This document shows positions 1 to 37,643 of a DNA stretch of 37,643 bases, one piece after another (the stretch's first letter is position 1; every line of letters begins with the position of its first letter). The notes under the pieces were generated by a model that saw only the letters and a list, made by a program, of their open reading frames with translations, had not been told where the DNA came from and ran no database searches. Position numbers and translations under genes: made by a program. Source of the stretch: a virus; IMG/VR virus record IMGVR_UViG_3300043958_000061, positions 1 to 37,643 of that record; one strand, 5' to 3'.

Positions 1-127
1 TATGGGCCCACCGAACACGCCATCACTGACTGGAATCTTTTACAGAGCGCAACGTACTGGACGGCGCGACGAATCATCACTGACGACATTCCCGAGGAGG
101 AAGAAATGAACGACAACCAGGCATATA
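1..127. repeat. 127-bp terminal overlap identical to 37517..37643; circular-assembly closure rather than a biological terminal repeat
   Basis: Bases 1-127 (TATGGGCCCACCGAACACGCC...AACCAGGCATATA) recur exactly as the last 127 bases. The overlap lies inside an open reading frame. Confidence 0.9.
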
Positions 128-378
128 TGCTCGAACAACTCTTTGCAGACCGCAAAGCACAAGCCGAATCCCGGTGGGCGATCAACCAGATCCGAGGGAC
201 AGATATCCCACGCATCAACGGCGTCCTCGCCGCCCAAGGCGAGGCGATCAAGCAGCTCTCCGGAGGCACTATCGACATGGACGCGATCACCGCCGCCGCT
301 GAGAAAGGCGCTAAAGAGGGTGCAGCGGCCATCACCGCTGCCGACGTCGCCGCACAACTCGAAGTGAAAGCGAAGTAA
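1..378 (+). CDS. Endolysin, C-terminal part (continuation of 37127..37643 across the circular junction); non-catalytic C-terminal domain
   Basis: Frame 1 is open from base 1 to the TAA at 376-378. It is in frame with the ORF that runs off the window end (position 37517 equals position 1). The ORF track only shows the internal Met at 106. Confidence 0.8.
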   Translation, partial: YGPTEHAITDWNLLQSATYWTARRIITDDIPEEEEMNDNQAYMLEQLFADRKAQAESRWAINQIRGTDIPRINGVLAAQGEAIKQLSGGTIDMDAITAAAEKGAKEGAAAITAADVAAQLEVKAK

Positions 379-381
379 CCC

Positions 382-669
382 ATGAACACCAACGATTCAA
401 CTATCCAACAGGTAGCCACCCGCATGATCCCCGAGAAAGTCCGTTGGGGTATCCTCCTCGCCGTCTTTGTCTTGCAGTCGGTCACGGCCGCGCTTCTCGC
501 CGCATATTCGGCGGTCGGGGAAGACTCGCCCACATGGCTAGCGTTTGCTGCGGCGTTCCTGCTCGCGATCTCCGCACCAGTCACTCTCCTCGCGGCCGTC
601 AACGTCACCAAAACACCGACTGACACGGCGATCGCCACAGGAGCCGCGACCTCTACCGACGCGGGGTGA
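382..669 (+). CDS. Holin (two predicted transmembrane helices)
   Basis: 95 aa with two hydrophobic stretches (WGILLAVFVLQSVTAALLAAY and WLAFAAAFLLAISAPVTLLAAV). It lies immediately after the endolysin. Confidence 0.7.
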   Translation: MNTNDSTIQQVATRMIPEKVRWGILLAVFVLQSVTAALLAAYSAVGEDSPTWLAFAAAFLLAISAPVTLLAAVNVTKTPTDTAIATGAATSTDAG

Positions 670-672
670 CCT

Positions 673-942
673 ATGGGCGGAATTGATACGGGCATCATCG
701 TCGCGGCTATCGCGGCAGTAGGAGGAGTCGCGGTGGCGTGGATCAAATGGCGGACCGATAAAGAGTCGAACGCTATCGCCGTCTTGCGGGTCCTCGTGGA
801 AGAACAAGGCGACGAACTGGAGACGCTCAGGAGCCGTGTGGACGCGCTGGAGCGTGAACGGCAGTCCGATCACGAGTATATCCAGATTTTGCGGGATCAT
901 ATTTATAAGCGACTTCCGCCGCCGCCGCCCCCGCACCCATAA
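673..942 (+). CDS. Lysis-cassette membrane protein (N-terminal TM helix, coiled coil, poly-Pro tail)
   Basis: 89 aa with an N-terminal hydrophobic helix (IIVAAIAAVGGVAVAWI), a charged helical region and a C-terminal PPPPPPPHP. It is the last gene before a strong terminator. Confidence 0.55.
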   Translation: MGGIDTGIIVAAIAAVGGVAVAWIKWRTDKESNAIAVLRVLVEEQGDELETLRSRVDALERERQSDHEYIQILRDHIYKRLPPPPPPHP

Positions 943-949
943 AAACTTT

Positions 950-987
950 CCCCGGTCTCACCTGATGGTGGGGCCGGGGAGTTTTTT
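950..987. terminator. Bidirectional intrinsic terminator between the lysis cassette (+) and the leftward accessory operon with its mini-array (-)
   Basis: 13-bp stem CCCCGGTCTCACC / GGTGGGGCCGGGG with loop TGAT. It is followed by a T6 run on + and flanked by A/T runs on -. Confidence 0.8.
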
Positions 988-1073
988 ATACCCCGTCTGC
1001 ACGGGGAACATTCCTGCTGCACCGATATTTGGTTAACGTAATATCGGCTCATCCCCGTCTGCACGGGGAACAT
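983..1073 (-). CRISPR. Cas-less type I-E-like mini-CRISPR array: repeat (1073..1045), 33-nt spacer (1044..1012), 3'-degenerate repeat (1011..983)
   Basis: Minus-strand repeat 1 is ATGTTCCCCGTGCAGACGGGGATGAGCCG and repeat 2 is ATGTTCCCCGTGCAGACGGGGTATAAAAA, with a 62-bp period. Each has a 6-bp stem and 4-nt loop (CCCCGT GCAG ACGGGG) and GTTCCCCG...CGGGGATGAGCCG flanks, as in I-E repeats such as E. coli GAGTTCCCCGCGCCAGCGGGGATAAACCG. Confidence 0.8.
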
Positions 1074-1086
1074 TGACTCGATGGTA

Positions 1087-1710
1087 TCACTCCTCCCTGG
1101 CTTGGGCGCGGGTTTTCATCTGATAGATCGCGGAGCGGTCAATCTTGTAGCGGCGGGCGAGCGTGGTGGCAGATTCGCCATCCGCGAGCGCCTGGAGGAT
1201 CATACGGTCGCGTTTTTCGACGAGGGTAGCGGCGAGTCTGCGGGCGGCTTCTAGCGCTGCCTGGGTGGGGTCGAGGTTGGTGTGCCAGTCGTCGAGGGCG
1301 GCGAGCTCTTTCCGGTAGGAGGCTTGCATGATTTCGGCGGAGTTGGACCCTGGGTCTGTGCCCTTGTATTGGGTGGGGAGTCGGTGGCCGTGGTCGGTGC
1401 GGGCTTCCCATGCGGGGGTGATCTGCCAGGTTCCGAGGTGGTAGGTGGCGCGGTGTGGACGGCCTGAGGGGACGATCCGTTTCGGGTTCCGCTCGTCGGG
1501 CACTCCGGCAGTGACGAGGAGGATTGAGGGTTCTTCTTTCTTGTCGTCGGGGTCGTCAGGTTTTTTGTCTCCGTCGTGGAGGATGTCCCAGACGATGATC
1601 CAGCCGTCTGCCTGGGCGTCGGTGCCGTCTGCGAGCTGGTAGACGTTTTTTACGGGGTAGGCGGTGCCGGGCTGGTAGTCGATGAGGCCGGCGGTGACGG
1701 TGTGCTCCAT
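1087..1710 (-). CDS. Hypothetical protein with C-terminal helix-turn-helix (candidate regulator of the accessory operon)
   Basis: 207 aa. The RBS GAAAGGAA precedes the ATG at 1710. The C-terminal segment LADGESATTLARRYKIDRSAIYQMK looks like a resolvase/sigma-r4-type HTH. I do not recognise the N-terminal domain. Confidence 0.7.
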   Translation of the reverse strand: MEHTVTAGLIDYQPGTAYPVKNVYQLADGTDAQADGWIIVWDILHDGDKKPDDPDDKKEEPSILLVTAGVPDERNPKRIVPSGRPHRATYHLGTWQITPAWEARTDHGHRLPTQYKGTDPGSNSAEIMQASYRKELAALDDWHTNLDPTQAALEAARRLAATLVEKRDRMILQALADGESATTLARRYKIDRSAIYQMKTRAQAREE

Positions 1711-1734
1711 GAGCGGGGTTCCTTTCTTCGGGGT

Positions 1735-2139
1735 TTAGTAGATCTCTTCGGCATGGTCGAGGATCGCGGTGTAGGCGTCGATGCCGACGTGTCCGGTCTC
1801 GTACTGCCAGTCGACTAGGTCGGAGACGATCTGGAAGAAGTGTTCCATGGTCTCGGCGTCGACGAGTTCGGCGGTGGTGGGGAGGGTGAGGCGCTCGCCC
1901 ATCCATGCGTCGCATGGAGTGTCCTCGGACTCGGGGCCGTCGATGCGGACGATGACCGGATCCGAGGCTTCGATCGCCATGACTGAGATGTAGGCGGCGA
2001 GCTCAGGGAGGGTGTCCATGCCAGAGACTCCGTGGCGTACAGCGTCGTCGTCTCCGTCCATGGGGAAGGAGTACTGCTGCTCTGGGTCGAGCAGGTCGCT
2101 GATGTCGCGGGACTTGTCTTGCATCCGGTAGGTTTCCAT
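1735..2139 (-). CDS. Highly acidic hypothetical protein (candidate DNA mimic / anti-defence protein)
   Basis: 134 aa. The RBS GAGGAAAAG precedes the ATG at 2139. By my count it has 31 D/E against 6 K/R. It is the first gene of a two-gene leftward operon, 24 nt upstream of the next CDS. Confidence 0.7.
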   Translation of the reverse strand: METYRMQDKSRDISDLLDPEQQYSFPMDGDDDAVRHGVSGMDTLPELAAYISVMAIEASDPVIVRIDGPESEDTPCDAWMGERLTLPTTAELVDAETMEHFFQIVSDLVDWQYETGHVGIDAYTAILDHAEEIY

Positions 2140-2156
2140 TTTCTTTTCCTCTCTGC

Positions 2157-2198
2157 CTTACATTGTCTAGTGTACTCTACACTAGACACTAATGTAAG
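2157..2198 (-). promoter_or_regulatory. Imperfect 42-bp palindrome overlapping a candidate sigma70-like promoter of the leftward accessory operon
   Basis: CTTACATTGTCTAGTGTA-CTC-TACACTAGACACTAATGTAAG. On the minus strand, TTACAT (2197..2192), a 17-nt spacer and TACACT (2174..2169) lie inside the dyad. The local region is AT-rich. Confidence 0.45.
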
Positions 2199-2338
2199 AG
2201 GAAAACCATCAATAAATATGCATCACATCACACGCGTGGATTACCGCCTGCACGGATAGCCCACGCCCCGCACGATCACGGCCGGCAGACGTTTTTGATG
2301 GTTTTGATACGGTCCGGGGAAGTAAAAACGAGGGGAAA

Positions 2339-3610
2339 TCACGCCTCAAGAGGAGGCTGTGCCGAACCTTCCAGGTCGAGAAGTTTTGCCACCTGCTCGA
2401 GAGCCTTCGCCGTCTGCGCTGCCGTGACCGTCATGTATCCCTCGGACGTCACGATTGACGAATGTCCAAGTATTTGCGTTATCACCACAGGCTCGATATG
2501 CGCGGCCAGGAGAAGCGATGCTGTAGCATTCCTTGCCTCATGGAGCACGTAGTAGGTGTATGTCGATTTTCCTTGCGCGCCAGCTTTCACGCCCTTGTGG
2601 ATGCCCGCAACCTCTTGGAGGTGCTTCCATTGCGCGAGGTCGTGAGATTTGTTTTCGGGGATGCCGGACGCGTCGTGAGGCCACACGAGATTATATGGGG
2701 ATCCGGGCCAATGGGCTTTCCACGCGAGGAGCCTTTCACGCATCGCGGGGATCATCGGGATCGTCCGGTATCCGGCCCGCGATTTCGGCGGCGTGAGAAA
2801 ATATCGTCCGTACAGGCGGCGCACCTGCATGTCTGGCGGGATGGCGAACGCATCTTTTTCACGGTCAGAATACGGGAGTTCTTGCAGCTGCCACCTGATC
2901 GTGATGAGGTTACGCTGAAAATCGACTTGATCCCACGTGAGGCCAAGACACTCCCCCTGACGCATCCCTTGGAGTAATGCGGCGATCCAGCGAGAGCCGT
3001 CTTGGACGCCTTGCTGTGGGTTGCCTTCGATGGACCAGGAGAGGGCCGCGAGTTTTTTCGCGTCCTCTACTGGTATCGCCGTCCGGTCGGACACTGAGGT
3101 TTTGGGGCGCCGCATCGCGATCACTGCGGCAGGGATGGGCTTTCCTTCCATCACCGCGTCCTTGAGGGCTTGCTGGAGGATCCGCTGCGTGTAGGCGATA
3201 AGCGTCGCGCTGCATCCTGCTTTGTCCATGACTGTGCGGACGGTTCGAATGTGGTCCGGGGTGAGGTCTTTTAGTTGCGTGTCACCGATGGTTGGGATCA
3301 CGTATTTTCGTAGTGGTCCGGATTCCGCGGCGTACGTTTTGGGTCGGACGGTTTGGGCACGTTCGGCTAGCCAGGTGTCTATCCAATGTTTGAGGTCCAT
3401 TCCGTGTGTTGGTGCGGCGACGGGGCCTTCGATGGAAACTTCCTGTTGCCGGTCGCGGAGCTTTTCTTGGCAGAGTTTTTTGGTTTTCGCGGTGACGGTG
3501 AGGCGGCGGCGTTTCCCGGACGCGGTGTATCCGGCGTCAAATTGGCCGCGCCAACGTCCGTCTGGAAGTTGGAAGATTGTTCCGGTGCCTTTGTCGCGTC
3601 GTGTCGTCAT
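2339..3610 (-). CDS. int: Tyrosine integrase
   Basis: N-terminus MTTRRDKGTGTIFQLPDGRWRGQF. Catalytic motifs are GMRQGECLGLTW (Arg), LHEARN (H-x-x-R) and LGHSSIVTSEGY (His/Tyr). The track ORF extends to 3679, but the Met at 3610 fits family N-termini. Confidence 0.9.
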   Translation of the reverse strand: MTTRRDKGTGTIFQLPDGRWRGQFDAGYTASGKRRRLTVTAKTKKLCQEKLRDRQQEVSIEGPVAAPTHGMDLKHWIDTWLAERAQTVRPKTYAAESGPLRKYVIPTIGDTQLKDLTPDHIRTVRTVMDKAGCSATLIAYTQRILQQALKDAVMEGKPIPAAVIAMRRPKTSVSDRTAIPVEDAKKLAALSWSIEGNPQQGVQDGSRWIAALLQGMRQGECLGLTWDQVDFQRNLITIRWQLQELPYSDREKDAFAIPPDMQVRRLYGRYFLTPPKSRAGYRTIPMIPAMRERLLAWKAHWPGSPYNLVWPHDASGIPENKSHDLAQWKHLQEVAGIHKGVKAGAQGKSTYTYYVLHEARNATASLLLAAHIEPVVITQILGHSSIVTSEGYMTVTAAQTAKALEQVAKLLDLEGSAQPPLEA

Positions 3611-3711
3611 GTTGGTTAGCCTATCCGGTAGCCTATCTGTGATACGTCTAGGGTATAGCGTAGGGCGGTCTTTCCGCAAGATTTCGCCAAAAAGTAGCGT
3701 TTACTATAGGG

Positions 3712-3766
3712 TATCCTACCGCCTCCTAAGCGGTAGGTCGAAGGTTCGAATCCTTTCGGGGGCACT
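3712..3766 (+). other. attP core candidate: 3' portion of a tRNA-Arg(CCT) gene (anticodon arm, variable loop, T-arm, 3' acceptor strand)
   Basis: ACCGC-CTCCTAA-GCGGT anticodon arm (anticodon CCT), AGGTC, GAAGG-TTCGAAT-CCTTT T-arm, and CGGGGGC-A acceptor plus discriminator. There is no matching 5' acceptor or D-arm upstream. It lies about 100 bp from the int start. Confidence 0.7.
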
Positions 3767-3877
3767 AGCATGAAATGGCGATATACCGCCGATCGGTCCG
3801 ACACGGCAGCTGCTCCGAACAGGTCCTCCAGTGGCGGAAATAGCCAATCGATTAGCCAAAGTGCGTCCCACAAAATG

Positions 3878-3911
3878 AAATAACCCCCAGCCGTGAAGCT
3901 GGGGGTTATTT
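3878..3911. terminator. Strong hairpin / bidirectional terminator
   Basis: AAATAACCCCCAGC-CGTGAA-GCTGGGGGTTATTT, a 14-bp perfect stem flanked by A/T runs on both sides. Confidence 0.7.
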
Positions 3912-3991
3912 CTTTATACGGAGTTAGTTCCTGCGCAGGGAATGTTTGTGGAATGGTTTCTGTCTCCTATGCCTGACCTATCCTTACCTAC

Positions 3992-4046
3992 TCTCCGGTG
4001 AGTCTCCGGTGAGTCACCGGTGAGTCACCGGTGAGTCACCGGTGAC
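3992..4046. repeat. Five tandem 11-bp units (TCTCCGGTGAG x2, TCACCGGTGAG x2, TCACCGGTGAC) containing the palindrome TCACCGGTGA
   Basis: Read directly. The period is 11 bp, about one helical turn. It lies between attP and the repressor gene. Confidence 0.9.
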
Positions 4047-4121
4047 AGGCAGACTAGACGGACGCTGTTCGAACGACTGTTCGAAATGTGTCCTTTCGAC
4101 ACAATATGTTAGTGTCATGGA

Positions 4122-4147
4122 CAAAAGTAGTGGCGGGCCCCGTAGAA
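4122..4147 (-). terminator. Hairpin downstream of the repressor gene
   Basis: GGCGGGCC-N10-GGCCCGCC, 17 nt after the repressor stop. The T-tract is weak. Confidence 0.35.
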
Positions 4148-4163
4148 GAGGCCCGCCGGTCGG

Positions 4164-4415
4164 TTACTGGTTTTCTTTTGCCCGTCTCTCGATCTCACTG
4201 AGGAGCTTCGAGAACGGGATGCCGAAAGCCGCCGCGATTGCCGCGAGCTGCACGGCGGTGGGGGATCGAATACCTTCCTCGTAAAGCCTGTACGAAGTTC
4301 TGGTAATTCCGGTCAGCCTCGCCGTTTCGGCTTGTGATTGCTGAGCGATTCCCCGCTCAGCTCGTAGAGTCTCAGCAGTTGCTAGGGCCCACCTTCTTTC
4401 TGTTTCCTGTTCCAT
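4164..4415 (-). CDS. cI-like XRE-family HTH repressor
   Basis: HTH segment QSQAETARLTGITRTSYRLYEEGIRSPTAVQLAAIAAAFGI. It is divergent from a Cro-like gene. The Met at 4415 lies 7 nt from a TAGGCT -10, so it may be leaderless. The track ORF reaches 4457. Confidence 0.8.
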   Translation of the reverse strand: MEQETERRWALATAETLRAERGIAQQSQAETARLTGITRTSYRLYEEGIRSPTAVQLAAIAAAFGIPFSKLLSEIERRAKENQ

Positions 4416-4511
4416 ACGAAACAGCCTAGCATCTGTACGGCAACAAATCAACGTCAATTAGATACACTTTTGCGCTTGCGCATGTTCCGAATGACTACTA
4501 GGATGTTTCAT
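4416..4511. promoter_or_regulatory. Genetic-switch intergenic region with back-to-back candidate promoters and a TGCGC-TT-GCGCA dyad
   Basis: Leftward promoter: TTGATT (4451..4446), 17 nt, TAGGCT (4428..4423), 7 nt, ATG. Rightward promoter: TTGCGC (4476..4481), 17 nt, TAGGAT (4499..4504), 7 nt, ATG at 4512. The dyad at 4471..4482 overlaps the rightward -35. Confidence 0.4.
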
Positions 4512-4754
4512 ATGGCGACACCAAACGAATTGAGCGATCGGCTCGCAGACGCGATCCGAGACGCAACAACAGCCGCGGGAGTCTCTCAACGAGAACTCGC
4601 CGCCCGCACGGGCATTCCACTTGTGACCATAAATCGCAAGCTCAACCACGCGAGCCCGTTCAACGCCATCGAGCTCGGAGCAATCTCCGAAGCCCTTGGC
4701 ACCTCCCTCGTCGATCTCGCCCTCAAGGCCGAAAGGCAGCTTGTACGGGCATGA
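4512..4754 (+). CDS. Cro-like XRE-family HTH regulator
   Basis: MATPNELSDRL...GVSQRELAARTGIPLVTINRKLN. It is divergent from the repressor. The track ORF starts at 4470, but ATG 4512 fits a leaderless start. Confidence 0.75.
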   Translation: MATPNELSDRLADAIRDATTAAGVSQRELAARTGIPLVTINRKLNHASPFNAIELGAISEALGTSLVDLALKAERQLVRA

Positions 4755-4804
4755 GAAAAATGCCTTCACCCGTTGCTGCGGGTGAAGGCGATGAAAGGAA
4801 AACA

Positions 4805-5596
4805 ATGAATCAGATTATCCCATTCACCTACGAGTCTAGCGAGCTACGCACGCTCACGCTAGACGGCGAACCATGGTTTATCGCTGCGGACGTATGCAAA
4901 ATCCTAGAAATTGCGAATCCGACCGACGCAATCAAGCGTCTTGATGAGGACGAGAAGGCTAGATTCAATCTAGGGTTGCCTGGTGGCGGCACAAACGTTG
5001 TCAACGAGTCTGGTTTATACAATCTCATTCTCGGCTCACGCAAGCCAGAAGCTAAAGAGTTTAAGCGCTGGGTGACTCACGAAGTTATCCCCTCGATCCG
5101 CAAGACTGGATCATATGGTACGCCTCAACTCTCCGGCCCGGCGCTCTACCTAGCGGCTATCGAGCAGGCGCAGAGCGAAATTGCGGCCCTCGAAGCGAAA
5201 ACCCGCGAGCTGGAACCGAAAGCTGATTCGTTTGATGGCTTCCTCTCCTCGAGAGGAGACTACAGCCTCAACGAGGGCGCGAAACTCCTCGCCCGTAACG
5301 GCGTACCAGACATCGGGCAAAACCGGCTCCGAGATCACCTGCTGCGGTGGGGCTGGCTCTATCGAGGCCGCAAGAATCGCCTCCGCGCCGCACAGGCCGC
5401 AATCGAAGCCGGCAGACTCGCCGAGCGCACCTCCTGGTACTACGACGACGAGACCGGCGAAAAGCTCGCCGGAGCAGTCCAGGCAGTCATCACACCGAAA
5501 GGCCTCGACGACGTGAAGGCGCGGCTCATGCGCGAACAAGGATTCGCCCTCGTCGATGCTGACGGCAAGGTACTCGCGGAAGTGGAGGCGTCCTGA
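4805..5596 (+). CDS. Antirepressor (Bro-N domain plus KilAC/ANT-like C-terminal domain)
   Basis: N-terminus IIPFTYESSELRTLTLDGEPWFIAADVCKILEI...ESGLYNLILGSRKPEAKEFKRWVTHEVIPSIRKTG is a typical Bro-N. The RBS AAAGGAAAA precedes ATG 4805. Confidence 0.85.
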   Translation: MNQIIPFTYESSELRTLTLDGEPWFIAADVCKILEIANPTDAIKRLDEDEKARFNLGLPGGGTNVVNESGLYNLILGSRKPEAKEFKRWVTHEVIPSIRKTGSYGTPQLSGPALYLAAIEQAQSEIAALEAKTRELEPKADSFDGFLSSRGDYSLNEGAKLLARNGVPDIGQNRLRDHLLRWGWLYRGRKNRLRAAQAAIEAGRLAERTSWYYDDETGEKLAGAVQAVITPKGLDDVKARLMREQGFALVDADGKVLAEVEAS

Positions 5597-5793
5597 TGCG
5601 TTGGATGACCGCGAAAGAAGCCTCCGAGGTTGTGCCATTTTCTGAGATCACGCTCAAGCGCTGCATGAAGCGTGCCAAGCCGGTGGAAGGCGAATTGCCG
5701 CCACTGCGTGCAAAAAAAGATCCGCAAGGACGCTGGATCGTCACCGACAAAGCATTAGAGGACTGGATGAACCGAGTCCTCACGCAGAAGTAG
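5596..5793 (+). CDS. Small HTH DNA-binding protein, excisionase-like
   Basis: 65 aa. MTAKEASEVVPFSEITLKRCMKR...WIVTDKALEDWM resembles the MerR/Xis-type HTH_17 pattern. Confidence 0.55.
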   Translation: MRWMTAKEASEVVPFSEITLKRCMKRAKPVEGELPPLRAKKDPQGRWIVTDKALEDWMNRVLTQK

Positions 5794-5805
5794 AAAGGCC
5801 ATGAA

Positions 5806-6006
5806 ATGTACACGGATGAAGCGGTAGAGAAGTTGCTTGCGAGCTTGAGGATGGAGAGTCGCATCAAACAAACCGTCATGGAGGGGTACGAGGGCTACAC
5901 AGAGCTGAAAACAATTGCAGAGATGGCGCACCAGCAATCGAAAATCTCACTAGATATCGCCGAAACCTGGGCCGACCGCTACCACATCGAGGAGGCAGCG
6001 AAATGA
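5806..6006 (+). CDS. Hypothetical protein
   Basis: 66-aa ORF ending EEAAK* with an ATGA overlap to the next gene. Confidence 0.55.
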   Translation: MYTDEAVEKLLASLRMESRIKQTVMEGYEGYTELKTIAEMAHQQSKISLDIAETWADRYHIEEAAK

Positions 6007-6377
6007 CCACACGCACTCACAAAGAATTCCTCAACGAACTCAAATCCAGATTCGGGTCTGATTCGATGCGGTGGGCGTTCAAATGCCCTGCCTGCAAAGA
6101 CATCGCCACCGGCGCTGACTTCCTGAAAGCTGCCAAAGAGCGAGGGATCGGAGATCCCGGCACTTATGCGTCGGCCCGTCTAGGGCAGGAATGTATCGGA
6201 CGCACGCTCGGCGCCCTCTCAACCGACCAGGGGAAGGATTACCGGGGGCGCGGCTGTGACTGGGCAGCCTACGGCCTGTTCAGTGGGCCGGATTTCGTCG
6301 AAATCCCGAACGGCGACGGGACGACACGGAAGGTCCCCACGTTCGAGATCGCAACCGTCGAGGAGGCAGCGAAATGA
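6003..6377 (+). CDS. Hypothetical Cys-containing protein
   Basis: 124 aa with CPAC...C...C residues. It is translationally coupled at both ends. Confidence 0.65.
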   Translation: MTTRTHKEFLNELKSRFGSDSMRWAFKCPACKDIATGADFLKAAKERGIGDPGTYASARLGQECIGRTLGALSTDQGKDYRGRGCDWAAYGLFSGPDFVEIPNGDGTTRKVPTFEIATVEEAAK

Positions 6378-6679
6378 GCCTCAACCCGACAACAAAAGAG
6401 ATTGCGACCGAGTTGCGGAACCTGGCCGACGCGCTGGAAACAGTTGGCGAAGTGCAGGGATTTTATGCAGCAAGGTTCAGCATGCAGACAAACGAGTACC
6501 GGCCTTGGAATCTTGTTGTGGACGCACTTGCTGGCCGGGGAGTGATTGAGGGGCCTAACAAATACGGCACCAAGTCATTCGTGAACGTGCCCGGAGACAG
6601 TCATCCGCTGACCGTTCCGCCAGATTTGTCCATCGACATTTCGTGGATGACGGGCGCCGTCGAAGAGGTGGCGAAATGA
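6374..6679 (+). CDS. Hypothetical protein
   Basis: 101-aa ORF with ATGA coupling at both ends. Confidence 0.6.
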   Translation: MSLNPTTKEIATELRNLADALETVGEVQGFYAARFSMQTNEYRPWNLVVDALAGRGVIEGPNKYGTKSFVNVPGDSHPLTVPPDLSIDISWMTGAVEEVAK

Positions 6680-6906
6680 ACACGTATTACTTGACTTTCG
6701 GTCCTGATCATTGCGTGTGTCCGTGGCAGTCGCCGTCGGGGTGGGTGGAGATTTACACGTCGTCGTTGGGGCGCGCTCGCGAGATCGCGTTTGATTTTTT
6801 CGGGGATAAATGGTGCCAAATCTTTACTGAACCGCCAGCCTCGCAGCGTATGGCGGATGGCCTGCTGGCCACGGTGAAGCTCGGGGAATTGGAGGTCGTG
6901 AAATGA
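6676..6906 (+). CDS. Hypothetical protein
   Basis: ATG 6676 overlaps the upstream stop (ATGA). 76 aa, MNTYYLTFGPDH... Confidence 0.55.
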   Translation: MNTYYLTFGPDHCVCPWQSPSGWVEIYTSSLGRAREIAFDFFGDKWCQIFTEPPASQRMADGLLATVKLGELEVVK

Positions 6907-7079
6907 CTCGATCTGAGGAGAAGTCTTTTATCGCGATCGGTGTGGTGGTTTTCGCGGTCGCCACCGGAGTGATCGTGTCGCAGTGTCCGACCTGGTGGTT
7001 TGTGGGACTCCTACTGGCCACCTATGCGCTCGCGGCGGGCGCTGGAGTGTGGGCGGCAACCAAAGATGAGGAGGAGTGA
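6903..7079 (+). CDS. Small membrane protein (58 aa, two hydrophobic segments); below the ORF-track length cutoff
   Basis: My translation is MTRSEEKSFIAIGVVVFAVATGVIVSQCPTWWFVGLLLATYALAAGAGVWAATKDEEE. It has ATGA coupling upstream, and its stop overlaps the next ATG. Confidence 0.45.
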   Translation: MTRSEEKSFIAIGVVVFAVATGVIVSQCPTWWFVGLLLATYALAAGAGVWAATKDEEE

Positions 7080-7159
7080 TGAGGGCGTATTTTCGAGAGT
7101 TTTTCATCCCCATGATCGTCACCGCGCTGATCGTCACAGTCCTGGTGGTGGCACTATGA
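7079..7159 (+). CDS. Possible 26-aa hydrophobic peptide
   Basis: MRAYFREFFIPMIVTALIVTVLVVAL. It fills the gap between coupled genes, and its start and stop overlap both neighbours. Confidence 0.25.
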   Translation: MRAYFREFFIPMIVTALIVTVLVVAL

Positions 7160-7404
7160 GACAGATTTTGGTGATGCGGTATCCGATTGAGGATCACGAT
7201 TTGACGCCTGCGCAGCTGAAACGCGAGGCACTGATCCGCACGAAAACCACAGCACGGTCCAGAGGGTGGGAAATCCTCGGAACGCAAGAAATAAACCTTT
7301 ACCCAGAACGCCGATGCGTGGAGTGCACGCTCATAGTCGATGCTCCAGGGATTATCACGGAACCTATTTGGGAGGCGACAGATGCATCGGATTCGAGGCG
7401 TTGA
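7156..7404 (+). CDS. Hypothetical protein
   Basis: 82 aa starting MRQILVMRYPIEDHDL. The upstream part of track ORF 7000..7404 overlaps the small membrane ORFs. Confidence 0.55.
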   Translation: MRQILVMRYPIEDHDLTPAQLKREALIRTKTTARSRGWEILGTQEINLYPERRCVECTLIVDAPGIITEPIWEATDASDSRR

Positions 7405-7837
7405 CACGTGGGTGACGCCACTGATGGAAAAGCTGGATTTGCGTGGCGAGGATTGGCGTGACCAGGCGTTGTGTGCACAGTCGGACCCGGAGCTGTTTTT
7501 CCCAGGGAGTAACGGGTCTGTGAAGCCAGCGCTCCGGATCTGTCATGACTGCCCGGTCATGGCCGAGTGCAGGGCGTGGGGAGATGCGCATGAGATCGGT
7601 ACCTATGGCGTCCTGGGTGGTGAGACGGCGTGGCAGCGGATTCGACGCCGCAAAAACGCCCGCGAGCCGCACACAGTCGACACGGACCCTGGGATAGGCG
7701 TGTGCACCTCGTGTGGGGCCAGGCTGCGACCACATTCCGTACCTGTGGCGGAGGCACCTGGGACGAGGCAGGCGTACTCGGGGCACCTCTGCCAATCATG
7801 CTGGAGGCGGGATAGGAGGGCTAAGAAAAATGCCTGA
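7382..7837 (+). CDS. whiB: WhiB-family Fe-S transcription factor with a C-terminal Cys4 extension
   Basis: ALCAQSDPELFFP...ICHDCPVMAECRAWG is the four-Cys WhiB signature. The extra C-terminal CTSCG...CQSCW looks like a zinc ribbon. The RBS GGAGGCGACAG precedes ATG 7382. Confidence 0.8.
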   Translation: MHRIRGVDTWVTPLMEKLDLRGEDWRDQALCAQSDPELFFPGSNGSVKPALRICHDCPVMAECRAWGDAHEIGTYGVLGGETAWQRIRRRKNAREPHTVDTDPGIGVCTSCGARLRPHSVPVAEAPGTRQAYSGHLCQSCWRRDRRAKKNA

Positions 7838-8021
7838 TATATCTAGCGAGTGGGTGGGTGATTCGTGGGTGATCATCCTCGACGGTGAGCCGGGCGAGGT
7901 CCTGACCAGGGCCGACGCAGAGCAGCTGATCACCGAGCTACATAGGGCGATCGAAGAACCACCCGGCGACGACGAAGATTTGGCTTTCGAGACATGGAGA
8001 GATTTAGGAGCAGAAGGATGA
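7830..8021 (+). CDS. Hypothetical acidic protein
   Basis: 63 aa, MPDISSEWVGDSW.... ATG 7830 follows an AGGAGGGCTAAGAAAA leader. Confidence 0.5.
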   Translation: MPDISSEWVGDSWVIILDGEPGEVLTRADAEQLITELHRAIEEPPGDDEDLAFETWRDLGAEG

Positions 8022-8854
8022 GCGAGTTTGAAGTGGGACTTCACTATGACGTCCCAGCAGACATTTACCATAAAGGTCTCGCTGAGCCGCGCCCGCTATC
8101 TTCGACGCTCGCGAAAAACCTCCTGCGCATGCTCCCAGAGGAGGCATTGTGGGAGCTAGAGTGCGGCGAACATAAAGATTCCTACGATTTTGGGACTGCG
8201 GCGCATGAGCTGATCTTGCAAGGCGAACTCAAAACCGCTATCGAACTGCCGTTCGATTCGTACCGATCTAAAGCGGCGCAGGAGGCACGTGATAAGGCGT
8301 ATGCGCAGGGGCTAACGCCGTTCGTGCAGGGAACACTTGACGGCGTGCGGGCGATGGCTGACGTGGTGCGAGGCAAGACTGAAAATGCTGCGCTGCTCAA
8401 CACTGGCGGCTCGGCGGAAGTCTCAGCCCTCGCAGAATGCGACGGGATCATGATGCAGGCGCGTTTCGACTATCTGCGCCTACCAGACGCGGATCATGCG
8501 GGCTTCATCCTCGACCTGAAAACCACGGCGGGGAGTGCGGCGCCACGCGAGTTTATGCGCAACGGCGCAAGTTACGGGTATCACATTCAGGCGGCGATGT
8601 ATCAGACAGTGCTCCAGGCGCTCGGCTATCCACGGCTGCCATTCATATGGCTAGTGGTATCGAAGAAGCCGCCGTATGCGTCAAGCCTGATCCAGGCATC
8701 GCAGGTTGATCTTGAGGTTGGTGAGCTGATGCTAGCCAAAGCTATCACCAGGTGGAAGGCCGTGCAGGGCGGCACCCTCCACCACACAGGTATCACGCAA
8801 TCATTCTTCCCTGCATGGATTCAGTATGAGGCAGAGGAGCTTTCAAATGACTGA
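8018..8854 (+). CDS. PD-(D/E)XK exonuclease (RecE-like partner of RecT)
   Basis: ILDLKTT (D-x-K) and YHIQAAMY motifs. It lies immediately upstream of a RecT gene. The RBS GGAGCAGAAGG precedes ATG 8018. Confidence 0.75.
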   Translation: MSEFEVGLHYDVPADIYHKGLAEPRPLSSTLAKNLLRMLPEEALWELECGEHKDSYDFGTAAHELILQGELKTAIELPFDSYRSKAAQEARDKAYAQGLTPFVQGTLDGVRAMADVVRGKTENAALLNTGGSAEVSALAECDGIMMQARFDYLRLPDADHAGFILDLKTTAGSAAPREFMRNGASYGYHIQAAMYQTVLQALGYPRLPFIWLVVSKKPPYASSLIQASQVDLEVGELMLAKAITRWKAVQGGTLHHTGITQSFFPAWIQYEAEELSND

Positions 8855-9647
8855 GACGGGCATCATTCGACGCGAAACCGGCAACCAGGCCATGGTGGCG
8901 TCACAGACCACATTGACGGAGCAGGCACGCGCCGTCGCAGAAGTTCAGGCGGCGGTGACGGTCGCACAGCAGGTGCGCCGTGACCAAGGCCGTGCAGAAG
9001 CGGAAATGCGGGCCACCTGCGAACGGCTCACGGTGGCGCAAAAAGCGTTCTACACCGTCCCTAATCGTGGCAGTGGGCCAACGGTACATCTCATGCGGGA
9101 ACTCGCCCGGATTTGGGGAAACATCGACTACGGGGTGCGGGAAATGCGCCGCGACGACCACGAGGGAATATCAGAAATCCAAGCATATGCGTGGGATCAA
9201 GAGACGAACGTCCGTTCCACGCGGAGCTTCATTGTCCCTCACGAGAGGATGGCGCGGAAATCCAGGCAGAAGCTTACTGACTTGGGGGACATCTATCTGA
9301 ACAATCAGAATGTTGGCGCGCGCGCGGTTCGCGAATGTATAGCGACCGTGCTCCCCAGTTGGTTTACGGATGAGGCGCAGGCGATTTGTCACGCGACATT
9401 GCAACACGGTGATGGGACACCGCTTGCTGATCGTGTAGGCAAAATGCTCGCCGCATTCAAAACACATTCCGTCACGCAGGCGATGATCGAGGCGCGGCTC
9501 AAGCGTCCCCGTACTGCCTGGACTGCTGGTGATCTTGCTGAGCTGACAACGATTTTCCAGAGTCTGGAGCGCCGCGAAATCACGGTGGAGGAAGCTTTCC
9601 CTCAGGCCGTGACCGTTGATGAGCTGACAGGCGAGGTGAGTGAGTGA
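8847..9647 (+). CDS. recT: RecT-family single-strand annealing protein
   Basis: Family-like core AFYTVPNRGSGPTVHLMRELARIWGNIDYGVRE...IQAYAWDQETNVRSTRSFIVPH. It is paired with the exonuclease. Confidence 0.8.
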   Translation: MTETGIIRRETGNQAMVASQTTLTEQARAVAEVQAAVTVAQQVRRDQGRAEAEMRATCERLTVAQKAFYTVPNRGSGPTVHLMRELARIWGNIDYGVREMRRDDHEGISEIQAYAWDQETNVRSTRSFIVPHERMARKSRQKLTDLGDIYLNNQNVGARAVRECIATVLPSWFTDEAQAICHATLQHGDGTPLADRVGKMLAAFKTHSVTQAMIEARLKRPRTAWTAGDLAELTTIFQSLERREITVEEAFPQAVTVDELTGEVSE

Positions 9648-9907
9648 TGGAACGTATCGACCACACGCCCGATGATATCGCCGCGCTACTCGCTGAGGTA
9701 GAGAAGCTGAAGGCGAAGCTGAAACGGCTATCCACCCTGCCGGTCGTGTATGACAAAGGCCCTAACGATACGGACGCGGGCAGGTTTTTGATCGCCGCGC
9801 GGAACCTTGAAAACGGGGAGTACATAGGTGGGAGCTGCACTCGCCGCGCCGTTGCCTCACTGATCCGCCGTGACGTCGATATCGCGATGGGCGGGGAGGA
9901 GTCGTGA
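9647..9907 (+). CDS. Hypothetical protein
   Basis: ORF coupled to its neighbours (TGATG junction), with a short coiled segment. Confidence 0.55.
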   Translation: MERIDHTPDDIAALLAEVEKLKAKLKRLSTLPVVYDKGPNDTDAGRFLIAARNLENGEYIGGSCTRRAVASLIRRDVDIAMGGEES

Positions 9908-10248
9908 TGACTGAGGACATCCACACCATGAGCCTCGACACCTACATTTGGATGTCGGCAACAGACCCACGCCTCTCAAAGCGGCTCAATTCCGGTGATC
10001 GAATGAGGCTGCTCAATGAGGCGATTGACCGCATCGATGATCTGCAGGAAGAAATCGCGGTATTGAAAGCGCGCCACGAAAGAGACTCAAAAGAAATGCA
10101 GGAACTGCTCGTGGACCTCCGCGACAAAACGCTGGCCTTGCAAGATATCGCTGACCTGCATCGCGGGCACGGAGGGGACGTGTGGTGCCCCACCGAGAGA
10201 ATCGTCTACCTGGGGCATGGACACGCGCTAGATGTGGAGGAGTCGTGA
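9907..10248 (+). CDS. Hypothetical coiled-coil protein
   Basis: ORF coupled at both ends. The RBS GGAGGAGTCG precedes the start. Confidence 0.55.
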   Translation: MTEDIHTMSLDTYIWMSATDPRLSKRLNSGDRMRLLNEAIDRIDDLQEEIAVLKARHERDSKEMQELLVDLRDKTLALQDIADLHRGHGGDVWCPTERIVYLGHGHALDVEES

Positions 10249-10574
10249 GCTACACACCGTCTGACGAGGATGTTGAACGCGTCTATATGGAGGCGCACGA
10301 GGAGCTGAACCCATTCGATCCATACGCTGCCACAGATGCCCACGCCGACTTTGCCGCCTGGAAATCGGCGCACGATACCGAGATGGTGCGAGCCACTATC
10401 GAGGCAATCGGGATCCGCGGCAGAAAAGGCAGCGACGTGTGGGACAGGTGGCGAAAATCCGATGCGGAAAAACGCGCCGCCTACCTCGCGCGCCACTTCG
10501 GACTGACTGACAGGCGAGCAAAAACTACGGCTCGCGCACTAGCAATCCTGCTCGGAATGGAGGTGGGAGCATGA
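10245..10574 (+). CDS. Hypothetical protein
   Basis: GTG 10245 follows GGAGGAGTC and overlaps the upstream stop (GTGA). Confidence 0.5.
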   Translation: MSYTPSDEDVERVYMEAHEELNPFDPYAATDAHADFAAWKSAHDTEMVRATIEAIGIRGRKGSDVWDRWRKSDAEKRAAYLARHFGLTDRRAKTTARALAILLGMEVGA

Positions 10575-10756
10575 ACCGAAACAAGCGAACCATTTTCCTC
10601 GTCGTCTCAATACTCCGGGAGGCGATTATACCGATCGTCGCCTACGAGGACGCGTTCGACGCCCAGAGGAAAGCCGCTGAGCTGGATGGGAATCGGCTCG
10701 CGGGAGACAAGACACAGTACATCGTCCACTCGATCGAGCTGGTGGGGAAGAAATGA
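10571..10756 (+). CDS. Hypothetical protein
   Basis: 61 aa with ATGA coupling at both ends. Confidence 0.5.
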   Translation: MNRNKRTIFLVVSILREAIIPIVAYEDAFDAQRKAAELDGNRLAGDKTQYIVHSIELVGKK

Positions 10757-11406
10757 GCGAGCCGTACTACCAAGACGATTACGTGACGCTCTACCACGGG
10801 GACTGCCTGGAGCATCCCGAATGGTGGGTAGGAGCTGACGTGCTGGTAACCGATCCGCCATATGGGATGGCCTATCGGTCCGGTTGGGTACGCGACCGGA
10901 CCGATAGGCCAATCGCTGGCGACAAGAACACGGGCGCGAGAGATTCGGCGTTCAAGATTTGGGGAGACGGCCCGGCGATCCTTTTTGGTCGATGGGATAT
11001 CGACCGACCCGGGAAGCCTCGCCATCGACTGATCTGGTCGAAGGCCCCAGACCCAGGAATGGGAGATCTTTCTTTTCCGTGGGGAAATTCAGACGAAGAG
11101 ATCTACGTCTACGGATCGGGCTGGAAAGGGTCTCGAGGTCCGAACGTCATCACCTGCCCAAAGCCTCCAGTAAACGACCGACCAAATTACCCGACGCCCA
11201 AACCGGTGGGACTCATGGAGGCACTCATCAGTAAGTGCCCACCTGGGACGATCGCGGACCCGTTCGCTGGCTCGGGATCCACTCTCGTCGCGGCGAAGCT
11301 CCTCGGGCGCAAGGCGGTCGGCGTGGAACTCGAAGAGAAATACTGTGAGATCGCGGCGCGACGACTCTCCCAGGAAGTCTTAGACCTCGCGGGGGTGGAG
11401 AAATGA
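10753..11406 (+). CDS. DNA methyltransferase, beta-class N6-adenine/N4-cytosine type (orphan)
   Basis: Motif IV VTDPPYG precedes motif I DPFAGSGSTLVAAKLLGRKAVGVE. There is no adjacent restriction endonuclease. Confidence 0.85.
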   Translation: MSEPYYQDDYVTLYHGDCLEHPEWWVGADVLVTDPPYGMAYRSGWVRDRTDRPIAGDKNTGARDSAFKIWGDGPAILFGRWDIDRPGKPRHRLIWSKAPDPGMGDLSFPWGNSDEEIYVYGSGWKGSRGPNVITCPKPPVNDRPNYPTPKPVGLMEALISKCPPGTIADPFAGSGSTLVAAKLLGRKAVGVELEEKYCEIAARRLSQEVLDLAGVEK

Positions 11407-11576
11407 CCCTCCTAGATCATTACACGCATTACGACGGGCGCCGGATCGAGCTGTGGCGAGAGGACCGGTACTACCTCGTCCGAATCGTCCCGGTGCGCGG
11501 GAAGGCTGTGCAGCATCCCTACACGAGCGAACGGCGCGCCCGCGAAGCTTTCGACGCGGCAGTGAGAGGATGCTGA
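11403..11576 (+). CDS. Hypothetical small protein (57 aa; below the track cutoff)
   Basis: My translation is MTLLDHYTHYDGRRIELWREDRYYLVRIVPVRGKAVQHPYTSERRAREAFDAAVRGC. It has ATGA coupling upstream. Confidence 0.45.
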   Translation: MTLLDHYTHYDGRRIELWREDRYYLVRIVPVRGKAVQHPYTSERRAREAFDAAVRGC

Positions 11577-11965
11577 AAATGGGTCACCATATCATCGTTC
11601 CGGTGGCGAAAGAGGATTGGCTTTTGCAGAATCACCGCGTCCACTACCAGGTCGCAGCGAGACGAAAAAAGCAGATCCGCCACGACGCCGCGATCATCGG
11701 TAGACGTGACCTGAGTCCATGCGTCGGGCCAGTCGCGATCTATGCCCGGGCTTATGTGCGAGCCGGGATCCTCCCCGACGCGGATGCTATCGCACCCATG
11801 GTGAAAGCGGCCATCGACGGCCTGGTGGACGCGGGGATCATCCCGAATGACGACGGTGAACACCTGCATCTGGTTTGCTACGGCAGGCCCGGACGCGACC
11901 GGACACTCAAACCAAACATGCGGGCCTTGATGCTCGTGGTTACTGACCAGTACGTGCCGTTTTAG
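11570..11965 (+). CDS. rusA: RusA-like Holliday-junction resolvase
   Basis: 131 aa. LPDADAIAPMVKAAIDGLVDAGIIPNDDGEHL resembles the RusA acidic catalytic region. Confidence 0.6.
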   Translation: MLKMGHHIIVPVAKEDWLLQNHRVHYQVAARRKKQIRHDAAIIGRRDLSPCVGPVAIYARAYVRAGILPDADAIAPMVKAAIDGLVDAGIIPNDDGEHLHLVCYGRPGRDRTLKPNMRALMLVVTDQYVPF

Positions 11966-11973
11966 GAGGGGCA

Positions 11974-12177
11974 GTGGCATATATCCGTAATGAGATACCG
12001 GACGCACAGGAGCTTCGCAGGCGCCGCGATCTAGCGCGAAGAATCCTCGTCGCGGCACTCGAAAAGGAAGAAAACCAGCTCTACCGAGAAGCCATCATGG
12101 CGCTCGATGGAGCCACAAAACAGCAAATCTTGAACAGTAGAAAGGAGGGTTGTGGTGGCAATTTCGAAGAGGACTAG
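11974..12177 (+). CDS. Hypothetical protein
   Basis: The GTG start follows AGGAGGGGCA. 67 aa. Confidence 0.5.
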   Translation: MAYIRNEIPDAQELRRRRDLARRILVAALEKEENQLYREAIMALDGATKQQILNSRKEGCGGNFEED

Positions 12178-12961
12178 GTACGAAATCCTAAAACGCGACA
12201 ATTTCACGTGCCGCTACTGCGGCGCAAAAGCTCCCGACGTCAAGCTACACATAGACCACGTGATGCCGCAATCCCTTGGCGGAACAGACGATGCCACCAA
12301 CCTGGTAACCGCGTGCATGGAATGCAATTCGGGGAAAACTTCCACACGCCCAAGCGATTCGCTCATCGCCCAAATCAGTGACACCGAAATCGCTTTGCAG
12401 GCCGCGTACGCGAAGGTTGTAGCTGAACGCACGGCTCAAGTTGAGAAGTACCAAAAGGCCGTTCAAAGCGTTCTTCGATACTGGAAAAAGGTTGAGATCT
12501 ATTCCGATCCGCCATCTGATGCGAAAGCGACGATCCGCAGGTTCCTCGGGCTTGGTTTGACTGTCGAGGAGATCAAAGAATCGTTCGATATTGCGGAAGA
12601 AAATATCTCAGTTCCACATCGTGCGAAATGGAAATATTCGTGCGGCGTCTTACACAACAAGGCTCGCAAAATCGAGAACGACGCCCTGGCATTAGTTCGC
12701 AAAGAAACGCGCGAGAAATATAACCAATGCGGGCATTGCGAGTGCTGCCGCGATCCCGAAGATGATTCGGGAGAATGTTTGCTTTACGCGCCACCAGAGG
12801 ACGAAAAGCCGCTCACTTGCCCATATTGCGATGATCCAGATTGCCTTTACGGGGTCGGCTATTCCGATGGCATGGACATTGGTGGGGAGGAAACCTATAT
12901 GGCTTTCTATGACCAGATCGTTCACTACAGGACTTGCCCAGAGGTGAATCATGTCTCGTGA
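12152..12961 (+). CDS. HNH endonuclease with a Cys-rich C-terminal extension
   Basis: CRYCG...HIDHVMPQSLGGTDDATNLVTACMECNSGK is an HNH core. The second GTG at 12155 is an equally plausible start. Confidence 0.8.
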   Translation: MVAISKRTRYEILKRDNFTCRYCGAKAPDVKLHIDHVMPQSLGGTDDATNLVTACMECNSGKTSTRPSDSLIAQISDTEIALQAAYAKVVAERTAQVEKYQKAVQSVLRYWKKVEIYSDPPSDAKATIRRFLGLGLTVEEIKESFDIAEENISVPHRAKWKYSCGVLHNKARKIENDALALVRKETREKYNQCGHCECCRDPEDDSGECLLYAPPEDEKPLTCPYCDDPDCLYGVGYSDGMDIGGEETYMAFYDQIVHYRTCPEVNHVS

Positions 12962-13946
12962 TTTCGGGAAGCTCTACATGACCGCATGGTCCGATGTTGA
13001 TTTCACCGCGTTGTCCGGAGAGGCGCAGCGCATGTATATGTTCCTGCTTTCACAACCTGATTTGTCGCGCGCTGGCACGATCACGCTCGCGCTCAATCGG
13101 TGGGCAACCAGGGTTGGGAACTATGTTGCAGATGACCTTGTGTGGCATATCTACGAACTTTCGCAGGCGGGTTTCGTTGTCGTGGACGGCGAATGCGAGG
13201 AGCTTCTGGTGCGTTCATACATTCGCCGTGACGAGGGGTGGAAATCGCCAAATATCATGGTGGCAATTGAGGGTGCGGCGAAGAATGTCATGTCCGAATC
13301 GTTACGCGCTGTGATCCGGGATGAAGTGCTTAGGATTGACACTTCGACGCTTCCGACGAAGATCAATGAACGAACGGGTAGATCGACGAAAGATTTCGTT
13401 GAAATGGTGATCCATCGCCTTGCCGACGAGCTTTCTACCTGCGAAAAGGCTGACGAAGTAACCAATTGGAACCCTTCATCAAACGGTTTCGCTAACCCTT
13501 CCCGAAAGGGTTCAAAAAAGAAAGGGTTACCGAAAGGGTTACCGAAAGGGTCCCTAACTACTACTACTACAGCTACTACTACAGCTACAGCTACAGCTAC
13601 AGCTACTACTACCGCCGAACCCGAGGGGTTCGACGAGTTTTGGGAAATCTATCCGAGGCACATGAAGCGCGGCGACGCCATCAAGGCTTTCCACCAGATG
13701 CTCAAAGCTGGCGCGTCCGTGGACGAGATCATCGCGGGCGCACGTCGCTTCGCAGCAGATCCGAACCTGCCAGAGCAAAAGTTCATCCCCTACCCGGCTT
13801 CGTGGCTTCGAGCTGAGGGTTGGCTGGACGATCCGCTGCCACCTCGAAACCGTCCGCAGCCTCAGCGTCCAACTCGCGTGGAGGAAAACATGCAGGTTGT
13901 CCGTGAGCTGATGGCACAGGACGAGCTTAGGCAGGTGGGAGCGTGA
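12951..13946 (+). CDS. Putative replication initiator / replisome organiser with a low-complexity Thr/Ala linker
   Basis: It sits upstream of SSB. The C-terminal FDEFWEIYPRHMKRGDAIKAF...FIPYPASWLRAEGWLDD pattern is common in phage replication-organiser proteins. Internal DNA repeats are listed separately. Confidence 0.55.
   Translation: MSRDFGKLYMTAWSDVDFTALSGEAQRMYMFLLSQPDLSRAGTITLALNRWATRVGNYVADDLVWHIYELSQAGFVVVDGECEELLVRSYIRRDEGWKSPNIMVAIEGAAKNVMSESLRAVIRDEVLRIDTSTLPTKINERTGRSTKDFVEMVIHRLADELSTCEKADEVTNWNPSSNGFANPSRKGSKKKGLPKGLPKGSLTTTTTATTTATATATATTTAEPEGFDEFWEIYPRHMKRGDAIKAFHQMLKAGASVDEIIAGARRFAADPNLPEQKFIPYPASWLRAEGWLDDPLPPRNRPQPQRPTRVEENMQVVRELMAQDELRQVGA
13470..13552. repeat. Iteron-like cluster: AACCCTT x2 (13470, 13494) then GAAAGGGT x4 (13504, 13520, 13532, 13544) inside the replication gene
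   Basis: Read directly. Six copies of the 7-mer AAGGGTT/AACCCTT lie within about 85 bp, and the last three are on a 12-bp period. Confidence 0.6.
13557..13613 (+). repeat. ACT / ACAGCT microsatellite encoding TTTTTATTTATATATATTT
   Basis: Read directly: ACTACTACTACTACAGCTACTACTACAGCTACAGCTACAGCTACAGCTACTACTACC. Confidence 0.9.
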
Positions 13947-14293
13947 ATCCGGCAGAGGTGGCGGCGCTGCTCACCTACGCCTCAGCTTTTGATGGCAGGC
14001 GGGTGAGCGCAGAGGTTGCGACCGCGTGGGCTGAGGCACTGGATACGGCAACCACGCTCGCTGATGCACGCCAGGCCATCACGGAACATTACGCGGGATC
14101 CTCGGCGTGGCTGATGCCGGCGCATGTGAACGCCAGGTGTCGGGAGTATCGGCGGATACGAGCCGAACGTGAAGCGAGCGAACAGGAGAAACGCGCTCTG
14201 GCAGATGCGCGGTCTAAGGCCGGGATGGCAGAAGAAACCCGGCGAAAACTCAGTGAAATACTCGGAAAGATAGGGAAAAACAATGGCGAATGA
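13943..14293 (+). CDS. Hypothetical protein (replication module)
   Basis: 116 aa. The GTG start overlaps the upstream stop. Confidence 0.55.
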   Translation: MNPAEVAALLTYASAFDGRRVSAEVATAWAEALDTATTLADARQAITEHYAGSSAWLMPAHVNARCREYRRIRAEREASEQEKRALADARSKAGMAEETRRKLSEILGKIGKNNGE

Positions 14294-14804
14294 ACCGATA
14301 GTGACAATCGTAGGGAACCTAACGGCGGACCCGGATTTGAGGTACGTTCAGTCCGGTGTGGCGGTTGCGGGTTTCACCGTGGCATCCACGCCACGCACCA
14401 AGAATCAGCAGACCGGGCAGTGGGAAGATGGCGAAGCCATGTTCGTTCGCTGCAGCGTGTGGCGTGAGTATGCCGAAAACGTGGCCGAATCCCTCGCTAA
14501 AGGGATGCGAGTGGTGGTTATTGGACGTATGACGGTCCGCACCTACAACGACGCGCAGGGGCAAGCTCGTCAGTCCATCGAGATGCAGGTGGACGAGATC
14601 GGCCCGTCGCTACGGTATGCGCGTGCGACAGTTCAGCGTACCCCCAAAAACGCCCCTCAGGCTTCACAGGATCGATTCTCAGGGCCTCAGAGCGGGCATG
14701 CCGGTAACTATGCTTCGGCGGGTTACAACGCGCCACAGGGCGGCACAGGAGATCCCGCTGGCAACCTCGCGCAGATGGACTACCCAGGAGAGCCGCCGTT
14801 CTAA
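14283..14804 (+). CDS. ssb: Single-stranded DNA-binding protein
   Basis: OB-fold N-terminus IVTIVGNLTADPDLRYVQSGVAVAGFTVAS...FVRCSVWREYAENVAESL, a Gly/Gln-rich tail and a C-terminal tip DYPGEPPF. Confidence 0.95.
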   Translation: MANEPIVTIVGNLTADPDLRYVQSGVAVAGFTVASTPRTKNQQTGQWEDGEAMFVRCSVWREYAENVAESLAKGMRVVVIGRMTVRTYNDAQGQARQSIEMQVDEIGPSLRYARATVQRTPKNAPQASQDRFSGPQSGHAGNYASAGYNAPQGGTGDPAGNLAQMDYPGEPPF

Positions 14805-14880
14805 TGAAAAACATTCTCAAAAAGCATTGGATATTCCGCCTACCAAAAGCCACCCACTATAGCAAAGGAAAAGTGAAAAG

Positions 14881-15264
14881 ATGAGCGTCCCAGAAGAAGC
14901 GGTAACGCTCCCACAAGAGCCCACTGACACGTGTTTGCAGTGCTCCCAGAGTCGAAAAACGGTCAAAAGAGATGGAACATATTGCGCGACCGTTTCTGGG
15001 TACGAATATACGGAAATTCAGGACGAATGGCCCCGCCACCATTGGCGGGACTGGTCTGATAAAGAACTCTCCGAGGCTGGAATACATCCGAGCTTATGGG
15101 GCCAAAATCGCCGCACAAACATCTACAACCTTGAGATAGCTGCATGCGCATCATCCTGCATGGAAAACGGTCACGTCTACCCAGATCCGGCAGACAAGTT
15201 TTTCATCGAGGGAACCCAAAACTACTGCATGCGCTGCTGGGGGAAGAGGGAATCAAATGACTGA
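14881..15264 (+). CDS. Hypothetical Cys-rich protein
   Basis: 127 aa with CLQC...C...CMRCW pairs. The leader is AAAGGAAAAGTGAAAAG. Confidence 0.55.
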   Translation: MSVPEEAVTLPQEPTDTCLQCSQSRKTVKRDGTYCATVSGYEYTEIQDEWPRHHWRDWSDKELSEAGIHPSLWGQNRRTNIYNLEIAACASSCMENGHVYPDPADKFFIEGTQNYCMRCWGKRESND

Positions 15265-15562
15265 CATCCCAGAAGAAGCTACAAAAGCCATCGTCGATGC
15301 AATCGCTGGCGGCACGATCAGTGTCCCTGACGGCTATGGCAATCTCGCGACAGACGATGCAGAGAACATTGCACATGCCGCTCTCACTGCCGCTGCCCCG
15401 ATTATCCGCGCGGAGGAAAGGAAGAAGATCGCGGAAGAGATACGGGCCACCAACCTCGGCGCGCCGCTCGTCCTCAACTCCGACGCCACTGCGCGCTTTT
15501 TGACTGGCCCGGAACTACGCGAAAAAATCTGCACATTCATCACAGAAGGGATCGAATCATGA
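15257..15562 (+). CDS. Hypothetical protein
   Basis: 101-aa coupled ORF. Confidence 0.55.
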   Translation: MTDIPEEATKAIVDAIAGGTISVPDGYGNLATDDAENIAHAALTAAAPIIRAEERKKIAEEIRATNLGAPLVLNSDATARFLTGPELREKICTFITEGIES

Positions 15563-15666
15563 ACCCGGCCTGGCTAATCCTAATCATCCCCGCAGCTGCG
15601 ACGCTCGGCTATGCGGCATGCGCGCTCATGGTGACAGGGAGGAAGAAAGACGATGCTGATGACTGA
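15559..15666 (+). CDS. Possible 35-aa membrane peptide
   Basis: MNPAWLILIIPAAATLGYAACALMVTGRKKDDADD, with ATGA coupling upstream. Confidence 0.3.
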   Translation: MNPAWLILIIPAAATLGYAACALMVTGRKKDDADD

Positions 15667-15811
15667 CCGTGAGCGTCTAGCTGACCTGCTCGGGAAGAAC
15701 AAGCTGGAGCGAAACAACGCGCGCCCGTTCTTCGGCGGCGAGACTCTACGTGACGCCCAGATTGACGCCATCGTAGACGTGATCATCGACGACGGGTGGG
15801 GGCGAAAATGA
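15653..15811 (+). CDS. Possible 52-aa protein
   Basis: MLMTDRERLADLLGKNKLERNNARPFFGGETLRDAQIDAIVDVIIDDGWGRK. Its stop overlaps the next ATG (ATGA). Confidence 0.4.
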   Translation: MLMTDRERLADLLGKNKLERNNARPFFGGETLRDAQIDAIVDVIIDDGWGRK

Positions 15812-16290
15812 CTCCCACTCCGGTTCTTGACCCGTGCTGTGGCCCGCGCATGATGTGGTTCGATAAGGACGACGCGCGCGTGACATTCGGTGACATTCGC
15901 GAGGAAACCACCGAGCTATGCGACGGACGAATGCTCACGGTCAGCCCAGATGTCGTGCTGGACTTCCGCGCCCTACCATTCGCCGATGACACATTTTGGC
16001 ATGTCGTTTTCGACCCGCCGCACCTGAAAAACCTCGGCAAGAAATCATGGACTGCCGCGAAATACGGCGCACTCCTGCCCACCTGGCATGAAGATCTAGC
16101 GCAGGGATTCAGTGAGTGTTTCCGGGTACTCAAGCCTCACGGGACGCTGATCTTCAAATGGAATGAAGACCAGATACCTGTCAGTGACATTCTCTCCCTC
16201 ACACCACACAAACCGCTCTACGGACACCGAAGCGGGAGGCTATCCAAAACACATTGGATCGCATTCATGAAAGATGGAGATGATGGATAA
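15808..16290 (+). CDS. Second orphan SAM-dependent (DNA) methyltransferase
   Basis: Motif I-like LDPCCGPRMMW and motif IV-like VFDPPH, which is the opposite motif order to the first methyltransferase. Confidence 0.7.
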   Translation: MTPTPVLDPCCGPRMMWFDKDDARVTFGDIREETTELCDGRMLTVSPDVVLDFRALPFADDTFWHVVFDPPHLKNLGKKSWTAAKYGALLPTWHEDLAQGFSECFRVLKPHGTLIFKWNEDQIPVSDILSLTPHKPLYGHRSGRLSKTHWIAFMKDGDDG

Positions 16291-16432
16291 TCTTCCGATC
16301 CCACGAACCTATGACCTGCCCGTATGCGTACGCTGTGCCGCGTGTGGGCAGGTCGTGGAGCTGACATGGACATTGAGCTGCGAAGGGTATGAGATCTATT
16401 GCGGGAGCTGCTACCAAAAGCACAACATATAG
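16283..16432 (+). CDS. Possible 49-aa zinc-ribbon protein
   Basis: MDNLPIPRTYDLPVCVRCAACGQVVELTWTLSCEGYEIYCGSCYQKHNI, with CxxC...CxxC. Confidence 0.4.
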   Translation: MDNLPIPRTYDLPVCVRCAACGQVVELTWTLSCEGYEIYCGSCYQKHNI

Positions 16433-16487
16433 TGTATGAGTGGGCATTCTACCACTACATCTAGTAGGATCAGGGAGGGAGGCGTTG

Positions 16488-17240
16488 ATGGAAACCACTG
16501 CTGGAATATGCCCAATAACCGGCGAGCCACACATGACTAGCCTCCAGGCCACGCTCCACACAGTCATCCAGCTTGCTGCGACGATGCCGGATCCGCACGC
16601 AATGATTCTCGGAATCCGCGCCGCGGACCCTTCGCGTTTTGGGCACGGCGGTGCATCCGATGGCCTGCCCTTCCGTTTGGATACGACGATCGACTACTGG
16701 GACACTGAGACGGGCGACGTACGAGGAATCCGCACCAAGACCGGGATCCATGACTGGGCCGCAACCTGGGCAGCATCCTGGTGGTCCTGGTCTGACGACG
16801 GTTCACCTAAACCCTCCGGAGACATGCTGCAATGGCTCGCGTCCCGCCTCGCCTGGGCAGAACGCTGCTATCCCGCAATCGACGAGTTTGAAGACGAGCT
16901 AACCTATGTCCTGCGAGTCCTCGAACACGCACACGGACTCGACCCAATACCTACCGATCGAACCTGTCCCTCATGCGGAGGACAGCTACAGCATCGCGTC
17001 ACGTCCGAGGGAGTCTCGCCCGAATACGACTGCGCAGGATGCGGAAACCAATACTCGAGCGACGGACTAGCGGTCATGCGCCGCAACAGGATCCTCCACT
17101 CCGACGAGTACGTCACCCGTGACGAAGCCGCCGCCATCCTCGGCGTCAACAGATCAACCATGCGATCATGGATCCGCCGCGGACTACTCAAAGAAACCAA
17201 CGGCCAAATCAGGCTTGACGAGGCAACACGCCTCATATAG
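16488..17240 (+). CDS. Zinc-ribbon plus C-terminal HTH protein (candidate late-gene regulator)
   Basis: CPSCGG...CAGCG and the C-terminal VTRDEAAAILGVNRSTMRSWIRRGLL (excisionase/MerR-type HTH). The RBS GGGAGGGAGG precedes ATG 16488. It is the last gene before the packaging module. Confidence 0.6.
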   Translation: METTAGICPITGEPHMTSLQATLHTVIQLAATMPDPHAMILGIRAADPSRFGHGGASDGLPFRLDTTIDYWDTETGDVRGIRTKTGIHDWAATWAASWWSWSDDGSPKPSGDMLQWLASRLAWAERCYPAIDEFEDELTYVLRVLEHAHGLDPIPTDRTCPSCGGQLQHRVTSEGVSPEYDCAGCGNQYSSDGLAVMRRNRILHSDEYVTRDEAAAILGVNRSTMRSWIRRGLLKETNGQIRLDEATRLI

Positions 17241-17535
17241 AGGTTGCGCAGGCTGCAGGAGTGTGCAACGCTTGTGAGTGGAAAAGTGTGAGCACCCCCA
17301 GGGATGTCACACTCCCGGCATCCGCCCACTGAGGCGTTGAGGCCAGACCCCCCAGACCAAGGTGAGCGGACTGGGGGATGCTTCTATCTCCGGACGTTAG
17401 CGATTCTCTCGAGGACACCTTCTCCACCCGACCTAGTGGGTCGACGCAAAACTCTCGTTGCTCATGCCATCCGGAGTCGCGGCGTGTTAGGCCGCTGGTC
17501 GGTGCCCTATGTGGACAGGGAGGATGGAACTGCCT

Positions 17536-17880
17536 ATGCGTAGATGTTCCGCCCGCCTCTGCCCTATCCTCATCCCAGACGGCACACGCTACTGCCCACA
17601 ACACCAGGCCGCATATGAAGCCAGACGCGGCGCATCCACACGGCGCGGCTACGATGCTAGGCACCGGAAGCTACGAGCCCAGTGGCGCACTCGGATAGAC
17701 CGCGGTGCACGTCCATCATGCACACGCTGCGGCAAACCCATCGCGCCGTTCGAACCATTCGACCTTGATCATGACGACAACGATCGTCGCCGCTGGCTCG
17801 GCCCAGCCCACCAGTACTGCAACCGATCAGCAGGCGGGCAGCGAGGCGCAACAGTCAGCAACCAGACACGACAGCAATGA
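17536..17880 (+). CDS. HNH endonuclease (terminase-associated type)
   Basis: RGYDARHRKLR...CTRCGKPI...DLDHDDN...HQYCN. It lies directly upstream of the terminase genes. Confidence 0.8.
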   Translation: MRRCSARLCPILIPDGTRYCPQHQAAYEARRGASTRRGYDARHRKLRAQWRTRIDRGARPSCTRCGKPIAPFEPFDLDHDDNDRRRWLGPAHQYCNRSAGGQRGATVSNQTRQQ

Positions 17881-18152
17881 CCAACAGCAAGTTCTTCTTG
17901 AAGAGCAGTCCTGAGAGTAAAAGAACGCATAAATGCTCAACATAAACTCGCAGGTCATAGGCTCACACAGGCATCCCGGGGGGAGGGGGCGACCGTCAGC
18001 CTGGCGCACCGCCGGTCAGGAGTGAAAAATGCGCGGAGGGTTCAAAACTTCCAGATAGGCGCCGTGGCGGGCGCTTTTCCTATTTTCGTGGCAGGTGCGA
18101 TGCCTGCCGGTATCCGACTGGCATGCGATATGCCTCGAGGTGGTGAATTTTG
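17881..18152. other. Candidate cos / packaging-recognition region
   Basis: 272-bp non-coding gap between the HNH and TerS genes. It contains a G-rich block CCCGGGGGGAGGGGGCGACCG, the hairpin GGCAGG-TGCGATG-CCTGCC and a repeated TGCGAT(A)TGCCT. Confidence 0.3.
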
Positions 18153-18683
18153 ATGACTAGTGGTGGAGCTCGTGTAAAGTCTGGGCCTGCTCGCGACCCG
18201 AATTCTGGGCGGTCTGAGAAGCTGGGTGTTGTTTTCCGGCAACTCCCGGTTGAGGGGTTCAAGGGGCGTATTCCACGGTTTCCTTTGCCGAAAATGGATT
18301 TCGGTTTCTTCACGAAGGACGGCGAACGGATCGATGACGCCGAAGGATCGGAATCGTTTGCTCGTCGTGAGAGGGAATTGTGGAGGTGGGCGTGGCGTAC
18401 TCCTCAGGCTGTGGTGTGGTTTGAGGAGTCGTGGCGGCAGTATACGGTGGCGATGTGGGTGCGTACGGCTGCGATTTGTGAGACTCCTCGGGCTACTGCT
18501 GCGGATAAGACTGCGATGCTTCGGTTGGCTGATCAGATTGGTTTGACGCCGGCGGGGTTGGCTGCGAATCAGTGGCAGGTCGGCAAGGCGGCGGACTGTA
18601 AAACTCCTGATGGAAATCCGGGAAGGGCCCGTTCGTCTCGGTCTCGTGTGAAACTCAAGGTCGTGGGCGATGGTGGCGCCTGA
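18153..18683 (+). CDS. Terminase small subunit
   Basis: N-terminus GGARVKSGPARDPNSGRSEKLG is typical of actinophage TerS. It lies directly upstream of and overlapping TerL. Confidence 0.75.
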   Translation: MTSGGARVKSGPARDPNSGRSEKLGVVFRQLPVEGFKGRIPRFPLPKMDFGFFTKDGERIDDAEGSESFARRERELWRWAWRTPQAVVWFEESWRQYTVAMWVRTAAICETPRATAADKTAMLRLADQIGLTPAGLAANQWQVGKAADCKTPDGNPGRARSSRSRVKLKVVGDGGA

Positions 18684-20304
18684 TGAAGAGCTCGTCATCG
18701 ACTTCAATCCACTACACACTCTTGGCTTCCTGGTGACTGACTGGGTTGAACATCATTGCATGGTTCCCTCTGGCGTGTATGAGGGGCAGTCGCTTGTTTT
18801 TCGTGGTTGGCAGATAGCGTGCACCGTGAATCACTATCGGATCAAGCCGAGAGCCACGTTCAACCCGGAGAGGATCCTAGCTCCATTCTTTTATCGTCGT
18901 TCGGTGATTGTGGGGCCGCAGAAGTCGGGTAAGTCTCCGTGGGGTGCGGCGATGATCCTCGCCGAAGCGGTTGGTCCGGCGTTGTTTGCTGGTTGGGCGA
19001 AGGGTGGCGAAAAGTACCGCTGCGAAGATCACGGCTGTGGCTGTGGGTTCGAGTATGAGTATTTGCCTGGCGAGGCGATGGGGATTCCCCGCAGTAAGTC
19101 TTTGATCGCGTTGTTGGCTTTCGCCGAGCAGCAGACAGCAAACGTGTATGGGCCTTTACAGACGATGATCCATAGCGGGCCGCTGGAGGAGATCCTCAAG
19201 GTTCGTGAGGGCTTTATCCGCCTACCAAATGGGGGAAAGATTGTTCCCCTGTCGTCGGCGGCGAAATCAAAACTCGGGCAGCCGCTCAATGGTGCGCTCG
19301 CGGATGAGTCCGGCTTGTATACGGCGCAGAACAAGGTGTTGGAGACGTGGCAGACGATGCGTCGCGGTGTTGCTGGTATGCAGGGGCGGACGATTGAGCT
19401 TACGAATCCGTGGGATCCGATGGAGAACAGTGCGGCCCAGCAGGCGTTTGAATCTCGTCAAAAGGATATTTATCGGTATTACCGGAAACCGCCGCAGGAT
19501 TTGTCGTACAAGAATAAGCGTGAACGGCACAAAATTCATGCGTATGTGTATGCGGACTCTCCGTGGGTTGATCCGGTAGGTATTGATGCTGAGGCTGCCG
19601 AGCTTGTGGAGACTGATCCTGTGCAGGCGGAACGGTTTTTCGGGAATCGCCTGGTGCAGGGCCTTGGCTCGTTCATTACAGAGTCTTTGTGGGATTCGCA
19701 TACTGATGCGAGTCGTGTGGTTGCTGCTGGTGAGCCTGTTTGTGTGGGGTTTGATGGGTCGAGGTCTGGGGATTGGACGGCGATTCGCTGCGAAACCTTG
19801 GATGGGTTCCGGTTCACGCCTACTTATGGCCCGGATAAACGTCCGGCGTTTTGGGATCCGAAGGATTGGCCTGAGGAGCGGATTCCTCGCGGTGAAGTCG
19901 ATGCTGCCGTGCATGAAATCTTCAGCAGATACAAGGTTTCCCGCATGTATGTGGACCCTCGGCATTGGGAGACGCAGGCAGACCGGTGGGCGTCCCTTTT
20001 CGGGGATGACGTTGTTGTGCAATGGCCGACGAATCAGATTTCGCGAATGTTCGATGCTCTTGTGAGATATCAGGAGGATTTGCATGAGGGTTTGACGTCG
20101 CATGACGCGGATCCTGACGCGAGGCTGCATGCGTTGCATGCCCGGAAGGTTGCTAAGCCGGGTGACAAGTTCATTCTGGGCAAGCCTGCCGAGCATATGA
20201 AGATCGATATTTTGATGGCTGATGTGTTGGCGCATGAGGCTGCGTCGGATATGCGGGCGCTCGGCTGGAACGAGAGTGAGCCGATTGTTTTTGACTGGAG
20301 GTGA
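18670..20304 (+). CDS. Terminase large subunit
   Basis: 544 aa with a Walker A-like VGPQKSGKS. Its position relative to the portal fits. Confidence 0.9.
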   Translation: MVAPDEELVIDFNPLHTLGFLVTDWVEHHCMVPSGVYEGQSLVFRGWQIACTVNHYRIKPRATFNPERILAPFFYRRSVIVGPQKSGKSPWGAAMILAEAVGPALFAGWAKGGEKYRCEDHGCGCGFEYEYLPGEAMGIPRSKSLIALLAFAEQQTANVYGPLQTMIHSGPLEEILKVREGFIRLPNGGKIVPLSSAAKSKLGQPLNGALADESGLYTAQNKVLETWQTMRRGVAGMQGRTIELTNPWDPMENSAAQQAFESRQKDIYRYYRKPPQDLSYKNKRERHKIHAYVYADSPWVDPVGIDAEAAELVETDPVQAERFFGNRLVQGLGSFITESLWDSHTDASRVVAAGEPVCVGFDGSRSGDWTAIRCETLDGFRFTPTYGPDKRPAFWDPKDWPEERIPRGEVDAAVHEIFSRYKVSRMYVDPRHWETQADRWASLFGDDVVVQWPTNQISRMFDALVRYQEDLHEGLTSHDADPDARLHALHARKVAKPGDKFILGKPAEHMKIDILMADVLAHEAASDMRALGWNESEPIVFDWR

Positions 20305-20307
20305 GAT

Positions 20308-21639
20308 ATGGCAGTCATTCCGTTGGAGGATTCTTATCTCTCCATGATCCGGAAGGTGCAACAGTTTCTCGCTGAACGCGCGGTCTACGACTCGAAGATG
20401 CTTGCTAACTATGAGGGGCGTGCGCGGCTTGCCCATCTCGGGCTAGCTGTCCCTCCCGAGCTCTCTGCGTTGGAATTGGTCATTAATTGGCCGCGGATTG
20501 TGGTCGATTCGATTGAGGAGCGGCAAAACGTTTCCCGTATTACGGTGACCGGTGATCCGGATGCCGCGCGTGAGATTGCGATGATTCGCGATGCTAATGA
20601 TCTGGATGCAGAATTGTCGCTCTGGAAGCGTGACAGGTTGGTTTATGGGCGCGCATTTCTGTCCGTGGGCTCCAATGAAGATATTGCCGGTTTACCGATA
20701 ATCCAGGTTGAGTCCCCTCGTGAGGTTGCAGTAAAGATTGATCGCCGGCATCGTCGTGTCGCGTACGCTGTGAGACTGTCCGAGGTTGACTCGTTCGGGA
20801 ATCCGGCGTTGGCGACGATTTATCTTCCTAATCAGACGGTTCTTGCTGAACGCCGTAATGGCAGTTGGGTACAAACGGATGTCGATGAGCATCATTTCGG
20901 TATTGTTCCGATAGTCCCGTCTTTCAACCGTCGCATGACTGGCGAGTGGGTTGGGCATTCGGAGATGGAAGATATTATCCCCATCACTGAGGCGACGATC
21001 CGTACAGCTACGGACATGCAGGTCGCTATTGAGGTGGCTGCGTTGCCGAAGAATCTGATTGCCGGCGCGAAGAAGGAAGATTTTGGCGGCAACATGGATG
21101 GCTGGTTCAACTATCTGCGACCATTCCTCGCCTTGTCTTCGTCGGATGCGAAAGGTTTCCAGTTCACTGCGGCAGATTTGGAGAACTTTCACGGGACGAT
21201 CGAACTGTATGGGAAGCTTGCGGCCTCGGTTACTGGTTTCCCGGCGCATTATTTCGGGATGACGACCGTGAATCCTGCGGCCGAGGGCACGACAAACAAT
21301 GAGATGGAACGCCTCGTTGGCCGGGTGGAGCGTGTAAACAGTGAATCTGGTGGCGCGTTGGAAGAGGCGTTGCGGTTAGCTGTCAATCTGACAGGGCGTA
21401 CTGTCCCGCGTGGCATGGTGAATGTGGATTGGAAGAATCCCGCATATACGACGATCTCGCAGTTGGCTGATGCGATGCAGAAGCTCGCTGGTGGAGTCGC
21501 GTTGATTTCTCGTGAAGGTGCCTGGGACGAGATGGGTTGGGATGATGCTCGCAAGGAGCAGGAGCGTGCCTATTTTGAGGAGCAGGCGTCTAATCCTGAA
21601 ATTGAGGCACTGAATGCGAAGGTGAATAGCCTTGGTTGA
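20308..21639 (+). CDS. Portal protein
   Basis: 443 aa, immediately after TerL. The RBS is GGAGGTGAGAT. Confidence 0.8.
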   Translation: MAVIPLEDSYLSMIRKVQQFLAERAVYDSKMLANYEGRARLAHLGLAVPPELSALELVINWPRIVVDSIEERQNVSRITVTGDPDAAREIAMIRDANDLDAELSLWKRDRLVYGRAFLSVGSNEDIAGLPIIQVESPREVAVKIDRRHRRVAYAVRLSEVDSFGNPALATIYLPNQTVLAERRNGSWVQTDVDEHHFGIVPIVPSFNRRMTGEWVGHSEMEDIIPITEATIRTATDMQVAIEVAALPKNLIAGAKKEDFGGNMDGWFNYLRPFLALSSSDAKGFQFTAADLENFHGTIELYGKLAASVTGFPAHYFGMTTVNPAAEGTTNNEMERLVGRVERVNSESGGALEEALRLAVNLTGRTVPRGMVNVDWKNPAYTTISQLADAMQKLAGGVALISREGAWDEMGWDDARKEQERAYFEEQASNPEIEALNAKVNSLG

Positions 21640-22978
21640 GGTTCCCGCCTCCGTCGAGGCGCATTACCGGCATGTGTTGAAATGGCAGGTTGTGGCGTTG
21701 GGTTTAGGGTCGCGGTCGTGGGCTGAGGTTGCCCCGAACGCGATTTCAGAATCCTGGGCTCAACAGATTGCTCCATTGAAGAACGGATTTGAGAGGCTTC
21801 GTCGGTCGGTAGCTGTCGATTCGGCGATCTATACACCGTTGGCGCTCGTCGAGCAGGATTCCTACCAGGCTGCGGATGCGTTTGTGGACGTGGATGCGTT
21901 CATGCCAACACTCGCGACAGGTGGGGATCTTGAAGAGGCTCTCTACGTGCCAGCTATTCGGACGAAGGAAGCGATCGGACGTGGCGTTGGCGTCTCCGAG
22001 TCTCTTGAGATCGGTAAGCAGGCTCTCTATGGGGTCCTGACGAGCGCACTCGCGGATACTGGCAGGCAGGTTGGCGGAGTAACGGTGGCAGCGCGTCCCA
22101 ATGTGGGGTATACGCGGATGCTGAATCCCCCGTCGTGTGAACGGTGCGTGGTTCTCGCGGGGCGTTTCTACCGTTGGAATACAGGGTTTCTTCGCCATCC
22201 CCGCTGTGATTGCGTGCATGTTCCAACTGGCGTGAAATCGACTGCTGCGGCGCGAGCTGAAGGCCTGATTGATGACCCGTACGAGTATTTCAATGGGCTG
22301 TCAAAGGCTGAGCAGGACAAGATTTTCGGTAAAGCGTACGCGCAAGCGGTGCGTGACGGCAGCGACATTTTCCAGGTTGTGAACTCGAAACGAGGACGCC
22401 TCAAACATGGACTGTTTACGACTGAGGGGACGACGCGGCGAGGCTATGCGGGTGCGAAGCTGAAACGAGGTCAGAAGCGCCTCACGCCGGAAGGGATTTA
22501 TAGCCTGGCGGGCAAGGAGAATCTGACCCGCGAGCAGACGCTTTCCCTGCTTGAGCAGCACGGCTATATCCTGCCGGGCGGACAGAATCCCGCCGGGTCG
22601 ATACGAGGGCAAGCACAAGGCTTCGGGGCGATGGGGCGCGGCGGGACGCGTAGGAACGCTTCAAATGCTGTCCTGGAGGCGAACGCTACCGGCGTCCGCG
22701 ATGGCTCCGTGTACACGATGACGGAAGCAGAGAGGCGCCTTGCTTATGCGAAACGCGACTATGAGGAAACCTTGCAAGGGTTGAACCCGTACACGGAGGC
22801 TGCGATACAGCGCCGTCAAGGTGTTCGTGCATGGTCGGTGGATCGTCCACTGACAGATACGGACAGGGCGCGTGCTGAGTCGTGGTATCAGGCGATGCAG
22901 TCCACGGATGGACAACTTTATCTGGCTGACGGCACGGACGTTCGCACGCTTTACAAAGAACTTCGGGACATGAATTGA
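21632..22978 (+). CDS. MuF-like / SPP1 gp7-family head morphogenesis (minor capsid) protein
   Basis: PPSCERCVVLAGRFYRWNTGFLRHPRCDCVHVP is the characteristic Cys/His motif. It lies after the portal and has a TTG start. Confidence 0.75.
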   Translation: MVEVPASVEAHYRHVLKWQVVALGLGSRSWAEVAPNAISESWAQQIAPLKNGFERLRRSVAVDSAIYTPLALVEQDSYQAADAFVDVDAFMPTLATGGDLEEALYVPAIRTKEAIGRGVGVSESLEIGKQALYGVLTSALADTGRQVGGVTVAARPNVGYTRMLNPPSCERCVVLAGRFYRWNTGFLRHPRCDCVHVPTGVKSTAAARAEGLIDDPYEYFNGLSKAEQDKIFGKAYAQAVRDGSDIFQVVNSKRGRLKHGLFTTEGTTRRGYAGAKLKRGQKRLTPEGIYSLAGKENLTREQTLSLLEQHGYILPGGQNPAGSIRGQAQGFGAMGRGGTRRNASNAVLEANATGVRDGSVYTMTEAERRLAYAKRDYEETLQGLNPYTEAAIQRRQGVRAWSVDRPLTDTDRARAESWYQAMQSTDGQLYLADGTDVRTLYKELRDMN

Positions 22979-23051
22979 AAGTCCTGATAATAACCAACCG
23001 AAATCTGGTGCGATGCCAGGTTTTGTTCCCCAGCGATTGGAGAAAACGATC

Positions 23052-23522
23052 ATGTCTGAATCAGTAACTGAAACTGAATCAACTCTCGAAGTTGACGAAC
23101 TCGGCGAAGGTGGCAAGAAGGCATTGCAGAGCGAGCGCGAGGCTCGCAAAGCTGCCGAGAAGGCTCTTGCCGACGCCACTGCGAAGTGGGAGGCGGAGAG
23201 GACGGCGCTAATGAAGCAGGTGCAGGAGGCGTCTGATGCTGCGTCGAAGGCGCAGGTTGATGCTGCGAGGGCGTCAGTACTCCGAGCGAAAGGCGTCCCG
23301 CCTGAGCTTGAAAAGTTCGTTGTTGGTTCGACAGCGGATGAACTGGGAGTGAGCGCCGATGAAGTGCTTGCCGCGTTCCGTCCTGCTCCTTCATCCACAG
23401 ACCAGGCAGAGGTGTCGAAACCTTTGGGGATGCGTCCAGACATGACACAAGGAGCGTCGAGCGCGGCGCTTAATTCGGACGAGCTCGAGCAAAGCCTTAG
23501 GGCTGCCGTTGGGCTTGTTTAA
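23052..23522 (+). CDS. Scaffolding protein
   Basis: 156 aa, acidic and Ala/Glu/Lys-rich with predicted helices. It lies directly upstream of the major capsid gene. Confidence 0.7.
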   Translation: MSESVTETESTLEVDELGEGGKKALQSEREARKAAEKALADATAKWEAERTALMKQVQEASDAASKAQVDAARASVLRAKGVPPELEKFVVGSTADELGVSADEVLAAFRPAPSSTDQAEVSKPLGMRPDMTQGASSAALNSDELEQSLRAAVGLV

Positions 23523-23545
23523 AACTACCGCTCAGGAGGAGCATT

Positions 23546-24454
23546 ATGGCTATTACGGCCGCAAAAACTACTGCGGATTTTTCCGGGTTTATCAAGCCTG
23601 AACAGGCTGGATTCATTTTCGAGGATGCTAAAAAGCAGTCTGCTGTAATGCAGCTTGCTACGCAGCAGCCATTGGGGGCTTCCGGGAAAGAATTCCCCAT
23701 TGTGACTGGGAAGCCGGTCGCGAACTGGGTGTCTGAAGCGGGACAAAAGCCCTCAACTGAGGCGTCCCTCGGTTTGATTCCGATGAAGCCGAAGAAGCTT
23801 GCAGCCATCGCGGTAACGTCCGCTGAGGTGGTCCGGGCTAATCCCGGAGGCTATTCCGAGAAGCTTCGCGAGCTGCTGGCTGAAGCGTTTGCTACCGCAT
23901 TCGACCTGGCAGCAGCGTATAACGTTGGCGGAGATGGGACGGGTACCGGCCCGTTTGACCACTATTTGGCAGAAACGACTAAGTCTGTGACTCTTGGCAC
24001 AGGTGGCACGCTTTATGACGATCTCGTCTCTGGTGTAAGTCTGCTGCTCACAGGGAAGAAGAAGGCGCGCGGGTTTGCTTTCGATTCGGCGGTAGAAGTC
24101 GATTTCCTTGGGGCTAAGGACACCAACGGGCGACCGCTTTTCGCCGCTGCTGAGTACACGGATTCGGCGGAGTCCGTTCAGCGTGGTCGTCTGCTGGGAC
24201 GTACCTCCTACCTAGAGGATGACTTCGCTCATGGGACGACGGTCGGATTCTTGGGTGACTGGTCGAAAGCTGCTTGGGGAGTTGTTGGTTCGGGGATTTC
24301 CTACGACGTTTCTACTCAGGCGACAGTCACTATCAATGGTGCGCTTACGTCTTTGTGGGAGCACAATCTTGTGGCGGTGCGTGCAGAAGCTGAATACGGT
24401 TTTGTTGTCGCCGACACTGAAGCGTTCGCTAAGTTTGTCCGTTCGGCAGGCTGA
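23546..24454 (+). CDS. Major capsid protein (HK97-fold type)
   Basis: 302 aa with the strong RBS CAGGAGGAGCATT. Position and composition are typical. Confidence 0.85.
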   Translation: MAITAAKTTADFSGFIKPEQAGFIFEDAKKQSAVMQLATQQPLGASGKEFPIVTGKPVANWVSEAGQKPSTEASLGLIPMKPKKLAAIAVTSAEVVRANPGGYSEKLRELLAEAFATAFDLAAAYNVGGDGTGTGPFDHYLAETTKSVTLGTGGTLYDDLVSGVSLLLTGKKKARGFAFDSAVEVDFLGAKDTNGRPLFAAAEYTDSAESVQRGRLLGRTSYLEDDFAHGTTVGFLGDWSKAAWGVVGSGISYDVSTQATVTINGALTSLWEHNLVAVRAEAEYGFVVADTEAFAKFVRSAG

Positions 24455-24456
24455 TC

Positions 24457-24612
24457 GTGAGCGTGAAAGAGGCGCAAGTTGAGACGGTCACTTTGCTGAG
24501 CCCGCAAGGTTCGAATGTGACCGTCTCTGCGCGCGATGAGCAACGCTTTCTCTCTTGCGGGTATTCGAAGGTGAAGCGGACGTCTACGAGAAAGACGGCA
24601 ACGGCAAAGTGA
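24457..24612 (+). CDS. Small conserved-position protein after the capsid gene (51 aa; below the track cutoff)
   Basis: My translation is VSVKEAQVETVTLLSPQGSNVTVSARDEQRFLSCGYSKVKRTSTRKTATAK. It fills the gap between the capsid and adaptor genes. Confidence 0.45.
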   Translation: MSVKEAQVETVTLLSPQGSNVTVSARDEQRFLSCGYSKVKRTSTRKTATAK

Positions 24613-24625
24613 TTGGGGGTCCGCG

Positions 24626-25042
24626 ATGGCGTACGCGCTGGTATCGGATGTTGCGACAACGCTTGGCCGCGCAATCACTGACGCGACAGAGGTTGATCAG
24701 GTAAATGCGTGGATTTCTGACGCTGAACTGATTATCCGTTCTCGCTTAGGAGACCTTTCCGCTCTCGACGCTGACGTGCTGCGCCTCGTCATCAAGGAGG
24801 CTGTAGCTCGTCGGGTACGGAATCCGGACGGTAAAGATAATGAGCGTATCGACGACTATTCCTATGGGTTAGTCGAAGATGCGAAGAAAGTCGGAATCTC
24901 GATTACCGATGAGGAATGGGCGATGCTTTCCCCTGATAAATCCTCGTCGGGAGCGTTCATGCCTGCTGCTACACCGCAATGGTGGAGCGGTGGGCGTCCG
25001 CGTCATTATCCGTCGGTGTTGGAACGCGAGGGGTGGGGCTGA
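24626..25042 (+). CDS. Head-tail adaptor (gp6-like connector)
   Basis: MAYALVSDVATTLGR...VNAWISDAELIIRSRLG pattern and position. Confidence 0.7.
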   Translation: MAYALVSDVATTLGRAITDATEVDQVNAWISDAELIIRSRLGDLSALDADVLRLVIKEAVARRVRNPDGKDNERIDDYSYGLVEDAKKVGISITDEEWAMLSPDKSSSGAFMPAATPQWWSGGRPRHYPSVLEREGWG

Positions 25043-25416
25043 TGGTTCTACCGGTTGTTATCGCGGGACGTCGTGCTGCGGATAGACTCATGACTTCCTC
25101 GTGTGAGATCGTTCGCCTCACTGCTGGTGAGGATGAGGACGGTCTCGACGTGACTACCGAGACCACGATTTATGCGGGCCGGTGCAAGGTTCAAACCTAT
25201 GAGCCGTATGAGTCGAATCTCGTCATTGTTGGGAATCCGGTAACACAACAGCGGTATCAGCTTCACATCCCATGGGGTGCTGCCGTCCTGCAGGTCGGTG
25301 ACATTGCCCGCGTGGAGGGCCGTGCACGTCCGCTGCGGATTGTCGCATTGCTTGATAAGACACATGCGACAGCGCTACGTGTCGCGTGTGAGGAGGTGTC
25401 TAATGCCAACGGTTGA
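25042..25416 (+). CDS. Head closure / head-tail joining protein
   Basis: 124 aa. ATG 25042 overlaps the upstream stop. Called by position. Confidence 0.6.
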   Translation: MVLPVVIAGRRAADRLMTSSCEIVRLTAGEDEDGLDVTTETTIYAGRCKVQTYEPYESNLVIVGNPVTQQRYQLHIPWGAAVLQVGDIARVEGRARPLRIVALLDKTHATALRVACEEVSNANG

Positions 25417-25786
25417 TATTGACATGCACGAGGTTCGGGATCTCGCTGCCGACTTCTCGCAGATCCCTGGCGAGCTTGCCCGCCACGCCATCCCGGTCGT
25501 TGAGAAGGCCGCGATGAACGTAAAGAAGCAGTTGATTGCCGAGATGCGGGCATCGAAGCATTTCAAAGGCTTCGCAAAGATCTCATACGATCTGACCTCA
25601 GATTCGGGTGGGATTGTTGCTGAAATCGGCCCTACCAAGGATGGTCCTGGCGCGGGTGCGAACCTCGCCTATTTCGGAACATGGAAAGGCGGCGGTACGG
25701 TGCCGGATCCACGCGGCGCCCTCGAAGCGGAATACCCGAATCTAGAACAGCATTTGGCTGATCTAGCTGAGGAGTTGTTCGGATGA
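25403..25786 (+). CDS. Tail-completion (HK97 gp10-like) protein
   Basis: 127 aa. The RBS AGGAGGTGTCTA precedes ATG 25403. Called by position. Confidence 0.6.
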   Translation: MPTVDIDMHEVRDLAADFSQIPGELARHAIPVVEKAAMNVKKQLIAEMRASKHFKGFAKISYDLTSDSGGIVAEIGPTKDGPGAGANLAYFGTWKGGGTVPDPRGALEAEYPNLEQHLADLAEELFG

Positions 25787-26208
25787 GCCGCGCACACTAC
25801 CGGGCGATCGAGGCACACCTCAAGGAGCTGATCCTCTCAGGCAAGACGGTCCCCGGGTTTCTCGGAGACCCGCCCGCCAACACGTCCCTGCCCTACACGT
25901 TCATCACGCCGGTGCCTGCTCCCGCGCATGCGGAAAATGTGGCAGGCAGCAGGGACGTTCTCGATGCCTATTTCAACGTTACGTGCGTTCACACTACAGC
26001 AAACAATTGTTTGGCGTTGACTGAAGCGATGCGGGGACTCCTCGACGATTGGACGCCTGTAGTTGACGGGTGGCTGACCTTCCCCCTCAAACCGGTAGAC
26101 GCACAACCGGTTCAAACATCCACCTCTGCGATGGAGATGGATTCAAACACCTACCCCCGCTGGTCGGTCACACAATACCGACTCCAAGCATGTAAGGAGA
26201 ACAACTAA
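25783..26208 (+). CDS. Tail terminator-like protein
   Basis: 141 aa, ATGA-coupled, directly upstream of the major tail gene. Confidence 0.55.
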   Translation: MSRAHYRAIEAHLKELILSGKTVPGFLGDPPANTSLPYTFITPVPAPAHAENVAGSRDVLDAYFNVTCVHTTANNCLALTEAMRGLLDDWTPVVDGWLTFPLKPVDAQPVQTSTSAMEMDSNTYPRWSVTQYRLQACKENN

Positions 26209-26720
26209 TGCTCACACTCTATGACAAGCATATTTCGTTACGCGTGATGGCCGGGACGCTCGCCGACATTACCGACTTCGACCCGGAAGCCCCCAAGATT
26301 TCTAGCTTCCCGGCACTTGAAGCATCGAAGCTTATGGCAATGTCAGGTTTCGTGCTCGGACCCTCGGGATCGGATTCGGGGTCTGACCCCGCCGTGAACG
26401 GTGACCCGAACCAGTATTTCGGCACATCCGGATACTCGGGGACGCTAACCCCGTACCGGTATTTAGACGATAAGGGAGTCCCTGTTGTCACCGAGGATAC
26501 GTTATGGCCTCTCGTGGTGGCGAAGGGCTCGAATCTGGTTTTGTTCCTACGTGAAGGCCCAGGCTGGGATTCGGATCCTGTGGCGGGGCAGGAAGTTTCG
26601 ATCTTTGAGGCGACGACGGATGACCCGCAGCCTGGTGACCGTTCAGGGTTCATCAAGTATTCGGTTCCTCTTGCGATCCAGAAGGCTTACCTGCACAAAG
26701 TGATCGTTGCAGACGCCTAA
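26208..26720 (+). CDS. Major tail protein
   Basis: 170 aa. It lies before the chaperone pair and is followed by a stable hairpin. Confidence 0.7.
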   Translation: MLTLYDKHISLRVMAGTLADITDFDPEAPKISSFPALEASKLMAMSGFVLGPSGSDSGSDPAVNGDPNQYFGTSGYSGTLTPYRYLDDKGVPVVTEDTLWPLVVAKGSNLVLFLREGPGWDSDPVAGQEVSIFEATTDDPQPGDRSGFIKYSVPLAIQKAYLHKVIVADA

Positions 26721-26727
26721 TTTTCTT

Positions 26728-26769
26728 CCTCGGTGCTGGTTCTTTCTGGCCTTTCTGCCAGCACCGAGG
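26728..26769 (+). terminator. Stable hairpin after the major tail gene (attenuator / mRNA stabiliser; no T-tract)
   Basis: 12-bp perfect stem CCTCGGTGCTGG / CCAGCACCGAGG with an 18-nt loop. Confidence 0.4.
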
Positions 26770-26819
26770 ACCCTCCCCTAGAAAGACCAAAGAACAAGCG
26801 TTGTGAAAGGCGAAGAACA

Positions 26820-27332
26820 ATGACTACACCCACACCTGCAAGCTATGGCGACGCGAAAGAAACCGCGCCTATCGATCCGCAGAGCTTCGATCTTGCCACG
26901 TGGATCGAGGGAGTGAACCCCGTCCGGCATGCGGTCACGATTTATCAGCGCGGTGACCTCGTCGCAGATCTGGACGTCGTGAAAGCACGGCTGAATAACG
27001 CGAAACTTGCGAAGAACTCGAAAGAAATCGCTGCGCTGACGAAGCAGGCGCGCGACATTGTCGAAATTATTGAGCAGTCCTCCCTCGACGTCGTTGTTGA
27101 GGGCTGGTCTGAGGACCGCGTGAAAGCTTTCCGAGAGCCTCTCAAAGAGCAGGGCCTATCAGATGAAGAGGTCACTGTCAGGCAGGTGGCGGCGCAGGTG
27201 GTTTCGCCAGAAGGTTTCACGGCAGAGTTTTATCAGACGCTGCTTGGCGTGATTCGTCCGCAGGCTGAGGCGATTGCTGCGGCGGCATTTGCAGCTAATG
27301 TGCGGGTGCCGGTGGTCTCGGTCCCTTCCTGA
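26820..27332 (+). CDS. Tail assembly chaperone (G-like)
   Basis: 170 aa between the major tail and tape measure genes. The RBS GAAAGGCGAAGAACA precedes ATG 26820. Confidence 0.75.
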   Translation: MTTPTPASYGDAKETAPIDPQSFDLATWIEGVNPVRHAVTIYQRGDLVADLDVVKARLNNAKLAKNSKEIAALTKQARDIVEIIEQSSLDVVVEGWSEDRVKAFREPLKEQGLSDEEVTVRQVAAQVVSPEGFTAEFYQTLLGVIRPQAEAIAAAAFAANVRVPVVSVPS

Positions 27333-27733
27333 CGGAGTGCCTGGACCTTCCAAAGAACGACTGGATCGTTCAGGCACTCCGCACCGCGAAATCGTGGGGA
27401 CGCAGGCCAGTCGAGTTTCTAGGAGGCCTTGCGGGTCCACGATGGACGCCACGGGACACACTGCTAGCGATGGCCCTCGACGAGTATGAGGCTACACGGG
27501 TGGGATACGGCGGGTTCCCGAAGCGTCTGACTGAGGATGAGGCGCAGGACGGCGAATTCGATGTGGATTCGACGACAGATTACGCGAAGCTTGCGTGGGA
27601 TGAGTGGGAAGCGCAGGAACGCAAACGCAAAGGTGACCCACAACCCGGTTTGGTACACCGGCTCGTATGGACGGGCTACCGGCGCGCGTCAGCCATCACA
27701 GGTGGCCCACAAGACAGCGCTAGTTCTTCCTAG
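27299..27733 (+). CDS. Tail assembly chaperone -1 frameshift extension (T-like part of a G-T fusion)
   Basis: The -1 frame is closed by TAA at 27296-27298, then open from 27299 to the TAG at 27731-27733. It overlaps the last 11 codons of the G frame. Confidence 0.65.
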   Translation, partial: CAGAGGLGPFLTECLDLPKNDWIVQALRTAKSWGRRPVEFLGGLAGPRWTPRDTLLAMALDEYEATRVGYGGFPKRLTEDEAQDGEFDVDSTTDYAKLAWDEWEAQERKRKGDPQPGLVHRLVWTGYRRASAITGGPQDSASSS

Positions 27734-27899
27734 CGTAGATGAAATGGTTCACCATCATCAGGATCCCTCCTACGAGGATGATCCCGAGACCGTTACCTGT
27801 CGCGCCGTTACTGAGCGCGAATAGCCCCGCGATCACCGCAATAATCCCCAGCATGAAAAGCGGTGCCAAAAATTCGTTTTTCTTCGGCTGCTGCGGCAT
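27720..27899 (-). CDS. Antisense small membrane protein (59 aa, two TM helices) inserted between the chaperone and tape measure genes
   Basis: MPQQPKKNEFLAPLFMLGIIAVIAGLFALSNGATGNGLGIILVGGILMMVNHFIYARKN. It exactly fills a 220-bp gap in the + strand operon. A G8 run lies just upstream of its ATG. Confidence 0.6.
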   Translation of the reverse strand: MPQQPKKNEFLAPLFMLGIIAVIAGLFALSNGATGNGLGIILVGGILMMVNHFIYARKN

Positions 27900-27953
27900 A
27901 GCCCCCCCCAAGAAATTCGCGGATAAACACAATCGTATACCGGAGGTGCATCC

Positions 27954-30785
27954 TTGTCCCAAGAAAGATCGATCAAGGTTACCTTCCGTACTAATGTCGC
28001 GGACTTCAAACAGCAACTAAAGTCAGCCTCGACGTCTCTCGAGGACCTCGCCGCTAAGGGAGACAAGACCGGCAAGGTCGCTCAGACGCAGCTGGGCAGG
28101 CTCGCTCAGTCCGCCCAACTACAGAAGGAAGCCTGGGCTACTGTTTCCACGGGTCTCGCCGCTTATGGGGCTGCCGCGACTGCACTCGTAGCTGTAGCGG
28201 TGAAGAAGTTCGCTGACTTCGACGAGGCAATGAGCGGAGTCCAGGCAGACACGCAGGAGTCCGCCGCGAACATGGAGCTGCTGCGGGCGGCAGCTATCCA
28301 GGCGGGCGCAGATACCGCATATTCGGCAACTGAGGCCGCTGGCGCAATCGATGCGCTCGCGAAAGCTGGTATTAGCACTACCGATATACTGTCCGGCGGG
28401 CTTGCTGGGTCGTTGAGCCTTGCCGCCGCTGGTGGGCTTGAAGTTAGCGATGCCGCCGAGATCGCCGCTACCGCGTTGACGCAGTTCAAACTTTCAGGGC
28501 AGGACGTCAATCACGTCGCTGACCTTCTTGCGGCAGGTGCCGGTAAAGCGCAGGGTGATGTGTCTGACCTGTCGATGGCGCTCAAACAATCGGGGTTGGT
28601 TGCCTCGCAAACTGGCCTCTCAATTGAGGAGACCACCGGCGCATTATCAGCATTTGCGTCTGCTGGGCTCCTCGGGAGCGATGCCGGCACAAGCTTCAAG
28701 TCCATGCTGCAGCGGCTCACTCCACAGTCCAAAGAGGCGCAGACGCTTATGGACGAGTTGGGGATCTCTGCTTATGACGCGCAAGGGAACTTCGTGGGCC
28801 TCGCGTCTTTCGCCGGGAACCTGCAAGATTCGTTGAAGGGGCTGACCACCGAGCAACGCAACTCCGCGATGGCTACGATCTTCGGGTCTGACGCCGTGCG
28901 TGCGGCGTCGGTGCTTTACGATCAGGGTGCTGACGGGATACAGGAATGGATCGACAAGGTTGACGATTCCGGATATGCGTCTCGCGTCGCCGCGCAGAAA
29001 ATGGACAACCTGAAGGGCGACATTGAGAAGCTTTCGGGGTCACTCGAGACTGCTTTTATCAAAGCGGGTTCTGGCGCGAATGACATGCTGCGGCAGCTTG
29101 TCCAGTGGGCAGATTCTGCCGTTGATTCCTTCTCGCGGCTACCAGCCCCGGCCCAACAGGGCGTCATCGGCCTTGTGGCGCTGACAGGTGCCGCCGCCGG
29201 CATTGTAGGTATCGGCATGAAGGTATTCACCTCTCTCGCCGATATGCGTACCGCGATGGATTCGTTGAATCTGTCTGGTGGGAAACTCGAATCACGCCTG
29301 AAGACGACAGCCAAAGTACTCGGAAAGCTGACGACTGCGGCTACTGCCTACGGCATCGCATTGAATGTCCTCGATAATGATTGGCAGTCGAGCGCAGAGG
29401 GCGTCGAGCAGTTCAACAATCAGCTGGCGACTACTGGGAAGATCGATATTTCTAAGGCGTTCGCTGGGGTGAATGATGGATATTGGGGACGCCAGGCTAT
29501 CGATGTCGATAATTTCAGTGAGGCTTTACGTTCAGCGGCGGATCCCGGTTTTTGGGAGCAGGTCGACAACTCAATTACGTCCTTTTTTGGTTCAGTAGAT
29601 ACTGCCTCCTTGAAATCTCAACAGCAGTTCAAAGCTATTGGTGAGTCGCTCTCTGAGTTGGCTTCAACAGATTTGGCGTCTGCGCAGTCCGCATTTACGG
29701 AGCTGTGGGAGGCGGCAGGTGGGGATGAGGCTTCGGGTGCAAAACTGCTTGAAGTCATGCCGGCGTATAAGACGTCTTTGACGGAGTTGGCGACGGAGCT
29801 TGGTCTGGCAGCTGATGACACGACACTGTTGCAGCTGGCGAATGGTGATCTCGAAACGGGGTTGGACGGTACTAGTAGTGCCGCTGATGGGACGTCTTCC
29901 GCCATTGATTCGGTTACCGATTCCGCCGAGTCTGCTACGGATGCGATGGACGAGTATGTACAGTCATTGAACGATGCGGCTGGTGTGCAGCTTGACTTGT
30001 CGGATGCGCAGATGCAGTGGGAGGCGGCGATTGATTCCGCTACTGACGCACTCACCGAGAATGGACAGACCCTCGATATTACTACCGAGGCTGGACGGAA
30101 TAATCGGGCTGCGCTGGATGATATGGCTTCCTCGGCGTGGGACCTTGTCACGTCGCTGTATGAGGTTGATGGCGCGTCTGCTGATCTTGAGGGCACGATG
30201 CAGACGGCGCGGAATGCGTTCATTCAGACGGCCATACAGATGGGGATGACGCAAGCTGAGGCTGGAGAACTTGCCGACAAGTACGGGTTGATCCCCTCCA
30301 ACGTTCGCACGACCGTCGAGGCGTCCGACAACGCGTCGGGCACGATCGCTTGGATCAAGCAGCAGCTGATCGAGCTGCCGAATCACAAGACGATCACTGT
30401 GGAGACGAGGCAGATCGGCCGGGTCGGCGTGGGAATGGCCGCGTCGACGTATACGGTTGGTGGTGCGGTGTCTGGTCCGGGCACGGCGACGTCGGACAGC
30501 ATTCTGGCGCGCCTATCGAATGGCGAGCATGTCCTGACGGCGTCGGATGTGCAAAAGATCGGTGGACAGTCCGCGGTGTATCGGCTCCGGGCGGCTATCC
30601 AGGCCGGGATGGTGCGGTTTGCTGATGGTGGCGCTGTTGGCGGCTCGTCGCTCGTGTCCCCGAAAGTCATGGTGTCAACCACACCGACGATCTATGTTCA
30701 GAACCCGTTCACAGGAAAGTACCTGCTGGCGCAGGTGGATCGACGCGCTGAGAATATCGCGGTTGACGTGGTGAATGCGAGGTGA
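27954..30785 (+). CDS. Tape measure protein
   Basis: 943 aa, Ala/Gly-rich with hydrophobic central segments, located after the chaperones. The TTG start is 5 nt after GGAGGTG. Confidence 0.9.
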   Translation: MSQERSIKVTFRTNVADFKQQLKSASTSLEDLAAKGDKTGKVAQTQLGRLAQSAQLQKEAWATVSTGLAAYGAAATALVAVAVKKFADFDEAMSGVQADTQESAANMELLRAAAIQAGADTAYSATEAAGAIDALAKAGISTTDILSGGLAGSLSLAAAGGLEVSDAAEIAATALTQFKLSGQDVNHVADLLAAGAGKAQGDVSDLSMALKQSGLVASQTGLSIEETTGALSAFASAGLLGSDAGTSFKSMLQRLTPQSKEAQTLMDELGISAYDAQGNFVGLASFAGNLQDSLKGLTTEQRNSAMATIFGSDAVRAASVLYDQGADGIQEWIDKVDDSGYASRVAAQKMDNLKGDIEKLSGSLETAFIKAGSGANDMLRQLVQWADSAVDSFSRLPAPAQQGVIGLVALTGAAAGIVGIGMKVFTSLADMRTAMDSLNLSGGKLESRLKTTAKVLGKLTTAATAYGIALNVLDNDWQSSAEGVEQFNNQLATTGKIDISKAFAGVNDGYWGRQAIDVDNFSEALRSAADPGFWEQVDNSITSFFGSVDTASLKSQQQFKAIGESLSELASTDLASAQSAFTELWEAAGGDEASGAKLLEVMPAYKTSLTELATELGLAADDTTLLQLANGDLETGLDGTSSAADGTSSAIDSVTDSAESATDAMDEYVQSLNDAAGVQLDLSDAQMQWEAAIDSATDALTENGQTLDITTEAGRNNRAALDDMASSAWDLVTSLYEVDGASADLEGTMQTARNAFIQTAIQMGMTQAEAGELADKYGLIPSNVRTTVEASDNASGTIAWIKQQLIELPNHKTITVETRQIGRVGVGMAASTYTVGGAVSGPGTATSDSILARLSNGEHVLTASDVQKIGGQSAVYRLRAAIQAGMVRFADGGAVGGSSLVSPKVMVSTTPTIYVQNPFTGKYLLAQVDRRAENIAVDVVNAR

Positions 30786-31471
30786 GCATGGTGAAGGCAT
30801 GGATCGCAGCTCACACGGGGCTGCCCAGTTTCTATACGGACGCGCCTGTGCGAGTCATGTGTGGGGATCGTGTGATTGCAAGCGGGTCCGCGCAGGCGCT
30901 TGTTTCTGATCCTCTTGCTGAGCCTGGCGTCCCGACAACCTACCAGGTGGGTGACGAATCAGTGACGCTAACGCGGCCCCTCGGGACGCCTGGGACGGCG
31001 ATCCTCACAGACGATACGGGACGCGGAGTCTCTGGGTTGATCTATGTGGATACCGGAGACCAGGAGAACTACTCCCCCGAGGTCACGCAGTTCAACCCCT
31101 TCGTCACACGCTGGGCGATGACAGATCCCGCCTACACGGGTTCGGGAACGTTCACGCTGAAAGACCCCTCCAAGCGTGGCCAGGTGGAGGAGTTGCTGCG
31201 TCGGCATCGTGCCCTGATTGTCGGGCCTGCTGCACCGTCTCCTGGGATGGGTTTGCGGCGTGTGATTGTGACGCAGGTGCAGCGGACCAGGTATGCGGGA
31301 GGGGCCCGGATACGGTTTGAGGTCTCGTGGTCTGAGGCGAGGCTTTCGGATCGGGAGGCGTGTGGGGCGCCTGTGGTGACGTGGGGTGAATACGCCGCTG
31401 CTAGCAGCGGAAAGTTTACCGGAGAGTCTTATTTAGAGGTTTGTCAACGGATCGCCGGGATGCCGGCATAA
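30782..31471 (+). CDS. Minor tail protein (distal tail protein position)
   Basis: 229 aa. The GTG start overlaps the tape measure stop. Confidence 0.65.
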   Translation: MSMVKAWIAAHTGLPSFYTDAPVRVMCGDRVIASGSAQALVSDPLAEPGVPTTYQVGDESVTLTRPLGTPGTAILTDDTGRGVSGLIYVDTGDQENYSPEVTQFNPFVTRWAMTDPAYTGSGTFTLKDPSKRGQVEELLRRHRALIVGPAAPSPGMGLRRVIVTQVQRTRYAGGARIRFEVSWSEARLSDREACGAPVVTWGEYAAASSGKFTGESYLEVCQRIAGMPA

Positions 31472-31488
31472 CCGAAAGGAAAAGAACC

Positions 31489-31725
31489 ATGGGTATTCCT
31501 GCGATGAAGGAATCGATCTGGGAGGCTGCTGCCGCTCGGCGTGAGTTTGATGAGTGGAAGGCGGGCGTGGATCAGCGGCTCGGGGCTCTTGAAGCCGACG
31601 TGGCGGCGGCCCAGGCGCAAGCATTGAACGCCCAAGCCACCGCCAACGCGGCATGTGCGGAGTTAGAAGCAAAACTCGAAGAGCTTATTTTGATCTCCGC
31701 CGGTGAAGTATCGTCCGTTATTTAG
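31489..31725 (+). CDS. Small coiled-coil protein
   Basis: 78 aa, MGIPAMKESIWEAAAARREFDEWKAGVDQRLGALEADVAAAQAQ.... The RBS GAAAGGAAAAGAACC precedes it. Confidence 0.5.
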   Translation: MGIPAMKESIWEAAAARREFDEWKAGVDQRLGALEADVAAAQAQALNAQATANAACAELEAKLEELILISAGEVSSVI

Positions 31726-31894
31726 ACCGTATCAAGATCTCTAGCTGGCCGATTGCTTCGGCGATGTCCTTCTGCCCATTTTGTAGCTGTGTGATCATTT
31801 CGAGTGGATTTACAGCGGTTTCGGATAGTTGGGCGGTCTTAGTTCTCTCGTTCAATGCATCTATCAGTTTGCTGGTGATGGGTATGTCCGTCAT
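31718..31894 (-). CDS. Antisense small ORF (58 aa; below the track cutoff) in a lower-GC gap of the tail module
   Basis: My translation is MTDIPITSKLIDALNERTKTAQLSETAVNPLEMITQLQNGQKDIAEAIGQLEILIRSK. It fills most of the 236-bp gap 31726..31961. The RBS is weak and purine-rich. Confidence 0.4.
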   Translation of the reverse strand: MTDIPITSKLIDALNERTKTAQLSETAVNPLEMITQLQNGQKDIAEAIGQLEILIRSK

Positions 31895-31918
31895 CGGTTT
31901 TCTTTTCGTGTGAGTAAT

Positions 31919-31945
31919 CCCCTTCTTCGTTGGAGGGGTTTTCTC
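31919..31945 (+). terminator. Terminator-like hairpin just upstream of the next tail gene
   Basis: CCCCTTC-TTCGTT-GGAGGGG followed by TTTTCTCATT. Confidence 0.35.
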
Positions 31946-31961
31946 ATTCTAGGAGGTTGGT

Positions 31962-33014
31962 ATGCGTCCTGGTCCGTCTATTGATGAGCTGAAACGAACT
32001 GGTGTCGGTGCGCGTATCAATGTGGTGCGTGCCGGGCGCGTTATTGCGACAAATGTTCCGGTGACGGATGTTCAAGAGGGTTGGACGGCGTCACGGTCTG
32101 TGCCTACACAGGTGACGTTCGTGGCCCCCTTGGATTGGACGCCGAAGGACGCGTTGGATCCTCTCAACAACTATGGGCAGCGGATCCAGCTGATTAGCTT
32201 GGCTGAGACTGACCATGGCGTGGTGGAGACGGAGATCGGCTGGTTCCAGATCTCCACGTGGGAGGTGCAGGACGATGGCGTGCAGGTCACCTGCCTGGAC
32301 CTGCTGCAGGTGCTTGCAGAGAACGACATGACGTGGCCGTCGTCGCCGCCAGCAGGTGCGACACTTAGATCAGAGCTACAGCGCCTGTGCACGATCCGTA
32401 GTGATTTCGCGCTGCCTGTGGTCCTGGACACTTCCGACCGGAGTATTCCGCGGACTTTCCAGTGGGGCACAGACCGGCTCGAAAACGTCGCAGACCTTTG
32501 CGAATCGTATGGTCTCACGTACGCAGTGAAAACGGACGGCTGCCTGCATGCGTGGAGTATTCCTGATGGTTCCTCACCGGTGGCGCATTACACGGCGAAA
32601 GACCTGCTTATAGATGCGCCACGGACGGCGAAAGACCGCATCGCCAACGTTTACACGGTTGTTGGTGGGCAGGAAGACGACGCCGCAAACCGTTTCTCGG
32701 CCAGCGTGTCGAACACCGCGTCTCCATATGATCCAGCTGGCTACGGGGTGGTGACACAGCGGACGGCCCTGGATTCTGCCACCTCGCAGGCACAAGTGTT
32801 GACTGCTGCGCAAACTCGGATGAGGACCGCGCTAGCCGCCACCGAAACACGCTCTTTGGAGGTTGTGATGGATCCACGCCTGGAAGGAATGGACGTGATC
32901 TCGTGCATCACCGATGAAGGCGAGCCCATCGTAGGCAGGATTACCGCATATTCGCGGTCGCATACGGATCCGTCAGCCTCGATGAGGGTAGATGTGGAGG
33001 TACTCCTGTGGTGA
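31962..33014 (+). CDS. Minor tail protein (baseplate hub / Tal position)
   Basis: 350 aa with the strong RBS AGGAGGTTGGT. Called by position. Confidence 0.65.
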   Translation: MRPGPSIDELKRTGVGARINVVRAGRVIATNVPVTDVQEGWTASRSVPTQVTFVAPLDWTPKDALDPLNNYGQRIQLISLAETDHGVVETEIGWFQISTWEVQDDGVQVTCLDLLQVLAENDMTWPSSPPAGATLRSELQRLCTIRSDFALPVVLDTSDRSIPRTFQWGTDRLENVADLCESYGLTYAVKTDGCLHAWSIPDGSSPVAHYTAKDLLIDAPRTAKDRIANVYTVVGGQEDDAANRFSASVSNTASPYDPAGYGVVTQRTALDSATSQAQVLTAAQTRMRTALAATETRSLEVVMDPRLEGMDVISCITDEGEPIVGRITAYSRSHTDPSASMRVDVEVLLW

Positions 33015-36000
33015 AACGTAATCGGTGGTTGGATGTCACCCCGCAAGGCTCGAAAGCTACCGCTAACCGTGGAATTCAGGTGGACCAGTGGCTTACCGGG
33101 ACGGTCACGGAGCAAGTGGATTCGTCGAATGTTGCGGTCGAGTTGGACGGTTCGGATTCCACGCCGGTGGTTGCCCCGGCGGCTGCTGGTATCACGTATA
33201 TTGGGGCGCGTGTCCGGTGCCTGCGGGACTCCACCGGGAAGATTGTTCAGGTGGAGGCTCCTCTCACACTCCCGGACGGTGTGGAGGTGATCGCGGCTGG
33301 CTCGACTGGGCAGGTGATCGTCACAGCTCAGGAGACGGCTACCGCCGCACAAACAGCGGTGAACGAAACCCAGCAGGCCCTTGATGAGGCGCGTACGGAG
33401 CTCACGTCGTCGATGTCTGCGTTGGATAGGCGCGTATCGGAGGCTGAGTCGAGTCTGTCGGAGTCACAGGACTACATCGAGCACACGGTCACTCCGGGTC
33501 TGGAGCAGGCACAGTCGGATGCGGAGTCTGCGGCGTCTGCGGCGGCTCAGGCTGTGGCTGATGGTGTTGTGAGCGTGGTGACTGAGTATGCGGTGGGGTC
33601 GTCTGAGACGGTGGCTCCCACGAGCGGGTGGAGTACGTCTACTCCCGCGCGGACGGCTGGCACGTTCATCTGGTCGCGGACGACCACCACGAAGGGCGAC
33701 GGGACTGCGACCACGTCCTCTCCGGTGCTGGTGACAGGGAACACTGGTGCGGCGGGTGCTGCGGGTGTGAGCGTGTCGTCGGTGACCCCGTACTACGTGC
33801 TGGTGGGTACTGGTGCGAGCGCTCCTGCGAAGCCTACGACGAACCCGCCGTCCTCGTCGTGGACTCTGACTGAGCCCGCCTACCAGTCGAGCACGGAGCT
33901 GTATCGGTGCGATCTGACGGTCATGTCGGACGGCTCGTGGTCGTGGGGTGCGGTGAGCAAGGTGTCGTCGTACACGGCGGCGAGCCTCGCCATGAACAAC
34001 GCGGCGGAGCTCATCGTCAACGGTGGCTTCGAGACCGGCGACCTCACCGGATGGACCCCATCAGGCAACGTGACAGTGACCACCAAAGACACGGACGGAA
34101 GCGTCGTTCCTCCATCAGGCACGTATCAGTGTCGCTTCGGCGTGGGCAGCATCTCCCAGACGATTGCCTGCCCGCCAGCGGGCCACAAGCTCCGGGTCAG
34201 CGCAATGTTGACTGGGTCCTACGCGAGGCGAACGATCACTCTCCAGTTCCAGTTCGCGGGGCAAGACGCGCAGGTCATCGGCTCCAAGACTGCCGATCCC
34301 TACACGCTCATCTCTGCCGATCTGACCGTCCCTGCCGGTGCGGCTACCGCCGTTGTGACAGTGAGTGGCGACACGATCTACACGCGCGCGGACGACATCT
34401 CAGTGCGCGACGTGACGGACGTGCAGCAGCAGGCGGTCACCCTCACGAACCTCATCGACGCGACCGCCGCCGGGCTGGTCAGCGTGTCCACCACCGCGCC
34501 CGACGTGTCACAAGTCGGCCGCGTGTGGATCATCCCCAGCGCGGACGGCACCAAGGTCGTCGGCATGAAGATCAGCAACGGGTCCGCATGGTCGTCCTAC
34601 GCGATGATGGTCGAGGACCTCATGGTCGTCGGTGAGGACGGCACCATCCGGCTCAAAAATGGGGTCGTGTCCGCGCCGAACATCAAGGCCACGAGCGACC
34701 TGTGGACGAAGATCCTCGCAGTCGCAGGCAACGCGACGATCGGCGGGAACCTGCTGGTCAACGGCGCGGTCGACGCGTCGAAGATCACCGCATCCAGCGA
34801 GCTGTGGGCGAAGATCGCGACGTTCGCGAAGGTCACCACCGGCATGCTGATCGCGGGCGGGGCGAAGATCACGGGCGCGCTCCTCGCCGACGTCATCCAG
34901 CTCGCTACCCGACTCGTCGCAGGAGATCCAGACGGGACACGGGTCGAAATGAACGGCGACGGCATCACCGTGTACAGGCAGCTACCAGACGGCATGACGT
35001 CTGAGGCTATCCGGCTGGGCATTAGCGGCACCGACTATATCGGAATCCTCAACACGGACGGTGACACGCTTTCCTCTCTCGACGATCAAGGCAACATCAC
35101 CGGGCAAACCCTGACCGCAAATCAGAATATCGTGATGGCGGGGCAAGACCTCGCCGAAACCCTTGATATGATGCCGCGCGGCGTGATAGCGATGGCCGGG
35201 GCCGCCGCGTTCCCCGCATCCATTTCAAACTTGCGCACCTCGTACGGACTGACAGAGATCGCGTTCACTGCCCCATCGACAGGCGTGCGGGTTATCAAGG
35301 TGGCGGCGAGTTTCTTGCTGCGCCAGTGGGGCAAGTCCACGAACGTGGCGGTGACCTACACGACGGATGGTTCGCGCCCGAATGTGGGTTCGCCCGTCCT
35401 CATCCGTTGGACAACGCCAGATACCGCGGGTGGCACAGACTTCACGGTTGACTTCAACACGGTCACATCCATTGCCCTTACGGAGGGGCAGACGATCCGC
35501 ATGCTCCTCATGATCGCAGAAAACGGTAACGACGGGAACATCGCGTTCGTCAACTCAATGAATCCGCGCTTCTGGGTGGAGGATATTGGCCCATACACGG
35601 CGTTTGGTGGAGTGATCAATTCGGGTGGCGGCAAGCTGCCAGACAATTCGTCGGCGACTCCGGAAGCGACTACGGATCCGGTGAAAACCTACACGAAAAC
35701 TTACAGTTCGACGGGCTGTCAGTCCTATGTGGGTTCGGGTGCCAAGTATGCCTATAACGTCGGGAAAGCCTACCAAGGCGCCTACGGGTCAAACACAGGG
35801 CTGCACTCACTCTGGATCTTCCCTTCTGTCATTAGTGACCTGTCGGGGGCAACCGTCAACAAGGTGATCCTGCGGATCACGAATCAACACACGGTCGCTA
35901 ATGCGGGTGGCACGGCCCGTATTCAAGCTCATGGAAACACGTCCATCCCGGCAACGTATGGGGGTGGGACGGCGATAGCCAACGTTAGTTTCGCGAAGGG

Positions 36001-36148
36001 CCAGACGAAGGACATTGATGTGACCTCGCAGGCCGCCGCAGGGTTGAAGTCGGGCGGGGTTCGCGGCTTTGGGCTGTTGGCTTCCGCCACATCGGATTAC
36101 GGGTATTGGTCTGGGGACGCGAAGTTGATCATCACCTACACGAAGTGA
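33008..36148 (+). CDS. Large minor tail protein / receptor-binding protein with coiled coil and a CBM-like domain
   Basis: 1046 aa. It has an N-terminal coiled coil (QETATAAQTAVNETQQALDEARTELTSS...). The segment ELIVNGGFETGDLTGWTPSGNVTV resembles the start of CBM_4_9-type sugar-binding domains. Confidence 0.75.
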   Translation: MVKRNRWLDVTPQGSKATANRGIQVDQWLTGTVTEQVDSSNVAVELDGSDSTPVVAPAAAGITYIGARVRCLRDSTGKIVQVEAPLTLPDGVEVIAAGSTGQVIVTAQETATAAQTAVNETQQALDEARTELTSSMSALDRRVSEAESSLSESQDYIEHTVTPGLEQAQSDAESAASAAAQAVADGVVSVVTEYAVGSSETVAPTSGWSTSTPARTAGTFIWSRTTTTKGDGTATTSSPVLVTGNTGAAGAAGVSVSSVTPYYVLVGTGASAPAKPTTNPPSSSWTLTEPAYQSSTELYRCDLTVMSDGSWSWGAVSKVSSYTAASLAMNNAAELIVNGGFETGDLTGWTPSGNVTVTTKDTDGSVVPPSGTYQCRFGVGSISQTIACPPAGHKLRVSAMLTGSYARRTITLQFQFAGQDAQVIGSKTADPYTLISADLTVPAGAATAVVTVSGDTIYTRADDISVRDVTDVQQQAVTLTNLIDATAAGLVSVSTTAPDVSQVGRVWIIPSADGTKVVGMKISNGSAWSSYAMMVEDLMVVGEDGTIRLKNGVVSAPNIKATSDLWTKILAVAGNATIGGNLLVNGAVDASKITASSELWAKIATFAKVTTGMLIAGGAKITGALLADVIQLATRLVAGDPDGTRVEMNGDGITVYRQLPDGMTSEAIRLGISGTDYIGILNTDGDTLSSLDDQGNITGQTLTANQNIVMAGQDLAETLDMMPRGVIAMAGAAAFPASISNLRTSYGLTEIAFTAPSTGVRVIKVAASFLLRQWGKSTNVAVTYTTDGSRPNVGSPVLIRWTTPDTAGGTDFTVDFNTVTSIALTEGQTIRMLLMIAENGNDGNIAFVNSMNPRFWVEDIGPYTAFGGVINSGGGKLPDNSSATPEATTDPVKTYTKTYSSTGCQSYVGSGAKYAYNVGKAYQGAYGSNTGLHSLWIFPSVISDLSGATVNKVILRITNQHTVANAGGTARIQAHGNTSIPATYGGGTAIANVSFAKGQTKDIDVTSQAAAGLKSGGVRGFGLLASATSDYGYWSGDAKLIITYTK

Positions 36149-36157
36149 GGGAAAACT

Positions 36158-36403
36158 ATGGAGTCGAATTTGTTGAAGATTGCCCGCGCAGTGGACGGGG
36201 ATGATCTTTTCGCCATGCGCGTCAAAATCGCGTGCGAGCTCAAAAAAATAACGTACAGCCGGGATGTTCTGCTCACGGTAGCGCAAGCCGTAGCAGACCA
36301 TATCACGGTCGACGACGCGGGCGCTGTCGATACGACAGGTGTCCCGGATGAGGCGATCATAGATGCGCTACCGGCAGCTACACAGACAGGGGAGGCAGTA
36401 TGA
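36158..36403 (+). CDS. Hypothetical protein (tail module)
   Basis: 81 aa, coupled to the next gene by ATGA. Confidence 0.5.
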   Translation: MESNLLKIARAVDGDDLFAMRVKIACELKKITYSRDVLLTVAQAVADHITVDDAGAVDTTGVPDEAIIDALPAATQTGEAV

Positions 36404-37062
36404 CGGATACGACATGGCGAGGTGTCCCGCTGATCGAAGCTGGCGACGGGATACTGACGTCGCTCGCGCTACTCGCAAACAATCTTAATGTTGGTGTCCC
36501 GGTGGCTAGCATTGCTGCCGCACGCACGCTCCTCACGCAGGCAGAGGCGGATGGCGTCGCACCAACCTCGTCAAATCCCGCACTTTTCATGGTCGGTGAG
36601 GGAGTGAAACGTGTTTTGTACACGTCGGACGGATCCAAAACTGGCGGGGTGTGGGCGCTCTCTCCCGTCAACGAGCCGTCGCGCGCTAGGTTCGGCCGTG
36701 GAGAGGATTCTGGCGTGACCCGCAGCCTCTCCCAGGGAGATACGCTTACCGTCATCAGCGGGGCGCTCCCATCAGCACCCTACGATCGTGCAATCAGCAT
36801 GGAAGCAATCTGCTATGGGTCTGTGACTGGCAATATTTGGTTGCGGATCTATCCTCCGGGAGAAGCGTATGTTTCGGCCAGGTTTTCGTCTGGTGATCAG
36901 CAGTCGCAGCCACTCCCGGCGCGGGGAAAGATCCTCGCTGGGCAGTCTCCCGAGTTGAGGGTCGCCGTCGTTGGTGGTGCGGGGGGAGGGAGCATCACGT
37001 TTGGTACCACGGCAGATAACACGGTTCTTTTCGTGGATGCATTCCCGATCACGATGGCCTGA
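36400..37062 (+). CDS. Hypothetical / minor tail protein
   Basis: 220 aa. It is the last structural gene and is followed by a terminator. Confidence 0.55.
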   Translation: MTDTTWRGVPLIEAGDGILTSLALLANNLNVGVPVASIAAARTLLTQAEADGVAPTSSNPALFMVGEGVKRVLYTSDGSKTGGVWALSPVNEPSRARFGRGEDSGVTRSLSQGDTLTVISGALPSAPYDRAISMEAICYGSVTGNIWLRIYPPGEAYVSARFSSGDQQSQPLPARGKILAGQSPELRVAVVGGAGGGSITFGTTADNTVLFVDAFPITMA

Positions 37063-37082
37063 CCAGCGGAAACACATACTCT

Positions 37083-37107
37083 AGCCGCCCGATGGGTGGC
37101 TTTTTTT
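37083..37107 (+). terminator. Intrinsic terminator at the end of the tail operon
   Basis: AGCCGCCC-GAT-GGGTGGCT followed by a T7 run. Confidence 0.75.
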
Positions 37108-37126
37108 ATGCCCAAAGGAGGCATAT

Positions 37127-37643
37127 ATGACGGCAGATGAGGTACGCGCGGCTGTGATCGCGACCGCGCGCAGTTTGAAAAGCCAGCTCAAATACTCGAA
37201 TGCGTGGGTGGGTGCTACCGTGGCTCAGCTCAAAGCTCGCGGCGCTGGGGACTGTAGCGATTTCACACAGGCGTGTTTTGGCGCGCATGGCTACACGCTC
37301 TCCGGCATGTCCTATGAGCAGGCGAAAAATGGCGTGGAGGTCGCGTCCTGGCGCGGCTCGCGAGGCGGAGCAAACGCCGCTTTTATTGCAATCCAGCCCA
37401 AGCTCAAGCCTGGGGATCTCGTGTGCATGGCGATCGATTCGTCTCGTCCCGGCGTGATCTCCCACGTAGAAATCTGGATCGGCGACGGCCTCTCGATCGG
37501 TCACGGAGGCCCGGGTTATGGGCCCACCGAACACGCCATCACTGACTGGAATCTTTTACAGAGCGCAACGTACTGGACGGCGCGACGAATCATCACTGAC
37601 GACATTCCCGAGGAGGAAGAAATGAACGACAACCAGGCATATA
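37127..37643 (+). CDS. Endolysin, N-terminal NlpC/P60-type cysteine peptidase domain (continues at 128..378 after removing the 127-bp overlap)
   Basis: ATG 37127 follows AAAGGAGG. The catalytic-Cys motif is GDCSDFTQACF and the His region is ISHVEIWIGDGLSIGHG. There is no stop before the window end, so this ORF is absent from the track. Confidence 0.8.
   Translation, partial: MTADEVRAAVIATARSLKSQLKYSNAWVGATVAQLKARGAGDCSDFTQACFGAHGYTLSGMSYEQAKNGVEVASWRGSRGGANAAFIAIQPKLKPGDLVCMAIDSSRPGVISHVEIWIGDGLSIGHGGPGYGPTEHAITDWNLLQSATYWTARRIITDDIPEEEEMNDNQAY
37517..37643. repeat. Second copy of the 127-bp terminal overlap
   Basis: Identical to 1..127. Confidence 0.9.

Follow-up and report, generated by a model that had tools for sequence, protein, structure and literature searches.

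What use could a phage that carries no cas genes have for a pair of CRISPR repeats? The question is raised by the window analysed here, a stretch of 37,643 nucleotides that represents a complete circular genome of ~37.5 kb with a 127-nt terminal overlap. Judging by its WhiB gene and its tyrosine integrase, the phage is a temperate actinophage. The relatives of its terminase are all actinophages and those of its integrase come from Actinomycetes, in agreement with an earlier note on this DNA, which had called it an actinophage. No relative of the integrase exceeds 58% identity, and the named ones are spread among Trueperella, Schaalia, Beutenbergiaceae and Nocardioides; INPHARED holds no close relative of the phage. 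The claim that the genome is cas-less was also borne out, as tblastn of the full I-E cas set (eight I-E Cas proteins) against this complete genome gave no match at E<0.02.

In a repeat search, a 22-nt sequence turned up in two identical direct copies, at 991-1012 and at 1053-1074, with a spacing of 62 nt. Read directly on the minus strand, the element runs from a 29-nt I-E-like repeat (R1) through a 33-nt spacer to a second repeat (R2) that ends after the 21-nt hairpin part and is followed by a terminator (Table 1). In its coordinates, its sequences, its 29+33 spacing and the point right behind the hairpin where R2 breaks off, the element agrees with the earlier note. The R1 hairpin is CCCCGT/GCAG/ACGGGG, and the last 8 nt of R1 (1052..1045), ATGAGCCG, make up the predicted 5' handle. 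In R2, TATAAAAA stands in place of the 8-nt handle part, and the sequence after R2 is TATAAAAAA; one extra upstream base, an A at 1074 and at 1012, is common to both copies. The spacer has a G+C content of 39%, compared to 58% for the genome. Even with 3 mismatches allowed, a 19-nt core of the repeat has just two occurrences in the 37.6-kb window, against a mean of 0.03 in shuffled sequences, where two occurrences were reached in 0/100.

The array transcript is predicted to end ~10 nt past R2, at the terminator that the element shares with convergent lysis genes; past the terminator stem, the minus strand reads AAAGTTTTT. At the other end, a candidate extended -10 element overlaps the stop codon of the upstream 207-aa gene and lies 7 nt short of R1. 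Its GTGATAC and final T are retained in the related contigs L007 (TACTAT) and L008 (TACTCT), and a sigma-70 consensus scan found no two-hexamer promoter at this site. The element has the same orientation as the upstream gene, a terminator after it and an I-E-type 3' end (...GGGGATGAGCCG), and the minus strand is the right strand for crRNA reading.

Table 1. Features of the repeat locus and its upstream genes.
Feature	Coordinates	Strand	Basis or remark
Bidirectional intrinsic terminator, shared with convergent lysis genes	939..981	.	15-pair hairpin 948-981, T runs on both strands
R2, truncated, ATGTTCCCCGTGCAGACGGGG; only the 21 nt of the would-be 3' hairpin handle	991..1011	-	Direct reading
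Spacer-like segment, 33 nt, ATATTACGTTAACCAAATATCGGTGCAGCAGGA	1012..1044	-	Direct reading
R1, full 29 nt, ATGTTCCCCGTGCAGACGGGGATGAGCCG	1045..1073 (window 1073..1045)	-	Direct reading, repeat statistics
Candidate extended -10 element (TGnTANNNT), TGATACCAT	1081..1089	-	Direct reading; function inferred
207-aa HTH gene; N-terminal beta-rich domain and C-terminal helix-turn-helix	1087..1710	-	Directly upstream of the element
134-aa acidic protein (pI 4.05)	1735..2139	-	Upstream of the HTH gene
Tyrosine integrase	2339..3610	-	Same strand, upstream of the cassette

Type I-E repeats are ~29 nt long and have a G+C-rich hairpin of 6-7 bp (CCCCG...CGGGG) with a 4-nt loop and an 8-nt tail of the AT(A/G)ANCCG type. 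The element shows the same traits, namely a repeat of ~29 nt made of a hairpin and an 8-nt tail, and a period of 61-62 nt. Over the whole window no Rfam family reached its gathering threshold; a local Rfam search gave a sub-threshold CRISPR-DR28 match on the opposite strand in addition to spurious matches. Real arrays were therefore used for comparison, and the I-E assignment is based on them. The closest genomic repeat found is that of L002, a 22-unit array in a Deinococcus MAG; R1 agrees with it at 26/29 positions, and the 16-nt hairpin together with ATGA is the same in both. Moreover, the repeat of array L015 is shared at 23/29 positions by the window R1 and at 25/29 by the L007 R1, and it flanks a complete, Pfam-verified I-E operon (cas3-cse1-cse2-cas7-cas5-cas6e-cas1-cas2). 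By sequence and structure the repeats are thus assigned to the type I-E repeat family, as the earlier note had claimed.

These two canonical arrays and the element have in common the 29-nt repeat, the CCCCG-N6-CGGGG hairpin, the ATGANCCG tail, the period of 61-62 nt and the orientation to transcription. However, the element differs from a canonical CRISPR-Cas locus in having only two repeat copies, the second of them truncated, with neither a leader nor cas genes. In addition, the window repeat starts with ATG and not with the usual G, and the two repeats within the element have diverged from each other in L007 and L008.

The earlier note had expected the repeat to lead to a matching I-E array in Actinomycetota and so to serve as a handle for host prediction; in this respect it fails. 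Among 185,579 species-representative genomes the 22-nt core occurs in a single one, the Deinococcus MAG, whose array is an orphan between cdsA and dxr. The RRF of this contig is closest to the Thermus protein, which excludes mis-binned actinobacterial DNA; Deinococcus, belonging to a different phylum, is implausible as a host. Neither the species-representative genomes nor a degenerate metagenome scan yielded an actinobacterial array with the window repeat. The metagenome scan returned seven ordinary or decaying I-E arrays with related repeats, none of them exact, and none of the spacers of these seven arrays matches the phage. There is also no match to the repeat among the INPHARED cultured phages. 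In IMG/VR the repeat core is confined to the phage's own family, which argues that it is not a generic terminator motif, an objection the earlier note had anticipated.

The lack of a host array with the same repeat in the genome and metagenome scans would fit an element that does not work, being either a decaying fragment of a host array or a pair of hairpins with a stabilising or terminator role and a chance resemblance to I-E repeats. The sub-threshold Rfam CRISPR-DR models and the loss of half of the element in one lineage point the same way. However, a 26/29 match to a real 22-unit array, including an identical hairpin and ATGA, is not chance, and a core found in IMG/VR only within one phage family is no generic terminator motif. 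Conservation weighs against it as well. Comparison of the window with L006 showed that 99 nt, from the stop codon to the end of R2, are 100% identical between flanks of 95%, 89% and 73% identity. In L008, the one diverged lineage from which all covariation in this family of five distinct sequences comes, both hairpins are altered via four compensatory pair changes that preserve them, with 100% of cells still paired; pairing as good was seen in 1/500 shuffles and in 0 slid registers. The architecture survives here beside a neighbouring gene of only 68% nucleotide identity (given in one place as "68% divergence"). Altogether, a non-working element is very improbable.

Three lineages keep the same design, which consists of a full R1 with its handle, a guide of 32-33 nt, and an R2 that ends after GGGG and is followed by an A-rich tract. 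The truncation point of R2 is common to L006, L007 and L008, the spacing of the repeats is 62 in the window and in L007 and 61 in L008, and the L008-type repeat is ATGCTCCCCACACAGGTGGGGGTGAGCCA. An unrelated high-GC virus family (L025/L030) also has its last repeat cut after the hairpin and followed by a terminator. The one-crRNA architecture proposed in the earlier note thus stands, being kept in three diverged lineages and recurring in a further virus family. We consider it quite probable that the element is a functional crRNA-like gene that uses the I-E Cas proteins of the host.

The question then turns to the guide. The spacer is identical in L001/L006 and L003-L005. The L007 guide is identical to that of the window at 26/33 positions, and none of its 7 changes falls in the first 14 nt; the calculated chance that all of them would avoid these positions is ~0.012. 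The L008 guide, 32 nt in length, shares 9 of its first 10 nt with the window and nothing recognisable beyond. Guide conservation is therefore limited to the first 10-14 nt, on the PAM-proximal seed side, with the motif A[T/G]ATTACGTT, and the length is constant at 32-33 nt. All guides are AT-rich (36-39% G+C). The complement of the conserved seed, AACGTAAT[A/C]T, includes a TANNNT -10-like hexamer and would be compatible with a promoter target.

The search for a protospacer in phage, plasmid and prophage databases, which the earlier note had proposed, came back empty, in databases that cover this phage group thinly. The 2.9 M IMG/VR contigs were queried with the exact 33-mer, a 24-base window/L007 consensus and both 17-nt halves; they contain no protospacer beyond the element itself, and the guide matches were only chance ones in low-GC viruses. 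A query with the handle plus seed gave no target either. BLAST found no protospacer in INPHARED or PLSDB, and neither the window nor the fetched relatives contain a full one. Several partial matches were set aside. The first, in L022, is PAM-proximal, spans 20 nt and comes with AGG; it falls within a gene of a non-actinobacterial element of 42% GC and is attributed to chance. The second, in a tail gene of L009, covers 15 nt of the distal guide half but not the seed and is due to chance or uninformative, and the third, a 22/33 match in L015, is inside cse1.

These results bear on the possibility of an interference mini-array, whose crRNA would enter host Cascade and guide Cas3 in destroying competing phages or plasmids with the protospacer (superinfection exclusion). 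Viral interference mini-arrays (Medvedeva et al. 2019, PMC6858448; review PMC11656645) are likewise cas-less, have one spacer and use host Cas proteins, and those of archaeal viruses have been shown to interfere with competing viruses. The crRNA anatomy of the element is fully canonical, with an intact 8-nt handle, a maintained guide length of 32-33 nt and a 3' hairpin; the window repeats are identical to each other over 22 nt, and a foreign origin would fit the guide's low G+C. That relatives of the phage do carry guide arrays is shown by a related siphovirus contig (L027, capsid 50% identical), whose I-E-like array has six diverse spacers. Given the sparse database coverage of the phage group, the missing protospacer is weak evidence against such a role.

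However, published mini-arrays have host-identical repeats and spacers matching related viruses, neither of which was found here, and the guide of the element evolves in a seed-only manner. The homologous guides of the window, L007 and L008 differ at 7/33 positions or everywhere past nt 10, so that they have no single full target. Escape-driven evolution should alter the seed, yet the seed is the only conserved part. Moreover, R1 and R2 mismatch at 2 positions in L007 and at 5 in L008, which is typical of degenerate crRNA-like genes and not of host-copied arrays. Read from these sequences, guide evolution argues against an ordinary interference spacer, and we regard an interference mini-array as rather unlikely.

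Self-directed regulation or addiction, in which Cascade would be guided to the phage's own promoter (for instance of a toxin or a late gene) and the prophage thereby tied to Cascade, was rejected from the guide matches in the window and its relatives. Host CreA/CreT modules work in this way (10.1101/2023.03.10.532045), and the genome has a single 10/10 seed site, at 26230 (+), at the start of a tail-module gene, where guide positions 1-5 and 7-11 are matched. However, this site has AGC, which is not a known I-E PAM, it lies inside the coding region, and by chance ~0.07 sites of this kind would be expected. Apart from a partial palindrome of the guide itself, the window contains no other match with <=3 mismatches to the first 14 guide nt. 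No seed match is situated near the element, and no small toxin-like gene beside it has a matching promoter. The probability of a CreTA-like role is close to negligible.

A pure decoy would need no target at all. In this case the hairpins and the crRNA-shaped RNA would soak up Cas6e and Cascade subunits in the manner of Racrs, of which I-E examples have been experimentally validated (PMC10651486). Racrs, or solitary repeat units (Camara-Wilpert et al. 2023, PMC10651486), are likewise phage-borne mimics of host repeats that depend on host Cas proteins and lie near candidate anti-defence genes. The site of the element beside small acidic genes and an HTH gene fits the co-location of racr and acr, and a target search that found nothing fits a decoy as well. 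In the L009/L010 lineage the guide is gone and a solitary 21-nt hairpin is left in the corresponding position behind the HTH gene, a single unit as in Racrs, which the window element is not. The guide is therefore dispensable at least in this lineage. In addition, pairing between the guide and the final 4 nt of the handle is predicted for all three variants, and such a hairpin could favour aberrant, non-productive complexes.

Nevertheless, a pure decoy could do without the guide and second repeat of the window element, and without conservation of seed and guide length. It leaves unexplained why the first 10-14 guide nt are conserved amid divergence, why the guide length is constant at 32-33 nt, and why R1 has retained an 8-nt handle that R2 always lacks. 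A pure decoy is thus distinctly unlikely.

We tentatively favour, at a likelihood somewhat short of even, a regulatory or anti-CRISPR mode, in which the element would encode a "Cracr"-type RNA that loads host Cascade. The steps that we infer, namely transcription, Cas6e processing, Cascade loading and targeting, would run as follows. A minus-strand transcript would arise by read-through from the 207-aa HTH gene, or start at the -10-like element before R1, and would halt at the terminator just past R2. Host Cas6e would cut after each hairpin to release a 62-nt RNA composed of the 8-nt handle AUGAGCCG, the 33-nt guide and the 21-nt hairpin, which would assemble into a full-size Cascade. This RNA mimic would compete with host crRNAs for Cas6e and Cascade, and the captured Cascade would be parked on a host promoter via a partial PAM-proximal match, the likeliest being a cas promoter or the promoter of a CRISPR-guarding toxin.

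As only the seed-side 10-14 nt are conserved between lineages, the guide probably does not direct DNA cleavage. Reported crRNA-like regulators need a PAM-proximal match only (10.1101/2023.03.10.532045; 10.1101/2024.10.29.618823), and seed-only conservation of the guide is, by analogy, the pattern to be expected of them. The most likely role of the element would be blunting or redirecting host CRISPR immunity. The predicted handle-guide pairing could hinder Cascade loading and is left without explanation by this Cracr-type reading.

Cracr RNAs are viral crRNA-like regulatory anti-CRISPR RNAs, for which I-E examples and Actinomycetota targets have been reported (Liu et al., bioRxiv 10.1101/2024.10.29.618823). 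The element resembles them in belonging to a cas-less phage, outside any CRISPR-Cas locus, and in its repeat-guide-repeat-like unit that mimics host type I repeats. Like them, it is situated on a mobile element and flanked by repeat-like, possibly degenerate sequences, with the 5' handle in the first unit and the 3' hairpin in the last; the repeat copies may differ. Cracrs are often found beside anti-CRISPR protein genes, including one for an HTH-containing protein, and only the PAM-proximal part of their guides matters.

The likeness has its limits. Cracrs are defined by similarity of the guide to host CreR/CreA (>=9 PAM-proximal nt) and by a cas or creT promoter match at a PAM, whereas the element is likened to them by anatomy and seed conservation. 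The guides of the validated Salmonella I-E array are 24 and 21 nt long (10.1101/2024.10.29.618823), compared to 32-33 nt here, and the HTH protein beside the element belongs to a new, very rare family that has no detectable relation to AcrIF24. The degenerate host mini-CRISPRs CreR/CreA (10.1101/2023.03.10.532045) likewise consist of two repeats and one guide, with the 8-nt 5' handle in the first repeat and the 3' part in the second, and a partial, PAM-flanked seed match turns Cascade into a repressor. They differ in location, as CreR/CreA lie inside host cas loci by their target promoter, whereas the element is on a phage, with no matching target nearby.

There is also a slim chance that the guide makes Cascade a repressor of another host promoter, for example that of another defence system or of a gene important for lysogeny, in place of acting on cas genes or rival phages, with the HTH protein and the handle-guide pairing serving as a loading switch. 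If this were true, the phage would possess a two-component system, made of a protein and a crRNA mimic, that re-wires transcription in Actinomycetota via the CRISPR machinery.

The novelty of the element was overstated in the earlier note. Mini-arrays, Racrs and Cracrs, including I-E and Actinomycetota cases, have been published (PMC6858448, PMC10651486, 10.1101/2024.10.29.618823), and since the concept is in print the element opens no new category. Its value lies in being a clean, evolutionarily supported case of a cas-less actinophage with a single crRNA-shaped gene, few of which have been looked at in this group. One rare HTH gene accompanies every version, the three diverged ones as well as the one reduced to a solitary repeat, and together they form a natural series in which selection on the parts of a crRNA mimic can be traced; the parts selected here are the two hairpins, the 5' handle, the seed and the length of the guide.

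The element is assigned to the lysogeny and accessory region of the genome because the integrase lies upstream on the same strand. In two genomic settings the gene order is a variable small acidic gene (pI ~4; one type GNAT-like), the HTH gene and then the RNA element; L007 and L008 have an unrelated acidic GNAT-like protein of 113/109 aa in place of the 134-aa protein. This order resembles, by analogy, that of acr-aca-racr/cracr loci (PMC10651486). The element would apparently work jointly with the small acidic protein(s) and the HTH protein, the whole forming an anti-defence cassette that is expressed from the end of the prophage. The 134-aa and GNAT-like proteins are candidate anti-defence cargo, and the 207-aa protein is a candidate Aca-like regulator or Acr-Aca fusion; no known Acr or Aca matches the HTH and small acidic proteins by sequence or fold. 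If the host and the seed target were identified, the 207-aa HTH, 134-aa acidic and GNAT-like proteins would be flagged as a new anti-defence cassette, its members being candidates for anti-CRISPR/Aca functions against the type I-E systems of Actinomycetota.

The 207-aa protein has no Pfam, PADLOC or PDB match and only a weak PHROG HTH match. It is similar in size to Cas6e, but homology to Cas6e was ruled out by the Pfam search and the I-E cas tblastn. Its structure predicted by AlphaFold has a pLDDT of 81-88 in the HTH and is poor outside it (pLDDT 57), and a Foldseek search with this model gave nothing at E<0.5. The protein is rare, forming 3 clusters among 5.8 billion proteins in addition to a few remote partial relatives, and the element lies downstream of its gene in every contig carrying that gene.

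The element is flanked by the convergent lysis genes on one side and, on the other, by a minus-strand block of integrase, 134-aa and 207-aa genes. It consists of a full 29-nt repeat (R1), a 33-nt spacer-like guide and a second repeat (R2) retaining only the 21-nt hairpin part. Its sequence directly supports a gene for one 62-nt crRNA-shaped RNA (8 + 33 + 21), which would act only via host type I-E proteins. Direct minus-strand reading reproduced the coordinates and sequences that the earlier note had assigned to a mini-CRISPR array. A repeat search of the window gave an exact 22-nt direct repeat with a spacing of 62, and the 19-nt core occurs at only these two sites in the window, even with up to three mismatches (two copies in 0 of 100 shuffles). 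R1 begins 13 nt past the stop codon of the 207-aa gene. A conserved TGnTANNNT motif, which ends 7 nt ahead of R1, may be the element's own promoter; a consensus scan found no two-hexamer promoter at the element.

Positions of the element, its versions in related contigs, and other features discussed
Feature	Contig	Position	Strand	Sequence or remark
R1	window	1073..1045	minus	ATGTTCCCCGTGCAGACGGGGATGAGCCG, direct reading
Guide	window	1044..1012	minus	ATATTACGTTAACCAAATATCGGTGCAGCAGGA, direct reading
R2	window	1011..991	minus	ATGTTCCCCGTGCAGACGGGG, then TATAAAAAA, direct reading
Terminator hairpin	window	948-981		15 pairs, T runs on both strands
Handle-guide pairing	window	1012-1052	minus	GCCGAUAUU with AAUAUCGGU
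Handle-guide pairing	L007	3885-3925		
Handle-guide pairing	L008	1076-1115		AGCCAA with UUGGCU
Element version	L007			R1 ATGCTCCCCGTGCAGGCGGGGATGAGCCG; guide ATATTACGTTAACCGCCTATCGGTGCAATAAAA; R2 unchanged; 207-aa gene 94% nt identical
Element version	L008			R1 ATGCTCCCCACACAGGTGGGGGTGAGCCA; guide AGATTACGTTGGCTATCAGTCGAGAGATCGGC (32 nt); R2 ATGCTCCCCTCGTAGGAGGGG, then ATAAAAAA; 207-aa gene 68% nt identical
Element version (solitary)	L009/L010 (JGI 3300044537, 3300044542)	1392-1440 (L009)		One hairpin ATGTTCCCCGTGTAGACGGGG, then ATAGAAAAA; 207-aa gene 95.5% nt identical
134-aa gene	window	1735-2139		
113-aa gene	L007	2859-3200	+	
109-aa gene	L008	68-397	+	
Partial guide match	window	26230-26243	+	
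WhiB regulator	window	7340-7837		
N6/N4 DNA methylase gene	window	10753-11406	+	
Assembly break	window	about 3611-3750		
Identical ends	window	1-127; 37517-37643		Exact 127-nt duplicate
Orphan I-E array	L002 (JAUNHF010000003.1)	2381-3706		
Degenerate repeats	L017 (Ga0302314_10016745)	about 10560-10950		
Two-guide element	L025 (IMGVR_UViG_2974627562_000001)	about 3820-3975		
Two-guide element	L030 (IMGVR_UViG_2974627628_000001)	about 610-770		
Phage-borne array	L027 (IMGVR_UViG_3300045988_020623)	8166-8560	+	

Species-representative genomes and metagenomes were scanned by exact matching. The 22-nt core TTCCCCGTGCAGACGGGGATGA is present in 1 of 185,579 species-representative genomes, a Deinococcus MAG (L002), whose array has 22 repeats (GTTTTCCCCGTGCAGACGGGGATGATCCG) with a 61-nt period, 26/29 identical to R1. 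A metagenome scan with a degenerate pattern retrieved ordinary I-E arrays with related repeats, including that of contig L015 (GTGCTCCCCGCACAGGCGGGGATGAGCCC), which lies directly downstream of cas3-cse1-cse2-cas7-cas5-cas6e-cas1-cas2 in the same orientation. Despite the absence of an Rfam model over threshold at the element, these two array matches indicate that its assignment to the I-E family, as proposed earlier, and its strand are sound. By contrast, the repeat proved unusable as the host-prediction handle it had been taken for, with the Deinococcus MAG as its best genomic match and no actinobacterial array carrying the window repeat in the exact-match scans of either collection. The protein closest to the RRF of this MAG is from Thermus. 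Its orphan array separates cdsA from dxr within the conserved block rpsB-tsf-pyrH-frr-cdsA-dxr, with no cas genes inside the 8 kb examined; the five most leader-distal repeats bear an A-to-G hairpin change, a variant also present in R1 of L007. Elsewhere, contig L017 has six strongly degenerate I-E-like repeats in a row, all different; this is an array in decay or else a crRNA-like element with several units.

Only three clusters among 5.8 billion proteins correspond to the 207-aa gene, and a set of 1.8 billion representatives adds a few remote partial relatives; the element sits directly behind the gene in every contig carrying it. The family comprises five distinct sequences; the window, L003-L005 and L001/L006 share one and the same element. 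The window and L006 have an identical 99-nt stretch that runs from the stop codon to where R2 ends, compared to 95% identity in the gene, 89% in the terminator and 73% in the next gene. Both hairpins are fully paired across the alignment (full pairing in 1 of 500 shuffles and 0 slid registers), with four compensatory double changes that all come from L008 and differ between its two hairpins. In all versions, R2 stops directly after GGGG. Guide length is maintained (32-33 nt), and sequence conservation is confined to the 5' end: compared with the window, L007 is unchanged at guide positions 1-14 and has 7 changes in the last 19 nt (chance ~0.012), and L008 has 9 of the first 10 nt in common with the window and nothing beyond. 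Selection on the hairpins, the 5' handle (last 8 nt of R1), the guide length and the seed (PAM-proximal guide) is directly supported at the sequence level. L009 and L010 carry at the same locus a solitary 21-nt hairpin with a C-to-T loop change, which looks like the product of an R1 × R2 recombination that removed the guide. This sister phage has another lysis cassette (Amidase_2 lysin, r1t-type holin) and, among its tail genes, an RVT_1 reverse-transcriptase gene that may belong to a diversity-generating retroelement.

In the window, L007 and L008, predicted base pairing joins the final four nucleotides of the 5' handle to the guide; in L008 the handle ends in a changed base, and the guide matches this change. 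Equally good pairing was found in just 1.2-1.5% of guide shuffles. In the window, it is accompanied by a near-palindrome in the guide centred on GTTAAC.

We consider it probable that the element is a functional crRNA-like gene using host I-E Cas proteins. It would be transcribed on the minus strand, possibly from the TGnTANNNT motif, after which host Cas6e would cut the transcript and the released RNA would load onto Cascade. If so, classical interference against a competitor is one possible role. Querying IMG/VR with the exact guide, the window/L007 consensus, the handle plus seed and both 17-nt halves gave only the element itself or chance low-GC virus sites, and guide BLAST produced no meaningful match in INPHARED or PLSDB; the database check suggested earlier for the spacer thus yielded no protospacer. 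No guide match exists elsewhere in the phage's own genome, and the sole match in relatives is 15 nt to the distal guide in a tail gene of L009. L022, a non-actinobacterial element of 42% GC, has a 20-nt PAM-proximal match in a coding region (~0.1 expected by chance). Just one site in the window matches guide positions 1-5 and 7-11 (~0.07 expected by chance); it falls within a tail-module gene, 22 nt from the gene start, and the trinucleotide in front of it, AGC, is no known I-E PAM. Interference with a competitor appears rather unlikely, if likelier than a pure decoy; the missing protospacer is among the points that favour a regulatory role.

The genes around the element also bear on its role. 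A strongly acidic 134-aa protein is encoded upstream of the HTH (207-aa) gene in the window and L009, and its place directly upstream of the HTH gene is taken in L007 and L008 by an unrelated, strongly acidic protein (113 and 109 aa, respectively) that matches GNAT acetyltransferases at a borderline level. In L007 the setting of the cassette differs, in that it follows an HTH_3 repressor-like gene and diverges from the integrase. The model of the 207-aa protein has a confident C-terminal HTH and a poor β-rich N-terminal domain; sequence and fold searches gave no relative of known function. The window cassette has the layout of acr-aca-racr/cracr loci, in which a repeat-like RNA is combined with a conserved HTH gene and with small acidic genes that vary (PMC10651486; 10.1101/2024.10.29.618823); none of its proteins is identifiable as a known Acr or Aca. 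Cracr RNAs compete with host crRNAs and take Cascade to a cas or toxin promoter by a partial PAM-proximal match (10.1101/2024.10.29.618823). This anti-defence-like context, the seed-only conservation, the missing protospacer and the degenerate, non-identical R1 and R2 of L007 and L008 lead us to favour, tentatively and at somewhat under an even chance, a regulatory or anti-CRISPR crRNA mimic of the Cracr kind. Against it stand the full-length, unshortened guide and the dispensability of the guide in the L009/L010 lineage; a pure decoy, for its part, seems rather improbable.

Viral mini-arrays (PMC6858448; PMC11656645), solitary-repeat RNA anti-CRISPRs including I-E ones (PMC10651486), and viral crRNA-like regulators, among them I-E arrays and Actinomycetota targets (10.1101/2024.10.29.618823), are already published, and similar devices recur in viruses. 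L025 and L030, from a high-GC virus family unrelated to the window phage, have a two-guide I-E-like element between two terminators, with three non-identical repeat-like units and both guides beginning TTTG; as in the window, the last repeat is cut directly after the hairpin and a terminator follows. The siphovirus contig L027, whose major capsid protein is 50% identical to that of the window, bears a seven-repeat, six-spacer I-E-like array between tail genes and terminase, with no cas genes nearby; its repeat ATGTTCCCCGCACCCGCGGGGATGAGCCC has the same unusual ATG start as the window repeat, and 0 of 6 spacers match the window. The window element is well supported and, in view of these relatives, no new kind of device.

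The identical ends of the window indicate a circular assembly and thus a complete genome of ~37.5 kb, with an NlpC/P60-type lysin gene spanning the junction. It encodes portal, capsid and tape-measure proteins, a DNA methylase, an HNH endonuclease, a Bro-N/ANT antirepressor and a tyrosine integrase, in addition to WhiB. A related terminase occurs in 1,772 phage records (best identity ~52%), every one of them from a phage of Actinomycetota, and named integrase relatives are from Actinomycetes (≤45% identity); no close cultured relative was found. The Cas set of a verified I-E operon, eight proteins in all, gave no tblastn match below E=0.02 in the window. Taken together, these results uphold the earlier description of a cas-less temperate actinophage. 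About 100 nt of the N6/N4 methylase gene are 78% identical to mycobacteriophage methylase genes (Rem711, NM241); no other part of the first 12 kb matched a cultured phage at the nucleotide level. The independent Logan assemblies L004 and L005 share a contig start that lies 137 nt ahead of the integrase start codon. This break may mark attP, in which case the integrase, the 134-aa and 207-aa genes and the RNA cassette would lie at one prophage end.

Follow-up and report, generated by a model that had tools for sequence, protein, structure and literature searches.

Small CRISPR arrays carried by viruses are already known; few have been traced in actinophages, and few cases let one guide be compared across diverged relatives. 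In the Sulfolobales viruses SPV1 and SPV2 (Medvedeva et al. 2019, PMC6858448; reviewed in PMC11656645), a one-spacer array without cas genes has repeats like those of the presumed host family, and its spacer is related to a gene of a sister virus that the carrier either lacks or mismatches. Indeed, most spacers of viral mini-arrays target related viruses (PMC11656645, PMC6858448). Other phage elements turn the parts of an array against the host system. In Racrs, the anti-CRISPR is an RNA that consists of a solitary repeat unit (Camara-Wilpert et al. 2023, PMC10651486). Cracrs are regulatory anti-CRISPRs, and viral Cracr RNAs have been reported for type I-E and for Actinomycetota (bioRxiv 10.1101/2024.10.29.618823).

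The locus considered here belongs to a complete viral contig of 37.6 kb with terminal repeats (IMG/VR record IMGVR_UViG_3300043958_000061); the whole stretch of 37,643 nucleotides is called the window below. Its mini-array holds a single spacer that is low in G+C and largely palindromic, and this had been taken in the original prediction to indicate a decoy or a binding site as much as a guide. Does such an odd-looking spacer signal a role other than guiding? Our reading, to which we give a probability of about 0.5, is that the array encodes an ordinary targeting guide against rival phages, and that its low G+C content and palindromy are explained by the origin of the spacer together with three bases of the repeat.

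Genomic setting and array anatomy

The window has a G+C content of 55-65% and encodes a tyrosine integrase, a cI/cro-like switch and a large terminase ~52% identical to its actinophage counterparts. The array lies between the lysis genes, which run on the plus strand and end at 942, and the gene of a 207-aa protein on the minus strand (1710..1087). It begins right behind the stop codon of the latter gene and occupies its 3′ tail. The gene of a 134-aa acidic protein (1735..2139, minus strand) is the first of this leftward unit of two genes and array. A two-way intrinsic terminator (948..987) is common to the lysis genes on the plus strand and to the 207-aa gene plus array on the minus strand, and it is kept in relatives. 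Just upstream of the leftward unit, at 2164..2188, there is a perfect palindrome with 11-bp arms (TGTCTAGTGTA ctc TACACTAGACA), located within a stretch that is 96% identical in a mosaic relative (G001); it is likely the operator of the unit. Between attP and the repressor gene (3992-4046), 11-bp head-to-tail units containing TCACCGGTGA surfaced in the palindrome scan as overlapping palindromes.

The two proteins of the leftward unit are hard to place. Pfam has no family for either, PHROGs returned nothing for the 134-aa protein, and for the 207-aa protein it gave weak HTH-type matches only (E 0.009 or worse). The structure model of the 207-aa protein (pLDDT 82) predicts a beta-rich domain (residues 5-105), a 50-residue helix and a C-terminal HTH; a Foldseek search of the PDB with this model produced no match at E ≤0.001. 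Very few relatives of the protein were found among 5.8 billion proteins, and GenBank phages gave no match either to the protein by tblastn or to window positions 1-6000 by megablast. No Rfam family reached its gathering score, and ARAGORN detected no tRNA. Four public runs mapped on positions 2200-4500 of L003, a relative with the same array, yielded short contigs and no informative spacer variants among those listed; in the one RNA run, coverage was seen at the array flanks only (2201-2377 and 4423-4500).

Read on the minus strand, the array starts with a full 29-nt repeat (ATGTTCCCCGTGCAGACGGGGATGAGCCG, 1045..1073) whose hairpin has 6 bp and whose 8-nt 5′ handle, ATGAGCCG, is intact. It fits the type I-E pattern, in which a G+C-rich hairpin (CCCC...GGGG) precedes an 8-nt handle ATGAGCC-N within a repeat of 29 nt. 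The 33-nt spacer (ATATTACGTTAACCAAATATCGGTGCAGCAGGA, 1012..1044) comes next, and then a second repeat of which only the 21-nt hairpin part, corresponding to the 3′ handle, is present (ATGTTCCCCGTGCAGACGGGG, 991..1011). The 5′-handle sequence is gone there, its place at 983-990 being taken by TATAAAAA. The 22-nt repeat cores (991-1012 and 1053-1074) are identical and have no further copy in the window. The repeat period of 62 nt compares with 61-62 nt in Actinomycetaceae arrays and agrees with the type I-E norm of 32-33-nt spacers. With two repeats and a full spacer, the window copy is not the solitary repeat by which Racrs are recognized; judged by its sequence, this type I-E layout should be able to yield exactly one crRNA from the minus strand. 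In every related array, too, the last repeat is without its handle part. The 6-bp stem is kept in all 17 repeat copies from eight related loci (16 of them with 6/6 pairs), and its inner two pairs vary on both sides among relatives (GT/AC, AC/GT, TC/GA, GC/GC). These compensatory changes indicate that the repeat hairpins are under selection as RNA.

Named relatives of the integrase point to Trueperella and Schaalia, and the host is likely an Actinomyces-like bacterium of the Actinomycetaceae. Long arrays whose repeats differ from that of the phage by 2-3 mismatches in a 26-nt core are present in 6 of 201 genomes from the family of Schaalia sp. ZJ405 and in none of 401 genomes drawn across the phylum. 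The nearest host-family repeats have two mismatches in 26 nt; none of the family's 338 species genomes has a repeat within one mismatch, which places the exact host outside the species representatives. The exact 19-nt repeat core, searched in 185,579 species genomes, gave six single matches, about the chance expectation by our own estimate, and no arrays. Two JGI metagenome arrays that match the repeat pattern turned out to be generic actinobacterial type I-E arrays with one variant repeat each, and neither represents the host. None of 113 natural spacers of the host family matches the phage or its relatives.

In three genomes of this family (G551, G406 and G492), the cas3-cse1 intergenic region harbours a degenerate mini-CRISPR of CreR type (~7225-7499 of L048 in G551:C4; upstream of cse1 of L051 in G406:C31; ~8979-9432 of L047 in G492:C1). 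It comprises a repeat-like hairpin with the handle AAGTGGAGCC, a spacer of ~29 nt and a second, weak hairpin, and there is an AT-rich promoter just downstream. From its sequence, it looks like a CreR-type autoregulator of the host. The phage spacer has no similarity to the CreR-like spacers or to the cas3-cse1 regions of these three genomes, the best seed run being 7 nt with no plausible PAM. The 7-nt match of the spacer start to the cse1 promoter of G551 was dismissed as chance (~4% for the region, own estimate), having no PAM. The mark of a Cracr, at least nine PAM-proximal bases in common with a CreR or CreA spacer or with a cas or creT promoter, was not found in G551, G406 and G492, none of which is the true host.

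Composition, dyad and fold of the spacer

The unusual features on which the original prediction had been based are real. A recount agrees with 13 G+C in 33 positions (39%) at 1012-1044, in a GC-rich genome. The dyad at 1022-1047 (CCGATATTTGGTTAACGTAATATCGG on the plus strand) was likewise confirmed in all its details: it has 8-bp arms (CCGATATT / AATATCGG) around a central GTTAAC and extends 3 nt into the repeat handle. The arms are perfect and the GTTAAC centre lies on the same axis, so that 11 of 13 pairs are formed. The CGG at 1045-1047 is the complement of the final 3 nt of the handle. In RNA, the dyad corresponds to a 9-bp stem in which the end of the 5′ handle and spacer nucleotides 1-5 pair with spacer nucleotides 16-24.

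How unusual this is depends on the yardstick. Perfect dyads with 8-bp arms and a loop of ≤12 nt are expected ~10 times in a shuffled genome and were observed as 29 overlapping hits at ~14 places, so such a dyad somewhere in the genome is unremarkable; the chance of one within a given 36-nt stretch is ~1%. We compared the spacer with 113 natural spacers from five Actinomycetaceae type I-E arrays. The longest perfect stem among them is 7 and none reaches 8. G+C of ≤40% occurs in 5.3% of these spacers, and 33-nt windows with ≤13 G+C make up 2.3% of the phage's own. Handle plus spacer fold at -10.4 kcal/mol. Only 2.8% of composition-matched shuffles fold as well, but 30% of the 113 natural handle-plus-spacer RNAs, being richer in G+C, are equally or more stable. 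Thus, the spacer dyad is real, moderately unusual in shape and ordinary in stability. The expectation that a folded guide would target poorly loses its force here, since natural crRNAs of the likely host family cover a range that includes this fold.

The same comparison was extended to five largely independent phage-borne spacers, for which the fractions of shuffles are 0.028, 0.034, 0.42, 0.06 and 0.012. Their Fisher combination, calculated by hand, is ~0.001, meaning that these handle-plus-spacer RNAs fold better than shuffles. Spacer 2 of L027 and spacer 3 of L030 have a common 3′ motif, TGATCGAAG, that pairs with the 5′ handle GTGATCC; the proteins of these two phages show 36% and 34% identity, respectively, to that of the window.

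Spacer variation and a related tail-gene segment

The same array is found in four other phage contigs (L003, L017, L018 and L019), and in L003 its 115 nt are 100% identical to the window although the flanks differ. In L022, where the 207-aa protein is 91% identical, the spacer reads ATATTACGTTAACCGCCTATCGGTGCAATAAAA; in L023 (60% identity) the repeats are different, with compensated stems, and the spacer is AGATTACGTTGGCTATCAGTCGAGAGATCGGC. L020, L021 and L026 have a single hybrid repeat, a clean product of recombination between repeats 1 and 2 that removed the spacer and retained the terminator (1385-1480 in L020, 890-990 in L026). L027 and L028, at 36% in the protein alignment, have three repeats and two spacers (4540-4790 in L027), and L030, at 34% in the same alignment, has at least four repeats (1190-1436). 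The more distant homologues L034 and L035 have no array. We see in this a conserved gene-array module.

Across several lineages, phage homologues of the N-terminal domain of the 207-aa protein are fused to various HTH types, and behind them stand type I-E mini-arrays whose repeats number from one to four or more. In L026 (644-898), an 84-aa protein (P0004) begins with the same 13 residues as the 134-aa acidic protein and goes on with the coiled-coil/HTH end of the 207-aa protein, and the lone repeat stands behind it; this looks like a deletion derivative of the operon.

Within this family, the two ends of the spacer have had different fates. Between the window and L022, 8 of 33 spacer positions differ, none of them among the first 14 and all eight among the 19 positions 15-33. 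The 207-aa gene differs at 40 of 624 nt in the same pair, including 10 of 104 four-fold sites (9.6%), and none of its 19-nt windows has eight differences. L023 keeps nine of the first ten spacer bases. The dyad, for its part, lacks conservation. Its arms shrink from 8 bp in the window to 6 bp in L022, through an uncompensated change of AA to CC, and L023 has no dyad at that position, having instead a different 6-bp pairing between handle and spacer. The spacer therefore behaves neither as an RNA or site frozen by its function nor as filler under neutral drift: the seed end stays fixed, and the distal end turns over. The original prediction had proposed to read a conserved spacer as a functional RNA or site and a variable one as a sign of targeting. 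The comparison comes down on the side of targeting: only near-identical phages have the same spacer, L022 departs from it at 8 of 33 positions and L023 over most of its length, and in other relatives it is deleted.

A scan of the spacers against all fetched phage DNA (111 kb) revealed where the spacer may come from. Its positions 17-31 (ATATCGGTGCAGCAG) are matched exactly, and in register, in a 166-aa gene of L003 (2260..2760) and of L020 that sits just upstream of the endolysin gene. A 15-nt match to the same 111 kb was obtained with 1 of 3000 shuffled spacers. Over the whole spacer, 20-21 of 33 positions agree with the gene in L003 and L020; the exact match lies in the PAM-distal half, the flanks are TCC and GCC, and the seed half is unrelated to the gene at the matched site. 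In the reading frame of the gene, its segment NFKGYISVQQ corresponds to YYVNQISVQQ in the window spacer, YYVNRLSVQ* in L022 and DYVGYQSRDR in L023, the L023 spacer having GGC TAT where the gene has GGT TAC.

The aligned segment is the most AT-rich 33-nt window of the gene (33% G+C, against 56.5% for the gene as a whole), which accounts for the low G+C content of the spacer. The right arm of the dyad, ATATCGG, represents Ile-Ser-Val codons of the putative source gene, and the left arm is the CCG of the repeat joined to ATATT, so that with such an origin the palindrome would arise as a by-product. One suggestion of the original prediction was that the protospacer is itself a palindromic operator or origin-type site in rival phages. 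It comes closest of the three in making the odd sequence a property of the protospacer, but the related stretch codes for a minor-tail protein and is no operator or origin.

Over its N-terminal 60 residues, the 166-aa protein matches proteins of Microbacterium phages that are annotated as minor tail proteins. The C-terminal half varies, with at least two unrelated versions, as would be expected of a host-recognition protein. At the position of the tail gene, the window phage has an unrelated 220-aa gene. In the carrier L003, the seed half of the guide is mismatched over its full length, and TCC stands at the PAM position. The difference amounts to a cassette swap: a 166-aa minor-tail gene with an amidase endolysin in L003 (2260-2760) against the unrelated 220-aa gene with an NlpC/P60 endolysin in the window (36400-37062). 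The array region that adjoins the swapped cassette is common to both relatives.

A full protospacer was found neither in IMG/VR nor in GenBank phages nor in the fetched relatives, where the 15-nt match to the tail gene was the only one. IMG/VR was queried with the 26-mer, with a 25-mer followed by NNN and with a codon-degenerate form of YYVNQISVQQ, and GenBank phages were searched by blastn; these returned the arrays themselves or chance matches at E=4. A search for further members of the 166-aa gene yielded four protein clusters and the same IMG/VR contig, with the YYVNQ allele in none of them.

Weighing the explanations against known systems

The explanation that we favour, a targeting guide, owes its weight to the tail-gene match, the canonical architecture, the variable spacer and the published rule for viral mini-arrays (PMC11656645). 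Minus-strand transcription of the 207-aa HTH gene would run on into the cas-less type I-E array of the phage at its tail, and Cas6e of the host would cut behind each repeat hairpin. This would release one crRNA consisting of the 8-nt handle, the 33-nt spacer and the 21-nt hairpin. Host Cascade would load it and, with Cas3, attack DNA bearing the matching protospacer, and a fully matching target presumably exists. The spacer itself would derive from the variable C-terminal part of the small minor-tail gene in related phages, and the guide would keep rival phages out of a cell that is lysogenic or co-infected. From the tail-gene segment the spacer would have inherited both its low G+C content and the right arm of the dyad, the left arm being formed by the repeat CCG and the first five spacer bases. 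On this view, the palindrome is a by-product, and neither a decoy nor a protein-binding site nor any other functional element. Self-avoidance also counts for targeting: the window phage is without the tail gene and L003 is mismatched in the seed.

Other observations are at odds with such a simple guide. The spacers of three diverged phages come from the same register of one site, for which independent acquisition is a poor explanation, and the L022 spacer has a stop codon in the proposed frame. Moreover, type I-E systems tolerate PAM-distal mismatches, and so the faster-than-neutral change at the distal end is not what simple target tracking predicts. A special form of guide, though rather unlikely, would address this: the HTH gene and mini-array might form a single-slot device whose spacer is repeatedly renewed from one hypervariable site of the rivals' receptor-binding tail gene, the seed being fixed and the distal part swapped faster than neutral. 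If so, spacer replacement in a phage array without cas genes would proceed via host Cas1-Cas2 or by recombination with the target. The hairpin between handle and seed might also be a processing or loading switch, and a dual role of the array in targeting and as an anti-CRISPR is possible.

Several alternatives would deny the spacer a target in rival phages. It is unlikely that the RNA acts in the manner of Cracrs, parking RNA-loaded Cascade on a host cas promoter or on that of a CRISPR-guarded toxin through partial PAM-proximal pairing, thereby switching immunity off and competing with immune crRNAs. Such a role would agree with the identity of the first 14 spacer bases in the window and L022 and of nine of the first ten in L023, while the rest diverged, and an AT-rich spacer would suit a promoter target. 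Moreover, the array stands in a small leftward unit with acidic and HTH proteins under a palindromic operator, reminiscent of anti-CRISPR loci, and the CreR-like mini-CRISPRs between cas3 and cse1 mean that a circuit open to hijacking is present in the likely host family. Yet the spacer is unlike the CreR-like spacers and cas3-cse1 regions of the three genomes (G551, G406, G492), it has the full canonical 33 nt where tested CracrIE have 21-24 nt, the 15-nt match to a phage tail gene would be unexpected, and the distal half has changed far faster than neutral, which is more than simple relaxed constraint. A decoy of the Racr kind, with repeat hairpins soaking up Cas6e and Cas7, a spacer that is mere filler and a handle hairpin that hinders Cascade assembly, strikes us as improbable. 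That L020, L021 and L026 hold a single repeat plus terminator at the same place, a form described for Racrs (PMC10651486), and that the five phage-borne RNAs fold better than shuffles (Fisher ~0.001) both speak for it; such a unit might titrate Cas6e or Cascade, as the original prediction had suggested. But a fold energy inside the natural crRNA range does not suit a decoy, the 5′ handle and 3′ hairpin are both intact so that a normal crRNA can form, and a filler should drift neutrally instead of combining a frozen seed with a distal part faster than neutral. The lone repeats, for their part, are exact products of recombination between repeats 1 and 2 and may be mere scars.

Alternatively, a protein such as the adjacent HTH protein might bind the dyad as DNA, or the dyad might belong to the terminator region of the convergent genes. 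A 26-bp near-perfect palindrome does lie beside an HTH gene, and palindromes cluster in the regulatory region of this phage. Binding by a protein is nevertheless very improbable: the dyad is unlike the operator at 2164-2188, the window has no second copy of its half-site, L022 shows uncompensated erosion of the arms, the dyad is absent in L023, and L020, L021 and L026 have lost the whole spacer while keeping the gene. As for termination, a separate strong terminator follows. Finally, an inert piece of a host array, captured and carried along as a neutral passenger, would fit with the lack of a detected target and with the loss of the spacer in some relatives; we hold this to be distinctly unlikely, as the window and L003 share 115 nt of array without a single difference despite differing flanks, arrays accompany homologues of the same gene down to 34-36% protein identity, the hairpins covary and the seed is conserved. 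The targeting guide thus remains our preferred reading.

The palindrome may matter less than its surroundings. More interesting is a gene family that, in several phage lineages, goes together with type I-E mini-arrays, some with a lone repeat and others with several spacers, and the likely host family has CreR-like regulators; here one could ask whether competition, counter-defence or both are what phage CRISPR RNAs are for.

Each of the known systems has something in common with this locus. With Racrs (PMC10651486), it shares repeat mimicry and sister phages that have a solitary repeat at the same locus; the window copy differs in having two repeats and a complete guide and can form a normal crRNA. 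The likeness to Cracrs (bioRxiv 10.1101/2024.10.29.618823) and CreR (bioRxiv 10.1101/2023.03.10.532045) extends to the layout, with the first repeat bearing a 5′ handle, the last reduced to its hairpin and a terminator directly after. As in Cracrs, the PAM-proximal part of the spacer is conserved, candidate anti-defence genes adjoin and the host family has CreR-like elements; unlike them, the spacer is of full length and matches no CreR spacer or cas promoter examined. The arrays of SPV1 and SPV2 (PMC6858448) resemble it in being cas-less and limited to one spacer, with repeats like those of the presumed host family, a spacer related to a sister-virus gene and a carrier that lacks or mismatches that gene. 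Here, in contrast, no fully matching target is seen, the array is of type I-E and resides in a temperate actinophage, where it has become a fixed 3′ tail to a conserved HTH gene, and diverged phages have spacers from the same register of one gene site.

Follow-up and report, generated by a model that had tools for sequence, protein, structure and literature searches.

A putative autoregulated protein and RNA anti-CRISPR operon against type I-E in a phage of Actinomyces-like bacteria

A short leftward operon in the virus record IMGVR_UViG_3300043958_000061 is probably an autoregulated protein and RNA anti-CRISPR operon directed against host type I-E, carried by a temperate phage of Actinomyces-like bacteria. 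The window, i.e. the whole stretch of DNA that was analysed, comprises 37,643 nt and does not contain cas genes. A gene for an acidic protein (ORF-A) and a gene for a protein with a helix-turn-helix (HTH) motif (ORF-B) are followed by two copies of a type I-E-like CRISPR repeat with a spacer-like segment in between. This anatomy is conserved across related phages (referred to below by locus numbers such as L004), in which the operator changes together with the HTH. We infer the account of the module as a whole from comparison of these loci.

Organization of the operon

The features of the locus are as follows.

2157 to 2198, minus strand: candidate promoter with overlapping operator, a palindrome with -35 and -10 elements
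1735 to 2139, minus strand: ORF-A, an acidic open reading frame of 134 aa (pI 4.05), first gene of the operon
1087 to 1710, minus strand: ORF-B, an open reading frame of 207 aa, with the stop codon TGA at 1089-1087
1045 to 1073, minus strand: CRISPR type I-E-like repeat 1, 29 nt, ATGTTCCCCGTGCAGACGGGGATGAGCCG, recognized by sequence and hairpin
1012 to 1044, minus strand: spacer-like segment of 33 nt, ATATTACGTTAACCAAATATCGGTGCAGCAGGA, between the two repeat copies
982 to 1011, minus strand: terminal repeat 2, of which the hairpin part (1011-991) equals repeat 1, with a degenerate 3' tail TATAAAAAA
942 to 987: bidirectional intrinsic terminator with a hairpin at 948-981

ORF-A and ORF-B are located on the same strand, with 24 nt between the stop of the former and the start of the latter, and the pair has a single promoter upstream and a single terminator downstream. 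The -35 (TTACAT, 2197-2192) and -10 (TACACT, 2174-2169) elements of the candidate promoter are separated by 17 nt; a generic sigma-70 scan did not call it. The overlapping palindrome displays perfect 11-nt arms (2164-2174/2178-2188) and outer arms TTACATT/AATGTAA, with the operator core GTCTAGTGT-N5-ACACTAGAC at 2165-2187, and occurs once in the window (0 expected by chance). It is conserved in 5 loci. The core and the -35/17 nt/-10 layout are found in the related L004, L043, L047 and L055, and they are kept even where the first gene of the relatives is a different one. The hairpin of the terminator is flanked by an A-run and a T-run and is thus able to act both ways; it ends the operon, which runs leftward, as well as the lysis cassette, which runs rightward.

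A preliminary description of this DNA had listed an acidic 134-aa first gene, a 207-aa second gene ending in an HTH, a CRISPR repeat unit behind it, a promoter overlapped by a palindrome, and a terminator acting in both directions. All of these were recovered, repeat 1 starting 13 nt after the ORF-B stop. No Rfam family matched the operon region, and GenBank phages displayed no DNA match for positions 900-3700 of the window. Rfam also gave a signal for a tRNA-like fragment at 3707-3756.

Conserved, exchanged and co-varying parts in related phages

Hairpins of I-E-like repeats are located 12-13 nt after the ORF-B stop in 9 of the 9 ORF-B lineages with a 3' flank (the window, L004, L043, L054, L055, L047, L046, L007 and L045). 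The element at this position is either a repeat on its own, a unit with one spacer, or a series of 3-5 units: L004-L006, relatives with 95% identity, carry exactly one solitary repeat each, and L007 (clade 2) and L045 have several heterogeneous pseudo-repeats in an array, separated by pseudo-spacers of about 23-25 nt. The repeat units display 8-nt handle-like tails and a period of 61-62 nt. This class of hairpin is restricted to ORF-B loci and to L001-L003; 33 other phage loci, with ORF-A only, lack it.

The first gene, on the other hand, is exchangeable. ORF-A occupies this slot in the window, L004, L007 and L045, whereas L043, L054, L055, L046 and L047 have a GNAT-like protein of 109-113 aa there. 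The GNAT-like protein is acidic as well and unrelated to ORF-A, and its gene lies between the same operator and ORF-B. ORF-B itself falls into two clades. Clade 1 is associated with the operator GTCTAGTGT-N5-ACACTAGAC and a resolvase-like HTH, and clade 2 with the operator palindrome ACAGCGCTAGCGCTGT and a different C-terminus; in the sequences compared, HTH type and operator co-vary between the two. A third architecture, found in L001, links ORF-A to type I-E. The first gene of the operon is there a homologue of ORF-A (74% identical), and the other members are an HTH gene, a lone homologue of Cas8e/Cse1 (Pfam E = 1e-44) and a further two repeat-like units.

Two genes, a palindromic operator and an HTH protein are also typical of toxin-antitoxin modules. 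The locus could hence be a prophage moron unrelated to CRISPR (a toxin-antitoxin, small defence or regulatory pair), with hairpins whose only role is in mRNA 3'-end processing or stability. Homologues of ORF-A are indeed found in many phages in early-gene regions beside nucleotide-metabolism genes, with no CRISPR-like element near, and in Gordonia phage Finkle the remote ORF-A homologue gp31 is located ahead of HTH genes, with repeats absent. However, ORF-B and the repeats persist in relatives where ORF-A has given way to a GNAT-like gene, which argues against an obligate toxin-antitoxin pair, and the hairpins display not only the sequence and geometry of I-E repeats but also the handle-like tails and the regular period given above. 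A Cas8e homologue has been added in one relative, and neither PADLOC nor toxin-antitoxin families gave a match. A moron of this kind appears very unlikely to us. The Acr-Aca-like operon tied to CRISPR that the preliminary description had envisaged is supported by the recurring operator, HTH gene, swappable first gene and CRISPR-like unit; its view of ORF-A as a DNA mimic is not supported.

The first gene product

ORF-A, in the anti-CRISPR interpretation that we prefer, is a candidate type I-E anti-CRISPR effector. Its family comprises 398 database entries, each a cluster at 90% identity, and remote relatives add up to 165 cluster representatives. About 20 residues are invariant, and the polar and glycine residues among them include R5, S24, R35, G37, S39, Y50, D77 and E82. 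The predicted model is a compact alpha/beta fold (pLDDT 95.8). No matches were obtained in Pfam, PHROG, PADLOC, NCBIfam or the PDB. Because most loci of the ORF-A family are without a CRISPR-like element, ORF-A may act on a target outside CRISPR.

ORF-A might instead mimic DNA in the manner of Ocr or ArdA, and thereby inhibit restriction-modification or those Cas proteins that bind DNA. In favour of this, it is strongly acidic (31 D/E versus 6 K/R, pI 4.05), and its position in the operon suits an anti-defence gene. However, Foldseek returned neither Ocr nor ArdA nor any other match (best E = 0.46 in the PDB and E = 0.11 in BFVD), and the invariant residues listed above suggest a specific binding or catalytic site instead of a smeared negative surface. 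The gene that takes the place of ORF-A in relatives has an enzyme-like GNAT fold. Together with the compact model, these data make a DNA mimic highly improbable, and nothing was found that links the module to restriction-modification, a role which had been proposed with it.

The motifs YR..., RHGVS... and GE.L.LP and weak Foldseek matches had suggested an ADP-ribosyltransferase, i.e. an enzymatic anti-CRISPR like AcrIF11. This assignment is unsupported. The Foldseek matches with cholera toxin/LT-A are weak (E of at least 1, TM 0.34-0.39), hhalign gave a probability of 0.2% against a cholera-toxin A1 sequence, and in many remote homologues Ala stands at the position of Glu82, the candidate catalytic residue. 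Pfam ART families matched none of 57 ORF-A family members and none of 10 long remote homologues.

The HTH protein

In ORF-B, about residues 16-105 form a beta-rich domain at the N-terminus, where the conserved beta domain measures 120 aa, and a C-terminal helical region ends in the HTH at about residues 162-206. This region displays weak similarity with HTH_29/28/23/7 and Mor (E about 0.01, all under the Pfam cut-offs), and the AlphaFold2 model (pLDDT 70) is helical there. The family is rare, with 7 protein clusters. Significant matches were not found in Pfam, PHROGs, NCBIfam or PADLOC, no solved protein chain displayed significant similarity by sequence or by Foldseek, and GenBank phages gave no protein match. 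Homology of either protein with Acr or Aca families was searched in Pfam, PHROGs, NCBIfam, PADLOC, the PDB and by Foldseek, none of which is a dedicated Acr/Aca collection; in the general libraries (Pfam, PHROGs, NCBIfam, PADLOC, PDB) neither ORF-A nor ORF-B matched a known family.

By analogy, we regard ORF-B as a candidate Aca-like autoregulator. It is the gene that is strictly coupled to the repeats, and hence it may itself be an inhibitor, possibly as an Acr-Aca fusion. Further candidate relationships were rejected. The 189-aa protein of L001 displays no similarity with the N-terminal domain of ORF-B, the 189-aa protein of L031 none with ORF-A, and the two none with each other; similarity of Finkle gp30 with the HTH of L001 or with the C-terminus of ORF-B is marginal or absent.

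The repeat-spacer unit and its possible targets

Repeat 1 folds into the hairpin CCCCGT-GCAG-ACGGGG, followed by an 8-nt tail resembling a 5' handle (ATGAGCCG); the repeat sequence for comparison with host arrays is GTTCCCCGTGCAGACGGGGATGAGCCG. A core of 19 nt is present in 2 copies in the window (0.01 expected by chance). Across 21 repeat units, 99.2% of the stem positions pair and 14 positions are altered on both sides, i.e. compensated; none of 500 shuffles reached the observed values of pairing and compensation. The unit consists of two repeats and one spacer, such that the repeat in the window is not solitary, and the spacer is not a shortened pseudo-spacer. Its GC content is 39%, versus 58% for the genome.

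A repeat of 29 nt and a spacer of 33 nt are the canonical lengths of type I-E. The unit might hence be a genuine virus-borne mini-CRISPR array, whose crRNA arms the Cascade and Cas3 of the host against related rival phages (superinfection exclusion), with ORF-A and ORF-B as accessory or regulatory genes that merely share the transcript. The spacer alleles (ATATTACGTTAACCAAATATCGG..., ATATTACGTTAACCGCCTATCGG..., ATATTACGTTATCCGCGTGATAG..., AGATTACGTTGGCTATCAG...) bear on this question. They keep the 11-14 nt at the 5' end and diverge in the 3' part. For three of these alleles, the DNA flanking the spacer displays an identity of about 90-95%. A second seed, AGTGG.TGGAA, is common to L007 and L001, with position 6 as the sole difference.

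In favour of such an array, the start of the major tail protein gene of this phage group (window 26230-26240) agrees with the conserved seed except for a mismatch at position 6, and in the allele of L054 the similarity to this site runs on by CGCGTGAT after a 2-nt indel. In type I-E, seed position 6 is flipped out. The seeds of L047 and L046 match the window at 13391 and 25639. However, three seed matches versus 0.8 expected are marginal (P about 0.05), and the three sites have no PAM in common. Searches with the exact 23-mer and 17-mer of the window spacer retrieved from IMG/VR only sister phages with the same array or unrelated chance matches, and the 23-mer, by exact matching, retrieved nothing from JGI metagenomes, such that no full-length protospacer was found in either. 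Alleles that keep the seed and lose the 3' two-thirds would abolish interference, and close relatives carry a solitary repeat and others spacers of 23-25 nt. We therefore consider an immune array possible, though unlikely. The data suggest instead that the unit may behave like a regulatory or decoy crRNA and not like an immune spacer.

No target was identified for the conserved seed. An identity of 15 nt between the 3' half of the window spacer and a gene for a 166-aa protein in the tail region of L004 and L043 was treated as chance (P about 0.1 after correction for the number of comparisons); this gene is absent from the window, and no further homologues of it were retrieved. Among 185,579 species genomes, a Deinococcus MAG is the only one with the exact 22-nt repeat core. 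The core lies there in an orphan array surrounded by housekeeping genes, which is of no help in assigning host or CRISPR type; a cognate host array was not found among these genomes with the exact repeat core.

Proposed mechanism and significance

Based on this dataset, we hypothesize the following course of events for the anti-CRISPR operon. A single transcript, from the operator-overlapped promoter to the terminator, would comprise ORF-A, ORF-B and the CRISPR-like unit. After a first burst of expression, the C-terminal HTH of ORF-B would bind to the operator and switch off the promoter, as Aca proteins do. ORF-A would act as cargo inhibitor of CRISPR-Cas, a task that may fall to the small GNAT-like protein in relatives with that gene in the slot, and the conserved N-terminal domain of ORF-B might provide a second inhibitor or a factor working with the RNA. 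The repeat hairpins would be recognized and processed by the Cas6e of the host, and the processed RNA would take up Cascade subunits as a decoy, in the way of a Racr, with inhibition of CRISPR as the presumed outcome. Since the first 11-14 nt alone are conserved, the RNA may also guide Cascade, by the seed only, to a regulatory target without cleavage, as in Cracr, viral RNAs that repress Cas or CreT by pairing partially, in the PAM-proximal part, with a cas or creT promoter of the host.

A more far-reaching version appears quite unlikely to us. Here, the N-terminal beta domain of ORF-B would be a dedicated partner of phage crRNA-like RNAs, turning the I-E Cascade of the host into a phage-controlled, non-cleaving, seed-guided DNA binder. 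Relatives of the L001 type would add their own Cas8e large subunit in order to form a hybrid complex, and ORF-A and the GNAT-like proteins would be interchangeable inhibitors, enzymatic or stoichiometric, of the remaining immune complexes.

To our knowledge, the type I-E anti-CRISPRs described are almost entirely from Proteobacteria. With ORF-A, ORF-B and the mini-GNAT, the locus adds three families of candidate inhibitor proteins, together with an RNA component, from phages of Actinomycetaceae-type hosts. ORF-B is linked to viral crRNA-like RNAs as tightly as acrIF24 is in type I-F, and may serve as bait for more of them. The conservation of the seed among the spacer alleles points to a regulatory target which is open to direct search, and in L001 the lone Cas8e beside RNAs of this kind hints at yet another means of subverting Cascade.

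Comparison with known systems

Acr-Aca operons are controlled by regulators classified as Aca1-Aca14 (bioRxiv 10.64898/2026.07.27.740549). The locus resembles them in its small variable gene ahead of a conserved HTH gene, and in an inverted repeat over the promoter, with an operator that changes along with the HTH. It differs in that ORF-B has no significant match in the general libraries Pfam, PHROGs, NCBIfam and PADLOC, and in that ORF-B has an additional conserved beta domain of 120 aa, the HTH being its exchangeable part.

Virus-borne mini-CRISPR arrays are said to take part in conflicts between viruses, reportedly in work of Medvedeva and colleagues and of Faure and colleagues, both from 2019. 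The locus shares with these an array of one spacer, without cas genes, on a virus whose host would have the matching CRISPR type; unlike them, it has no matching protospacer in other viruses by exact search, and its spacer evolves as a seed-only guide.

RNA anti-CRISPRs (Racr) derive from solitary repeat units and occur in acr-racr operons (Camara-Wilpert et al. 2023, PMC10651486); RacrIC1, for instance, shares a transcript with an AcrIC5 homologue, which it follows at a distance of 11 nt (PMC10651486). The supplements of that paper contain neither these contigs nor this repeat. Common to both is a phage-borne CRISPR repeat without cas genes, some 11-13 nt downstream of a protein gene and, here by inference, on the same transcript. 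The repeats also cluster with candidate acr genes, and in L004-L006 there is one solitary repeat. In contrast, a spacer and a second repeat are present in the window, and ORF-A and ORF-B are unrelated to known Acrs in the general libraries searched.

AcrIF24 is an anti-CRISPR protein of about 200 aa that bears an HTH. Cracr RNAs, which form arrays of short pseudo-spacers, are tightly linked to its gene (Liu et al., bioRxiv 10.1101/2024.10.29.618823). The present module has in common with them a crRNA-like viral RNA beside a gene for a protein of about 200 aa with a terminal HTH, the several heterogeneous pseudo-repeats with short pseudo-spacers in L007 and L045, and a spacer conserved in its PAM-proximal part only. 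A chain named AcrIF24 was not among the top 50 Foldseek matches listed for ORF-B. Cracr belongs to type I-F and to Proteobacteria, whereas the present locus resembles type I-E and comes from Actinomycetaceae-type phages, and the spacer of the window has the full length of 33 nt. Taken together, these analogies suggest that the locus may be a form of the known strategy of combining Acr with Racr or Cracr, with protein families that have not been described before.

Organization of the operon

The window genome belongs to a temperate siphophage (37.6 kb, 58% GC), in which a two-gene leftward operon sits between the integrase and the lysis genes. We consider it reasonably probable that this operon is an autoregulated module directed against type I-E systems. 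The locus anatomy is established by the features below; comparison with related loci establishes that it is conserved, that HTH and operator co-vary, and that conservation of the spacers is biased to the seed.

Features of the window
left end, lysis genes
1087-1710 (-), ORF-B, 207 aa, starting 24 nt past the ORF-A stop
1735-2139 (-), ORF-A, 134 aa, 31 D/E versus 6 K/R, pI 4.05
2339-3679 (-), integrase
4164-5596, cI/Cro-like pair and Bro/ANT antirepressor
26208-26717, major tail protein
13 nt past the ORF-B TGA stop, repeat 1, 29 nt, ATGTTCCCCGTGCAGACGGGGATGAGCCG
directly after repeat 1, spacer, 33 nt
after the spacer, repeat 2, hairpin intact, tail degenerate
end of the repeat unit, bidirectional terminator

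The repeat core occurs twice in the window, versus a chance expectation of 0.01. The upstream palindrome, GTCTAGTGT-N5-ACACTAGAC, occurs once in the window and lies between and over the promoter elements TTACAT-17 nt-TACACT. The preliminary description of this locus (ORFs, charge, repeat unit, terminator, palindromic promoter) proved correct in all details. We infer co-transcription of operon and repeats, since the 13 nt leave no room for a promoter and there is a single terminator.

The spacer and the last bases of repeat 1 can fold as a hairpin (1022-1047, CCGATATTTGGTT/AACGTAATATCGG, 85% complementary); the allele of the related locus L055 could form the outer CCGATA/TATCGG pairs as well, and that of L054 could not. 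Just past the integrase gene lies the probable attP core, a tRNA-like fragment (3707-3756(+)) that scores 25 bits with the Rfam tRNA model, below its threshold. A complete tRNA-Arg(TCT) directly adjoins the sister prophage L004 (L004:54-127), and the first phage feature there is the operon, not an integrase; the window phage and L004 therefore use different integration modules. A reverse transcriptase gene (RVT_1) lies beside the tail-end genes in sister phages (L004:5581-6391(-), L005:5580-6390(-)), with no counterpart seen in the examined parts of the window; a diversity-generating retroelement is one possible reading.

Repeat hairpins in related loci

Nine ORF-B lineages have sequence 3' of the gene, and all nine carry I-E-like repeat hairpins 12-13 nt past the ORF-B stop.

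Repeat units downstream of ORF-B
window and L043: two repeats, one spacer
L054, L055, L047 and L046: one spacer each
L004-L006: solitary repeat
L007: four units, 23-25-nt spacers
L045: at least five units

Hairpins of this class (stem starting with CCCC, 5-7 bp, six in nearly all units; loop of 3-7 nt, four in nearly all units; I-E-type tail) were detected by a scan in all nine lineages and in the related loci L001-L003; a further 33 phage loci with ORF-A and without ORF-B yielded none that was convincing. Among 21 units, compensatory changes occur at two stem positions (GC/AU/UA at one, CG/UA at the other), and the observed covariation was reached by no shuffle. Stem pairing amounts to 99.2%, a value that is partly circular because most units were collected by a scan requiring a paired stem; the fixed position and period of the units are independent of that scan. 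These data show selection on the predicted repeat hairpins.

The sole match to the repeat in a scan of the genome collection was an orphan array in a Deinococcus sp. MAG (L044:2400-3700, JAUNHF010000003.1). Its repeats number about 22 and recur every 61 nt, and 17 of them share the core of the phage repeat exactly, TTCCCCGTGCAGACGGGGATGA. The array is surrounded by the housekeeping genes dxr, cdsA, frr, pyrH and tsf, and no cas gene occurs within 4 kb of it.

The ORF-A family

In Actinomyces-type sequences, the ORF-A family comprises 398 database entries, every one of them a cluster at 90% identity; a further 165 cluster representatives are more distant relatives, mostly acidic and of 105-160 aa, some with zinc-ribbon inserts and a few fused into longer proteins. 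Close members share about 20 invariant positions, and R5, S24, G37, S39, L47, Y50, D77 and L84 are conserved at 90% or more across the wide family. The confident AlphaFold2 model (pLDDT 95.8) consists of a small alpha/beta domain with two helices after it. Structure and family searches returned nothing significant for ORF-A (Foldseek against PDB and BFVD; HMM against PDB sequences, Pfam, PHROGs, NCBIfam and PADLOC). The acidic profile had suggested a DNA mimic. Invariant residues and a confident fold with no structural match are unlike a loosely conserved mimic, and we regard this role as very unlikely. A minimal ADP-ribosyltransferase, an idea raised during this analysis, was not borne out.

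Most homologues are found in early regions of phages of about 31 kb, beside thymidylate synthase, deaminase and SNF2 helicase genes and with repeats absent nearby. Gordonia phage Finkle (L060, NC_073459.1) encodes a remote homologue, gp31 (32% identity, E = 7e-5), directly followed by two genes annotated as HTH and no repeats; genes 31-29 lie between integrase and membrane-protein genes. These repeat-free homologues mark ORF-A as a widespread accessory gene, tied to CRISPR by circumstantial evidence. Finkle, a cultured temperate phage, offers a tractable system for testing the family.

A related operon with a Cas8e homologue

In L001-L003, an ORF-A homologue (74% identical) is first in an operon with its own palindromic promoter. 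Behind it come an acidic protein of 189 aa, a pair of repeat-like hairpins, an HTH protein of 121 aa, a lone 466-aa Cas8e/Cse1 homologue, a further repeat-spacer-repeat unit and a terminator. The Cas8e/Cse1 homologue (L001:5549-6949, JGI 3300045593 Ga0455786_00070) has a Pfam match with E = 1e-44 that covers model positions 1-292 of 450 only. It is flanked by repeat-like units (L001:5040-5125 and 6975-7065), with no other cas genes nearby, and may be a Cascade subunit encoded by a mobile element and used for subversion. As judged from sequence, this operon independently links ORF-A to type I-E components. A moron or toxin-antitoxin pair unrelated to CRISPR is, in our estimate, an improbable reading of the window operon.

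Three paralogous proteins of L001 (11-685, 1060-1977, 7144-8043) begin with a common motif, MSTYDETKHRRGGNPANVGQYSPKDHAEAEGV, and differ beyond it, where their acidic C-terminal parts are unrelated. A related motif, HPRD..GKF, stands ahead of the ORF-A-like domain in the remote homologue P0272. The pattern resembles an N-terminal tag shared by accessory proteins of a mobile element.

Putative regulator, operator and first gene

The ORF-B family is very small (seven clusters). A conserved beta-rich domain occupies the first 120 residues or so, and the predicted C-terminal DNA-binding part differs between two clades. The HTH end noted previously is helical in the AlphaFold2 model (residues 162-206), and its HTH matches are all sub-threshold. 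The model is mediocre (pLDDT 70) and had no neighbours in the structure search.

The first gene is ORF-A in four lineages. In the other five it encodes an acidic protein unrelated to ORF-A, 109-113 aa long with a pI of about 4, that weakly matches GNAT acetyltransferases (Acetyltransf_7, E = 4e-5; L043:5053-5394(-), L055:2633-2974, L046:120-449, L047:68-397). To our knowledge, AcrVA5 is the only enzymatic acetyltransferase Acr. The putative clade-1 operator and its -35/-10 layout are kept regardless of the first gene; in clade 2, where the C-terminal HTH is of the other kind, the palindrome beside TATAGT is also a different one, ACAGCGCTAGCGCTGT. A conserved putative regulator, a co-varying predicted operator and interchangeable cargo are hallmarks of acr-aca loci. 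The suggested Acr-Aca-like character is thereby upheld for this pattern, which recurs in relatives; for ORF-A itself the tie to CRISPR stays circumstantial.

Spacer alleles and seed matches

Clade-1 spacer alleles
window and L043: ATATTACGTTAACCAAATATCGGTGCAGCAGGA
L055: ATATTACGTTAACCGCCTATCGGTGCAATAAAA
L054: ATATTACGTTATCCGCGTGATAGCAGGCAGAAC
L047: AGATTACGTTGGCTATCAGTCGAGAGATCGGC

In the window/L043, L055 and L054 alleles, only the first 11-14 spacer nt are kept, within surrounding DNA that is about 90-95% identical. A second seed, AGTGG.TGGAA, is common to L007 and L001 and differs solely at position 6; type I-E Cascade leaves spacer position 6 unpaired. An immune spacer should display a full-length target match or uniform decay. 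Regulatory crRNA-like RNAs, and the Cracrs that are their viral copies, are described as conserving the seed alone (bioRxiv 10.1101/2024.10.29.618823).

Seed-only matches in the window
13391-13401 (+), L047 seed
25639-25649 (+), L046 seed
26230-26240 (+), clade-1 seed, 22 nt into the major tail protein gene

At each of the three sites all 10 pairing positions match, and spacer position 6 is the only one mismatched. At the 26230 site, the L054 allele shows additional similarity; L056 and L057 conserve this site, and L058 and L059, alleles with 88% identity, do not. Such matches, including that in the major tail protein gene, would suit a mini-array aimed at other phages. However, exact 23-mer and 17-mer searches found no target outside sister phages, and the seed sites have no shared PAM. 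As three matches versus about 0.8 expected are not decisive, inter-phage conflict stays alive as an explanation, which we judge rather unlikely.

Comparison with known systems

As an anti-type-I-E module, the operon would be repressed at its promoter by ORF-B, and Cas6e would process the repeat RNA, which may act as decoy or guide; ORF-A, the GNAT-like protein and the ORF-B N-domain are candidate inhibitors. The combination of an Acr and its Aca regulator with a Racr (solitary-repeat RNA anti-CRISPR) or Cracr RNA is already published as a strategy. The solitary-repeat relatives (L004-L006) correspond to Racrs, one validated example of which lies 11 nt past an acr gene in the same transcript (PMC10651486), and the seed-only spacer conservation matches the pattern described for Cracrs. 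To the extent that sequence comparison can tell, the protein families, with no match to described families in the libraries searched, appear to be new, as do the strict pairing, in Actinomycetaceae-type phages, of an HTH-fusion protein with viral crRNA-like RNAs of the I-E type, the full-length spacers with only the seed conserved, and the Cas8e-bearing relative (L001-L003).
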